A stretch of DNA of 60,243 nt, the filler included, from Sphacelaria rigidula (taxonomy: Eukaryota), in the NCBI GenBank assembly GCA_964200075.2. It is 7 parts of 7 records of this genome, joined end to end, with 100 filler letters (N's around TTAATTAATTAA, not from the genome) between each part and the next. Parts side by side here need not be neighbours in the genome. Positions count along the whole stretch, not along the records: positions 34,486 to 43,005 come from CAXNAA020010900.1; 6 more parts are not named here. One strand, given 5' to 3'. Under the pieces are notes generated by a model that was given only the letters and a program-made list of their open reading frames with translations, did no database searches and was not told where the DNA came from. Numbering within the stretch: the stretch's first letter is position 1; every line of letters starts with the position of its first letter. A program made the position numbers and the translations under genes. Below, piece by piece: positions 1 to 60,243 of the stretch.

Positions 1-2251
1 ATCGACAAAAATATCGATATCGGCGGTTGTGGTTCGATATTCTCAAAATATATGTCGAACTTTATTCTCGGTCCAATATGCAACACTGCTATGAAACATT
101 CCATTCAAAAAACAGAAATGGGCTCCAGGGTCCAACTAGGCACGTCTGTATATTAGCATTTGTACATGAGGGAAGCACCGCTTTGACGGGCTGCAGCATC
201 GGGTGGCGAGTTTGCCAAGCCACACCGTACATACAGCAAAGTATGGCTGAACCCAGCGAAATCTCGTCACCAAATGTGGAAGGCAAAGTGGGTTGTGCGG
301 GCGGTACATGGCGAGCCTAATCGCAGGCGTCCGCACAGGCGATATTCATGCACGCGGGAGGGAGCCAACGGGCACCGCCTACCGTAATCAGGCCATATGA
401 AAAACACTACAGTCAGTAAAGACAGTAGGTTACAGTATTGACTTGCGGCTACACTTCGTGCAAGATAAATGTAAGCATGTGAAAAGTCGGCCACGAGAGT
501 AGACGGCACGAGACGATAGCGGTACTCGGCGCCATGAACCTTATGCAGCATAAAGTATGTGTGTGCAACGGTCGGCAACGATCAACCCGCGGTGTTGATG
601 TGGTGGGGCAACTGTGCCATTCGCCACGCCGTTGAGTAATAGTCTACCGCAGTATGATGCCGTCGGCACGTGCTTGGCATAGCGCAGTTCTGTGCATGCC
701 TCGCGTTTTACAGAGATTTTTTCAAAATACGATATATTCTCAAAATATCATACAGACATTATTCGAAGCAATAAGGCATCACCCCTGAGGCGACGGCACT
801 TCGCAGACTCTACGCCACAGTGACGGTGCATAACTGCAGGGCACATGGCGTCTGCGTCGCCTTTACGCATATTTTTTCAAACGGCGGAATAGTGCTGTTG
901 GAACGTGCATGAGCGCGATGTTGTGCATGACGTGAATCTGCAGTCGAGGTTACCCCAAACTGCTGTAAACACACTCAGTACTGTCCAGGGCAGTATCCCA
1001 GCACCCCCGGCGGCATGCAAAGGTGACTGCCTGGGATTGTATTACACTGCCAGTTAATATATATGGCGAATGTGCCATCGGCGTTGCCCTTGTTGCTATG
1101 ACGCTGAAAACAGTATGAACTGCAGCGGGAAGGGCGTGCAGATCAGGCGGGAAGCATGCTTAACAGAGGCCTGCCGCGCACTGTGGCCGGGGAAGGAGCT
1201 CATGAGTGTAGGAAAAAACGCCGACGGGTCCTGGACCTCGCCGCAGCAAGAAAAGAGGAACCTTCTCTTGTTCCACTTGTCACTCGCACGGATCTGAAAA
1301 ATACGCGGTGGGCCAAAATTGTTGCGTCTGAGCTGTGAACCATCAACCATATCTTGCTCAAAAACCGTCAATTGCAAATGATCAATTTCCCATTGTGAGT
1401 TCCAAGAGGTTGATACCATCTTTTGCCTATACTCCGAAGACAGGGTGTCTGCTCGCTTGGCTGAACCACCATAAGCACCAACCTTGATGATCACGTCAAA
1501 GGCGTCCAAGGACACCTTTTCTAATAGGAAGAAGCGTTATCGGTGAGATCGTGCTAACGAACAACTTTTCAATATACGATATTCGACTACGACAGGACCT
1601 GCAGCCACGGGGTTCTACAAAAGCAGATGGTAAAAGAGCATGAGACGGCTTCGTTGCGAAATATCAAAACTAGTCCAAACAAAGACGACGCATTTTAATT
1701 TAGACAGGTAGACAAGTGAACTGTGTCACAGAGTGAGGATCCTGACACCTTCCTCGCACAAGTATATCAACTTCGCGACGAACTTATGCACATGAGGGAG
1801 GCAGTATCAGACGGCACTCCAACAGATACAGTCATACAAGGGTTAACTGACGAGCATATGCAAACAAAGCATAATGCAGAACGTGACCCTGATTTCAGCT
1901 TGAATGAGATCGGATCGACTATGCGTAATAAATACGTAAACCGCCTAGCTCATGGTAAGTCTGTAGAACAATCAGTGGGTAGAGAGTGCTATGTTCGCAT
2001 CCTCACCCCTATATTCGTCTTTGAGGTCCATTGAGTCGAAAAAGGAATGTTTCAATTGCCGGAAACCTGATCACCACATGCGTAGGTGCATACCAAGGAA
2101 GTGTACCGGTAGACAGGTTAAATGGTGTAGCCTACACAAACAAATAAACACGAGAATACAGAGTTTAAAAATCAAATGAATGGTGGGAACGTAAGCAGTG
2201 GCTCTGGTAACAGCAGCAACAATCGCTACGGTAATAGCCGGAACAATAGCC

Positions 2252-3787
2252 CAAGGGTAGGTGGAATAGAGTGCGTACTTTTGAGTGTGTGTGTTGTGTT
2301 GTCGTCCCATTTATTCTGGGCGCCAGTCTACCCCTTTCGGGATATGTGGGCGCATCAGCCTGACGTTTTGAGTACTCGAGTAAAACATTCAAGTATTTAC
2401 TCTACTCGACGTTTGAGTAGGTCGACTTTGGCCTTAAATACTCTACTCAAATCGAGTACTGCCTCAAATACTCTACTCAAATATTGAGTAAGCACTCTCA
2501 GTAATACTTGCGTGTAGAGTATCATTTGAGTATGACCTCAATACTCTACTCAAAATTTGAGTAGATTGAGTATGGTCTCAAATACTCTACTCAGTTCTTG
2601 AGGAGATCGAGTACGACCTCAAATACTCCACTCAAATATTGAGTAAGTACTCCCAATAATACTTGAGTGAAAGAGTATCACTTGAGTATGACCTCAGTAC
2701 TCTACTCGAATAATTGAGTTGGTCGAGTACGACCTCAAATGCTCTTCTCGAATAATTGAGTAGGTTGAGTACGACCTCAAATCCTCTTCTCAAATATTGA
2801 GTAAGCACTCTCAGTAATACTTGAGAATAGAGTACCCCTTGGGTATGGTGAGTCCCCCCCTGACAGTCAGCAACTTCGTGGCGTCAATTCACAGACTGTG
2901 TTGAATGTATGGGCGAACGATGCCCATCAATTAGATGGGCGGCGTTACATCACAGTCAACAAGGAGTATGAGCGAACGATGGCCGTAAAACAATCAAGAA
3001 GCGTGCAGGTGAACGAAGCTACTTGCCCCAGCGCCCCATCTCACCAGCCCCAACCCAAGGCAGTTCATACTCGATACCTCGCAACGCCTTGGATATCACT
3101 TTCAGTACAGAGCGCTACTCATTATCATCGAGTAATCGAGTAGAAGAGTAGTCGAGTAGGTATTATCAAAATGAGCGACTATATTGGCCACGGTTTGACG
3201 AGATAGTTTGATCTTGAATCAACACTCTCATAGGTGGGCAACTCTAGGAATACCTCGGTATTTCCTCTACCTGAGTTTGAGTATCCTGCGTACGAATTTG
3301 AATATTGAAGTTGAAGTTATAGGTTTTCGGTACATCAGATCCGGCCTCAGATACTCTACTCAAATTTTGAGTAGGTCAAGTACGGGCTCCGATACTCTAC
3401 TCAAGCTTTGAGTAGGCCGAGTACGACCTCAAATACTCTGCTCAAATATTTAGTAAGCACTCTCAGTGATACTTCAGTATAGGGTATCACTTGAGTATGA
3501 CCTCAATACTCTACTCAAAATTTGAGTAGGTTGAGCATGGTCTCAAATACTCTACTCAATTTTTGAGTAGATCGAGTACGATCTCAAATACTCTACTCAA
3601 ACATTGAGTAAGCACTCTCAGGAATACCCGAGTATAGAGTTTCACTTGAGCATGACCTCAATACTCTACTCGAATAATTGAGTAGGTTGAGTACGACCTC
3701 AAATACTCTACTCAAAGCTCGAGTACTAAAAGTATGACTCTTCAAACAATACTGAGTACTGAGTATACTCTACTCGACCTACACTTG
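2252..3787. mobile_element. Non-autonomous TIR element (hAT-like, 8-bp TSD) with subterminal arrays
   Basis: Imperfect TIR: CAAGGGTAGGTGGAATAGAGT at left, reverse complement CAAGTGTAGGTCGAGTAGAGT at right. Flanks CAATAGCC (2244-2251) and CAATAGTC (3788-3795). Many ~33-bp 'GAGTACGACCTCAAATACTCTACTCAAA' repeats near both ends. Confidence 0.8.
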
Positions 3788-3805
3788 CAATAGTCACAAC
3801 CTTAA

Positions 3806-4907
3806 CCCTTTTGGGACCGGGCCTCCAGAACGACCAATAACGTGTCTGGCGTCTGCACGAAACAGTGACGTGTTGCTGAAAATCCGCGTATGTAACCGCA
3901 GGGCTGTGACGAAGACCGAAAGTTCCATACAATACATTTTCAGGTGCAGGGTGCGCATGAGGCGGTGTACATCTGATGTAGCTAGCAGCATGGGTCGCGG
4001 TAGAGAGCTTCCAACAGGATACGGCGACCGGCGGGCCGCCCGCCACTACTTGTGGCTTTGGATGATAATTTTGTCCTCATACCCTTGCCACACAGCCCTT
4101 TGTGGTCGGGGTGGGCCGCCGTTGCTCCCTTTGTTGCATGCGGCAAATTCTCTTTGCAGGGTATCAGCGTTATGGCGCGCATGCATGCAACAGTATAGTC
4201 AAGTACAGTGTAGTACGCCTCTCCGACTGCAGCAGCAGTTGCCGCTGCATACTCCCTTGCACGTTTTGGGCAATTCTCAGCTACCGAGATCAACTACCTA
4301 TATACCGCTTCTTCATCCCCGCCCACTACATACATGCTCCGTCTCGAAAGGGACGCGTGGTCAATGGTCGAACGACTAAAGCAAGCAACAAATGAGTACG
4401 CTACTACATACATGTTAACTGCACACTGCAAGTCATCGGCAGAGGGATAAGCAGAATTCATGACGGTAGCTCCTTTTGTCTTTCCACGGCGCACCTGGGT
4501 CAAGTGTCCCGTGAAAATGATCACATTATTGCATGTACACTCCTTCCCGGTTTTTCCGGTCGACCCTATCTTAGTGTACTTACTACGTTTTAGTATAAAA
4601 ATGTGACCCAAAAAAACCCACCGGAAAACTCGGGGAACGCTGTACTGAGTGCAAGTAATATCATATAACCAAGTTCCGACAGCCTTGCACTTGGAAACCT
4701 GGGAAGGCTTATCTGGGCCAGGGAAAGGGCTCCCACACGATCTGTGCGGTGGCATCACACTCGCCAACAATCCCCGCGTTGGTCGTTCGTGTCTGGTCGA
4801 TAAATTTCGCCCCGCCGTGATTGGGCAGGTCGCTCGAAGACTCATTTTGTATTATTTCACTAACACAGGGTCAACCCTGTGTTAGTGGACGGTCTGTCCC
4901 AAAATAG
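3806..4907. mobile_element. piggyBac-like MITE, copy 1 (TTAA target)
   Basis: TTAA at 3802-3805 and 4908-4911. Left end CCCTTTTGGGACCGG; right end degenerate GTCCCAAAATAG. Similar along its whole length to 7184-8218. Confidence 0.85.
4337..4402 (+). mobile_element. 5'-truncated LINE 3' tail with 12-bp TSD
   Basis: Matches the 3' end of the contig 6 LINE (50479-50542). Flanked by ACTACATACATG at 4325-4336 and 4403-4414. Absent from the sister MITE at 7184-8218. Confidence 0.9.
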
Positions 4908-7183
4908 TTAATCGTAGTTACAAAAACCGTCAAAACATACATAACAATGGACCTATAAATCAGGCGAATACAGCCACCATAGCTCCCACTTCAACTACAG
5001 TACCTATGAACACCAATGACCAGCAATCAACTATACCTACTGCAGCAACTGTCATGGAATCTTCTCCGCCGAGCGGCATTGGGTGTACATTGCTTGCTGT
5101 ATACCTAGCAGATTCTCCTCATACGTATGTGGCAACTCCGTTCAAGATGGTTGTTGATAGTGGGACCAGTGGCCATTTCGTGGATAGCCACTTACTCCCT
5201 AGTATTGAAAGGGAGATACTTGGCTTTGTCAAGCTTGATCCACCCATGTGCATATTGACAGCAGGAAGAAACTTGTTACAAGGCACGAGGAAAGGAATTA
5301 TTTAGTCATCAATAACGAGCGTCAGTGGTATTGAACGGTCTGTCCGTTCGTCCGTCGTCATAGTTCCAGGCCTACGGAAGTATATATTTTCTCCTTGCGA
5401 GGCCCTGAGCAAGGCTGTCTCGACCATGTTTTCTATAAACTCACACATTGATGTAGGTGATTTTAAAATTCCAATTGCAGTTAATAACGCTGGGGTATTA
5501 GATAATATCAGCTTGACAAAAGTTCAAGAACTGAACTATTTCCATGAAACGGCACTAGCAACTACAACACTTTCTGGGACAGACATGGGGTCTGGTATTG
5601 CGTATGCAACTGAAGTTATTGATCTGGAACAGCCTGAAGGTCCTTCGATTAACTCAACTATAGTAAAAGCACAAGCCTGGTGCAAAATACTAGGTCACCC
5701 GTCTAAGCAAGTTAAACAATTGCAGAATCAGGTGTAAACGTCAAAGGCACACTCACCGCATGTGACATTTGTATGATTAATAAAAGTACACAGCAAAATC
5801 AACAGGAAACAAGCAACTAGGACAACATCACCGATCGTCTTCAACTTGTCCGTACTGATATTGTAGGGCCAGCAAAACGTACAGCAGTAGGAGGGATAGT
5901 AGATGCCTAAATGTACTGGTTATTCCAGTAGACCTAAAGTTGCATACGTCATCAAACGGAAGGATGAAGCTTCAGCGACACTTTGCAATTATTTTTTTAT
6001 ATCTGGCATTTCTTTCAGGTCTCCGAGTTCAACGTCTAAGAACCAATCATGGTAGAGAACATATAGCAGGTTACCTTAGGCGATAGCCTACTATCGTGAC
6101 GCCTCCTCGAACGGGGTCGAAATAGTTATTGAGTACAACGATTGCCACCCTTTCGAAAGTATCAATGAGACTTAGCAGGCAGTGTTGAAACTGATTGCAA
6201 TGCTGCCGACAGTCTATGGAGTTATCCTTTGTCAGCCGAAAAAATGGTACCAATTGCTCAAATTTATACCTCCAGGGGGGAAACAATATTTTATTCCTGT
6301 GGTCGCTATTGTTCAGGGCAGGCATTAGAGGGTCGAAGCGGTACCATTGTACGAGTCAGAACCACACAAGTCACACGTTCACATGCTTCAAGCACTAATC
6401 GCTTCGTCGTTGAGGACGTCGATGTGTAGCTATGGTCAGTGCGATATGAAAATAGAATACCTGCCGATATCGATTGTCAGAAAAATATGGTGATGAACTG
6501 CCCACGGGTAACATTTGTGCAACACAATAAATTTGAACATTGGGGAGCAATACTTCTTCTCAAGCACGACATGCTCACAACGATGTCTATCTGTAGCCAT
6601 TGTGAAATGCACTAGATAATGCATCCAGTACCAAATATCGCTTCCTTGTTGGGTCTATCGATACCTCCTGATGGAAGCCAATGGACTTCGGGACATCTAC
6701 ACCAATATCGTCCTGCACAGCCAATAGGCGGTGAAAGGCAGTCATCTTTACCCTTTGCCGAACGCTAAATACTCACGGCCGTGCTGTCCAAAACCACCAC
6801 CGAGGCGATTGAAACTCATCTACAGTAGGGAACTCTTCCTAGGGTTTCAGGAAATTGCCTTTTGTCCAAGGCTTAATTCCGGAGAGATGTGCAGCCACGG
6901 GCACACTCGGGGGATCATCTAAGAAGTCCCAAAAGAGGTTACAATACGTGCACCATCCCTCCACAAGAAAGGGCGTCGCCGGTGTCAACCGGTACGTCAT
7001 ACAGTAGGCAGAATTAACGACTGCCACCCCACCGTACCTCCTCCTCAACGACCCCATTTCTATTCAAAGTTACGAGATAATTAACGATGACCAGACGAAC
7101 ATGGTCCGCATGCTTCTTACGGAAACATGGAGCCGTACTCAACTCTAGAAACGAATATAACAGCATAAATATCGATCGATTAA

Positions 7184-8218
7184 CCCTTTTGGGAATGGAC
7201 CTCCGGAACGACCAATGAGGCTAGTCAGGAATGACGTATCTGGCGTCTGCACGAAACAGTGGCGTGTTGCTGAAAATCTTCGTGTGTAACCGCAGGGCTG
7301 TGACAAAGACCGAACGTTCCAATCTATTTTCAGGTGCAGGGTACGCATAAGGTGGTGTATATCTACTGTCGCAAGCAGTATGGGTCGTGGTGAAGAGCTT
7401 CCAACAGGATGCGACGACCGGCGGGACGCCCGCCACTTGTGGCTTTGGATGATACTTTTGTCCCCATCACCTTGCCACACAGCCCTTTGTGGTCGGTATG
7501 GGCTGCCGTTTCCTACCTTGTTGCATGCGGCAAATTCTCTTCCAACGGTATTAGGGTTGCGGCGCGCATGCATACAACAGTATAGTACAGTACAGTCTAG
7601 TATGCCTCTCCGACTGCAGCAGCAGCTGCCGCTGCATACTCCCTTGCACGTTTTGGGCAATTCTCAGCTACCGAAATCAGCTGCCTACATACAGCTTTGT
7701 CATCCCCGTCCACAACGTCCATGTGGACTGCACACTGCAAGTCATCCGCAGAGGGATATGTAGAACTCATGACGGTAGCTCCTTTTGTCTTTCCACAGCC
7801 CACCTGGGTTTTGTGCCTCGTGGAAATGACCACATGGTGGCATGTACACACCTTCCTGGGGTTTTCCTGCCCACCCTGTGTTAGTGTAAATTACTACGTT
7901 TTAGTACAGAATTGGGACCCAAAAACCCCCCGGAAAACCTCGGGAACAGTAAACTGAGTGCAAGTAATACCATAAAACCAAGCCGCGACCATCCTGCACT
8001 TGGAAACCTGGAGAGGCTTATCTGGGCCAGGGATGGGACGGACCCCCACACGATCTTTGCTGTGGCATCACACCCGACAACAACCCCTGCGCTGGTCGTT
8101 CGGGTCTGGTCGATAATTTTCGCCTCGCCGTGATTGGGCAGGTCGCCCGAAGACTTCTCTTCAATTTTTTCACTAACACAGGGTCAACCCTGTCTTAGTG
8201 GGTCCGGTCCCAAAAGGG
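7184..8218. mobile_element. piggyBac-like MITE, copy 2 (TTAA target)
   Basis: TTAA|CCCTTTTGGGA...TCCCAAAAGGG|TTAA, with TTAA at 7180-7183 and 8219-8222. No transposase ORF. Confidence 0.9.
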
Positions 8219-8460
8219 TTAAGGTCAGCAGCTCTTGGACTCGAAAGGCCCTTTTTAAACAAATCGTGGACCTATTCGGCGATGGCAGGAGAAATCCGTT
8301 GCCATTCAATTAGCATTCCTGTGACTTTCGTGTGCTCTACTGATACGCTCCTCAGGCCTGTTTAGCAAAGCCAAGAACTCCCATCAAAACCTTTCACGAT
8401 AGCTATCCGGCAGCGGACAGCTTTGCTGCCTATCGTGGGAGGGGGGGGGGGGGGGATACC

Positions 8461-8522
8461 TATTTGCTGCTTGCCTTAGTCGTTTGAAAATCGCCACCCC
8501 CTCCCTTTCGAGGCGGGGGACC
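8461..8522 (-). mobile_element. LINE 3' tail fragment at contig end
   Basis: Reverse complement resembles 'CTCGAAAGGG...CAAACGACTAAGGCAAGCAGCAAAT', followed by a C tract. Sequence quality at the contig end is probably low. Confidence 0.65.
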
Positions 8523-8622
8523 NNNNNNNNNNNNNNNNNNNNNNNNNNNNNNNNNNNNNNNNNNNNTTAATTAATTAANNNNNNNNNNNNNNNNNNNNNN
8601 NNNNNNNNNNNNNNNNNNNNNN
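8523..8622. other. Artificial contig linker (N44-TTAATTAATTAA-N44)
   Basis: 100-nt spacer with stops in all six frames. Identical spacers at 17145-17244, 25766-25865, 34386-34485, 43006-43105 and 51625-51724. The segments between them decrease steadily from 8522 to 8519 bp. Confidence 0.98.
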
Positions 8623-9614
8623 TTCTTTCGGTGAGTACGATACGAAGATGGAGACTGGAAACAGCCATCTCGCTTGGAAGTTTAGCGCCCCAAGCTGAAA
8701 CGGAGGAGCCAAAGAATAGACTGCAGCCATGGACGTGTACGAATGGCTGTTGTGTGATGGTGTACATGATATCATTGCGAGAGGAATACGGTCGTGAAAT
8801 AAGGGAATATGTAACTATATATTGCTGCTACCGTACGCTTCAGGCATGACTTTCGAGTGTTCCTTGTATTTTTCTTGTGTCGCTATGTTAGCGATTGCTT
8901 CCCATTTGGTGATATACGGGCACATGTGTGAGCCAAGGCGTGTAGGCTCTAGTTCCAGTAGAATAGGTATCGGTAGTTACAGAAGCGCACCCCTCAAAAG
9001 CTGCACTCCTGTAACTATTGATCAGTTCGCGGAAAGGTTGTTTTTAGCGAGGTTTAAGCCCCGCACTACCCTAAAATCCAGTCTAACTGATCCAGGGTGT
9101 CGACGCGCGATCACGCTAACTAGCCGATCGTTCTCCAGTCTAACTGAGATCCCGGGGAAACGACAGCGACCGTACTTGTCTGCTGTTTCTGTCGTAGGAA
9201 AGGGCGTTATAGATTTTTTTTCTTTTTCTAACGGATGGAGTTTTCCCCTGCTTATCAGGGTTTACCCATTCATTAGATCTGCAACGAGCTTTCCCCTGTA
9301 CTGTAATTCAGCAGGTTTTTCTCGTTTCACTTTCAGGCGTATGGTACACGGGCTTTGTTTTTGTTCTGGCCCTTCCAGACCTCCAATAAATTTGTGTGTA
9401 GCCAAATAATTATGGCGAGGGGGATGTTACAGATTTATTGGTCATGTTCCAGTCGACTGGGTTCCATTTGACATACTTTGCCATGCTTGGTACCTGATGG
9501 GTCATACTACATTGTTTTATTGGGTTGACTTGGCCGCCCCCCTTGGGTCACAGTGCTCTCGACTATGCATCTCAACTAGCAAAGCACAAGTTAGCCTGTA
9601 CGCCAATATTACAA

Positions 9615-9880
9615 GAGCATCTACGCCATCATGGACTGCGATCTCAGAGGATTCTCTGGTCTTCACAAAATGTAAGCCTGACCTTCATGCAACACGTGTT
9701 GTGCTGCAGCCTGCGCGGCTCATGGCATGCCACCTGACCACTGGTGCGGTGGCTGACTTCGCACTCGATAATATCGAACTCAATGGTTGCGATACTAAAG
9801 ACGGTGTTTGGGCCTGCTAGCCCCGGTTCCCACTGAACTGGCATCTTCCTACCCAGGTGGTGAGTATCGTACCATGACAG
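9615..9880. repeat. Dispersed repeat shared with 34957-35221
   Basis: 'GGACTGCGATCTCAGAG...CTGGTCTTCAC...CCCACTGAACTGGCA...GGTGAGTATCG..CCATGACAG' occurs in contigs 2 and 5. Family not recognised. Confidence 0.75.
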
Positions 9881-12800
9881 TTTCACCCATCATGATATCG
9901 GTGACGACTCCATGTATTCAATGATCTCATCCATCGATGACGAATACACGATCATGAGAAATATGCCTCTCACTGACAACTGCATGGCCGAAGATACAAC
10001 CTTCATTGATAACTGCATCTATTCCCAATTGATCCAGAGTTGGTTCTCTGACCAGCGTAGTTTTGAGGGTGATTCAAGTTCCTGAGTGTGGTGTAGTTTC
10101 ATCCTCCGTCATATCTGTGACGACTTCATGCCTTCCATGATCTTATCCATCGATGACCATTACATGATCATGGGAAATGTTCTTGTCGCCGACAAGAACA
10201 TGGCCGTCGAGACACAAACTCCATTGAGAACTGCATCTGTTGAAACTTGATTCAACGTTGTTCCTGACAAGCGTAGTTTTGAGGTTGATTCAGTTTTTCT
10301 TCATCGTGTAGTTTCATCTATCACAAGAATAGTGACGACCCCACGTCTTCATCGATCTTATCCATCTATTCGAAATACACGACCACGAAAGATATGCTCA
10401 TCGCCGACAACTACATGGCCGGAAAGACAAAACTCCATTGAGGACTGCACCTGTTCTAACTTCATCCAGAGTTGGTTCTCTGACAAGAGTAGTTTTGAGC
10501 TTGATTCAAGTTCCTCAGTATGGTGAAGTTCCATCCACCGCCATATCAGTGACAACTACATGTCTTGCATGATCGTATGCATCGATGACAAATACACGGC
10601 ATGTGAGACATATTCTTGTCGCTGACAACTACATCGCCGGAGAGACAAAAACTCTATTGAGAACTGCATCTGTTCCGACTTGATCCAGAGTTCATTCTCT
10701 GACAAGAGTAGTTTTGAGGTTGATTCAAGTTTCTCAGTATCTTGTAGTTTCATCCATCCCAATATCAGTGACGACTTCATGTCTTCCGTGAACTTATCCA
10801 TCGATAACAAAAACACGACCATGAGCAATATGCTTATCGCTGACAACTACATCGCCAAAAAGATACAAGCTTCATTGAGAACTGCATCTGTTCCAACTTG
10901 ATCCAGAGTTGGTTCTCTGACAAGAGTAGTTTTGAGGTTGATTCAAGTTTTTCAGTATGGCGTAGTTTCATCCATCGTCATGTCAGTATCTACTCCATGT
11001 CTTGCATGATCGTATGCATCGATGGCCATTACACGATGATGAGATATATTCATCTCGCCGACATCTACATGGCCGGAGAGACACAAGCTTCATTGAGAAC
11101 TGCATCTGTTTCAACTTGATCCAACGTTGGTGTCCTGACAACAGAGGTGTTGAGGTTGATTCAAGTTTCCTAGTGCGGTGTAGTTTCATCCACCGCCATG
11201 TAAGTGACGACTCCATGTATTGCATGATCGTATGCATCGATGACCAATACACGACATGTGAGACATATGCTTGTCGCCGACAACTACATGGTCGGAGAGA
11301 TACAAACTTCATTGAGAACTGCATTTGTTCCAACTTGATCCAGAGTTGGTTCTCTGACAGAAGTAGTTCTGAGGTTGATTCGAGTTTCTCAGAATCGTGT
11401 AGTTTCATCCATCGTCATGTCGGTGACGACTCCATGTCTTGCGTGATCGTATCCATCGATGACACATACACGACAGTAAGAAATATGCTTGTCGCCGACA
11501 ACTACATCGCCGGAGAGATACAAACTTCATTGGGAACTGCATCTGTTCCAACTTGATCCAGAGATGGTTCTCGACAAGAGTAGTTTTGAGGTTGATTTAG
11601 GTTTCTCCGTATGGCGTAGTTTCATCCATCGGCATGTCGGTGACGACTCCATGTCTTGCACGATCTTATCCATCGATGACAAATACGCGATCATGAGAAA
11701 TATGCTTGTCGCCGACAACTACATAGCCGGAGAGACAAAACCTTCATTGAGAACTGCATCTGTTCCAACATAATCCAACGCTGGTTTCCTGACGAAAGTA
11801 GTTTTCAGGTTGATTCAAGTTTCTCAGTATCGTGTAGTTTTACCCACTACGATATCGGTGACGACTCCATGTATTCAATGATCCCATCCATCGATGACCA
11901 ATACACGATCATGAGAAATATGCCTATCGCTGACAACTAGATGGCCGGAGATACAACCTTCATTGAGAACTGCATCTGTTCCAACTTGATCCAGAGTTGG
12001 TTCTCTGACCAGCGTAGTTTTGAGGGTGATTCAAGTTCCTCAGTATGATGTGGTTTCATCCATCGGCATGTCAGTCACGACGCCATGTCTTGCGTGATCT
12101 CATCCACCGATGACAACTACACGAAAGTAAGAAATATGCATGTCGCCGACAACTACATGGCCGGCGAGAGACATGCTTCATTGAGAACTGCATATATGTT
12201 TCAACTTGATCCAAGGTTGAGTTTCTGTCAAGAGTAGGTTTGAGGTTGATTCAAGTTTCTCCGTATGGTGTAGTTTCATCCATCGGCATGTCGGTGACGA
12301 CTCCATGTTTTGCATGATCGTACCCATCGATGACGAATACACGACCATGAGAAATATGCTTGTCGCCGACAACTACGTAGCCGGAGAGACAAAACCTTCA
12401 TTGAGAACTGCATCTGTTCCAACTTGATCCAACCTTGGTTCTCTGTCGAGAGTAGGTTTGAGGTTGATTCAAGTTTCTCAGTATCGTGTAGTTTCATCCA
12501 TCACAATATTAGTGACGACTCCATGTCTTGCATGATCGTACCCATTGATGACCAATACACGATCATGAGAGATATGCTTATCACTGACAACTACATCACC
12601 GAAGAGACCCAAACTCCAGTGAGAACTGCATCTGTTTCACCTTGATCCGCAGTTGGTTATCCGCCAAGAGTAGTATTGAGGTTGATTCAAGTTTCTCGGT
12701 ATCGTAAAGTTCCATACACCGCCATTTCAGTGACGACTCCATGACTTGCATGATCGTATGCATCGATGATAAATACACGACATTTGAGACATATGCTTGT

Positions 12801-15800
12801 CGCCGACAACTACATGGCCGGCGAGATACAAACATTAAGAACTGTATCTGTTGCAACTTGATCCAGAGTTGATTCTCTGACAAGGGTAGTTTCGAGGTTG
12901 ATTCAAGTTCCTCAGTATGGTGTAGTTTCATCCACCGCCATGTCGGTGACGACTCCATGTCTTGCATGATCGTATGCATCGATGACAAATACATGACATG
13001 TGAGACATATGCTTGTCGCCGACAACTACATGGTTGGAGAGATACAAACTTCATTGAGAACTGCATATGTTCCTACTTGATCCAGAGATGGTTCTCTGAC
13101 ATAAGTAGTTCTGAGGTTGATTCGAGTTCCTCAGTATGGTGTAGTTTCATCCATCGGCATGTAGGTGACGACTCCATGTCTTGCATGATCGAATGCATCG
13201 ATGACATATACACGATCATGAGAAATATGCTTGTCGCCGATACGTACATGGCCGGAGAGACAAAAACTCCATTGAGAATTGCATCTGTTTAAACTCGATC
13301 CGCATTTGGTTCTCCGCCAAGAGTAGTTTTGAGGTTGGTTCAAGTTCCTCAGTATGGTGTAGTTTCATCCATCACAATATTAGTGACGACTCCATGTATT
13401 CAATGATCGTATCCATCGATGGCAAATACGCGATCATGAGAAATCTGCTTGTCGCTGACAACTAGATGGCCGGAGAGACACAAACTCCATTGAGAACTGC
13501 ATCTGTTCCCACTTGATCCAGAGTTGGTTCTCTGACAAGAGTAGTTTCGAGGTTGGTTCAAGTTTTTCAGTATGGTGTAGTTTTATCCATTGGTATGTCG
13601 GTGACGGCTCTATATCTTGCATGATCGTACCCATCGATGACAATTACACGATCATGGGAAATATGCTTATCACTGACAACGTCATCACCGAAGAGGCACA
13701 AACTCCATTGAGAACTGCATCTGTTCCAACTTGATCCAAGCTTGGTTCTCTGACAACAGTAGTCTTGAGGTTGATTTAAGTTCCTCAGTATGCTGTAGTT
13801 TCATCCACCGCCATGTCGGTGACGACACCATGTCTTGCATGAGGGTATGCATCGATGACGACTACACGGCATGTCAGACATATGCTTGTCACCGACAACT
13901 ACATGGCCGTCGGGACACATGCTTCATTGAGAACTGCATATATGTTCCAACTTGATCCAGGGTTGGGTTTCTGTCAAGAGTAGGTTTGAGGTTGATTCAA
14001 GTTTCTCAGTGTGGTGTAGTTGCCTCCAATGCCATGTCAGTGACGACTCCATGTCTCCCATGATTTTATTTATCGATGCAAAATACGCGAAAATGATAAC
14101 TATATGCATATCGCCGACAACTACATCGCCGGAGAAACACAACCTTCGTTGAGAACTGCATCTGTTCCCACTTGATCCGCAGTTGGTTCTCTGACAAGAG
14201 TAGTTTTGAGGGTGATTCAAGTTTCTCAGCATGTTCTAGTTTCATCCTTCGTCATATCTATGACGACTTCATGCCTTCCATGATCTTATCCATCGAAGAC
14301 CATTAGATGATCATGGGAAATGTTCTTGTCGCCGACAAGTACTAGCCGTCGAGACCCAAACTCCATTGAGAACTGCATCTGTTCCCACATGATCCAGAAT
14401 TGGTTCTCTGACAAGAGTAATTTTGAGGTTGATTCAAGTTCCTCAGTATGGTGTAGTTTCATCCATCGGCATGTCAGCGACGACTCCATTTCTTCCATGA
14501 TCTTATCCACCAATGACCATTACACGATAATGAGAAATATGCTTGTCGCCGACAACCACATAGCCCGAGAGACACAAACTCCATTGGGAACTGCATCTGT
14601 TCAAACTTAATCCAACCTTCGTTTCCTGACGAGAAACGTTTTGGGGTTGATTCAAGTTTCTCAGTATCGTTTAGTTTCATCCATCACGATATAAATGACG
14701 ACTCCATGTTTTCCGTGATTTTATCCATCGATGAGAAATACACGATCATGAGAAATATGATTATCGACAACAACTATATGGCCGGAAAGACAAAACTCCA
14801 TTGAGAACTGCATCTGTTCCAACTTGATCCAGAGTTGGTTCTCTGACAAAAGTAGTTTTGAGGTTGATTCGAGTTCCTCAGTATGGTGTAGTTTCATCCG
14901 CCGCCATGTCAGTGACAACTCCATGTCTTGCATGAGGGTATGCATCGATGACAAATACACGACATGTGAGGCATTTGCTTGTCGCCGACAACTACATGGC
15001 CGGCGAGGCACAAGCTTCATTGAGAACATCACTTGTTCGAACTTGATCCAACGTTGGTTCCCTGTCGAGAGTAGTTGTGAGATTGATTCAGGTTTCTCAG
15101 TGTGGTGTAGTTGCCTCCAATGTCATGTCAGTGACGACTCCATGTCTTCCGTGATCTTATCCATTGATGACCAATACACGATCATGAGAAATATGATTAT
15201 CGCCGATGACTACATGGCCGGAGAGACACAAACTCTATTGAGAACTGCATCTGTTCCGACTTGATCCAGAGTTCGTTCTCTGACAAGAGTAGTTTTGAGG
15301 TTGATTCAAGTTCCTCAGTATCGTGTATTTTCATCTATCGCCATGCCAGTGACGACTCCATGTCTTGCATGATCGTATGCATCGATGACACACGACATGT
15401 GGGACATATGCTTGTCGCTGACAACTACATCGCCTACAAGCTTTATTGAAAACTTCATATATGTTCCAACTTGATCCAACGTTGGGTCTCTGTCAAGAGT
15501 AGTTTTGAGATTGATTCAAGTTTTTCAGAATGGTGTAGTTTCATCCACCGCTATGTCAGTGACGACTCCATGTCTTCCATAGTTTTATTCATCGAAGCAA
15601 AATACGTGATACTGATGAGTATATGCTTATCGCTAACAACTATATCGCCGGAGAGACACAAACTCCACTGAGAACTGCATCTGTTCCAACTTGATCCAGA
15701 GTTGGTTCTCTGACAAAAGTAGGTTTGAGGTTGATTCAAGTTTCTCAGTGTCGTCCAGTTTCATCCTTCGTCATATCAGTGACAACTTCATGTCTTTAAT

Positions 15801-16590
15801 GATCTTATCTATCGATGACCATTACACGATGATGAGAAATATTTTCCTCGCGGACAACTACATGACCGGCAAGACACAAACCCCATTGAGAACTGCACCT
15901 GTTCCAACTTGATCCAAACTTGGTTCTTTGACAAGAGTAGTTTGAGGTTGATTCAAGTTTCTTAGCATGGTGTAGTTTTATCCATCGGTATGTCCGTGAC
16001 GACTCCATGTCTTCCGTGATCTTATGGATCGATGGAAACATGAAAAATTGTGAGAAAGCCACTTGGTCGCTGACAACTACATCGCCGGAGAGACACAAAC
16101 TCCTTTGAGAACTACATCCGTCCAACTTGATCAAACGTTGGGTTTCTGACAAGAGTAGTTCTGAGGTTGATCCAAGTTTTTTTTACGGTGTAGTTGCCTC
16201 CACCGCTATGTCAGTGACGACTTCATGTCTTCCATGATTTTATGGATCGATGCAAACTGCACGATACTTAGAAAGCCGCGTGTTCGCCGAGAACTACATG
16301 GCCGGAGAGACACAAACTCCATTGAGAGCTGCATCTGTTCCAACTTGACCCACAGTTGGTTCTCTGACAAGAGTATTTTTGAGGTTGATTCAACTTTCTC
16401 AGTATGGTGTAGTTTCATCCATCAACATGTCAGTGACGACCCCATGTCTTCCATGATCGTATGTATCGATGAAAAGTACATGATTGTGAGAAAGCCTCTC
16501 AAGACTAAACCAGAGAGACACAAACTCCATTGAGAACTACATCTGTTCCAACGCGATCCAAGGTTGGTTTCCTGACAAGAGTATTTTGAG
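9879..16590. repeat. Tandem satellite array, 218-219-bp unit, about 30 diverged copies
   Basis: 'GAGAACTGCATCTGTTCCAACTTGATCCAGAGTTGGTTCTCTGACAAGAGTAGTTTTGAGGTTGATTCAAG' recurs every ~218 bp (ORF starts 10680/10898 and 13513/13731; a 219-bp step from 12894 to 13113). Confidence 0.95.
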
Positions 16591-18244
16591 AATGGGTTCG
16601 AGTGCCCGAATATTCCCAAAGAGGGGTTGCGATAAATGATCAATTGCGGTGGGGTACCTCCCACGAGGACAGCGTGTGCACAAGAGTTTGGTTTTATTAT
16701 ATTTGCACAGAATATCATTCGGCATTAACGAAGAGAGAGGTGGATAACTCATATTCTTCTACCGTGAATGTGACAGGTGTCCACGACCGTGAGCTAATCG
16801 CAGGGATAGGCGTAGACGCTAATGCCGCCTCAGAGAGTCCTCATGCCGACAAGGGAGTTTTGTCGATACGTTGAGCAGATGAAACCTCTGAGAAGGATCT
16901 TGTGTCTCCGAAGATCCTCTCATGAGACGAGAAAAAAAAATCTGTGGTTCGTTTACGGGGGTCAGGAGGAGAGAGTTTGTGCTGCGGTTTTCAAACCCGG
17001 CATCTCCGGGGAGTGTCAAGTCCACAGAAACATTCAGGCGCATTGAACGTTGGGCCATGACACCTTTGGACTAATGCCGAGATAGCCCCCCCACAAAAAG
17101 TGCACCGGCACCATCCAACGAACCGGCGGCGATCCCACTATTGGNNNNNNNNNNNNNNNNNNNNNNNNNNNNNNNNNNNNNNNNNNNNTTAATTAATTAA
17201 NNNNNNNNNNNNNNNNNNNNNNNNNNNNNNNNNNNNNNNNNNNNGTGCGCTGAAAAACATGTCGTTGAAAAAATAGGGCAATGTTCCCGTCACCGCTACT
17301 ACTGCTCTCTGTCACACACATGCCAGCAAGGATGGTGCTGCGGCAATAACAGATATATCCAATTTGAACTTAGGGGGTGTTATTCATCGTTGATTTTCGC
17401 CGACCTCCTCCAACCCGGGTGGCCGAGCAGAAGGGCGTGCCACACGCCAGTTGAGGGGGGCGTATGAGAGATCAAACACTTGTAGAAACCTATTTGACAT
17501 GCAGAGTGAGAAGAAATACCGATGGTGGTGACATACCTGTGATACCTGTTGCTAGCGTGGCGCTATAGGAGTCCGCCCACGCCGCAACCTGTAGCACACG
17601 CTGGCCGCGTGAAGGACTCCGAACAGTAGTACGAGTAGCTTCCCATTAGTAATAATTATTCCGATGTCAGGAGGTCATGGGTTATTGCAAGTTGGGAGGA
17701 AAGACGAGAGTGCTCTACGATCAACCGCATTCCGTTGCATTCGAGACNNNNNNNNNNCAAGGGTCTTGTGTCTTTCACGCGACGCGGTCGGCAGTACGGC
17801 AGGCAAACGGCATCATTGCTACACTTCCTTCCTTTACCACGCGTCCTCTCGGCTGCTCAGATGTGGTCACGACAACAACATGCACCGAAGTCGCAACATC
17901 TGTGAAAGCTTTAGAGTTTGATATGCATGAAGTCCATCCACAAAATTAAAACGGTTCTCAAAACCTAAGGGAAGGTGGCCGCTTCGGGTCCAGTTAAACA
18001 TCCAAAGACACCATCGGACAGCAATACGAAACCTTTCCGGGATCAGCATCAGGCAGTGCTTGAACAACGGAACAGAAATCGACAAGTTATAGTTCGTACT
18101 AGACAACAATGCGCGTGGAACGCTTTGCAGCTTAGAAAACACAGATTTTGATGGAAAGAAACTTCTCCGGGCCCCCATGTGTGTTGTACCCGCCTGTAAA
18201 AGTCTGTCCTCGTTCATCGATGCCTGGCTGGGAGACAGGGAAGC

Positions 18245-18528
18245 CGATCACCGAACGTATTGGGTCCTAGGTGGAAAACCAATTTTGGGGAATTCCGCGT
18301 GTCCGAACGGACGCCAAAATGGTTCCGAAATTGTTTTTTCACCTAGGACCCAGACATTTCGGTGATAGAAATCCAAATTTCTGTGGCGTGTAGCAGTTGT
18401 CAATAGCTATTAGTAGGTGAAGAAATGGAAAAATATGTCAAATATTTAGTGTGGATAGGAAGATTTCAATCCGCCGGTTTTCTCATCCCCAATAACAATT
18501 CCGTCCCCAATTTGTAAGATCGCGTGTT
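18245..18528. mobile_element. Partial copy of the 445-bp foldback MITE
   Basis: Matches 33402-33846; ends in TTTGTAAGATCGCGTGTT. Confidence 0.8.
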
Positions 18529-19535
18529 AGAGGCAAAAAGAAGCCTCCGGAGGCGTTTAATATCTCTGGAGGAAACCAAAAAATCTCCTTTGGAGGGCCG
18601 CGCACCCCTCAGGATGCGTTTAATTCCTCTGGAGGCTCGAATCGTTTACCCACCTGGAGAAATTCTAGAGGTAGCCAAATGGCCGCGTGTGCATCTTCTA
18701 CAAAATAAAGACTGACAAGTTCACGGCAGAAGGACCGTGATCATCACCATCATCATCCTTGTCATCATCATTATAATCATCAACATCCACACCAGCCGCA
18801 CCAGCAGCCGCACCAGCTGTACCACCACCACCGCCACCAGCCCGAGGCATCAAACCAGGGTAGTTCCGGCATCAAAGTTACAGCAACACGAGAGGTTACA
18901 AGGTGCGTCAGATAGGTGCTTGGCATCAAGAAACCAGATTCATCACTACTGGAGCAGGGGCTGGCCACCTCACCTGCCTACGTGAAAAGCGAGGCCGTTC
19001 AATATCCCGGGAACATCGAGCGCAAAAGACGCGGAGCAGAAAATCCCTATCAGCTAGCGCAATCGACACAACAAACGAAAATCACCAGCTTTTCCAAGAA
19101 GCAACCGTCCCAAATGACTACACTAATAAGCCCGAGAACAGCATCTACTATCAAGCCAACATCCAGAAGCACATCTTCAGCGCACTCGAGCATCACCAAT
19201 AACATCGCTCCTCTCAGCGCGCAAGATGTACTTCAGCATCATGTCACTTGAAGATTCCGTGTTCTGCTTGAAACGGAATACTTATTCGTGCGATCGAGTC
19301 GAGGGACTTCACTGTTGAGGGTTGTTTACACGATCATCACATACTACAGCAACTACGATAGATTGAGGGCACGGACTGGGGCGAGCAGCTACAGCATCAC
19401 CACCGAGAACGGCCCGAACGAGATCAACGAACGCCACTACAACTACAACATCATTATCGAGTACGGACCCAGCGAAATCAACAAACGCCACTGCGCCACT
19501 GCTCACCGTTTGTTGCTGAATTCTGGACTGTTAGC

Positions 19536-19791
19536 TGTGACGCCAGCAGGTGGCTAGTACTGCAGCGTCTAATGCTGTTGAGGGACTCCCCAGTTCCACT
19601 GGCCTCAGGTTTCAGTTGTTAGCCTTCACAGCACCTTTTATTATCCTGGAGTGCCACACAGGCACATGCTCCATAAACCACATCAGGGTATCACCCCTGT
19701 GTCCATGTCATCACCCATATCATCACTACAGATCCCAAGTCATCATTCAATCATCACTATATACTCAACGTTACGGCGTGATTTCGTCACA
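19536..19791 (-). repeat. 3' LTR of the Gypsy element
   Basis: TGTGACG...CGTCACA, 256 bp. A G-rich tract (CGGGGGTGC on minus) lies just inside it, as expected for a PPT. Confidence 0.9.
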
Positions 19792-19865
19792 GCACCCCCG
19801 AAGCGCGTTCGACGAAAATCGAGCAACAAGCTTGGCACTCGGAAAAATAACGTCAATAGAGCAAG

Positions 19866-20078
19866 TCACAACTGGATATCAAACTCACGCGTAATGCGAG
19901 CAGCAATGGAACGAGTCACTCGCACCTTACGCAACTCCTTTTTGAGAAATTCCAGAGCGGCCTCAGAAAAACATTTCAAAGGCTCCCACGTACGCTCCTC
20001 GACTTCAAAACCAACCCAGTCGACCAACACGATCAACGAACGATCCTCTGCCTTTGCCACGCGAATAACTCCAGCCAT
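19866..20078 (-). pseudogene. Chromodomain at the integrase C-terminus
   Basis: 'IVLVDWVGFEVEERTWEPLKCF' fits the chromodomain pattern (LV.W.G....TWEP). Confidence 0.85.
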
Positions 20079-22847
20079 CTAGAATTGCCCCTGGTTGATT
20101 GCGTGCTGAAACACATCCTTCACGTCTGCCGTAATATTAAGCTGTGAGTCTGCATAAAAACGCAGACGAACTACATGGGCCGGCTGAACACGACGCGAAA
20201 CAATGTTTGGATCTCAAACACATGCGGGTGATGAGCACCAACCACTCTCCACGGACCCGTCCACGTCGCCATTAATTTTGGCGTAACTCCCGGGCGACGC
20301 ACGCGTGCATACAAAACATAATCGCCTACCTCGAAATTCGGCAATTCCAACCCCGACGAAGACCCCTCACGTCTGCGCGCACGTTCAGCGGTAACACGCT
20401 CCTGCACTTGAACGTGGAAACTTTCTTGCAACTCCAAAACTCCTTGCAACGCACGCTTCAGTAGCGCATATAGTTGCACGACCAAACATCACGTGATACG
20501 GCGTACTATCGTACCGACGGCAATATGCTGTATTTAGCGCCCATTGCACAGCGGGCAACACGTCCACCCACTCGGTCACCTCTCGACGCTGCTCGAGAAG
20601 AATAGAGCGAAGAGCACGACCTTGACCATGCGTTCGCACGTACCGTTATACCACGGAGAATACGCTACCGCAAACTGGTGATCAATGCGCAAAGCCTCTC
20701 GCAATCGGGCCAAGATCGCATTCTTGAAATGCGTGGCAGTATCACTCACCCACACACGGGGCACCCCCAAAGTTTTGCACCAATTCAGCAAAGGCTTATA
20801 AGTCGATTCAGCAGTACATACTGCTACTGGTGCTGGAGCCACAAACGTGCTCAAATTATCCATGATTACCAAAATGTATCGGAACCCAGCATCCTCCGAC
20901 AAACCTTGGGAAGCTAGCGGGCCACTCTCGCCCACGTGTAAGAAGTCAAAATGAACGACTTCATTCGTCGTGGTCCCATGGACCGTTTCACCGAACGGGC
21001 GGGAAACAACATCGCCCGCCTTCGAGTCAGCACAGTGAAGACACTAGCGAACAAATTCGCGCACATTAGTTTCTATTCCCCGCCAGACACAAAACTCTTG
21101 CACGCGCACGAGCGTCGCAGCCACACCACGATGCCCTGCGTCGCGCATGTGCGCGCAAATCATCAGACGTACCTGTAACTGCTTGTCAGAACTCGGAATC
21201 CGCAAAACGTTCCCGGCCACGCACATGCACACGAAACAGATCTTCACTGTCCAAGATAGCAGTACCAACGTCCGACTCGAAACGTTGCACATCCGCATCT
21301 TCGACCCCAAGGTCTTTCCGTTGCGCTTGGCGGACAACAGATTTGGACGGCATCGAGTCATCAGGTTTACACGGGCCATACACAGCCACAGCGCTTGCAG
21401 GCATTTAAATTTCAACTGTAAGCACCTTCATGACCAAACTACTCCAATGGCACTCAAATGCATCCAGGAACATTGACACCTGACAATTAGGACGAGAATG
21501 GAGCAGCGTCACGGCATGAGCCACCATATCCTTGGGTGCCGCCCACGCCTGCCGCCTGCCCTTCGTCCTCAATGCAGCCTTCTTCGAAAACGCCATATCT
21601 GGACTCGACCACCCCGCCTGAAAATTCCGTAACACGAACCCAAGCGCCAAAAGAGCGGTCATGCACAATGCCAACCAACTCGACTTTACTGGATAGTACC
21701 GCCGCGGCTTCGTCTCGCTGCGGACGCCCCAGGTTCTGGCTGAACACGCATGGGCTCCACGCGCGCGATGGGGTCACCCCGCAGCGCGCAAAGAAACGCG
21801 TTGACGCGGCAATGCAATATGCCGCGCAGGCGCTCCGCTTTTGAGACGCTGAAGCCTGTCGCCACAACATTCGTCACGCTCTCCTCCAGCGCGACCTTCC
21901 GAGCGGACTCCTCTCCCGCCGTGTCATGAACATATCCGGGCCGCGCTCTACGAAGCGTTCCACCGCCGCTTCCCGTTCCTCGGTCACCTGCCCCCCAGCC
22001 TCCTGAAATGCATCCACCGACAAGCTCACGCGACGACTGCCCAAAACGGCGGGCGTCTCCAAACGCGGACCAGGAGGAGACCTCCGCGTCTTCGTGGAGT
22101 CCCACAACCGCCGAGCGTTGACTCCAATATCCGGAAGCATCGGCAACCCCAGAAGAATAACGCCATCCGAGCCCGGCATGATCGCAAACGAGATCGGAGG
22201 CAAGTGCGCCGGCCCCCAGGAAGTCATTAATGTCAGCTGCAGCGGAACAGTACGCTCTGTGACGTAAAGATGCTGACACGACGCGGTGACGGTCTGCCGC
22301 GCCCCGAGCGGAAACGGAATGCGCAGCGGCACACCCGGGAGAAGACTCTCCAACACCTCTAAAATCTGGACCGACAGATTCACATGACCCGTCCAGTGAG
22401 CGCCAGAATCCCACTTAGCCTGAACCGCGATGGCTCCACGCTCCCGTCGATTTCGAAGGCACAGCTCCGCAGAAATATATTTTTCTTGATACTCGATCGG
22501 CACCTGCTCCGCCGACTGGTTTGTCGCGATCTCCACTTGGCGCCACGGCTGCGCGTGCGGCGCAGGCATAGACGCCCCCGCTGAGGTAACCGGCACCGCC
22601 GGCGGGTACGAAGCCCCGCCCGCAGAACCAAATTGCAGCGGTACCCCGGTCGACGCAGCAGCGGATCCAAATTTCAGCTGAAATCCGGCCGGCTCAGCAG
22701 CAGGCCTCTCGCCTTACTCTGCTACCGCCGGCGCCGGCATCGAGCCCGATACTAGAGTGGTCGGTCCCACCTGCATCACCCATTGCGGAGCAGCAGCTGC
22801 TGCGGCTGAGCCGGTCCCAAATCCGGACCCCTGCTGACGCCGCTGCC

Positions 22848-22879
<32 letters not shown>

Positions 22880-24109
22880 GAACTCGACTATACACCTCCA
22901 CCGCTGGAGGATCCGCCTCCGCCACCACCCCGATTACATTTCCTTCTTTGTGATTGCGAGGGCTCGCGGCACTCGTCTGCCCAGACTCCCCCTCGGAAGG
23001 CGTTGGGCACTTGCGTGCTTAGTGGCCTACCTGATCACACTGAAAGCAAGTGATATTGGGGGCGGCACTGCCTGCGGATTTTGATCCGCGGTTACGCGAG
23101 CTCGAAGACTGCGGCGACGAAGTGGATGACTTCCCGATTACTTCAATCTTCCGCCATGCCTGAGCCTCAGCCACCACGGTATCCATAACTAAGTACGGGT
23201 CTGACTTCCAATTGGCTTCGTGCTATGATTGTACAAGCACGGCCTGTTTGAATTCCGCCGGTGCCAGACCCTCCACCATCGCTTTCGTGATCACGCAGCG
23301 GGCCCTGGACGGAATTTCCGATCGGAGGAACGATAAAACCATCTCAACGTTGGGATTTTCCGAAAAATATGTCTCCAGCTTTTCCATGATTGGCTCCACC
23401 CTCTCACGTATGGTCTTCCCCTCGTGGTTCATGGCGACAGCCTTCGCCACGGCCGCGGACGCCTGTGTTAGCTCTACCTCAGCGTCCGCCGCATGCCCTG
23501 CATGCTTCTTGATCGCTGCAGCAAATTGCAGTGGCGTTATTGCGTTTTTCTTATGGAATCTTCTCGCGAAAACGCGTTCAAGGAGGATAGGCTCGAGTTG
23601 CGCCATGGAAACCACCTGATACCTTACCGCACCCCCCGCATTCGCATGCTCCACCCGCTTCTTGTATTCCACGTATTTCGTAGAAAACGAACGAGAAGCA
23701 CACCTAGAATACAAATTCCCGTAACTGGGAGACCGCAACTCTTCTATCAGAACAACTGGGGTTACGGTCGTCTCCGCTGGCTCTTTGGCCGGTACCTCTG
23801 TAGTCGACATTTCCGAGTGGACCTAATCGAAGGCTTCTGAACCTTCTCGAACTCCACAGTTCACACCTGCCTCCGTCGCCGCACCACGCAGCCGTGGGAT
23901 CCTATAAACTCCCGCTGCACGCAGCTTCAGCAAGTCTCCAGTCTGCATCAATCACGGGCCAGCCGCCGTTGCAGCTACCTCAGCTTGAGGCCTCCTCACG
24001 CTTCCGTGAAGCAATAGTGTCCGAAGCTGTCCAGACTCCTCTCTACTGAAAAAAATCCAGCAGTCACTAACGATAGCACAACTAGCACGACTAGCACTAA
24101 TATCGATAT

Positions 24110-24332
24110 TGTGGCGCCAGCAGGTTGCTAGTACTGCAGCGTCTAATGCTGTTGAGGGATTCCCCAGCTCCACTGGCCTCAGGTTTCAGTTGTAGCCTTC
24201 ACAACACCTTTCATTATCTTGGAGTGCCACACAGGCAGATGCTCCATAAACCACATTAGGGTATCACCCCCGTGTCCATGTCATCATCCAATCATCACTC
24301 TATACTCAACGTGGCGGCGTGATTTCGTCACA
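24110..24332 (-). repeat. 5' LTR of the Gypsy element
   Basis: TGTGGCG...CGTCACA, 223 bp; about 33 bp shorter than the other LTR. Confidence 0.9.
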
Positions 24333-24534
24333 TAGCGCAGTAAACCATGATAGGAACGTATATTTTTTATTGTTTGACTGTACGCAAGTACCACGAATTT
24401 TCCCGAAAACAGCTATTGAGGGGAGATTAGTCGTACACCGTAGCGCATGGTTGGCAAGCACGTCGTAGTTGATGTGAGGTTTCGTTACTAATTTTACTGC
24501 ATCGAACAGCCGGTTCTAAATTTTGCACACCTTG

Positions 24535-25015
24535 GACAATGCAATATGTAATATGTATTGCCCGCTCAATGTGTCGACGCGCCGGGTGGTCAATATATAT
24601 TAGGCGAGCAATATGATGGCACGAGAGAAGGTCAATATATATTGTGCCATCAATATGTCAAGGCTCGCCACCTGCAATATATGTATATCGATCGAACAAT
24701 ATATCACGACACGCGCCACCTCCATATATATTGGCCGAGTAATACGTTGGTACGAGAAGGCACCAATATGTATTTGTCGAGTAATATACTGGCTGCCACA
24801 CGAGGTCAATATGTATACTAATGATTCAATATACTCAACACCCCAAGCGCCAATATATATTGCCGCCCCAATATGTCGTGCGTCAATGCGTCCAATATAT
24901 ATCGGGTGGACAATGCACGAGGGAACCGACGGTCACAATACATATTGGTTTAGCAATATATGTGCGTATATTGCTTTTCAACATGTAGATTGGAACGTGT
25001 ATTGGAATAAGTATC
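24535..25015. repeat. Degenerate array of CAATAT-containing ~30-bp units, possibly TE subterminal repeats
   Basis: Repeated CAATAT(A/G)TAT(A)TTG cores; no clear TIR or TSD. Confidence 0.5.
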
Positions 25016-26560
25016 GTGGGCAACTCTATCTTCGCGGGCGCCATTCAAGGATGTATGTAGACTTCTGTCACTCAAGATCAGATTGCCATGTGGACTCCTC
25101 CCATCACGTGCACATGGACAGCAGCTTTAGTTATTTATGTAGTAACCCTCATCAAAGTACAGGAGAACAGGACCATAGACTCTCTCCACCAGAGTGGCAA
25201 AACCGGCTCTACTCGTCATGGACGTCACCATCACAGAGTCCGGCAATCAGACCCGCGACTCTACCTACAATGTCCCTCACCTTAGGTAACAATGGTGGCT
25301 AGAGTCTACAGCACCCTCAAAGCTCTCTACTATCAGCAAGTAGTTACATCAGAGCTTGACAAACTCAGACATCATTGGTGCCTGATAGTACCGTCGTTTT
25401 CCGCAAAGAATAGCAATCTCTTCCGCTGCTTTCGACAACAGCTCCATACAAGCTTGCCCTACTTCCGAACAACTCGCAAGAGATCCCCAGAAAATATCAT
25501 TCATCATGAACATGCAATCACGCTACTTGCACCACTTCGAGTTACAAAGCGATAGGTAGCGCCGAATTCACAAATCTTCGCCCAAACCAAGTCTCTTGAC
25601 TATTCATCGGCACGAAACCGGAAATGTCAGCAAACGGCAAGTTCCAGAGCAGTCGTGACTCATCGTCCCTCTCATCCGAGACAAGGTACTTCTCAACACA
25701 CCACATGCACTCTTTGTACGTTCAACACCTGCGCAACGAAGTGCAACAGCCAAATGATACATCATNNNNNNNNNNNNNNNNNNNNNNNNNNNNNNNNNNN
25801 NNNNNNNNNTTAATTAATTAANNNNNNNNNNNNNNNNNNNNNNNNNNNNNNNNNNNNNNNNNNNNAGGATGACTCATATGGAGGGTAGGTGGGAACCCCA
25901 CGTATATATATATTTCTTATCTTGGCTTCCCATTTGTTTTTCGTGTGGTTTGGTTCTGTACTTTCTGCGGCTACTTTATTCTTCTCGTCTACTCCAGTAT
26001 TTTCACCAATTTCTACCCCTTTGTGTGTTTCCTTTTTTGCACCTTGTTTCCTGGGTTGTACGCACCTTGCGACCTTGGCTGAATTAGAAGCGGATCGGTG
26101 CATGCGAGACAATCAATCTAAAAGCCATTCATCAATTAAATGTCAGTTTTCCGTTTGTCGTTGTCCTTGGACACGAGTTCTCGACATCTTGGAACAGGCG
26201 ACGAGTGAACACGTCATGTGATGTCGTGACTTGTCACTTTGAGTATGACGAGATGCATCTGCATCGACCTTCGCAGGATGCGCGCGACGTACATTAATTG
26301 TGCCAGATGATGATGGATATTCGAATCAGCAGGTTGCCTGCCATATGTCTTATCTATGGGGCAGTGGGGGGGCGGCACATGGCACAAGATGTCGTACATG
26401 TAGTGCGCAATGATATACATTGATGCACCCTGTACGACAAGAGGAAAATACGGCATTCAAGGATCCTAATGTAGGCAGGTAGTATTTCGTATGTATATAA
26501 CATGCATATAGTGATCGGTGGATCCGTATCCGGTCGAAAATGGCATCCTTGCCGGGTATT

Positions 26561-26697
26561 ACGAGCATAATCGAGCATAATTTATTTGGAAATGCGAGCA
26601 TAAATGCGAGCATAAATTCCACTTTTCGAGCATAACTTTTGTTGAGATTACTAGCATAAAAAAGTGACCTTACTAGCATAATAAGTAGAAGCCTACC
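26561..26697. repeat. Cluster of (G/T)AGCATAA motifs, probable DNA-transposon subterminal region
   Basis: About seven AGCATAA copies in ~130 bp, ending in AGAAGCCTA. Confidence 0.45.
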
Positions 26698-27909
26698 TAT
26701 GCTCGAGCTAACTCTTTGTCTACCTTCCTGGTTTGTCCGGATTGTGTATCGTCTCGAGAAGCACCACTCTACCTGGGCATTGAGCAGCCTGCAGAGCGTT
26801 GCACGCTTGAGAGTTGTAACAAACCTCGAAACGGAGCCGGCGCGCAGGCCGCGCAGCCAAGTCTGCTGCCAGCACAAAATGCTGGTGAGGGTCGGACTAT
26901 GGCCTGATAGAACCGTCACACGGTGCTTTTCAGCCGAAGAAGCGTACACTTTACAGGGTGTAGCCTACACTGTAGGTAGTACCCTCACAATTTTCGTCAG
27001 TTTTTGAGATGAGAGACGAGGGGGTTTTAACATTTCTATCCTCAGGTCTTCCACACAAGACAAGTCATGACCGGGAGAGATGAGCCATGAAGGTTCCCAT
27101 GTTCAGCTATTTCACTCGGATACGCGAGAAGGTGCATCATGGTAGAGGAATGTTGAACAGAAATTCCGTAATCAATGAACGATATAGGCTATCCCATTGC
27201 ACCGCATTTCCTCCCAAGACTTCAGCAAAGTTCCGGGTGCGCAAGCTCCTGCAGTTTAAGCCATGTCAGAGAGCCCCGAATCGTTCCCTCTTCTGACCTC
27301 GTCTTTACCTTATCTTATCGTTTTATCTTCAGTGCAAAAGGATTCGTCCGCCATACCTGGGCGTTTTGCTTTTATCACTTTCAGTCAAAGAGGGTTTCGT
27401 CGCCAATTCTGTAAGACTCATCTGTCAGGTTCTTGTGTTTTTCCGAGATATGTTCACGGAGCATGCACGGACGGCTGGCTCAGTAGAGGTTATTTTGATG
27501 GATTGGCCAACGAAATATACAGCATATTTCCGATGCTACCGTGAGAATATGCTGGCCAATATCAACACATACTCAATAGTGGGCGAAAAGACGGTGCCGT
27601 GAGAAGACGCCTACGCGAGTTTATTTTTTATTTTTTACAAAACCCCAAGTACATGTGTATGGTCTTCACCGCCGCATTGTGCCCAGAAGAGACGACTGAG
27701 CCCCGATCGGAACTTCATACCGAGGAGTGAAGGAAAGCTGCGACAGACAAGAGCGGCCGGTTAATATCAAAATCAAGCAGCGACAAGGTGTACCGGAAGC
27801 AAACGATTCACCAACGCGTATGCGAAGCGCAACTGCTTCGTCTCCTGCAGCTCCTGCTGCCGACATTTTCGCGCCAAATATTAGACACGTACGGCTAACC
27901 AAGCGTGGA

Positions 27910-28046
27910 AGTATAGAGTCATAGTGGAAGGGAAAAAAACGGGGCTGTGGAGTGCTTGTTTTGGCACTGCGCAGTCGCAAAACAAACAGGGGCAAAACAA
28001 GCAGTGCACAGCCCCATTTTTTCCCCTCCCACTATGACTCTATACT
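27910..28046. mobile_element. 137-bp hairpin / miniature inverted-repeat element
   Basis: Perfect 18-bp IR AGTATAGAGTCATAGTGG / CCACTATGACTCTATACT; imperfect pairing extends to ~55 bp per arm. Confidence 0.75.
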
Positions 28047-28070
28047 GACAATTTTGGGTTTCCGAACCTC

Positions 28071-29600
28071 TCAACTGTCAAACTGTACTTCAAGTGCTGC
28101 ATTGGGATCTTCTTCCCCACACCTGGTGCAGTACACGTGGCCAACACACTTCCTACGCGTGAAAAATCGACAACACATCATACACCGTAACGCACTGGGT
28201 ACTTGGTCGCCGGAAATCGCTCCCTCCCGTAATACTTTTACCAACAAACATAGTTGCAGGTCGGCTCCAGACAATACCAGTAGCATGGGCAGGACGTCGG
28301 GTGAACCGTACAACCGTTACCCCCACTCTTAACCTCGCCACATGCACCGTGATACACCGTCTACGGGTCCTACCAGTACTGACTTACAAAGCAGGACACC
28401 GACAGCAAACATCAATTTTCAATAAGAAGCTCGGAGAGAACATCGGCAACCCAGGGCGCGCGGTCGATCATGCCACAACTGTTCCAGGGTGCACTTTCGC
28501 CGTCAACGATCATGGGACGGAGGTCTTCGAGCGCTTGCTGGACCGGAATCCTAGTGTCTCCATCGAGTCTCTACGGCGTTTGGTGCGCTTGGAATTGCCC
28601 CCCCGCTGCTGAGGATTGGACGCTCTCTCCTCCTTGACATTGACGCTGCCCTTCACCTTACCCCTGCCCACCTCACGTGTACTAAATTTTGGGTTGTTGT
28701 CCGATCCCTTCGGGCGACCTTTTTGTGGGGACTTTGCCGGGTTGCCTGGCCCGGGTGCGCCCTTCGCCATATGGATCAGAGTAGACCCGTATGCCGTCAT
28801 TTGCGTTTGGATCGACAACGCCTCTGCCGGCGATGATACGGAACTAATGATGGTGTTTGCTTCCTCCTTGAAGCGCGCCATCATTGTGGCGAAGATGCGC
28901 CGTTGATCGGCTTCCACTCTGGCGTTTCCTTTCGACTCGGCTGGCTCTGGGCACACCGTCGGCACTGTTGTCAAGGGTAGGTCCCCAACCACCGCCGCTG
29001 CCACCGTCGCGAACTCCGTCCCAGCCTCCACCATGCCCCGACGATCGGAGCACCTGCTTCACGCTCCACGGAGCGTCCTGGCCATCGGTTCGCTCCCGCC
29101 AACGGTTGTGCACACACGCACTGTCGAACGGGTGTTGGACCTCGCCACCCGCGTCCACCATTTTTCCAACATTTGCGGCAAGACGGTGAAGTAGTGCCTG
29201 CATGGCAGTCCACGGCGCAGGAGCTGCAGGCAAGAAGAGAGGTGAAAATTGCCGGGGCCCAAAACGACGAGATGGCTCGGGCGCGACGCCCGAGTTGTGA
29301 GCTTGTACAGTACTATCGCGACGGCCTCAGCGGGGACGTCAGCAATCACGTTCAAAAATGCCTCCAGAGAAGTGCGCGCCCACATGCCGGCGTCCGACGC
29401 GCCGTGAAAGTCATTTTCCAGGTCCGTTAAATCTGGCGTCTCTTGCAAGATCTTCGCTCGGGGGTTCACCGACGACAAGCGGCGAACATAGGCAGCACTG
29501 ACGGGGATCGGTCTGCCGTCGGCATCCCTTGGCCCTCGTGCGATGCTGACATCGTAAGCCTGACATCCGTTGAGACCTCCACTCGGAGCTCCTGCATGGG
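28071..29600 (-). pseudogene. MULE/MuDR-type transposase C-terminal remnant (SWIM finger plus Cys-rich, PHD-like tail)
   Basis: 'HLVVLGPGNFHLSSCLQLLRRGLPCRHYF' is a damaged SWIM CxC...CxH motif. The frameshifted continuation contains 'VHNRW', then a basic 'KGRPKG' linker (28510-29034) and Cys-rich pieces (28071-28400). The DDE core is not seen. Confidence 0.7.
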
Positions 29601-29664
29601 CGAGAACAGAGCATAAGCCGGTCATTTCAATCGCACAACCCGACTTTATATTCTGAGCGTTGTT

Positions 29665-30125
29665 AGACCGACGTTTATGCACCGGAATCTAGATTTGTAC
29701 GAATTCGCGATTTGAGCAACAAAATCAGGCGATTTCCTCACGTGGACTGATTTTTCGGACCCCAGTCCGTTGTCCAATGTTTTTCGGCTAGCTGTGAGCA
29801 AGCCAAATCAATTATCCGATTCCCTCGACGTTGACTTCGATATATCACGTTCCTGAAACCAACCGGGCAACTCTAGGATCTCGACGGCATCTCCGTCGTT
29901 CTCGCGGCGGTGAGATCGTAGAGGGCCTGGATTTTTTCGGAAAGGTCATACATCAAAGTCGACGTGTAGGGAATCGGAGAATTGATCATGCTTGCTCACA
30001 GTTGGCCGAAAAACATTGCCCAACGGACTGGGGTCCGAAAATTCAATCCGCGAGAGGAAATCACCTGATGTTGCTGAAATCGTCAACTCGTACAAGTCCA
30101 CATTCCAGTGCATTAAAGTCGGTCT
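29665..30125. mobile_element. Foldback MITE with ~180-bp imperfect TIRs
   Basis: AGACCGACGTTTATGCACCGG...CCCAGTCCGTTGTCCAATGTTTTTCGG on the left is the reverse complement of CCGAAAAACATTGCCCAACGGACTGGG...CCAGTGCATTAAAGTCGGTCT on the right. TSD not resolved. Confidence 0.75.
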
Positions 30126-33069
30126 CGGAGGCAACCGCCGACAGCATTTCTTCCTGAAAGCGGCAAGCATAGCAATTCTGACGCCAAGATCCGCGGTGTA
30201 CGCAGCCTCATCATGGTGTGCTACGTACGGGACACTCCGAGTCGATACCACGCAAGTCAGTACTGACCTTTTCGCAGTAATTACTCGATACCCGCACACT
30301 GTCCCGAATGGGTCGGAACATCTTCTCCAGGTCCTTCACAGCGAATGTTCTCCCGGTATCGATGCGGCGGGACGATAGTCTGTCGGACATTCGAAAGACC
30401 AAGTTCCGTGAGACTCAACAAACACGAATTTACCAGGATTTGTATGCCCATGGAACGAGACTACAATAACTTGCAGCAGTCAAGCTGCACAGAATCATCA
30501 ACGGATTGAGTGGCTAACCAGCCCGTTGATTCATGAAATGTCCCCAACCTCAAGCCGATTGCGAGTGGGAGTGAGTTTCTGAAATTCGCCGGCCATGAAG
30601 ACTCATCACGGTTGCTGTTCACGCACAATATTAAGGATCGAGACACGCGACCATCCAACACGACTTAGTGAAAGAGGCGGCTCCAAGGTAATCCAAGATC
30701 GGTTACTACTTCAAATAAGACCACCGCTTGCCCGAGATCCTAGGCGACCCTCATCTCGTGAATTGAGATTGTGCATGAGCGTGCAGCGCCTCACGTCCCG
30801 GTCTCCATCAACAGGCGCGTTTCCAACTGACGAAGTTTGTCTCAAAGGGCGCACAGTGACTGGCCCCTATGAATGCCAGTTTGTTTTGCTACCCCGAACA
30901 GACCCTCCGTTCACTGCGTCGCAACCATACCCAGGGTAAGATGTGTCGGCCGGCAGGAAAAAGCCCATTTTTCTTTCTTCCTGAACGGATGGAGAGGGCG
31001 GTCAGTGGATGCAACACACGGCGCCGGATGGAGGGTCGGGTTAAGTTGTATTCCAAGTTGTACCCACGAACGACCATCGATAGACACGGATGTATGCACT
31101 TTGCGGCGTGGAGGCCATGGTCGTGGAAATGAGACCCACTTTGGGGGTTTCTGCCACTTGTGCTGTGTACTCACGCAAACATGTCGGCGATGTAACCCTC
31201 GCACTTGGTCCCCTTGGCCATTCTCTTCACCTCATGCTGGAAGCGACCGGATACCTGACGCAATACAGGGGCAGAGGGAATTTTTCACGAGTGAGATCGC
31301 TCAGCTCTTGCCCGTTACCGTTTTCCTGATGAGATTCGCGTACAACCAAGGTGATACTCCGCCAGCACGTGCGCCCATCGACGTACACTTTGAGGGACAC
31401 GCCGACGGTGTTTGGGACGAATACCACATACCATCCCTCACCTTGGGAGTGGCTGCGTAGGCTGCGCACGAGAATTTGTGCATGAATACGCACGAGATAT
31501 CGATGACCCTGTTCCCCATCCGTATGAAACAAATACAGTTCCAACACTATGCCATAGTCAATTTGATGTCCCAGTAGATATCAACGTCTTTTGCCAGTTT
31601 CACATGCGGCCAGTTGACTATCCCCCAAATCCCTCGATACGAAATTCACCGTTCCAAAGGGGATAGAAGCTCGGTGCAAACGTTTCATCCCTGTGGAGGG
31701 TGGGTAGTATCCTCCTGCTCAGGGGTTGGACACCGGTAGGGGAACAGCCCACAGGTAGTCGCTCTAGAGGGAGGGAGATGGGCCCAGCACAACATGAAAT
31801 CCCCCCAGAGGTCACTCCTCCTCTTGTAGCGGTGTTTTATTCCTCTCAAGAGGTGTGAAATTTCGTGCGGAGGGGTTTTCGGGGGCAGTCAAATGGCCTC
31901 GTGCATTTACCGAGGAAGCCGCTTACGTGGGGGCCTGGTTGAATCACTGTGGTTGTGGAGGCGATATCTTGTTATTCTGAGGTGCAGTGCATTCTTGGAG
32001 GTTCCCAACTGCCAATAGGCCGGCGCTCCCTCTGCGATCGCAGAACAAGCAGAAAAAGCAGAATACCGTTTCTTTGGACAGAAAAACGGCCGTGAAAAAG
32101 AGGAGCAGGAGGACAACAATAAGTCACAGATTTTTAGAACATAGAGCAGATGCGATCGCAGAAAAAGGGCAATACCGTTTTCTTTTGCGCAGAAAAACGG
32201 CCGTGAGAAAAAATAGCATGAAAACCAGATTATATCGCTGATTTGTGTAAATACAGCAGACGTTTCACGTCGACAGTCAAGCCAGGCTGGTACCTTGGGG
32301 AGCCCCGATCAAAAGTCAAGTCAAAACAGGGCTCCCCACGTGGTCCCCCACCGTTTTACTAGCCTAGCTTAACTTTTCCTCCTTTTCGGTATTGTCTCAA
32401 CCGCTGGGGGGTCATTTTTTGTGCACAAGCAGGGGCGGAAAAAGGGGGAGGGGGGCGCAGAATACATGGAATAGCGCAGAAAAAGCGCAGAAGAGCGAAA
32501 AAAAACACAGGGAAAAAATTGATAAAGAATGCAGAAAACACCAAAAAAAAAGAAACACGAGTCATGGCCAAAGTGCCGACTCCCTTGCCCTTTCTGAATT
32601 GTGAATGTCACGTTCTCGTCGGGGTCAGCATAACTGTTCACCTGTGGTTCCTTCACTTTTTTCAACAAAACGAGGCTGGTATTATTATCTCCCAGATTCT
32701 TGACATCTTTCGCGCTCTATTGTGACGGTGGGGTCTATGTCGTCGGTGTTCTCCTGTCAAGTGGTGTTACACCCCATACGTGTTACACCCTTTACTCGTT
32801 ATGCCCCGTGCGTGATTACTCCATCTTGGGAACGATCGCCGCGTGCTTCTCATCCCACCTACTCTCTGTTGATGCGGTACTGTGTAGCATACAGGCGTAT
32901 GGACTCGCCTGCACCTGGTAGTACCGAGTGATGCCCCTAACGAAACATACATAATTCGGTGACGGTTGTGATTTCGTCTCGTGATGTCAAGTTTATGTGC
33001 ATCCCACGACCATGACGGAGATACGGAGATACATTATCTTGGGTGGTACGTATCCATACGATGTATACC

Positions 33070-33300
33070 TGGTATGAGTCTGCGAGGACTTCGCCGCTGA
33101 TGGGGTTTTCCTGCTTCCAGGCCCACCTCTTCGCCTCCACCAGCTTGGCGCAATCCACGCGTAGACCATGCCGTGATCCCAACTCTGGGGGACGGGCGAC
33201 AAAAGACAGCACATCCTGGCACTTCGCCAGTGACTTTACAGCGGGATCTACGGTGAAGCGTTCCATCTTGTCCACAGCTTCGCCGCCAGGGATGTTTTTG
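33070..33300 (-). CDS. Possible isolated exon of an unknown gene or TE
   Basis: Protein-like frame 'DKMERFTVDPAVKSLAKCQDV...VLADSYQ' ending at a CAG|GTATAC donor. Upstream boundary uncertain. Confidence 0.3.
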
Positions 33301-33401
33301 GTGCCCCGATACGTTCCGTGTCAACTTGCGTCGTAGGCAACGAGTGTCCCGGCGTTCACACGGTCTGATGGTGGTTAAAAACCATGCAGATGTCTGCCAT
33401 A

Positions 33402-33846
33402 AACACGCGATCTTACAAATTAGGGATGGATTTTTTATTGGAGATGAGAAACCCGGCGGAATAAAATCTTCCTATCCATACCGAATCTTTGAAATACTGT
33501 TCCATTCCTTCACCTACTGATAGCTATTGATAACTGCTACACGCCACAGAAGTTTTGATTTTGATCACCGAAGTGTCGGGGTCCTAGGTGAAAAACCGAT
33601 TTCGGAACCATTTTGGCGTCCGTTCGGACACCCGGAATTCCCCAAAATTGGTTCTTCACCTAGGACCCCAACGTCTCGGTGATCGAAATCAAAATTTCTA
33701 TGGCGGGTACTAGTTGTCAATAGCTATCAGTAGGTGAAGAAATGGAACCGTATTTCGAAGATTTGGTGTGGATAGGAAGATTTTAATCCGCCGGGTTTCT
33801 CATCCCCCAGTAAAAGATCCATCCCCAATTTGTAAGATCCCGTGTT
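33402..33846. mobile_element. Complete 445-bp foldback MITE, near-palindromic, candidate 4-bp TSD CATA
   Basis: AACACGCGATCTTACAAATT...AATTTGTAAGATCCCGTGTT with ~195-bp arms. CATA at 33398-33401 and 33847-33850. Partial copies in contigs 3 and 5. Confidence 0.88.
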
Positions 33847-34228
33847 CATATCAGAATAGAATCTCGTCAGCACCCGCGGTCTGGGAAATGGAGACTCGAT
33901 GACCTTGTGACCAGCTGCACCGTGCAGCTAGGGCTCTGTTGACACAGCTACGCAGCTGTTCGCTGCGTGTAATGGGTCGAGCGACAGGGAAGGACTTCCC
34001 AAGTGTACACAGTGGGACTTCAATTCCTTGAAATCCTACACAGCTTGGGGTGCGGTGCTGTGACATCTACACTAGATGGGGTGCGGTGCTCACTCTGCCA
34101 TAAGCATGTATTTCATCCGCTATGGGTCCGTTTGCTCCGTGCGATGGCTTGAACGATAGCTAGAGACTGTGTGAGAGGTTTCCATGTGTTGCTGTGTCCA
34201 TGCGGGGCTTGTGGGACGGATGCTGAAT

Positions 34229-34311
34229 GCTGACGGATGTAACAGATTACGTCAGGACTGGCGGATGTAACAGAGTACGTCAAAGCTGGCGGATGTAACA
34301 GATTACGTCAA
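34229..34311. repeat. Three-copy ~28-bp minisatellite
   Basis: CGGATGTAACAGA(T/G)TACGTCA x3. Confidence 0.85.
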
Positions 34312-36106
34312 AAACAAATTGTGCGAATTGAGGTTTAACTCCGAGATGAGGTTCAAGCCTACAACAGTGCTTTCCCCACACTTTCNNNNNNNNNNNNNNN
34401 NNNNNNNNNNNNNNNNNNNNNNNNNNNNNTTAATTAATTAANNNNNNNNNNNNNNNNNNNNNNNNNNNNNNNNNNNNNNNNNNNNTACCTCCATCACTTG
34501 CGTATGCTTACAGCTACATGTCGATATCCTACCCAGGGAAAGCAAGGGCCTCAGTGGCCAGCTATTGCAGAAATCATGTTGTGCCTCGTGGAAGTGCATT
34601 TGGGAACTGAAACGAGTCATTCACTGATTGACCGCTTTTCACTCTCAATCGTATCATCTACTCTCAATCTCACGAAAACACTGTTAGGTTTCGTTTCCCG
34701 GCCCTTCCAGCCCCCAACATATTTCTTCCCCTTAGCCTTGTTAAAAGGCTGGGGGGATGTTCCAGATTTATCGGTTTTTGTCCAGTCGAGTAGACTTCAT
34801 GTGTCATACTCTTCCTTTGTTTAGCCCACAGGTCATGGACCATTCTCTGAGTCTGATTGGTTTTCCGGGATTGCCCCCAACTAGGCTGACAGTCTTTTGA
34901 GAACTCATCTCAACACGCGATTTGCAGCTACCAGCCTGTTGCCAATAATACAAGAAGCATCAACACTATCACGGACTGCGATCTCAGAGAATTTTCTGGT
35001 CTTCACATAATGTAAGCAAGACAACTGTCATGATTTGTTGTTATGGCGTCCGAGCGGCTCATCGGGTATGCAGCCCGACGCTGCGAACATGGCTGACTCT
35101 GCACTCGGTAAAGTCGAGCTCAATGGATTCGATATCCATGATTGTGTTTGAGCCCGCTAGCCCAGGTGCCCACTGAACTGGCACCATTCCCAGCTAGGCG
35201 GTGAGTATCGAACCATGACAGGAGTGATCAATACGTCACGGATGACAACAGTCGACACAATAGTCGCGGTTGGAAGCACCATGATACAAACAGAAATATG
35301 TGTTGCCCATGGTTGTTGTCAACATTGCGTATCTCTACTATGCAAGCCAAGTACTTGAGCGAAGCAACAACATAGTTTCGGTCATGTAAGTTACGAAGTT
35401 TCGCTAGCTCATGCGTATACGACTTATCCTTATTATATGACTACACATTCCAACCATCCGTTTGGCACAAAGTTCATATTTTTACTATTATGTCTACCTC
35501 CCGCCATCTGCTCATTGCTTGAATCGAACATCGTTCCTGTCTCACCGTTATTTCTGAAATAATCGTAAGCTCACAGCACGTGGGGAAAGTCCAACGCAGA
35601 ACGATACACGCCGAGCGTCAGGACATTCTCGATCACAGCTTCAGGCCGATTCGTTTTCCCTTTTTTTGGTGGCGTCAACTTGCAATTCGAAAGAAGTGAA
35701 CACCAGGGTGATAACACCCGGTTGGGCCGGTCCTGGGAAAGAACCGGATTCACCCAGATTAAAGAGGCATGTTTATGTATTCCGTCTCTTGACGGATTAC
35801 ATCACATCCTCACCCCTGACTGCGATACTAGCCAGTTCCCGCAATCAGCCCTCCGGGCGCGTAGGGTCTTTTTGAATCGACGGCCCATCACCGTACTACC
35901 CTCATCCACCACGCCACGCCGCGATCCGTAACAAGAACCCCGCATGTTGCGTGTTGTACCAAATAGTATATACCGTACCAGTTCAAAAACGGATACGCAT
36001 TACATGTACGCCACCGACATGCTCTGGTTATCATGAACTGTGTACGAGGCGCGGGAAGCGTAGTTCTTGTCAGGGAATGCTAGGATGCAACCATACTGGA
36101 GTACAG

Positions 36107-36452
36107 AACACTGGATCTTACAAATTGGGGATGGCTCTTTTATTGAGGATGAGAAACCCGGATAATTCAAATCTTCGTATCCACACCAAATCTTCGAAAT
36201 ATGCTTCCATTTCTTCACCTACTGATAGCTATTGACAACTGCTACACGCCATAGAAATTTTGATTTCGATCACCGAAATCTTGGGATCCCAGGTGAAAAA
36301 AACAGTTTTGGTGAATTTCGGGTGTCCGAACGGACGCCAAAATGGTTCCGAAATTAGTTTTTCACATAGGACCCCAACATTTTAGTGGTCGAGATACAAA
36401 TTCCTATGGCGTGCAGCAGTTGTCATCAGTAGGTGAAGAAATGGAACCATTT
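36107..36452. mobile_element. Truncated copy of the 445-bp foldback MITE
   Basis: Starts AACACTGGATCTTACAAATTGGGGATGG and matches 33402-33846. Confidence 0.8.
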
Positions 36453-36639
36453 TTCGACGACAAAACTAGATGCGCACCCGGGTGCACCATCTGCACCCTC
36501 GGATAATGGCAAAACACGTGCGGCTGGCCTGTGCTGCATGACCACCCCGACCGTGATGACTTGGATCACATTTTCAATCGGAGCCAGCACAACCAACGCA
36601 GAACATAGTCAGCAGTAGAACAGTAATATGATATAGCAC

Positions 36640-39600
36640 TCTCTCTCATATATCACTGCCCGTTGCGTGGTCGCGTCTGCGTGGCTTCCCACTACCAGCT
36701 CGAAGATAAAACTGATCTGTGTTGTCATCGGCACTGGCGCCGCCCCGCTTGGTCGCTGGCCCGTCACCACCGCAAGATATGTGCGCGGGGCCGCCTCTGC
36801 CATACCCCCGTCGTCGACGCGTCCGCATGCCGCACTTGCTGCCGGCGGCGGCATCGCCGGTCCCCCCTCCCCCCACCTGCTTGATGCCGCCGGTGAATTC
36901 CACTGGCTGGCCGCAGCCGCGAGCCCGCCGCCGACAACACTCGCCCGTGAAGCTGCCCCTGCGGTGGTACCCCCCGCTGCCCCCCACGGTAGCTCGCCCA
37001 TCATCGCTGCCGCATTCCACTGCGGGATCGCACTTCCCAGACCGCAAGCAACAGCACCGGCGCCTACCGTCGCGTCTCCCATCACCACCGCCGCTCTGTC
37101 GCCCCTTCGCTCGCCTGATACCGCCGCCGCCGCAAACTGCTGGGCGGGTCTTCGCACACCATCACCCACCGCGCTCGCGTTGGCGGTACGTCCTACCAAC
37201 GCCCCCCCACTTCTCAGCGCTGCGGCTTCGCGTTTGTTGGCAGGCCCCTTTACCCCCGCACTGTTCGCGCCCGCTCCGGGCTGCGTGTCCCCCGCAGCCT
37301 CGCCCCTGGCGGTTGCCGTCGTCGCCACTCTACCTCCCTGCTCACGTCCCACGTGCCCCCCTGCTCCGAATCCTGCCGCAGTCGTCGACGCCAAGCCTCT
37401 GATAACAGGCGGCATGCTGGCCCCGTGAGCGACGATCAAAGGTCCTTCATAGTTGCCGAGTAGTATCCGCTTGAATACACCTGTGGCCAGGTAATTTCGG
37501 ACAACTTTGTTGTTCTCGCGAAGCATACTCTGGAAGTGTGGCCCGCGGGGTAGAGGCTTCGTGGATCTTGGGCGGAACTTCATGGCGCATCCTTCGATCT
37601 TCTCCGTTCGCCCTCGTTGCTCGGGCGCCTTGATTATTCCCACCATGTCGGGGTCGTCGTGTGCCAGCACAAGCAGCTCGGTCTTATCGTTCGTCCACTC
37701 AGCACGCACCTTCGCCGCGTGGTACGCTTCGACCGCCGGGTAGCCATCCTCTGTGACGGTTTGAGGTGGTTCCCTGTGCGCCTCCACGGCATAGTCCACG
37801 GCATGCCCGTGGGCCATGTAGTACGGTTCCGGCTGTTCTGCATCGGGGCAGACAGATCTTATCCATTGCACGGCAAGACTTTTGTTTGAGTGCCCTAAGT
37901 CTGAGCAGGCAACGCGGCGGGCAGGAATCGAGTCGGGAACGGGGTGGGATGGGCGGAACGTGAACGCGCGTCACGGTGATATGCTTCGTTTGTCTTATGT
38001 CTGTTTCGAGTACTCGCTGTGGAAATGTACTGTAAGTCGGAAAACCGGTGTTCCACAGCTGTACTTTCCTGCCCGTATAGTCGGGATTAGGAAGTGCATT
38101 GCCTTGTGCCGAGGCGGCGGCGCCATCGGTGTTCGTGTCCCCCCACCCCCCCCGTCACCGCCTCTTCATAGAGGGATGTGAATTACGGCTCTCACCTCCT
38201 TTAGAATTCAGAAGACTGAATGGTACAGACGCCCCCAGCTTCAGAAGCACCCTCTCCTTCTCCTCCTGGGAAATATTCGGCGCCCCCACGATCCCTCGCA
38301 ATGCTGTCAGCAGCTCCTGCGTGTAAATTGTATTGTTCTTCGTGTTGGACTTCAATGCCGAGCTTCTGCCCTGCGGGTTCGTGGGTTTCATCGCACCATT
38401 CCGGGACGGGATCGTATATACCTTCTGCTTTGTTGCGCCCTTTTTGGTCTTGTCGCCCAACACGTAACAGGCGATATTATCCTGGAGCTTCTTCTGAGAC
38501 ACTTCGCAGCACGACAGAACGGCCGCTGCCTGCGGACCACTGACCACTCGCCCGTCTAGCGCATGCAGGACCTCTTTGCCAGCCGGCGTGAAGGCAGGAG
38601 CTCCGTGTAGCTTGTGATACGCCTTCGTCACGTGGGGTTCACGCTTGAGGTATAGCTCTCTTGCGGGGTTCCGCCCGGCGCCCTCCCCGAAGAACAGTTG
38701 TTTCTTCACTTCCTGTTCTGCCGCGTCTCGGCATTCCGCGATAGGAGCAAGCTTCTCCACCGCCGTAGGGATCTTCTTGTTGACGAGTTTTTTGAAGAAC
38801 CTGTTCGCCATCTCCTGCCGCTCGTCGAGCCCCACTCTTGCCCAACTCCTGTTGTCACGCAACGTCACGGAAAATAACTGCTCCACGATCTTCAGGTCGG
38901 ATTCCGGCATCTGCGCCATATGCATGAGGTGAAGGACCACCAGCCACTGGTAACGGTCCTTGCCGGTCACGCAGAATATGTCTGCCATGCGGCGAAGGCC
39001 TGCCAGTCGCAGCAGGAAGTTGCCCGTGCGCAGACCAGTCCGGAATGCCATGTACGCTGGATAATAGTGGAGGACGAAGCTCTCCCACACTCGGAAGCTC
39101 TTGTGATTTTCTGCACGCGCCCGAACCCAGGCTCGAATAGCAGGGATGTCTTCCTTCCTCGCATGTATCTTCACCTTATCCGCTATATCGCAGAACTCCT
39201 GTGCCAATTGCTTGACGGTTTGATCGAGGGGATCATGATCGCTATCGTGCTCGGGACGCCGACCCTCGGCCGCCGCTGCCGCTGGCCCCGTGGTGGGGGG
39301 TGCCACTGATGCGGTGTCGGCTGTGGACTCCGTTCGGCTATCGCCCGACGCCACTGGTTCTGCGCAGCCAGTAGGGGATGATCCAATGCTGACGGCGGCC
39401 GATGCTCCAGCGGCAGGGTCGCCTGTTGCCTCGGCGTCCCCGGCGCCCCCGGCGCCCGCCGGTGTTCTTCCGCCGTCGGCGGTGGGCACGAAATGCGCTG
39501 GTCCAGTTTCTCGGAAGTCTACCAGTCCCGTGCCGGCGTGAAAGACGCAGAACATGGGTGCATCGAGGCCCGCGATGCCATGCGTCGCCTCCCACGAACA

Positions 39601-42600
39601 ATCCTCCCCACGACACTTCAACTGCTCGGCAACTATGGGATCGAAAGGCGGAGGGGCCGGCGATCGCAATGGTTGCCGAGGCGTGCTGACGACGTTTATC
39701 GGCCCCGCAGGACCCGGGGCCGCTGGGGTGTAAGAAGCAGATGCCAGGTAATCACCAAAAGGATGTGCGGCCATCTGCTCATTCTGCATGGGCGGTGCGG
39801 GGGTGGAGCGCGCACGTTGTACTCCAGGGAGGGCGTTCGGCGGAGTAGGACTTCCTCCCGCGGCGCCATGCAGCGGGGCGGCTGATGCCGCGGGGTTCGG
39901 CAGTGGCACTGTGGCGGCAGCCGCAGCTTCAGCAGCCGACCCCGCCGCAGCCCCGGGATTGGTGTCCTCCACACGGGGTCCACGCTCGGAGTAGTACATG
40001 GCCACGATTTTGTCCCACATGGCTTCGAAGAACACGCAGATTGTGTGGTGTACAACACGGTAGTTGCTAGCCTCCGACGATTTCCTCCCGTCGAGCCCAA
40101 GCGCCTCCGCTACATATTCTATCCCCGCCCCCCAAAATCGCTTCATGATTGCCTTCACCATGTGATACAGGAGATGCCAGTCACCCATGTATATCCGGAG
40201 CCATTGGTATTCGCGGGGGTTACTCCGAATGAGGTGGTACATAAACCGAAACGTCTCCTCGTCACCGGCAACCATACACGCCGCAGGCGCGCCCCTTTCA
40301 CCCACGCGACGTATATCAGCAATGCGGTCAATCGCGGCTTTCGAGTCGGCCCAGCTCTTCGTGCTCCCCAGCTGCATGAAAAGGTACTTGAACACCTGGG
40401 GCTCCCGCTGCATCGTAGGTATTGCCTGCCTCGCAAATTGGACGGAGCGGCGGAGAGAGGGGTGATGAGGTCGCTGTTGCACAGTGTTGCATATTTTCAA
40501 ATCACAACTTGAACCCCGCCCCTGTGGGGATAGTATCCGCCGAGTGAAGGGATCACACCGTAATTTCGCTGCTGCAACCCACGCACACGGACATATTGCG
40601 TAGGACAATCATTCCCGCGTAGCTCGCGCGATGCTGCCGAAGTTAGTGCTGCATCTGATGTTGTTACGTGAGGTGAAGGCGACAGTGTGATCCCTCGGTG
40701 GGGGCAACGATATGGCATCCACAGGGAAATTTAACCCTCCCTACTCCCGCGGAATCCATGGCGGGTACTGTGTGTGGATCGGCGGGACTCCACGACTGCG
40801 GGGGTGCAAAGCTGGTGCTGACACGCGAGAGACGACGCTAGAGGTAAGTGGCGGTACACCCCACCGCCGCCGGCGGAGAAAAATAATTCGATTTCGCACA
40901 GGCGTTCAAACGCGGAATACAGGCCAGGCACAGATAACTAATCTCACCTGTCGAAGTTCGAGTTCCAAGCAAGTGTCGATGGAGCCACCCCCGCCCGCGA
41001 TCCTTCCCACGGCGCATCGAAAAGCTGCTTCGTCGAAGACGGAGAGGTACTTATCCCATTGCTCGCCATCCATGTGCCAGTGTGGTCCCATCGTCACATC
41101 CGCGGCCACGAGCTGATCTTGCTTGCGATGGTCCCGCACGAGAGACAGGTCACCACACGGGGTTTCTACAGCCACGCAAGTGGCAGCCACAGCACACACA
41201 TGCACATCCCCCTCGGTAACAGCCATCGTGGCCCGAAAATCGCAGTTGTCCCAAGAGATCGCAGCAGCTCTTAACGCCAGGGCCAACAGATGTTTGTCTA
41301 ACCTCAACTTCACGAAGTACTGCTCGCGTTTGTATCGCATAGACTCGGTCATGCAGAAGCCGTGGGCGGCGATGTAATCTATCATCGCGACGGGTGTGCC
41401 GTGCGTTTTCAACACCTGCGCCAAACTGAAGTCGTGCATCGCCCTGAATTTCCGACCTAGAACAGTTTTGAGGAGATTTAGTCCAGCATATAAAGCCTCC
41501 CAAGGTGCCTCTTTCTCTTCCTCTCCTTCTTCCGCAAAGCCTTCTCCTCCTTCGTCGATCTGTGAATCGTTGCGCTGGCACTTGACTCCCCCATAGCGCT
41601 CGTACTTGACACACCCGTGATCATCGTTCTCGCGTTCCCCCCGCCCGCGAGCCCCGACCCGGGGTCATCAGCCGGTACCGCCACATGGCACATACTGTCA
41701 ACCAAGTCCAACAGTGTCGACGGTGTATCATGCTCCAGAAAATCCTTCACAGGTCAGATTTTTCTCTCCAAATCGGCAGCATATTTTTCACTCGCTTTTC
41801 CGGACACATTATGCAGTTCAGACGCACCTTCGATATCCATCCTGACGATAGATCCGGCCGCTCTCACCAACGCCCGTTTCTCCTCCGCGGACCCTTCAGC
41901 TCTGACGCGCTTGAGTGCGGACACGAGTGGCGGACCGTTGTGGAGCTGGGCGTCCAGGAGAGAGACCGTACGTTCGAGTTCTTGTACCCTGGCACGCATA
42001 GTTATAAGATCGATATCAAGTGCCATGGCTACGTCGGGCGCCACCGCCGAAGGCAGCAGATACACGGACTTCCGTCGGCCACCACCTGCGGCCTCCCCAC
42101 CCCCACTGACCTCTTCCATCTTGGCGTAGGCTGTGCCGTCCCTCACCACCGCGCCGTAAATTACCATAGACTGATCCCGGTTGCGCCGGTCACCGACATC
42201 CCGGGCCCGTGCGGCCTCCCTAGCTTCTGTCAGCCACGATTGAACCTCCCCCAGCCTCACTATTCCCCCAGCCTCAAGGTTCGCTATTACTTTCCCGCGT
42301 ACTTCTACGACGAAGTCCGGATCGGCAGGGGTAGGATCAGGAGTGAGGTCTACCCTTGGAGGTGTGGAACAACACGCACGAGTGGTTTTGGGATTTTTCC
42401 TATCGCTGTTGCGTCTGTATCGCTCGAAGGAGGACATAAAGCAATTATTCCGCCCGCACAAGCAATCGGAACTAGGTGGGTAGCTCCGTAGAAGCACCAC
42501 GGGACGCGTGCTGGTGCCATCCACACACTGCAGGAATACTTCCGCGCCTGCAACCCGCGCAGGACCGAGATGCAGCCAGGTTTTTCCTTCGCCGGGCCCC

Positions 42601-42794
42601 GGTCGATGGCACGCCACGCATAGCCGCGATGCTGGGTCGTGCGTTTGACCACAAGATGGGCACATATACCACTGGCCTTCCATGAGGGGGTACTTGATGC
42701 CGCATTCATCGCGACCACAGGCCCGCTTCGGTCGTCCACGATGGCTGCTCCCACTAACGGGTTTCGAGTGAGCCTGTGCCGACTGCTCCGTCAC
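36640..42794 (-). pseudogene. Large spliced putative DDE transposase gene (DUF6589 / RAG1-Transib-like core, EsV-1-7 motif, PIN-like region), mildly disrupted
   Basis: Model: 42794-40948 (in-frame TGA at 41754-41756, frameshift near 41500), GT-AG intron 40947-40474 (phase 0), exon 40473-38196, GT-AG intron 38195-37901 (phase 1), exon 37900 to ~36640. Both splices keep frame. Motifs in order: SWDNCDF, VAGDEETF, MGDWH, TGKDRY, LDERQEMAN, PFSLLNSKGDLGHSNKS, LAHDDPDMVGIIKAPEQRGR. The 5' end probably runs off the contig. Confidence 0.72.
39513..39620 (-). other. Single EsV-1-7-like cysteine-rich motif
   Basis: 'KCRGEDCSWEATHGIAGLDAPMFCVFHAGTGLVDF' fits C-x4-C...G..G...FC..H...G(M/L)V(D/N). Confidence 0.75.
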
Positions 42795-43130
42795 ACAGCT
42801 ACCACGATTTTCGGGATGCCCCTGTGCACCACTGCGTCGCGCCGTTACCCTCGTTCGTTCACCGTGACGTCGACGCCTTCCACAACGACCGTTGGCGGGT
42901 GAGGTTTGCTTTCTCCAGCCCTCATGACATCGCCACTAGCCCCAGTCGTGGGCATGGACGTAACCCACTCATCTTCACACCCCGCCGCAGATGCGCTGCC
43001 GCCGTNNNNNNNNNNNNNNNNNNNNNNNNNNNNNNNNNNNNNNNNNNNNTTAATTAATTAANNNNNNNNNNNNNNNNNNNNNNNNNNNNNNNNNNNNNNN
43101 NNNNNGGGCGGGCGGGGGGGGGGGTGGCTT

Positions 43131-43190
43131 CTTTTTTTGTTGCTTGCCTTAGTCGTTTGACCATTGCCCACGCATCCCTTTCGGGCGGGG
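43131..43190 (-). mobile_element. LINE 3' tail inside a C/G tract
   Basis: Reverse complement 'CGAAAGGGATGCGTGGGCAATGGTCAAACGACTAAGGCAAGCAACAAA', with G runs on both sides on plus. Confidence 0.75.
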
Positions 43191-43543
43191 GGGGGGGGGG
43201 GGGGAGGAGGTTAGCAGCGCTGCAGGTAAACGGGGCTGGAGGGGAAAGGGCCGGAGTGCTACTATTCCTCGCGGTTGCTATGATTGTTCGTTGAATAACT
43301 TCGGACCCAGAAATCCGGCCAGAACCAACAGTGATAGTACCGGCGTTTGGCCACCGGCATGCTGCAAGTTTTCGTTGTGTAAATACGATCGCCGACGGCC
43401 AATAAGTTCTTCCAAGGCGCTGACAGGGCCGAGGGTTGGATGCGGAGGGGGGAGGTGGGGGAGGCTTGTTTCTTCGTTCGGAGTGAGCACACGTAAACCC
43501 GCGTGGACGCATAGTGGAGCGCAACGCACGAAGGTCGCACACA

Positions 43544-43589
43544 CTGTGCTGTGCTGTGCTGTGCTGTGCTGTGCTGTGCTGTGCTGTGC
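43544..43589. repeat. (CTGTG)n microsatellite
   Basis: About nine perfect pentamer copies. Confidence 0.95.
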
Positions 43590-43940
43590 ACGAATTGAGC
43601 CTATGGGGCGGATGGATGATGGCTATTGATGTCGGCAGGCATTTTGATTTAGAGTAGATCAAAGCTATTCCGCTCTAGAGTAAGAGGGATCGCTGCTGCT
43701 ACAACACTTGTTCGCCAAACAGCGATCCCATCCCCGTTTTTGCGCTCAATTCCCATCGTTCGGAAAATAAGGTAGAAGTCAAGAGCCGACAGGATGAGAG
43801 ATTGCTCTGGTTGACTCAAATCACGGTAACACAGTAGTGCATGACAGTAGGGCAAGCACCGGCGACGGGAAGATACATACGATCCCTGAAGACTGCGTAC
43901 TCAATAGAGAGATTGGGGTGGGTGGATAGGTGGGGGGGGT

Positions 43941-43976
43941 GTACTCATGATCTTGCATGCCGTAGCCATGAGACCA
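43941..43976 (-). mobile_element. Tail of a second, related retroposon family ('B' tail)
   Basis: Reverse complement 'TGGTCTCATGGCTACGGCATGCAAGATCATGAGTAC' plus a C tract; matches 51788-51823 and 47941-47967. Confidence 0.6.
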
Positions 43977-44734
43977 AGTGGGGGTAAAAGCGTATAACAA
44001 GAAGGGAAAAAGAATATGGCTCAGCTGTGTCTGAGGCACGTGCTCATGGCATCATGCGCACCGTACCCAACCCCCAACCCTCCTCCTCTCTCTTGGGCAA
44101 ACGGGAGTACACGCGAGTACCTTGGGGAAGCTGGTAGCCGTGCTTACCACTCGGTCGATCTATAGAACGTTCGCGGAAAATATATACTATTGTGATGTTC
44201 GAACTTTATTTCGTACATTTTTAACGTTGATCGCTCTCTGAGATGCACTCTTTGAGCTGTACCCTTTGCTCCTCTCTTGAATGTGGAATATTGGTTATAA
44301 ATATAAAATATCTTATGTGACGCAACGCAAATCCTAGTATGAACATACCCGAGGGTGGGTGGGTGGGTGAAAAGGAAGGAAAAAAACAAGAACAATCTGC
44401 CGCACCGTCTTGACCCATTGCCCCAAGCTTAAAACTCAAACCTCCGTGACAGACCTATTTGTTTGATTCACTCGGTCTACAATCGCCGCCACATTTGCCT
44501 ATTTTGTTTTACGCTCGTACCCGTTCCACAAACTACAGGTCCCGCTACGCTCCGATCTTTCAATTTCGATCACGCTTTTCAGCCGCCGAGCCGAATTTTC
44601 TCGAAATATATGCTGTTTGACCGTAGCATTTTCTTCGGAAATTTGTGATGTTAAAGAGCGACGTTTCAGCAGCCGTTTCAGTGTCCGCCGTGACAGTCTC
44701 AAGGTTATTGCGCCGCGTTTCGTGGTCGTACCAT

Positions 44735-46379
44735 CAGTGTTGAAAATCAGACATCGATAATACTCGATAAGATATCGATACATATCGGTCGATATGGCGT
44801 ATCGGTATCGCCGGTTTCCAAGCCGATATTTGTCGATACGTGATCAGTGTCAACATCAATATGGGACACTGATATCATCGATTTATTTATTCGTCTTTTC
44901 ACAGGGGGGAGGGGGCGGGGGGGTAAACAGCATATCGCCCCCCCCTTTTCGCATGCCTCCGCCTTCCGCCCACCACCCCACTGCTCACCACCCCGCCACA
45001 CTGCACATTCCACATACTACACACGAATCACACATGCATCATCCGCACACTGCACGCCCACTTGCTGCGAACCACATCGGTCTGCAACATGAGCTGCCTT
45101 CAGACGTTCGGCTTTGTGGAAGACGGTGACGCAGAGTCTGCGGTCGACGTTTCTGCCGAACCGTCCGTATCTATGTTTGCCACGGCGGCTGCTGCTGCTG
45201 CACCAGCGGCCGCACCAGTGCCCCCAACTAAGTGTTGAGAGAACGAGCAAGCAGAATTTCCCGCGAAGGTAGCGGATCCTTCAGGCTTCCCATACAACCC
45301 ATCCCTGCAAGCCCACTGTCCGGCGCTTTCACAGTGTTTGCACGTTGCAGTTAGTAGTTTAGCAGTATATCGTGTGCAGACATCAGAAAGGGGGAGAAAG
45401 AGTAACGTGGATGTCATGTGAATGTTTCAAGTTGGCCGGAGTGTTCCGGATGTGAGGGTAGACGGTCATTTCCTTTTCTCATCATATCCACTTGTTTCAC
45501 ACAAGCTTTTGAATTCCATCGCTTCGGCGTTTAGGTATCTGGAGTTTATACTTCATTCTGCATCCAACAACGGAAACAAATGGACGAATGCTGTCGACGT
45601 TTTCTCTTGTTTGGTATGGAGAACAGAAAAAGCGAGCGCGCATTTGCACTCATCATTTATCGCGCAGTTTCGAGGTTTGGCGCGTTTTCTATCGAATAAT
45701 GAGGGGTGCGTACGCTGCGCGCAGTGCGCAGAGTCGAGGCAAATGCTTAGATTCGATCGAAACATGAAGGAATAGTGGTTGCGAAATATACTTTGGTATA
45801 TCACCGGCTTGAACAACACACCATGTATCATGCATCACACCTGGCGTTGTCATCAACGACTTCTGTTGCCTGTTGCCTCTTGCACGATGAAGAGCCATTT
45901 TTGTTAAACCGAAGCATCACGCCGCGTGTTGTGCCGCCATTTTTATGATGTCAGATAACAAATCACACACCTGTGCTGCTGTGCCTTCATGCAATCAAGC
46001 GTGCACCCACTCGGGGTTAGGTTGTCAGTGTGTCAATGTAGTACCGTGAGGTCTTGCAAGCTACGTCCCTACCAAAACAGCCGTACCGTATCGAGTATCA
46101 GTATCGACTTATCGATACGTATCGGGTCATTTTCCGCGGATCGAAAAAAAATATTGATTTCGATGTATTTACGTCGATATTTGGAGAATATCGTCTCTGT
46201 GGAGGTCGTGAGACTACCGGCAGACGGTAGCAACCGTCGAACTCCCGGCAGTGAAAACTGCACCTGTAACAGCCGCTGACTAGGTTACAAGTCGTAAAGG
46301 GAAATCTCTCCGCACATACACACCAAAATGACGATCTTCACATTTCGAACTTGTTTTTTATATTCGATATTCAACACTG
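44735..46379. mobile_element. Non-autonomous hAT-like element
   Basis: 14-bp TIR CAGTGTTGAAAATC / GATATTCAACACTG (one mismatch). 8-bp TSD CGTACCAT (44727-44734) and CGTACCAC (46380-46387). ATCGAT-rich subterminal blocks at both ends. Confidence 0.87.
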
Positions 46380-47880
46380 CGTACCACACAAAGCAGCTGG
46401 CCGGCAAGGTTGCACGCACACTGAATACTGCTCAGTCACACACAACACATTAACACAGAGATACACACTCAAAGACATTGCGCGGCTCGGCGCCCCCGCT
46501 GCTACTGGCAATTGTCGAGTTGCTGCATTCCATCAACCTGGAGGACAAGATTACTTCAGGCGATATTTACAGCGGTCTGTCAGCATGTATACGCTGTCGA
46601 GTACTGATGGCATGCAGATGGCATTGGGTTAATGTCACTCTACACCGGTGCTGCTATCCATGGCCAACGTGTCTCGGGTGTAGGCCGGGAATTTCGCTGT
46701 GGTATGCCGCGGTCTGGACAGAGGCAATCGACCTGCATCCGACTATGCCCCTCTGTTCTCGGTACTGCATCGCCCGCATTGCAATTGCAACAGCAGGAAA
46801 TGCCCGGCGAATAATCAGTACTCGATAGCGTACACGTGCAGACAGACCGCGGTAACTATCAGGGCACAATTCGGGTACGTGTGTGCTACGCGCTCCATCT
46901 CTTGTTTGTTTTGCACGACGGCTTCGACACTTGATTTGACAGTTACTCGTCGAGACATTCGGAGCGAATCAATCTTCATTTCAACAGTTTCGCTGAGATA
47001 CAATGAATCCGATTTTGACCAACAGGAATCGACTTAGACGTATCTCGGGTACAGCATGAATGAATGAGCAGGATTTGCTTGGAAAATCTCAGGTGGGCAC
47101 CTTGAAAATTACGCGTCGGAATTTCAGATTCCGACTGGAACAGTGAAGTCACGCGTGGCATATCTTGGCGAATTCCCCGGCTTCGTCGTCCCAGTTCGTA
47201 GCGTTCGCATCTCGACTTTCGCCCAATTTCCCTCCGTTCTTCAACTATAGCTGTGTTACTTTCAAGTCATATTCCATGGGTGGGTCAGGCTTCGGTTATT
47301 GAACGAATGAAGGGACTGATACGATGCGATATATGAAAGAAGCAAACAAAAAATGGGCAAAACCTGAATTGCAGCGCACGCCACAATTTTGACGAAAGTA
47401 AGCCGTTCGCAATATTTCATGCTTGACCTACTTGCTTCCGGAGAATCCCCCTCCCTCTCCCTACTGAACCCCCCTTTGAGGGTTGTCGTAGGTTGGCAGC
47501 CACACGATGAAACACGACGTTCGCTGCGTTAGGTAGACACCAAGGTCACCGTTTATTTTCTCGCTTGCGCTTTCTTCTGTAACCATGTTGGTGGCCGAAT
47601 CAGATCATATTGTGCGGCATGGAAATCCTCAGTTTGGCGAAGCGGGGCCAATCGCACGACGAAGTGTTTGAATAAAAGTGAGATACCCATGAGGCAGTGT
47701 GTAAGCCATGGCTGTCTCTGAAAGTGACGATACCAGAAAATGAAGCAACTCATCGGAATCTGAAATCCATTTGCAAAACAGAGTCAGTACCCTTCGGGCC
47801 TAACGATATTTTGGCAGGATGCAGGTCACCCTTCATGCGACTCACCGAACAAATCACGGCACTTTGTTCTTGAAGATTGT

Positions 47881-47967
47881 GAGCCTGTCCGGCGAAAACC
47901 TGGCGTGCTCTGTCCCCGCTTTGTAGGGATGCGAGGTCACTGGTCTTATGAATACGTCATGCAAGAT
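47881..47967 (+). mobile_element. 'B' retroposon tail directly upstream of the LINE
   Basis: Similar to 51727-51814. Confidence 0.65.
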
Positions 47968-50542
47968 ACATGGGAAGAAACTGATAGTATGCAAAAGAGC
48001 AGTAAAATGGTGGGATGAGGAAGTAAAAGAGGCTATCAGAGTAAGGAGAGAGGCCCACGCGAGGTGGATGTCGAACAAAAGTACGGCAGGAGTATACTAA
48101 AGCTCGGAAGGAAGTAAAAAATATGGTACAGCAGAAAAAGAAGGAAGTTTGGGAAGGTGTAGTGAGAAAAAGAAATGAAGATTTTGATGGCGGGATGAAA
48201 CGAATGTGGGTAGGGATACAAGGAATTATGGGAAATCAGGCAGGGAAGATAGACAACGGGATAGCCACACGACGGGCACACAGTGGTATAATGATCAGTA
48301 GTCCGAAGGGGAAGCGAAAAGTGCTAGACGAGCACTGCCGTAAACTTGGAACACCCAAAAAGTAACACGGAGTTCAACAAGGAGTTCGAAGAATATATCA
48401 ACGCGGGGGCAGTAGCAAATGGAAAGACGTCAAAACGGGAGGGTACTGGCTCGAAATAGTTGCAGAGAGAGTTTACCAGAGCTGAAGTGAAGGAGTGTGT
48501 ACCTCAACCCGAGTACACAAAAGCAGAAGGGACAGACGGAATAGTGGATGAATTTCCGCAGTACAGGGGGGGAAGGAATGGTTACCACGATGGTTATGCT
48601 GTACAACTGGATATGGGAAAACGAGTACATACCCAAGAGGTGGAGAGAAGAAGTAGTCGTCAATCTTTTGAAAAAAAAGAGACAAGGCTGACCCAGGGAA
48701 CTATAAAGGGATAACGCTACTGAGCATGGTAGGAATTTTATTTGTAAGATTCTGAACGATAGAGTAGGAACGATGATGAATAAATACGAAAAAATCGGCG
48801 AGGAACAAGCAGGACTTGGGCCAAACCGTAGTTGCGTAGACCATGTGTACACACAAGGGAAGATTATTCAAGGTAGGAAAGACGCCGGGTTGACAACTTA
48901 CTGTTTCTTTTTGGACGTGCAAAAGGCTTGTGACACAGTATGGAATAATGGGCTGTGGGAAAAGTTGTGAGCAACTGGGATCAGAGAAAATATGTGGAGA
49001 ATGGTAAAGAAGATGACAGAATGTGCCAAAAGTGCCATGATACTAGACGGGGAAATATCGAAATATTCCAATATCTTTCAAGGACTTGCACAAGGATGTA
49101 CGTTATCGCCCACTTTGTTCAAGGTATTTATTCATCACTTGATGATAGCAATAGAAGCAGCAAAGCAAGGGGCTCGGATGGGTGAAGATGTGGTATCAGG
49201 TTTGATGTTCGCGGATGATTTTGTGGGGATTTCAGGATTTCAGAAGGATTGCAAAAAACAATTAGAAAGGCTCTAGAATACACTAGGGAATGGAAAGTGA
49301 CAGCGAATGTTAACAAATGCGCGGTACTCCCATGTAACGAAGATGAGAAAAAATCCGGTAAAGTTCAAATGGAACTGGGGAGAAGAGGGACTGCCGATCG
49401 TAGACCAGTATACACACCTTGGTCTAGAGATATCAAGAAACTGTTCTTGGGATGCACATATATAGAAGTGATAGAAAATGATACGACATGAATAGGAAGG
49501 ATGGACGTGGTCCTCAGAGACTCTCATCTAGACACTAGGATCACGAGATGTATCCTGATGGGCGTAATCGTACCGGAGCTGGAATATGTAGAAGTATGGG
49601 AGGGGAACCTGAAGTTGGTGGAGAAGTTGGAAACAGTACAAATGGCAGCAGCTAAGACGATACTTGGATGCTCGAAGACGACGAGCAATACAGCACTGAA
49701 AGCAGGGTTGGGAATATACGCACTCAAAGCAAACAGAGACATGACGAAATTGAGATGGCAGCATGGCGTAAAAAACATGCAGAGAAAGAGATTGCCATAG
49801 TTAATAGGGCTGTATGGAAGAAAAGTACGAAAGGGCATGCTGGAGTAAGGTGGAATAAAGAAGTCGAGAAAGTATGAAGGGAGATGGGAGGAAACCAAGA
49901 CGAAATACTGTCCGTAGGTGAAGGCGCGGGGAACAAGACAAAAGTAAGGGACATGATGGAAATAAGGGGGAAAGTAGCGCTGAGACGCAAAGTAGACAAG
50001 GAAGAACACCTGGAGATATACGGGGGGTTGAGAGAGGGGATCGGGATGAAAGCATATTTGCATGGCCCAATGGACGCGGCGAAAAAAAGTGAAACTGCGA
50101 TTTCGGGTGGGGGACCTGGACCTGCCAGAAAAAAGAGATATACCAGTCGTCGAAAGGAGGAGGAAGCAGATGCAGAGAACTGCCCCTGTGGCGAAGCAAT
50201 AGAGAATGGAAGTCATGTAGTTGCACAATGTAAAAATGTTCAAGGAGGAACGGGAAGTGCTAGAGGGGGAAATGCGGGACGTGACCGAGATGTCACGGAA
50301 TCGTTTGGTGCATTAGACGGTAGGGAGAAAACGATTACTATACTAAAAGATAGATGGTGGCCACAGACGGCGCAACAGGACGGGGATAAGATGTGTGGAA
50401 GGCTTTTGTGCAATGTATGGAAGAAACGAAATGAGCGCCGGAATGTTGAAGGTGTGTCTATTAGGAGTGGGAACGGTGCTCCGTCTCGAAAGGGATGCGT
50501 GGTCAAGGGTCAAACGACTGAGGCAAGCGACAAATGAGTACG
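47968..50542 (+). mobile_element. 5'-truncated, degenerate non-LTR retrotransposon (LINE) ORF2: RT plus C-terminal CCHC
   Basis: 'KWWDEEVKEAIR', 'EEQAGLGPNRSCVDHV', 'FFLDVQKACDTVW', 'GLAQGCTLSPTLF', 'LMFADDFV' and 'CPCGEAIENGSHVVAQC'. Many stops and frameshifts. The stop at 50537 is only ~5 nt from the element end. Confidence 0.93.
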
Positions 50543-51724
50543 CCCCCCACCCACCCACTCACCCCAAAACGCCGGTCCGTTTAGCACCAAAATGTAGGAC
50601 CCCGAGAAATCAAAAGGTCAATCCGTTTCTAATTTTTTTTCCGGGTGTTTTCGCGGTTGTATTATACAAGCCACTCCCTTCCTTTCAGGCCAAACTTTGG
50701 GCCCGCGCACGTGTCGCGGATCATTCTGCTTTTTTCTTTAGAATCTTTGTGGGTCAGAACGACTCGAAATGTCTGTAGGGGCTTTGGTCGTTGGCAAGTG
50801 CTGCTATAGATTTTGCCAATCATGTTGGACGCACGAGTGCGCCTGTGCTCGGCGGCATCCTGGTTCAATCCCTTCGGGCAACAGAACAATTGTCAAGGCC
50901 TCTTCCATAGACATTGAACAAAAAACAAATGTTACACCTAACCCATGCTTGCTCATCCAGCCATATGTAGTCGCTGGCAGCGATACACTTTGCAATATAC
51001 TACTCGAAGGTCTGATCTAAAAGGGACGGGAAAGCGACGCTAGCTGACAAGACACCGCTGGGGTGATGAATCTGATGCTATCAAGAAAATGGCTCCACCA
51101 CCATCTCCACCATAACTACTCCGTTTTGTGCGTTCTTTCATCATCGGCCAGTGACCCGTACGTTCGCGAGCACGGCCCAGGCAGAATTTCTCGCCTCCAG
51201 CGGCTGCGCATGGACCTGAGGGGCTATGGGACGGGGAAGACAAAGGACGAGTGCGGGACGGAGGCGGATGGCAGGGCGATATCGAACAGGTATACTGTAG
51301 TCTGCATTGGTTGCGGAGACAGTCCAGTCCATGCTAAACCGACGAGAAAACGCAACTTCGTGTACTGTAGGGTATGTCGGCTAAAACCTCGGGTATCTAC
51401 AACAGTATAAACGAGGAGGATTTCATTGTCAAGTATCCTTCCGCACCATGACGGAGTGTTTGGGACAGGTATCGATACCCTGCCGAGCCATACCGTATTA
51501 TTCGGCACGCTTTCCGGTGTGGAGTGCCAACAAAATGGGTACCCCCCCCCCCCCCCCCCGCGCGGAAGGCAGGGAAAAGCCATCGTGCACCCGTCCCGGC
51601 CAGGAACGATGGGACGGGAAAGCGNNNNNNNNNNNNNNNNNNNNNNNNNNNNNNNNNNNNNNNNNNNNTTAATTAATTAANNNNNNNNNNNNNNNNNNNN
51701 NNNNNNNNNNNNNNNNNNNNNNNN

Positions 51725-51871
51725 GCGAGCCTGGTCCGGCGAAAACCCGGCGTGGTCCGTCCCGGCTTTGTAGAGATGCGAGGTCAATGGTCTTGAGACT
51801 ATGGCATGCATGATCATGAGTACACCCTTGGTCAATGGTCGAACGACTAAGGCAAGCAACAAATGAGTACG
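51725..51871 (+). mobile_element. Tandem retroposon tails: B tail (51725-51823) then LINE 'A' tail (51829-51871)
   Basis: Both end in ATGAGTAC; a C run follows at 51874-51882. Confidence 0.75.
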
Positions 51872-52227
51872 ATCCCCCCCCCTCATCATAGCATGACTTT
51901 TGAGGAAAACAAAACGTTTTGTATTGCATCTGCTAAACTTCGCCATGACTAATTCCAAGATGCACCAGTTGGACCAATTGGACGCGGTGGCTATGCGCCT
52001 TGATAAAAAAATAAACGTGAGTACCTCGTGTTCCTCACATCCAGTTCCGAGCTATATTACACAACGGCGCTGTTCCCAAGAACTTTTAGGGCAATTCCTT
52101 TTCTTCAGCCTCGTGGCTAACCACCACTGAAAATGGCTCAATACCTCGTCCCTCACTTGGGGTACAGTGTGGCCACCTAGCTATCCCAAAACCCTTCACC
52201 GTACCCCCCCTCCGCCACTTCTCATAC

Positions 52228-54313
52228 CTCCTGATACTTGTGCGGCTTCGGTAATCGCTCCTCCCTGCCTTCACTTCGCCCCGCACCGAGACCTCGCTCG
52301 TCGGGATGGTAAGGATTCCCGACGCCAGCGAAATTTTGCTCCCGTGTAGGCTTGTCACCATCATATCTGCCTCTACCCGTCGCACCATTACTATTACGAC
52401 CGCCGTCGCCGCCGTCGTCGCTTTTCAAAGCCGAAGGATTCGCTTCGATACGCGTCGTCTCCGCAAGCTTCGTCTTGATTTCCTGCTCCCTCGATGACGC
52501 TGCAGGCGATTTCCCGCTGTTTCTGTTTTCGTTGCCGCCTCGTTGCCGCTGCTGCTGCTGCTGCTGCTGCTGCTGCCGTTTTGATTTTTTTTTCGGACTC
52601 ACCGCCGCCATGGTGAGCTGCGGGTACAACGTTGGTTCAGAGCAGCTTTCGACTCCGCCGCCGCTGCTCAAAGTAGGGATGCCATTTCCCTCCCTGTCGT
52701 TGCTACCCGCCTGATTTTCTCCTAACCTCGTACCTAGAGGCGTAGTAGCGCGTGGGAGTTGGTGAGAGAGCCCGTCGAGCACTTTCGACGTGGTTCGTCC
52801 CGGACTCGGTCGCCCAACATTTGCTACTGAACTTTTCCCGACTGAATCTTCGGAGGTAGAAGCGTCGTTGGTGCGAGTGAGTCCACTTATCCCTGCGGTG
52901 CCTCGTTCGCGAGACTCAGCCAGGTGTGGCACTGTTTCTAGCCGCAACGCAGAATCGCCCTCAATACGCTGCATCCAGCCCCCACTCTTTGGTCCACCCC
53001 CGCCGGTATCGGTTTGTTCACTTCCGCCGCCGCTAGAGTGAAATCCGTGGGGCTTGACTGACGAGCCTCGACTGATCGGAAACGGCCGCTGTTGGTTGGA
53101 CTGCTGCGCGGAGGGATTTACGCCGATGCGTCGTCGATCCCCCGCGGCTGTTGCAGCCACCGCAGCCGCCGCCGCCGCCGCTGCCTTCGATGCCTGGTGC
53201 TCGTGACCCTCACCCTCCGTCGTGCCATCGGGAGGGTGGCGCCGTACCATTGGGACCTCAACCACCACCTGACGCCGCCCGGAATCGTATCCCCTTTTCC
53301 TCCCCACCCCATCTCCGAATGCTTGATACTTGTTCGTGTCGCCGAGTTCCAGTCTCGATCGCTTTCTTCCAGAGGAGGAACGACGAGAGTTAGACGGCTG
53401 GGGGTCTCTACCCTCACGCAGAATACTCGAGGACGATGTTGTCTCGCTTCCATGTCGGCCTTCGCCCTCGGAACTTCGCCGACGGGTGTCGGTGCTTCGT
53501 GATGCCCCCACCACAGTACTCCCGCCCAGCGCTTTCGCCGTTGCTTCCGTCGTCGCATGCGCTGTCGCCCGCCTGGGTAGAACTTCCTGCACGCTTCCAC
53601 GGGTATCACGATTACCCCCGCCACGACTCCTACGATATTCCTGTTGCCGATTAGACTCCTGATCTCCGCCACACCCACGTTTGCTGTCCTCGTCACCGTG
53701 CCCACCCACGGCGGCAGCGTACGCCGAGCCACTATCTCCGCCTACTGGCCGCAGTTCTTCGCCGACCGTTTCCTTTCCGGAGGTGGCGGCCGCGATGGGA
53801 ACTGTCGGGCCGGGTGGAGAGCTGTCTTGCATCGCCTTGCCCTCCGCCGCCTTGTCCTGGGCTACCGCCCCTCCTCCCCCAATGTCGGGCCATTCTCGCG
53901 GTCGGCGGCGAATCCGATGCCCGTTCGGGCCCGGACCTGCGATAGGCGTGTCGATCTCGTCGGCAGAGCTGTGTCTGTTGTTCTGCTGTGGTGGGCGGTG
54001 GACGCGATCCTGACTTCGGCGACGGCTGCTGGTATTGTCCGTCGAGACCGCGGCGACGGTGGGAACTGCGACACTGAGTTGTGGCGAAGGGCTTGCGGAA
54101 GGGTGGGCTGTGGTGCCAGTATCTTGTCGGTGCTCCGAACCGGTGCCGTCGGAAGTATCGCCTGTTTCATCCGCGGGGTTGCCGGCGGCCTTGGCTTGGT
54201 CGGCTTTGGCCTTGGCTTCGTGATCTTCTCGCAAACGTCGTTTCAGCGTCATATTTAATCGGACGGTGATGTTAGTCAGCCTCTTGATTTCTTTTCTCTG
54301 GGCTGCACATAGC
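52228..54313 (-). CDS. Large internal exon of a host gene: coiled-coil start, long disordered region, ends '...PHKYQE'; candidate CtIP/SAE2/COM1 homologue
   Basis: About 2.1 kb of open frame with acceptor TTTTGCAG| at 54314 and donor GAG|GTATGA at 52227. Splices in frame to the exon at 57319-57411. The product assignment is inference only. Confidence 0.75.
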
Positions 54314-56814
54314 CTGCAAAAACAACAGAGTAAGCGATTGACATGGTACAGCAGCACAGTTTAGAGGACAAACTTGAGTAGCTACTACAGCAGAGTACCA
54401 TTTGCCCTGTCTGTAGCGTGCAGTATAGTAGACGAAATTAAATGAAGAAGATGAAGGTGTGGTCAACATAGCTGAACAAAGATTACAAGAGCATTTCTAC
54501 GCGGGGAGCCCTCTCTTTCTTTTTATCTCGCTGGTGGTGCAGTATCCAACCCGCTAACTCCACGGTGTTGCGCGCGCCCGCATCCGCCTCTTGCAAGTGA
54601 TCTGTCATATGTCCATCATCATTTTCATTTTCATTGTTTTCAGTGTCTACTTCGTCAATTACTTATTATCATTTCTCACAAAAAAACAAGTGTTCGCCGT
54701 CCTCCAATTTGACCCCGGCTGATGCACCCTCATATATCAAAAAGTGTAACTGGCGTCCAAAATAAACGGGGTGACAACACCGCAGCAAACATACACCGCG
54801 CAGCACTGTTTCCGATACAGGCAGTAGTGGTGGACGGTGTGGTCCAGACTGTGGCACAGACAATACTGTACGGGAGGTACTGTGTACGGGTGTTCGAGAC
54901 CACTATTATACTGTTGTCTTGAAATCAAGACACATGTTGTACGTACTGTATATTCCTGCACTCAAATAGAGTACTCGATTTTTTCAAGTCATCCTCGCGT
55001 CTCTTCTCATTATGCCAGAATGATTATTGTGCGCTCACCTGGGAGGCGAACCCCCTCCCCTCCCCGTTACCCGCAAAATAAACGAAGGAGAGAGACAAAG
55101 GCGAACACACTCCGGCCTTGTAGTGGGTATTTATATACTGTGAAGGCAAGAGTCACACGGTTTTAAATTGATATTCCTTCAAACAAGGTAGAAATTTGGG
55201 TGTTTCCTTTCGTGTGAGTTTGTCGAGCCTTTCTCCATTGAATGATATCTTGGCTTCTGCAGCTAGTTGGTGGTCGTTGACCTGTGTATGTGCACATGTG
55301 AGTTATGTTGTGGGTGTGCGTACCGTCGCCTGCGTTATCTGCTGGCTCTTTTGTGCTCGGGTGGGTTAAAAAATGGTGTGCCGGCTCTCTCCTGCGCGGG
55401 TGGAGTCGAAAATGGTGTCGGTTGGACCGGCGGGTCTACCTTATTGGTTGAAAGCTGACGGGCAACCAATCGGAAGGACGAAAGAAGAATAAATAACGAA
55501 AAACACCAGAATAATTATCATTATCATGGCGCGCTCTTACTTTTGTTCTGTTAACACAGGCTCATACTTCCGCATCAACTCACACCTCCCCTCCGACGTT
55601 TTCTCCCCAATTCCCCATGTGCTATTTCTTTCTCTTGCTTTTGTTGATGACGGAGGGTTGGTCGGGAGACTCCTTTGAGGGACCGGCTGTGACACCCCAG
55701 TTCTCCTCGGCCACATGTACGATTCGAGCGCTCTCTTTGCGCTTATGATTCGAATTGGAATGCAATGGACTGTAACCTTCCTTTTCAAGACACGACCCGT
55801 GATGGGGAAAAAAAAAACAAGCATGATTTTCCTGTAGCTTTTGACGGGAAGCTTGCAAAGCACTCGAAAAGCAATCTAGCCCCAAAATGTGTCGGCGGTG
55901 TGTAGGTGTGTGCGGCGTCTGAAGAGGGAGGGCGTCACCTTACACGATTTCCGCATGTCAAGGATGTAGACTGAAATCAAGTGCATCGAAGGAAACGAAC
56001 GAGTGGTCCATGGTCGGTAAAATGTTGTCGAACAATCCAGACACTTTTCGGAGGCCAGCATCCCCCCCTGCGCTCCCACTAGCATCCCCAACGGTAAGGC
56101 CTCCCTTCTTCTCTCGTAGTGGTGAAGGTTAGCCGTGGGATTGGAAGTTCTTATTGTCTTATATCGATAAATGATGATTTATGCCTGGGTCATTGGTATG
56201 TTTTTCGCTAAGTTGTTCAAAAACCTCCACGCACCCAAGACCGGTCGCGGGGATACTTGCGCTTCTGCTGCCACGTGCGTCAGCCGTGGCTTACCACTAG
56301 GTCGAAAAATTACTCTGTTATATTGGGTAAGGCCGGGTCTTGTACAGATCAGCCGTTTCTCACAATCAAATCACAATGATTCAAAACAAGTTTGTGGCCA
56401 CAGCCACCAGTTTGAGTCCCCCCACAAACAGTTTCTCTTGTCCAGATCAAAGCCTGGATCCTCATACGGGTTCGAAAAAGCGGCGGTTCTACCAGTGGTC
56501 CCTGGTGCAACATCATTTTTTTATACAAAAAAGTCGCGGTGAGGCAACGCAGCACATACACATAAGCCCCGCCACCCGCCACTCACGCACATCACTCCAG
56601 CGCTAGCCCTTGATCATGTAGATATGACAGTCTAGGTATCGAAGGAAGGGCGGCCGCGTGCGCCTCATCTTACATCCGAAAACCTGCCGTTTGTGACCTT
56701 CGTTGGGTGGGTCTTTGAGGCACGCACGCCTGACACAACTTATTACTTCTCGCTGGTTTCTAGAAAGATCCGACCGAGGCCACGGGCGTACTGGTGAAGA
56801 CCTACAGCTCGAGC

Positions 56815-56849
56815 TGTGTGTGTGTGTGTGCGCGCGCGCGTGTGTGTGT
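56815..56849. repeat. (TG)n(CG)n(TG)n alternating purine-pyrimidine tract
   Basis: TGTGTGTGTGTGTGTG CGCGCGCGCG TGTGTGTGT, inside the predicted intron. Confidence 0.9.
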
Positions 56850-57318
56850 TTGCGGGAGCAAATATTTCCTCAGGTTCACGACTAGTTGGGTTATGTGTCA
56901 CATCATTTCTGGCGCCCCTGTCAACATGACATCTACGTTGCCCTTCGAGCTGAAAACAAAATGCGTTCTCCTACAAAAACGATTCTTGCGGACTTTATGG
57001 AGGGGTGGTATCCCAGCGACCATTCCCAGGCAGCTTGGAGAAAAACAAATTGGAGAAAAATGATGATCCGTGTCGACAAGCCACGGTCCAATAGAGAGTA
57101 CGGAGGTGTCGGTAGCATCATCGTCGCACGTCAAAGTCGATTGATGGGCCAGCCACGTTACTGTAGTTGGAATACTACAACAGTACCGTCTGCAGCACAC
57201 CAAAACTGTAAAGCAGTACAGACCTTTTGCTGCGGGTAACCAGTCTGCCGTCCGTGACAACAGGCCGCGGCATGGAATCACTGCCAGAGTACAGTGCAAG
57301 TGGGCAAGTTTGACTGAC

Positions 57319-57411
57319 CTTTCCTGCTCCATTGCTTGAGACAAAAAGTCCTCCTTTTCTCGCATCCAGCTCTGCTGCTCGCGCTCGAAGTACCGCTTGT
57401 CTGCTTCCCAT
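57319..57411 (-). CDS. Upstream coiled-coil exon of the same gene
   Basis: 'WEADKRYFEREQQSWMREKEDFLSQAMEQE', with acceptor GATAG| and donor AG|GTCAGT. The phase-2 join reads MEQERLCAAQRKEIKRL. Confidence 0.65.
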
Positions 57412-60243
57412 CTATCGAGAACGTATGCGAAAGCGACCCAGCGGATACGCACAGGACGGGAATGGCCGTTGAGAAACACTCGATCTCACAATCAAGTACT
57501 CGTAGCGCGTCGAAAGGTGCCCTTGCAGAGGACTCGACATCCTGCCAACCCCCACATCCGATGAACACATTACACTCCCCAGGCTTAAAGGCCTGCCGCG
57601 GACTCACCGTTTACTGGCCTCCGTTAACAGCACCGCCGAATCCGCAGCTGCTGCGATTGTCCTCTGGACTGTTGCAATACAGCGATCCATATCCTCGTTC
57701 GGCATGTACTGTACGAGACGGCGTGTAGTGGTTGACCTTCGGGCTAGGACAATTTTCAAGCCTCGATTCCTCAAGAGCCACTAGCCTCCACCCCCGACGG
57801 ATGCCGTTTGTCGAAAGACGTTGACAATTTCCTCTTTTCTCTGCCACTGTTGGCGGCGTAGAAGCCGTGACTGTCGAGAAAATCGAGGCTGAAGAAAGTA
57901 TCACCGCGGGGTGGTATACTCCGTCACCTTACGATGACGCCTCTTGCAGCACACAGTCCTCTGCCAGTGTAGTTTGAATTCTCCCGTCCAACAAATGCGG
58001 GACACGAGCGATGGTTTTGCATGCCAGAGCAGTGCACGTTGGGAGCTTTCACGAAGACGCTGTCGCTCCAGATACTTCAATGATGTATGATATTGGCAGA
58101 TACCCGTGGCTATTGTGCGCAGATGGACCAGCAGCAGGCCCAGTCAACCGTTACTGTAGTGCAGAGGGAGCACAGACGCACTGTTGAAACGACCTACAGC
58201 ACAGAGTATCTCCACTTACAAATCGTGTAGTACGACACTTTTCCGTTCAAAGCTGCACTAACTTTGCCCCCAACAGCGATGCGTCGATGAGAGGCAGATA
58301 ACCACAAGGCTCTACCTCATTCAGTGTAAGACTCTAACCCGTCTAAAAAGCTCTAACCACGTGCGAGCATCACGACCCTCCACGCTTTCGTTCTGGACCT
58401 GCTCCCATCGCACTTTCATTTTCAACTCCACATTTGTGTGTAAGAAATTACTCAGACCGGTGGTAGCAGTTCGTCGCTTCTGTCCAGTTTGTCGCGCCGC
58501 ACATGAACGATCAATCTGACCGCATTCGTGCACTCTGTGTGCAAACAGAGGGCACGCATGGCGAACACAGAATCTTCTTGGGCGCACGGTAGTGTGGAGG
58601 TCTATCAATATGGCTATGCCTACGACGATAACGTTGACGGTTGGGAGGGTAAGTGCAGGTTTTGCGGTGAGGTGACAAGGCGGCGGTGGACTGCGACGAC
58701 AGTAGCACCCCGCTTCACGCGTGGCTTCCTTAATTATGTTCTGTGGAGTAGAGCTGTCAGCTGCGCAGGGGGAAGTTTGCGCTGTACTTCTGCTGCATTA
58801 CTGTATCGCGTTCTCGCTGCTTCTACATACTCTTCACTCCCCACATATCACCTGCCCCTAGCCTTGAAACTTTGCGGTAAAAATGATCGGGAGGCTTCTG
58901 CACGGCTGCTCGAACCATTCATCTACAACGATCACTATAGTGCACCATCAGCATCACTGCAACTAAAGCACTTCCGGCTGAGCTCTTTGGCGAGTAGACA
59001 CGAGTTGTTGCTGAACAGTAGTGGAAAGTAGTTGCTGCCGCCACTACAGTACAGCATTCAGGATGGTGCAGTTCATTACAGCCGTATAGTGCGAATTCAT
59101 AACGGCAGGAGTGGCATGCATCATGGATGCTGAGAAGTTAACGGTGAAGTCTGGGCAAGACTAGATGGGATTATATATACTTGATACTTTTGCCGTGCTC
59201 TGTCCTCTTGCTGGAGTAGTAGCAATAGAGTTTACCCCGTTTCATCTGACCAAATTCATGGTTGAAGATACTTGGTTTGAGTCTCGAGTGCTCCCAGCGT
59301 TGACAGAGAGCATTGTTGTTCAAATCGGCGCCTGTGGCGCGCCGATTTGTGGTCCACCAATCCATACTTCGCCAAGGGCACCCTTTGCACACCCCTTGCC
59401 CGATCGTTCTCGATATGCCTTGGTAGGGATTAGGGTTAGGGTTAGTATTAGAGTTGGCGTCATTTCAGAAATATGTCAACCACAGATTTCGTTCGACAAA
59501 TCGGGGTAAACCACCTCGGCTAGGGGTACAACATTCAGTTCAGGCTTGAAGCTCAGGTGAACGTAAGTCCCTCCTCATTTCAATTCGAGACTAGATCTCC
59601 CCGTAAGATGGCGCTCTGCATGTGCAGCCAGCTACACCACGTCGACAGGTATCCATCCGCCCCACATCGTGCACTCCATTGTACCGGCACACCCTATTAT
59701 TTGAGTCCATCGACTTAGCGCTCCGTTACGCCAGATGGTGACTCAACTTTCCCATGCACATATTTGATCCGTGGCGGTGCCTCAACGAAAACCAATTGTC
59801 CGAGCAATTAGCCTGGGATGATCCGAGCTGCTCATACGGCTACGATGGGGGAGAATACCGGGCCCAGGATGAAGCTGAAAGCTCTGGCCGATTCCCCAAC
59901 AACAATGTGAGTGGTGTGCATTCATACCCATAAGGCGAAAAGCCTCAGAATACACACAGCTCTGCCCAGTGCGATAAGGGTCTGTTGCGCCCGTTCTCAA
60001 CGTTTGGAGAAAGTGTAGGGCGGTGTTTACCGAATCCTGTCGATTTTGCGTGCTTTGGGTCCAAGATTCCTGCCCCAAATTTTCGTGATCTTTTCCCCAA
60101 GGTCATACTAATTTTCTGTTTCCAACGTTCTTTTTTTTCACGGTTAGGACAAATCATCACAACTCAAAATCACCAAATACATGATTTCTTTGGCCTGATT
60201 GCCCAAAAGAGAGAAAAAAGTTGATCGCTGGTCCGAGGAGTAT

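What the first reader, a model, noticed from the sequence alone, without database searches (positions are those of the whole stretch)
37440..38240. FEN1/XPG-type PIN-like nuclease segment fused downstream of the DDE core
Seen: the phase-1 splice creates 'VPFSLLNSKG-DLGHSNKSLAV', followed by 'HAVDYAVEAH' and 'LLVLAHDDPDMVGIIKAPEQRGR'. After a long Ala/Gly insert comes 'GSHADATTQ' (~36680). Known: FEN/XPG nucleases have 'hhDg', 'VFDG....K....RR' and 'EAD' motifs in this order. Inference: a transposase carrying its own flap or hairpin-processing nuclease would point to an unusual transposition mechanism. The residues are divergent, so the domain may be inactive.
Basis: inference. Interest (0 to 1): 0.72.

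Follow-up and report, generated by a model that had tools for sequence, protein, structure and literature searches.

The report
Truncated transposase-fused 5' nuclease remnant
The flagged stretch is the first half of a very divergent FEN/XRN-type DNA- or RNA-cutting domain that a brown-alga jumping gene carries fused to its transposase, but this copy has lost the second half and cannot be active.

Summary
The junction is collinear with paralogous and orthologous gene models.

The 159-residue segment (37898-37420, minus strand) has 49 relatives, all named ones from brown algae. Longer relatives continue into GEAE, SVDTD and GCDF/Y motifs.

A model of one intact relative matches 5' nucleases in three structure searches. 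XRN1/XRN2 come first, then EXO1, FEN1, GEN1 and XPG. Seven acidic columns are conserved in the canonical order. No sequence library recognises the domain.

So the nuclease reading holds at superfamily level, although the nearest fold is XRN rather than FEN1/XPG.

The window's copy is cut. Homology to an intact Sphacelaria paralog ends at 36723, and no second half lies anywhere in the window. This copy keeps 2 of 7 acidic residues.

The upstream part is a DUF6589-like putative DDE transposase. A transposase-nuclease fusion is already described for AcademX transposons. Membership there got only weak support.

This scan earlier found Harbinger-type algal transposons with a separate EXO1-like nuclease gene, on other DNA.

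Verdict: a real feature, a decayed copy of an apparently undescribed family of a known kind.

The parts
37420..37898 (-). N-terminal half of the FEN/XRN-like 5'-nuclease domain. First acidic motif: AVDYA within 37805-37776. Second acidic motif plus the K..EQ.GR helix: 37676-37608. Last strand before the linker: PLIVAHG, 37442-37422.
   Evidence: 49 homologs. Alignment to intact relatives. The D, D, K, E and R columns are kept. Coordinates. Model pLDDT 77.8.
37901..38195 (-). Phase-1 GT..AG intron between the transposase exon and the nuclease exon. The deposited model P0001 uses 37895-38186 instead.
   Evidence: Sequence. The junction is collinear with P0002, P0072 and the Ectocarpus models. 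No RNA evidence was obtained.
36723..37419 (-). Ala/Gly-rich expansion of the disordered linker that separates the two halves of the nuclease domain in this family.
   Evidence: P0004 is 52% identical over 37955..37143. P0073 residues 1-44 are 93% identical to 36854-36723. The linker is the low-confidence stretch 139-165 of the P0036 model. Composition.
36609..36722 (-). Sequence past the break, with no homology to the family.
   Evidence: tblastn of P0073 stops at 36723. The second-half profile finds nothing here; best E in the window is 2.9.
38197..40608 (-). Long ORF holding the central and C-terminal part of the DUF6589-like putative DDE transposase. Motifs: GDEETF 40272-40249, GDWHLLYH 40185-40162, GLDERQEMANR 38832-38800. 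It also holds the conserved linker that runs into the nuclease exon.
   Evidence: Pfam PF20231 at E 1e-4 to 3.7e-5, below its cut-off. P0001 is the gene model of this locus. Atlas neighbours are DUF6589 clusters. The catalytic assignment of D, D and E is inferred and was not tested.
40948..41664 (-). Upstream exon/ORF with 'ISWDNCDF' (41259-41236), the inferred first catalytic Asp. It is joined to the next exon by a GT..AG intron, 40426-40947.
   Evidence: P0001 residues 1-152 map here. One contig of run X1 (RNA only by guess) joins 40947 to 40424. Sequence.
41754..42935 (-). Upstream ORF on the same strand with a weak zinc-ribbon-like Cys motif. It may be the N-terminal DNA-binding part of the same gene, but this is uncertain.
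   Evidence: Pfam DZR and zinc-ribbon families at E 0.1-0.19 only. It is not part of the model P0001.

Best explanation
The window holds one 3'-truncated copy of a multicopy brown-alga DNA transposon. Its single multi-exon gene fuses a DUF6589-like, probably Academ-related, DDE transposase to a C-terminal 5' nuclease of the FEN/XRN (PIN-like) superfamily.

The flagged segment (37898-37420) is the first half of that nuclease. It comprises:
- strand 1 with the first Asp;
- strand 2 with the second Asp;
- the K..EQ.GR helix;
- the helices up to the strand PLIVAHG.

In intact relatives a disordered linker follows. After it comes the second half, with GE(A/G)E, S(V/I)D(T/I)D and an H3TH-like GCD(F/Y/C)LP motif, and then a Cys-rich tail.

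In this copy the linker is expanded to about 230 Ala/Gly-rich residues. The gene breaks at 36723, so 5 of the 7 acidic positions are missing and this copy cannot encode an active nuclease.

Inferred, not shown: in intact copies the DDE domain makes the 3'-OH cuts and does strand transfer. The fused 5' nuclease handles the other strand, either by cutting or trimming the 5' non-transferred strand at the transposon ends or by removing 5' flaps at the gapped target. In this role it would resemble the separate nuclease TnsA of Tn7.
For: Homology:
- The segment has 49 relatives at E<=1e-3.
- Of 23 relatives of P0023, 18 carry names, all from brown algae (Ectocarpus, Pylaiella, Scytosiphon). The other 5 are unnamed.

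Fold, using the model of intact relative P0036 (pLDDT 72.8, pTM 0.70):
- VIA-align against 48,161 chains: ranks 1-15 and rank 17 are all 5' nucleases. XRN1 Z 9.2 (rmsd 5.2, 278 aligned), Rat1 7.9, EXO1 7.5, mycobacterial FEN 7.5, T5 exonuclease 7.5, FEN-1 6.9, GEN1 6.7, XPG 6.7, T4 RNase H 6.6.
- Foldseek against PDB: ranks 1-9 are XRN1, XRN2 or Rat1, best E 1.3e-3.
- Foldseek against BFVD: 10 of the top 11 rows are named XRN or 5'-3' exonuclease, best E 3.4e-4.

Active site: seven acidic columns are conserved in order, counted over rows without a gap: D 20/23, D 22/22, E 15/17, E 15/18, D 15/15, D 14/15, D 14/15.

Fusion:
- The transposase motif GLDERQE and ..NSKG lie in one 817-codon ORF in the window.
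- Ectocarpus models P0057, P0065 and P0055 run from GLDERQEV into GEAEL and SVDTD.

Truncation:
- P0073 matches the window tail at 93% and then continues into GEGE, SIDID and GCDC.
- tblastn and a profile of the second half find none of this in the 60-kb window.

Transposase:
- PF20231 at E 1e-4 to 5e-6.
- Atlas neighbours: 21 of 30 hits are DUF6589 clusters, best score 0.96.
- hhalign against a 77-position piece of a published Academ RNase H profile scores 16.8 (P 0.0011) in the GD / G..H register. None of 300 column permutations reach that score.
Against: - No sequence method links the domain to a known nuclease family. Pfam finds XPG_N, XPG_I, XRN_N or 5_3_exonuc in 0 of 25 members at E<=10.
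- PDB sequence and profile searches found no nuclease. PHROGs and NCBIfam found none either.
- The structural Z-scores (6-9) lie in the range the tool calls middling. The case rests on the coherence of the hit list and on the motif order.
- The H3TH region of the model has low confidence, pLDDT 41-72.
- The window's own half-domain, folded alone, gives no clear match. Foldseek's best E is 0.15. VIA's best is Cas12g at Z 5.3, with a plastid exonuclease third at Z 4.6.
- The same Academ profile piece run with hmmsearch scores the window ORF at noise level, E 5-7.
- The DUF6589 matches are below Pfam's cut-off.
- The DDE fold and the catalytic triad were not tested.
- All fusion evidence comes from predicted gene models.
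- The role in transposition is inference only.
Confidence: 0.8

Rival explanations
1. The segment is only a conserved, non-catalytic C-terminal region of the transposase, for example for DNA binding or multimerisation. The motif resemblance to nucleases is then coincidental.
For: No Pfam, PDB-sequence, PHROGs or NCBIfam match to any nuclease. The half-domain model finds nothing clear.
Against: The full domain of relatives matches 5' nucleases in three structure searches. Seven acidic columns are conserved in the canonical order.
Confidence: 0.05
2. The domain is a true XRN-type 5'-3' exoribonuclease acting on RNA, for instance on the element's or the host's transcripts. It would then not be a DNA-processing partner of the transposase.
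For: XRN1, XRN2 and Rat1 are the best matches in every structure search and align over more residues than the FEN-type enzymes do: 260-288 against 159-203.
Against: It is covalently fused to a transposase-like protein in a multicopy element. Fold similarity does not fix the substrate. DNA enzymes of the same superfamily score within about 2 Z units.
Confidence: 0.08
3. The transposase-nuclease fusion is an artefact of gene prediction: two neighbouring genes of one element, or a host gene beside a transposon, merged by annotators and by the reader's splice.
For: All joined forms are predicted models. No RNA read across intron 38195..37901 could be found. No single model holds the complete architecture.
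Against: - In the window, the transposase motif GLDERQE and the residues up to ..NSKG share one uninterrupted ORF. Only a 295-nt GT..AG intron, which keeps the frame, separates it from the nuclease exon.
- The junction is collinear in Sphacelaria paralogs and in Ectocarpus.
- The same order recurs in several genera.
Confidence: 0.05

Closest known systems
AcademX lineage of Academ DNA transposons (Kapitonov & Jurka 2010; Kojima 2020, Mob DNA 11:15)
   Same: Eukaryotic cut-and-paste elements whose transposase comes with a nuclease.
- From a passage read in PMC10045372: AcademX makes 3-4 bp target duplications and encodes a nuclease; AcademH makes 9-10 bp duplications and encodes a helicase.
- From my recollection of the Kojima 2020 abstract, which is not held here: the nuclease is XPG-type and sits in the same protein as the transposase.
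- The upstream core here shows weak but above-control similarity to part of a published Academ RNase H profile.
   Different: - The nuclease here is not recognised by any XPG model and is structurally nearer to XRN.
- Academ's reported range of animals, fungi and one red alga is recalled, not read. Two searches found no paper naming Academ together with Ectocarpus or Phaeophyceae as a brown-alga element.
- Target duplications and terminal repeats could not be examined.
- hmmsearch with the profile piece is at noise level.
XRN1 / XRN2 (Rat1) 5'-3' exoribonucleases
   Same: They are the best structural matches to the intact domain. VIA: Z 9.2-7.9 with 211-288 residues aligned. Foldseek: probability 1.00. 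Giant-virus XRN homologs top the viral library. I recall that the GE.E, D.D and G.DFLP motifs resemble XRN motifs; this was not tested.
   Different: Sequence identity is 11-15% and there is no Pfam XRN_N match. The domain is much smaller (about 340 aa), is fused to a transposase, and has a Cys-rich tail in place of the XRN C-terminal domains.
FEN1 / EXO1 / GEN1 / XPG (Rad2 family) and phage or bacterial 5' nucleases (T5 exonuclease, T4 RNase H, ExoIX)
   Same: Same superfamily fold and the same order of acidic motifs. Z 7.5-5.7.
   Different: They rank below XRN. There is no XPG_N or XPG_I profile match.
Harbinger/ISL2EU-type transposons of Ostreococcus-type picoalgae with an EXO1-like XPG nuclease gene
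   Same: An algal DDE transposon that brings its own 5' nuclease.
   Different: There the nuclease is a separate gene, is recognisably XPG/EXO1, and has a SWIM finger. The transposase is DDE_Tnp_4. I did not check these notes.
Tn7 TnsA (functional analogy only, recalled)
   Same: A second nuclease dedicated to the 5' strand, working beside a DDE transposase that cuts the 3' ends.
   Different: TnsA has a restriction-enzyme-like fold, is a separate protein, and is bacterial.

Membership tests
FEN/XRN-like 5'-nuclease (PIN-like) superfamily | Alpha/beta PIN-like core with helical arch and H3TH-like region, shown by fold match | tested here: met
   Tested on the intact relative P0036, which aligns to the window segment. 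VIA ranks 1-15 and rank 17 are 5' nucleases, Z 9.2-5.7. Foldseek PDB ranks 1-9 are XRN. In BFVD, 10 of the top 11 rows are XRN-type.
FEN/XRN-like 5'-nuclease (PIN-like) superfamily | Fold match of the window's own 159-aa segment | tested here: inconclusive
   Model pLDDT 77.8. Foldseek's best E is 0.15, to unrelated chains. VIA's best is Z 5.3 to Cas12g; a plastid exonuclease is rank 3 (Z 4.6), T5 exonuclease rank 40 and Xrn1 rank 45.
FEN/XRN-like 5'-nuclease (PIN-like) superfamily | Set of about seven conserved acidic metal-binding residues in fixed order (the number and order are recalled) | tested here: met
   In the family, counted over rows without a gap: 20/23, 22/22, 15/17, 15/18, 15/15, 14/15, 14/15.
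FEN/XRN-like 5'-nuclease (PIN-like) superfamily | The same acidic set in the window's copy | tested here: not met
   Only the first two Asp are present. The second half is absent from the window.
Rad2/XPG family proper (Pfam XPG_N + XPG_I) | Match to the family's sequence profiles | tested here: not met
   0 of 25 members at E<=10. None.
Rad2/XPG family proper (Pfam XPG_N + XPG_I) | Closest structural neighbours are FEN1, XPG or EXO1 | tested here: inconclusive
   EXO1 Z 7.5, XPG 6.7 and FEN1 6.3, against XRN1 9.2-8.7. In BFVD, XPG-type rows appear only at ranks 36 and 46.
Academ superfamily (AcademX) | Transposase and 5' nuclease in one protein | tested here: met
   One ORF plus one frame-keeping intron in the window. 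Gene models P0001, P0057, P0065 and P0055. All are predictions.
Academ superfamily (AcademX) | Transposase core matches the Academ RNase H-like profile | tested here: inconclusive
   Only 77 of the 465 profile positions were read, from the supplement of PMC5751038. hmmsearch E 5-7, which is noise. hhalign score 16.8, P 0.0011, with 0 of 300 permutations as high. Profiles of other superfamilies were not compared, so specificity is unknown.
Academ superfamily (AcademX) | 3-4 bp target-site duplications and terminal inverted repeats | not testable with these tools
   This copy is 3'-truncated. No genome is held for the window, and no other copy's DNA was available.
Pfam DUF6589 (PF20231) | Score above the curated cut-off (27 bits) | tested here: inconclusive
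   21.6-25.9 bits, E 1e-4 to 5e-6. P0067 carries a precomputed PF20231.4 label. Atlas neighbours are DUF6589 clusters at 0.96.

The most novel reading that the evidence does not exclude
The family is not an AcademX element with an ordinary XPG domain. Instead, a DUF6589-type transposase has independently captured an XRN-type 5'-3' exonuclease plus a CXC-like zinc module. That would make a distinct class of 'two-nuclease' eukaryotic transposase, in which an exonuclease-derived domain does the second-strand or flap processing.
Probability: 0.25. Interest if true: 0.6.

Novelty: new member of a known kind. Interest (0 to 1): 0.38.

Why it matters
How eukaryotic cut-and-paste transposases deal with the 5' strand is known for only a few superfamilies. 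What the nuclease of Academ-type elements does has, as far as I recall, never been tested.

Brown algae hold many copies of a transposase fused to a compact XRN/FEN-like nuclease that no sequence library recognises. Ectocarpus is a genetic model. Intact copies there would allow a direct test of whether such a nuclease cuts the non-transferred strand or trims flaps.

For genome annotation, the result explains a set of 'unnamed protein product' models in Sphacelaria, Ectocarpus, Pylaiella and Scytosiphon as pieces of one transposon gene.

The copy in this window is a dead remnant and of little interest in itself.

Tried and rejected
- Whole-genome search: no genome is held for this window.
- Viral contigs: 1 pattern hit, no relative.
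- JGI metagenome contigs: the first try failed because the alignment was too diverse. The retry with 8 closer sequences gave 193 pattern hits but no relative.
- Sequence searches for a nuclease family found nothing: Pfam, PHROGs, NCBIfam, PDB by phmmer and by profile (21, 22, 28). The transposase profile against PDB gave only weak G3BP hits at E 0.08 or worse (73).
- RNA evidence for intron 38195..37901:
  - No RNA holder is listed.
  - Contigs of runs X5 and X6 (kind not recorded) run unspliced through the intron, as genomic DNA would. These are X6 record 16, 37717-38271, and X5 record 10, 37762-38183.
  - Run X1 (RNA only by guess) has no cover over 37410-39938.
  - So the intron's use remains untested.
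- 'GSHADATTQ' as an EAD-type motif: rejected.
- MAFFT placed the window's Ala/Gly tail under the GEAE region, but the profile search does not support this. I treat it as low-complexity noise.
- Academ profile piece by hmmsearch: noise level.
- Reading the whole 465-position profile was given up, because it would have needed more supplement look-ups than were left.
- Papers not held: Kojima 2020 and Yuan & Wessler 2011. What I say of their content is recalled. Their supplements, which I could not see, may hold Academ alignments that would settle membership.
- The search 'Academ' + 'XPG' as whole words found no paper.
- Atlas neighbours of the nuclease part are leads only: unnamed clusters at 0.95-0.96, TCR at 0.88, Pox_G5 at 0.84 and XPG_I at 0.81.
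Full report
**What is in the sequence**

The window is eukaryotic, repeat-rich DNA with regularly spaced masked N runs. On the minus strand between about 43 kb and 36.6 kb lies a multi-exon gene.

- The 817-codon ORF 40608-38155 ends in ..VPFSLLNSKG.
- A GT at 38195-38194 follows it. An AG at 37902-37901 precedes ..LGHSNKSLAV.. in the 453-codon ORF 37970-36609.
- Between the last two is a 233-residue stretch that is 25% Ala and 18% Gly.
- A deposited partial protein from Sphacelaria rigidula (P0001, 731 aa) is the gene model of this very locus.

**The splice**

P0001 uses a donor and acceptor shifted by a few bases (38186..37895). It is also GT..AG and phase 1.

It gives a sequence of exactly the length seen in the paralog models P0002 and P0072 (NSNGGLGHSNKS) and in Ectocarpus models (NATGGAKHANKA). 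P0001 is one residue longer. All of these are predictions.

I could get no RNA evidence for this intron:
- No RNA run is listed as a holder.
- Contigs of runs X5 and X6, of unrecorded kind, pass through the intron unspliced, as genomic DNA would.
- Run X1, called RNA only by guess, does not cover 37410-39938.
- One X1 contig does join 40947 to 40424. That is the GT..AG intron which P0001 places between the two upstream exons.

**The segment has real relatives**

phmmer with residues from 37898-37420 (159 aa) against 1.84 billion representatives found 49 proteins at E<=1e-3 and 24 at E<=1e-10. Most are short fragments.

Searching with the longest relative, P0023, gave 23 proteins. Eighteen are named, all from brown algae (Ectocarpus, Pylaiella, Scytosiphon), and 5 are unnamed.

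The longer relatives continue past the segment. After a variable Gly-rich linker they read PLLHFR..RGPDIGEAELS, then SVDTDQWMIILLAM, then LAGCDFLPAISGLPF. A Cys-rich tail follows.

**Is it a nuclease fold?**

Sequence methods say nothing:
- Pfam finds no nuclease family in any of the 25 aligned members, even at E<=10.
- PDB sequence and profile searches find no nuclease (21, 22, 28).
- PHROGs and NCBIfam find nothing (74, 75).

Structure says yes. An AlphaFold2 model of the intact relative P0036, built with a 25-row alignment, has pLDDT 72.8 and pTM 0.70. The N-terminal half is near 90, the linker (139-165) is disordered, and the H3TH-like region has low confidence.
- VIA-align against 48,161 chains: ranks 1-15 and rank 17 are all 5' nucleases. 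The scores are XRN1 Z 9.2, 8.8, 8.8 and 8.7; Rat1 7.9; EXO1, mycobacterial FEN and T5 exonuclease 7.5; plastid exonuclease 7.3; archaeal FEN-1 6.9; GEN1 and XPG 6.7; T4 RNase H 6.6; FEN1 6.3.
- Foldseek against PDB: XRN2, Rat1 and Xrn1 fill ranks 1-9, best E 1.3e-3.
- Foldseek against BFVD: 10 of the top 11 rows are named XRN or 5'-3' exonuclease, best E 3.4e-4. XPG-type rows appear only at ranks 36 and 46.

The Z-scores alone are middling. The weight lies in the coherence of three hit lists, and in seven acidic columns conserved in the canonical order: 20/23, 22/22, 15/17, 15/18, 15/15, 14/15 and 14/15 of rows without a gap. The canonical order itself is recalled.

The nearest solved relatives are XRN-type rather than FEN1/XPG.

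**The window's own copy**

It aligns to the first half only and keeps the first two Asp and the K..EQ.GR helix. Folded alone it gives a confident small model (pLDDT 77.8), but no clear structural match.

The Ala/Gly stretch is a lineage-specific expansion of the family's disordered linker:
- It is shared at 52% identity with the paralog fragment P0004.
- Its last 44 residues (36854-36723) are 93% identical to the start of the Sphacelaria model P0073. That model then continues into PHLLWWRDG..GIGEGEMSTVHF, TSIDIDQW and LAGCDCLP.

In the window that continuation is missing:
- tblastn of P0073 stops at 36723.
- tblastn of all the other relatives finds nothing below 37143.
- A profile of the second half finds nothing in any frame of the 60-kb window; the best E is 2.9.

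'GSHADATTQ' lies past the break, in unrelated sequence that soon runs into a high-copy palindromic repeat. This copy is therefore 3'-truncated. It retains 2 of 7 acidic positions and cannot make an active nuclease.

**The upstream part**

The ORFs carry ISWDNCDF, VAGDEETF, GDWHLLYH and GLDERQEMANR. They hit Pfam DUF6589 just below its cut-off (E 1e-4 to 5e-6). The Ectocarpus relative P0067 carries that label precomputed.

The protein Atlas puts this region next to DUF6589 clusters from arthropods, Basidiomycota and Mucoromycota (score 0.96).

That this is a DDE transposase is inferred from the motifs and the multicopy state.

The fusion to the nuclease is supported in two ways. GLDERQE and ..NSKG share one ORF in the window. 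The Ectocarpus models P0057, P0065 and P0055 run from the transposase part into both halves of the nuclease.

**Comparison with what is known**

A nuclease carried by a eukaryotic DDE transposon is described for Academ. A passage in PMC10045372 says that AcademX makes 3-4 bp target duplications and encodes a nuclease, while AcademH makes 9-10 bp duplications and encodes a helicase.

That the AcademX nuclease is XPG-type and sits in the same protein as the transposase is my recollection of Kojima 2020. That paper is not held here.

PMC5751038 reports that Academ is most abundant in Pucciniomycotina and that in 2017 its core matched no Pfam family (passages).

Its supplement holds an Academ RNase H profile. 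I read 77 of its 465 positions:
- Rebuilt as a profile, this piece scores the window's ORF at noise level by hmmsearch, E 5-7.
- By hhalign it aligns in the expected register, GD to GD and GDWH to G-f-f-H, with score 16.8 and P 0.0011.
- None of 300 column permutations reach that score; their mean is 8.2 and maximum 14.5.

That is weak support, and its specificity against other superfamilies was not tested. Target duplications and termini cannot be examined on a truncated copy without the genome.

Two searches found no paper naming Academ together with Ectocarpus or Phaeophyceae as a brown-alga element.

Earlier notes of this scan describe Harbinger-type picoalgal transposons with a separate EXO1-like nuclease gene. 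I did not check them.

**Mechanism (inferred)**

In intact copies the DDE domain would make the 3'-OH cuts and do strand transfer. The fused 5' nuclease would cut or trim the 5' non-transferred strand, or remove flaps at the gapped target. An RNA-directed XRN-like role cannot be excluded.

**Verdict**

The copy at hand is a dead, truncated one. The kind of fusion is already known. The family itself seems undescribed, is unusually divergent and is XRN-like.

Noticed in passing
36106-36460; copies at 33402-33847 and 18245-18528: A roughly 350-bp palindromic, MITE-like repeat that matches itself in reverse at 74%. Summed contig depth in the DNA-like runs is very high there, 10^5 and more. It lies just downstream of the truncated gene.
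   Followed up: partly
34685-36107: Many contigs of runs X5-X7 join 34685 to about 36107, skipping about 1.42 kb. Here one repeat seems to be interrupted by another insertion, which suggests nested transposons downstream of the break.
   Followed up: no
39514-39615 (minus strand): A weak match to the EsV-1-7 cysteine-rich motif, a brown-alga and phaeovirus motif (Pfam E 0.018, below cut-off). It lies in an in-frame, low-complexity part of the long ORF that the deposited model P0001 splices out.
   Followed up: no
relatives P0054, P0059, P0023, P0063 (C-terminal 100-150 residues): After the nuclease, intact relatives carry a conserved Cys-rich module, C.C....C..C.C....C...CGC...C. The Atlas's nearest named cluster is the tesmin/TSO1-like CXC family at 0.88, a lead only. 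Pfam does not detect it.
   Followed up: partly
40426-40947: One 751-nt contig of run X1 (RNA only by guess) lacks exactly this GT..AG intron. It differs from the window by 9 letters and 2 gaps. Either a transcript or a processed copy of a near-identical element exists.
   Followed up: partly
52222-54360 (minus strand): A 712-codon ORF in a GC-rich (60%) stretch with no Pfam match at E<=0.01. It may be another repeat-encoded gene.
   Followed up: no
8523-8622, 17145-17244, 25766-25865, 34386-34485, 43006-43105, 51625-51724: Paired 44-nt N runs recur about every 8.6 kb. They look like masked or joined stretches of the record rather than biology.
   Followed up: no
BFVD hits of the P0036 model: Alloherpesvirus Allo54 proteins (Cyprinid herpesvirus 2, lake sturgeon herpesvirus) and ranid herpesvirus proteins appear among the XRN-like matches, E 0.03-0.08.
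   Followed up: no
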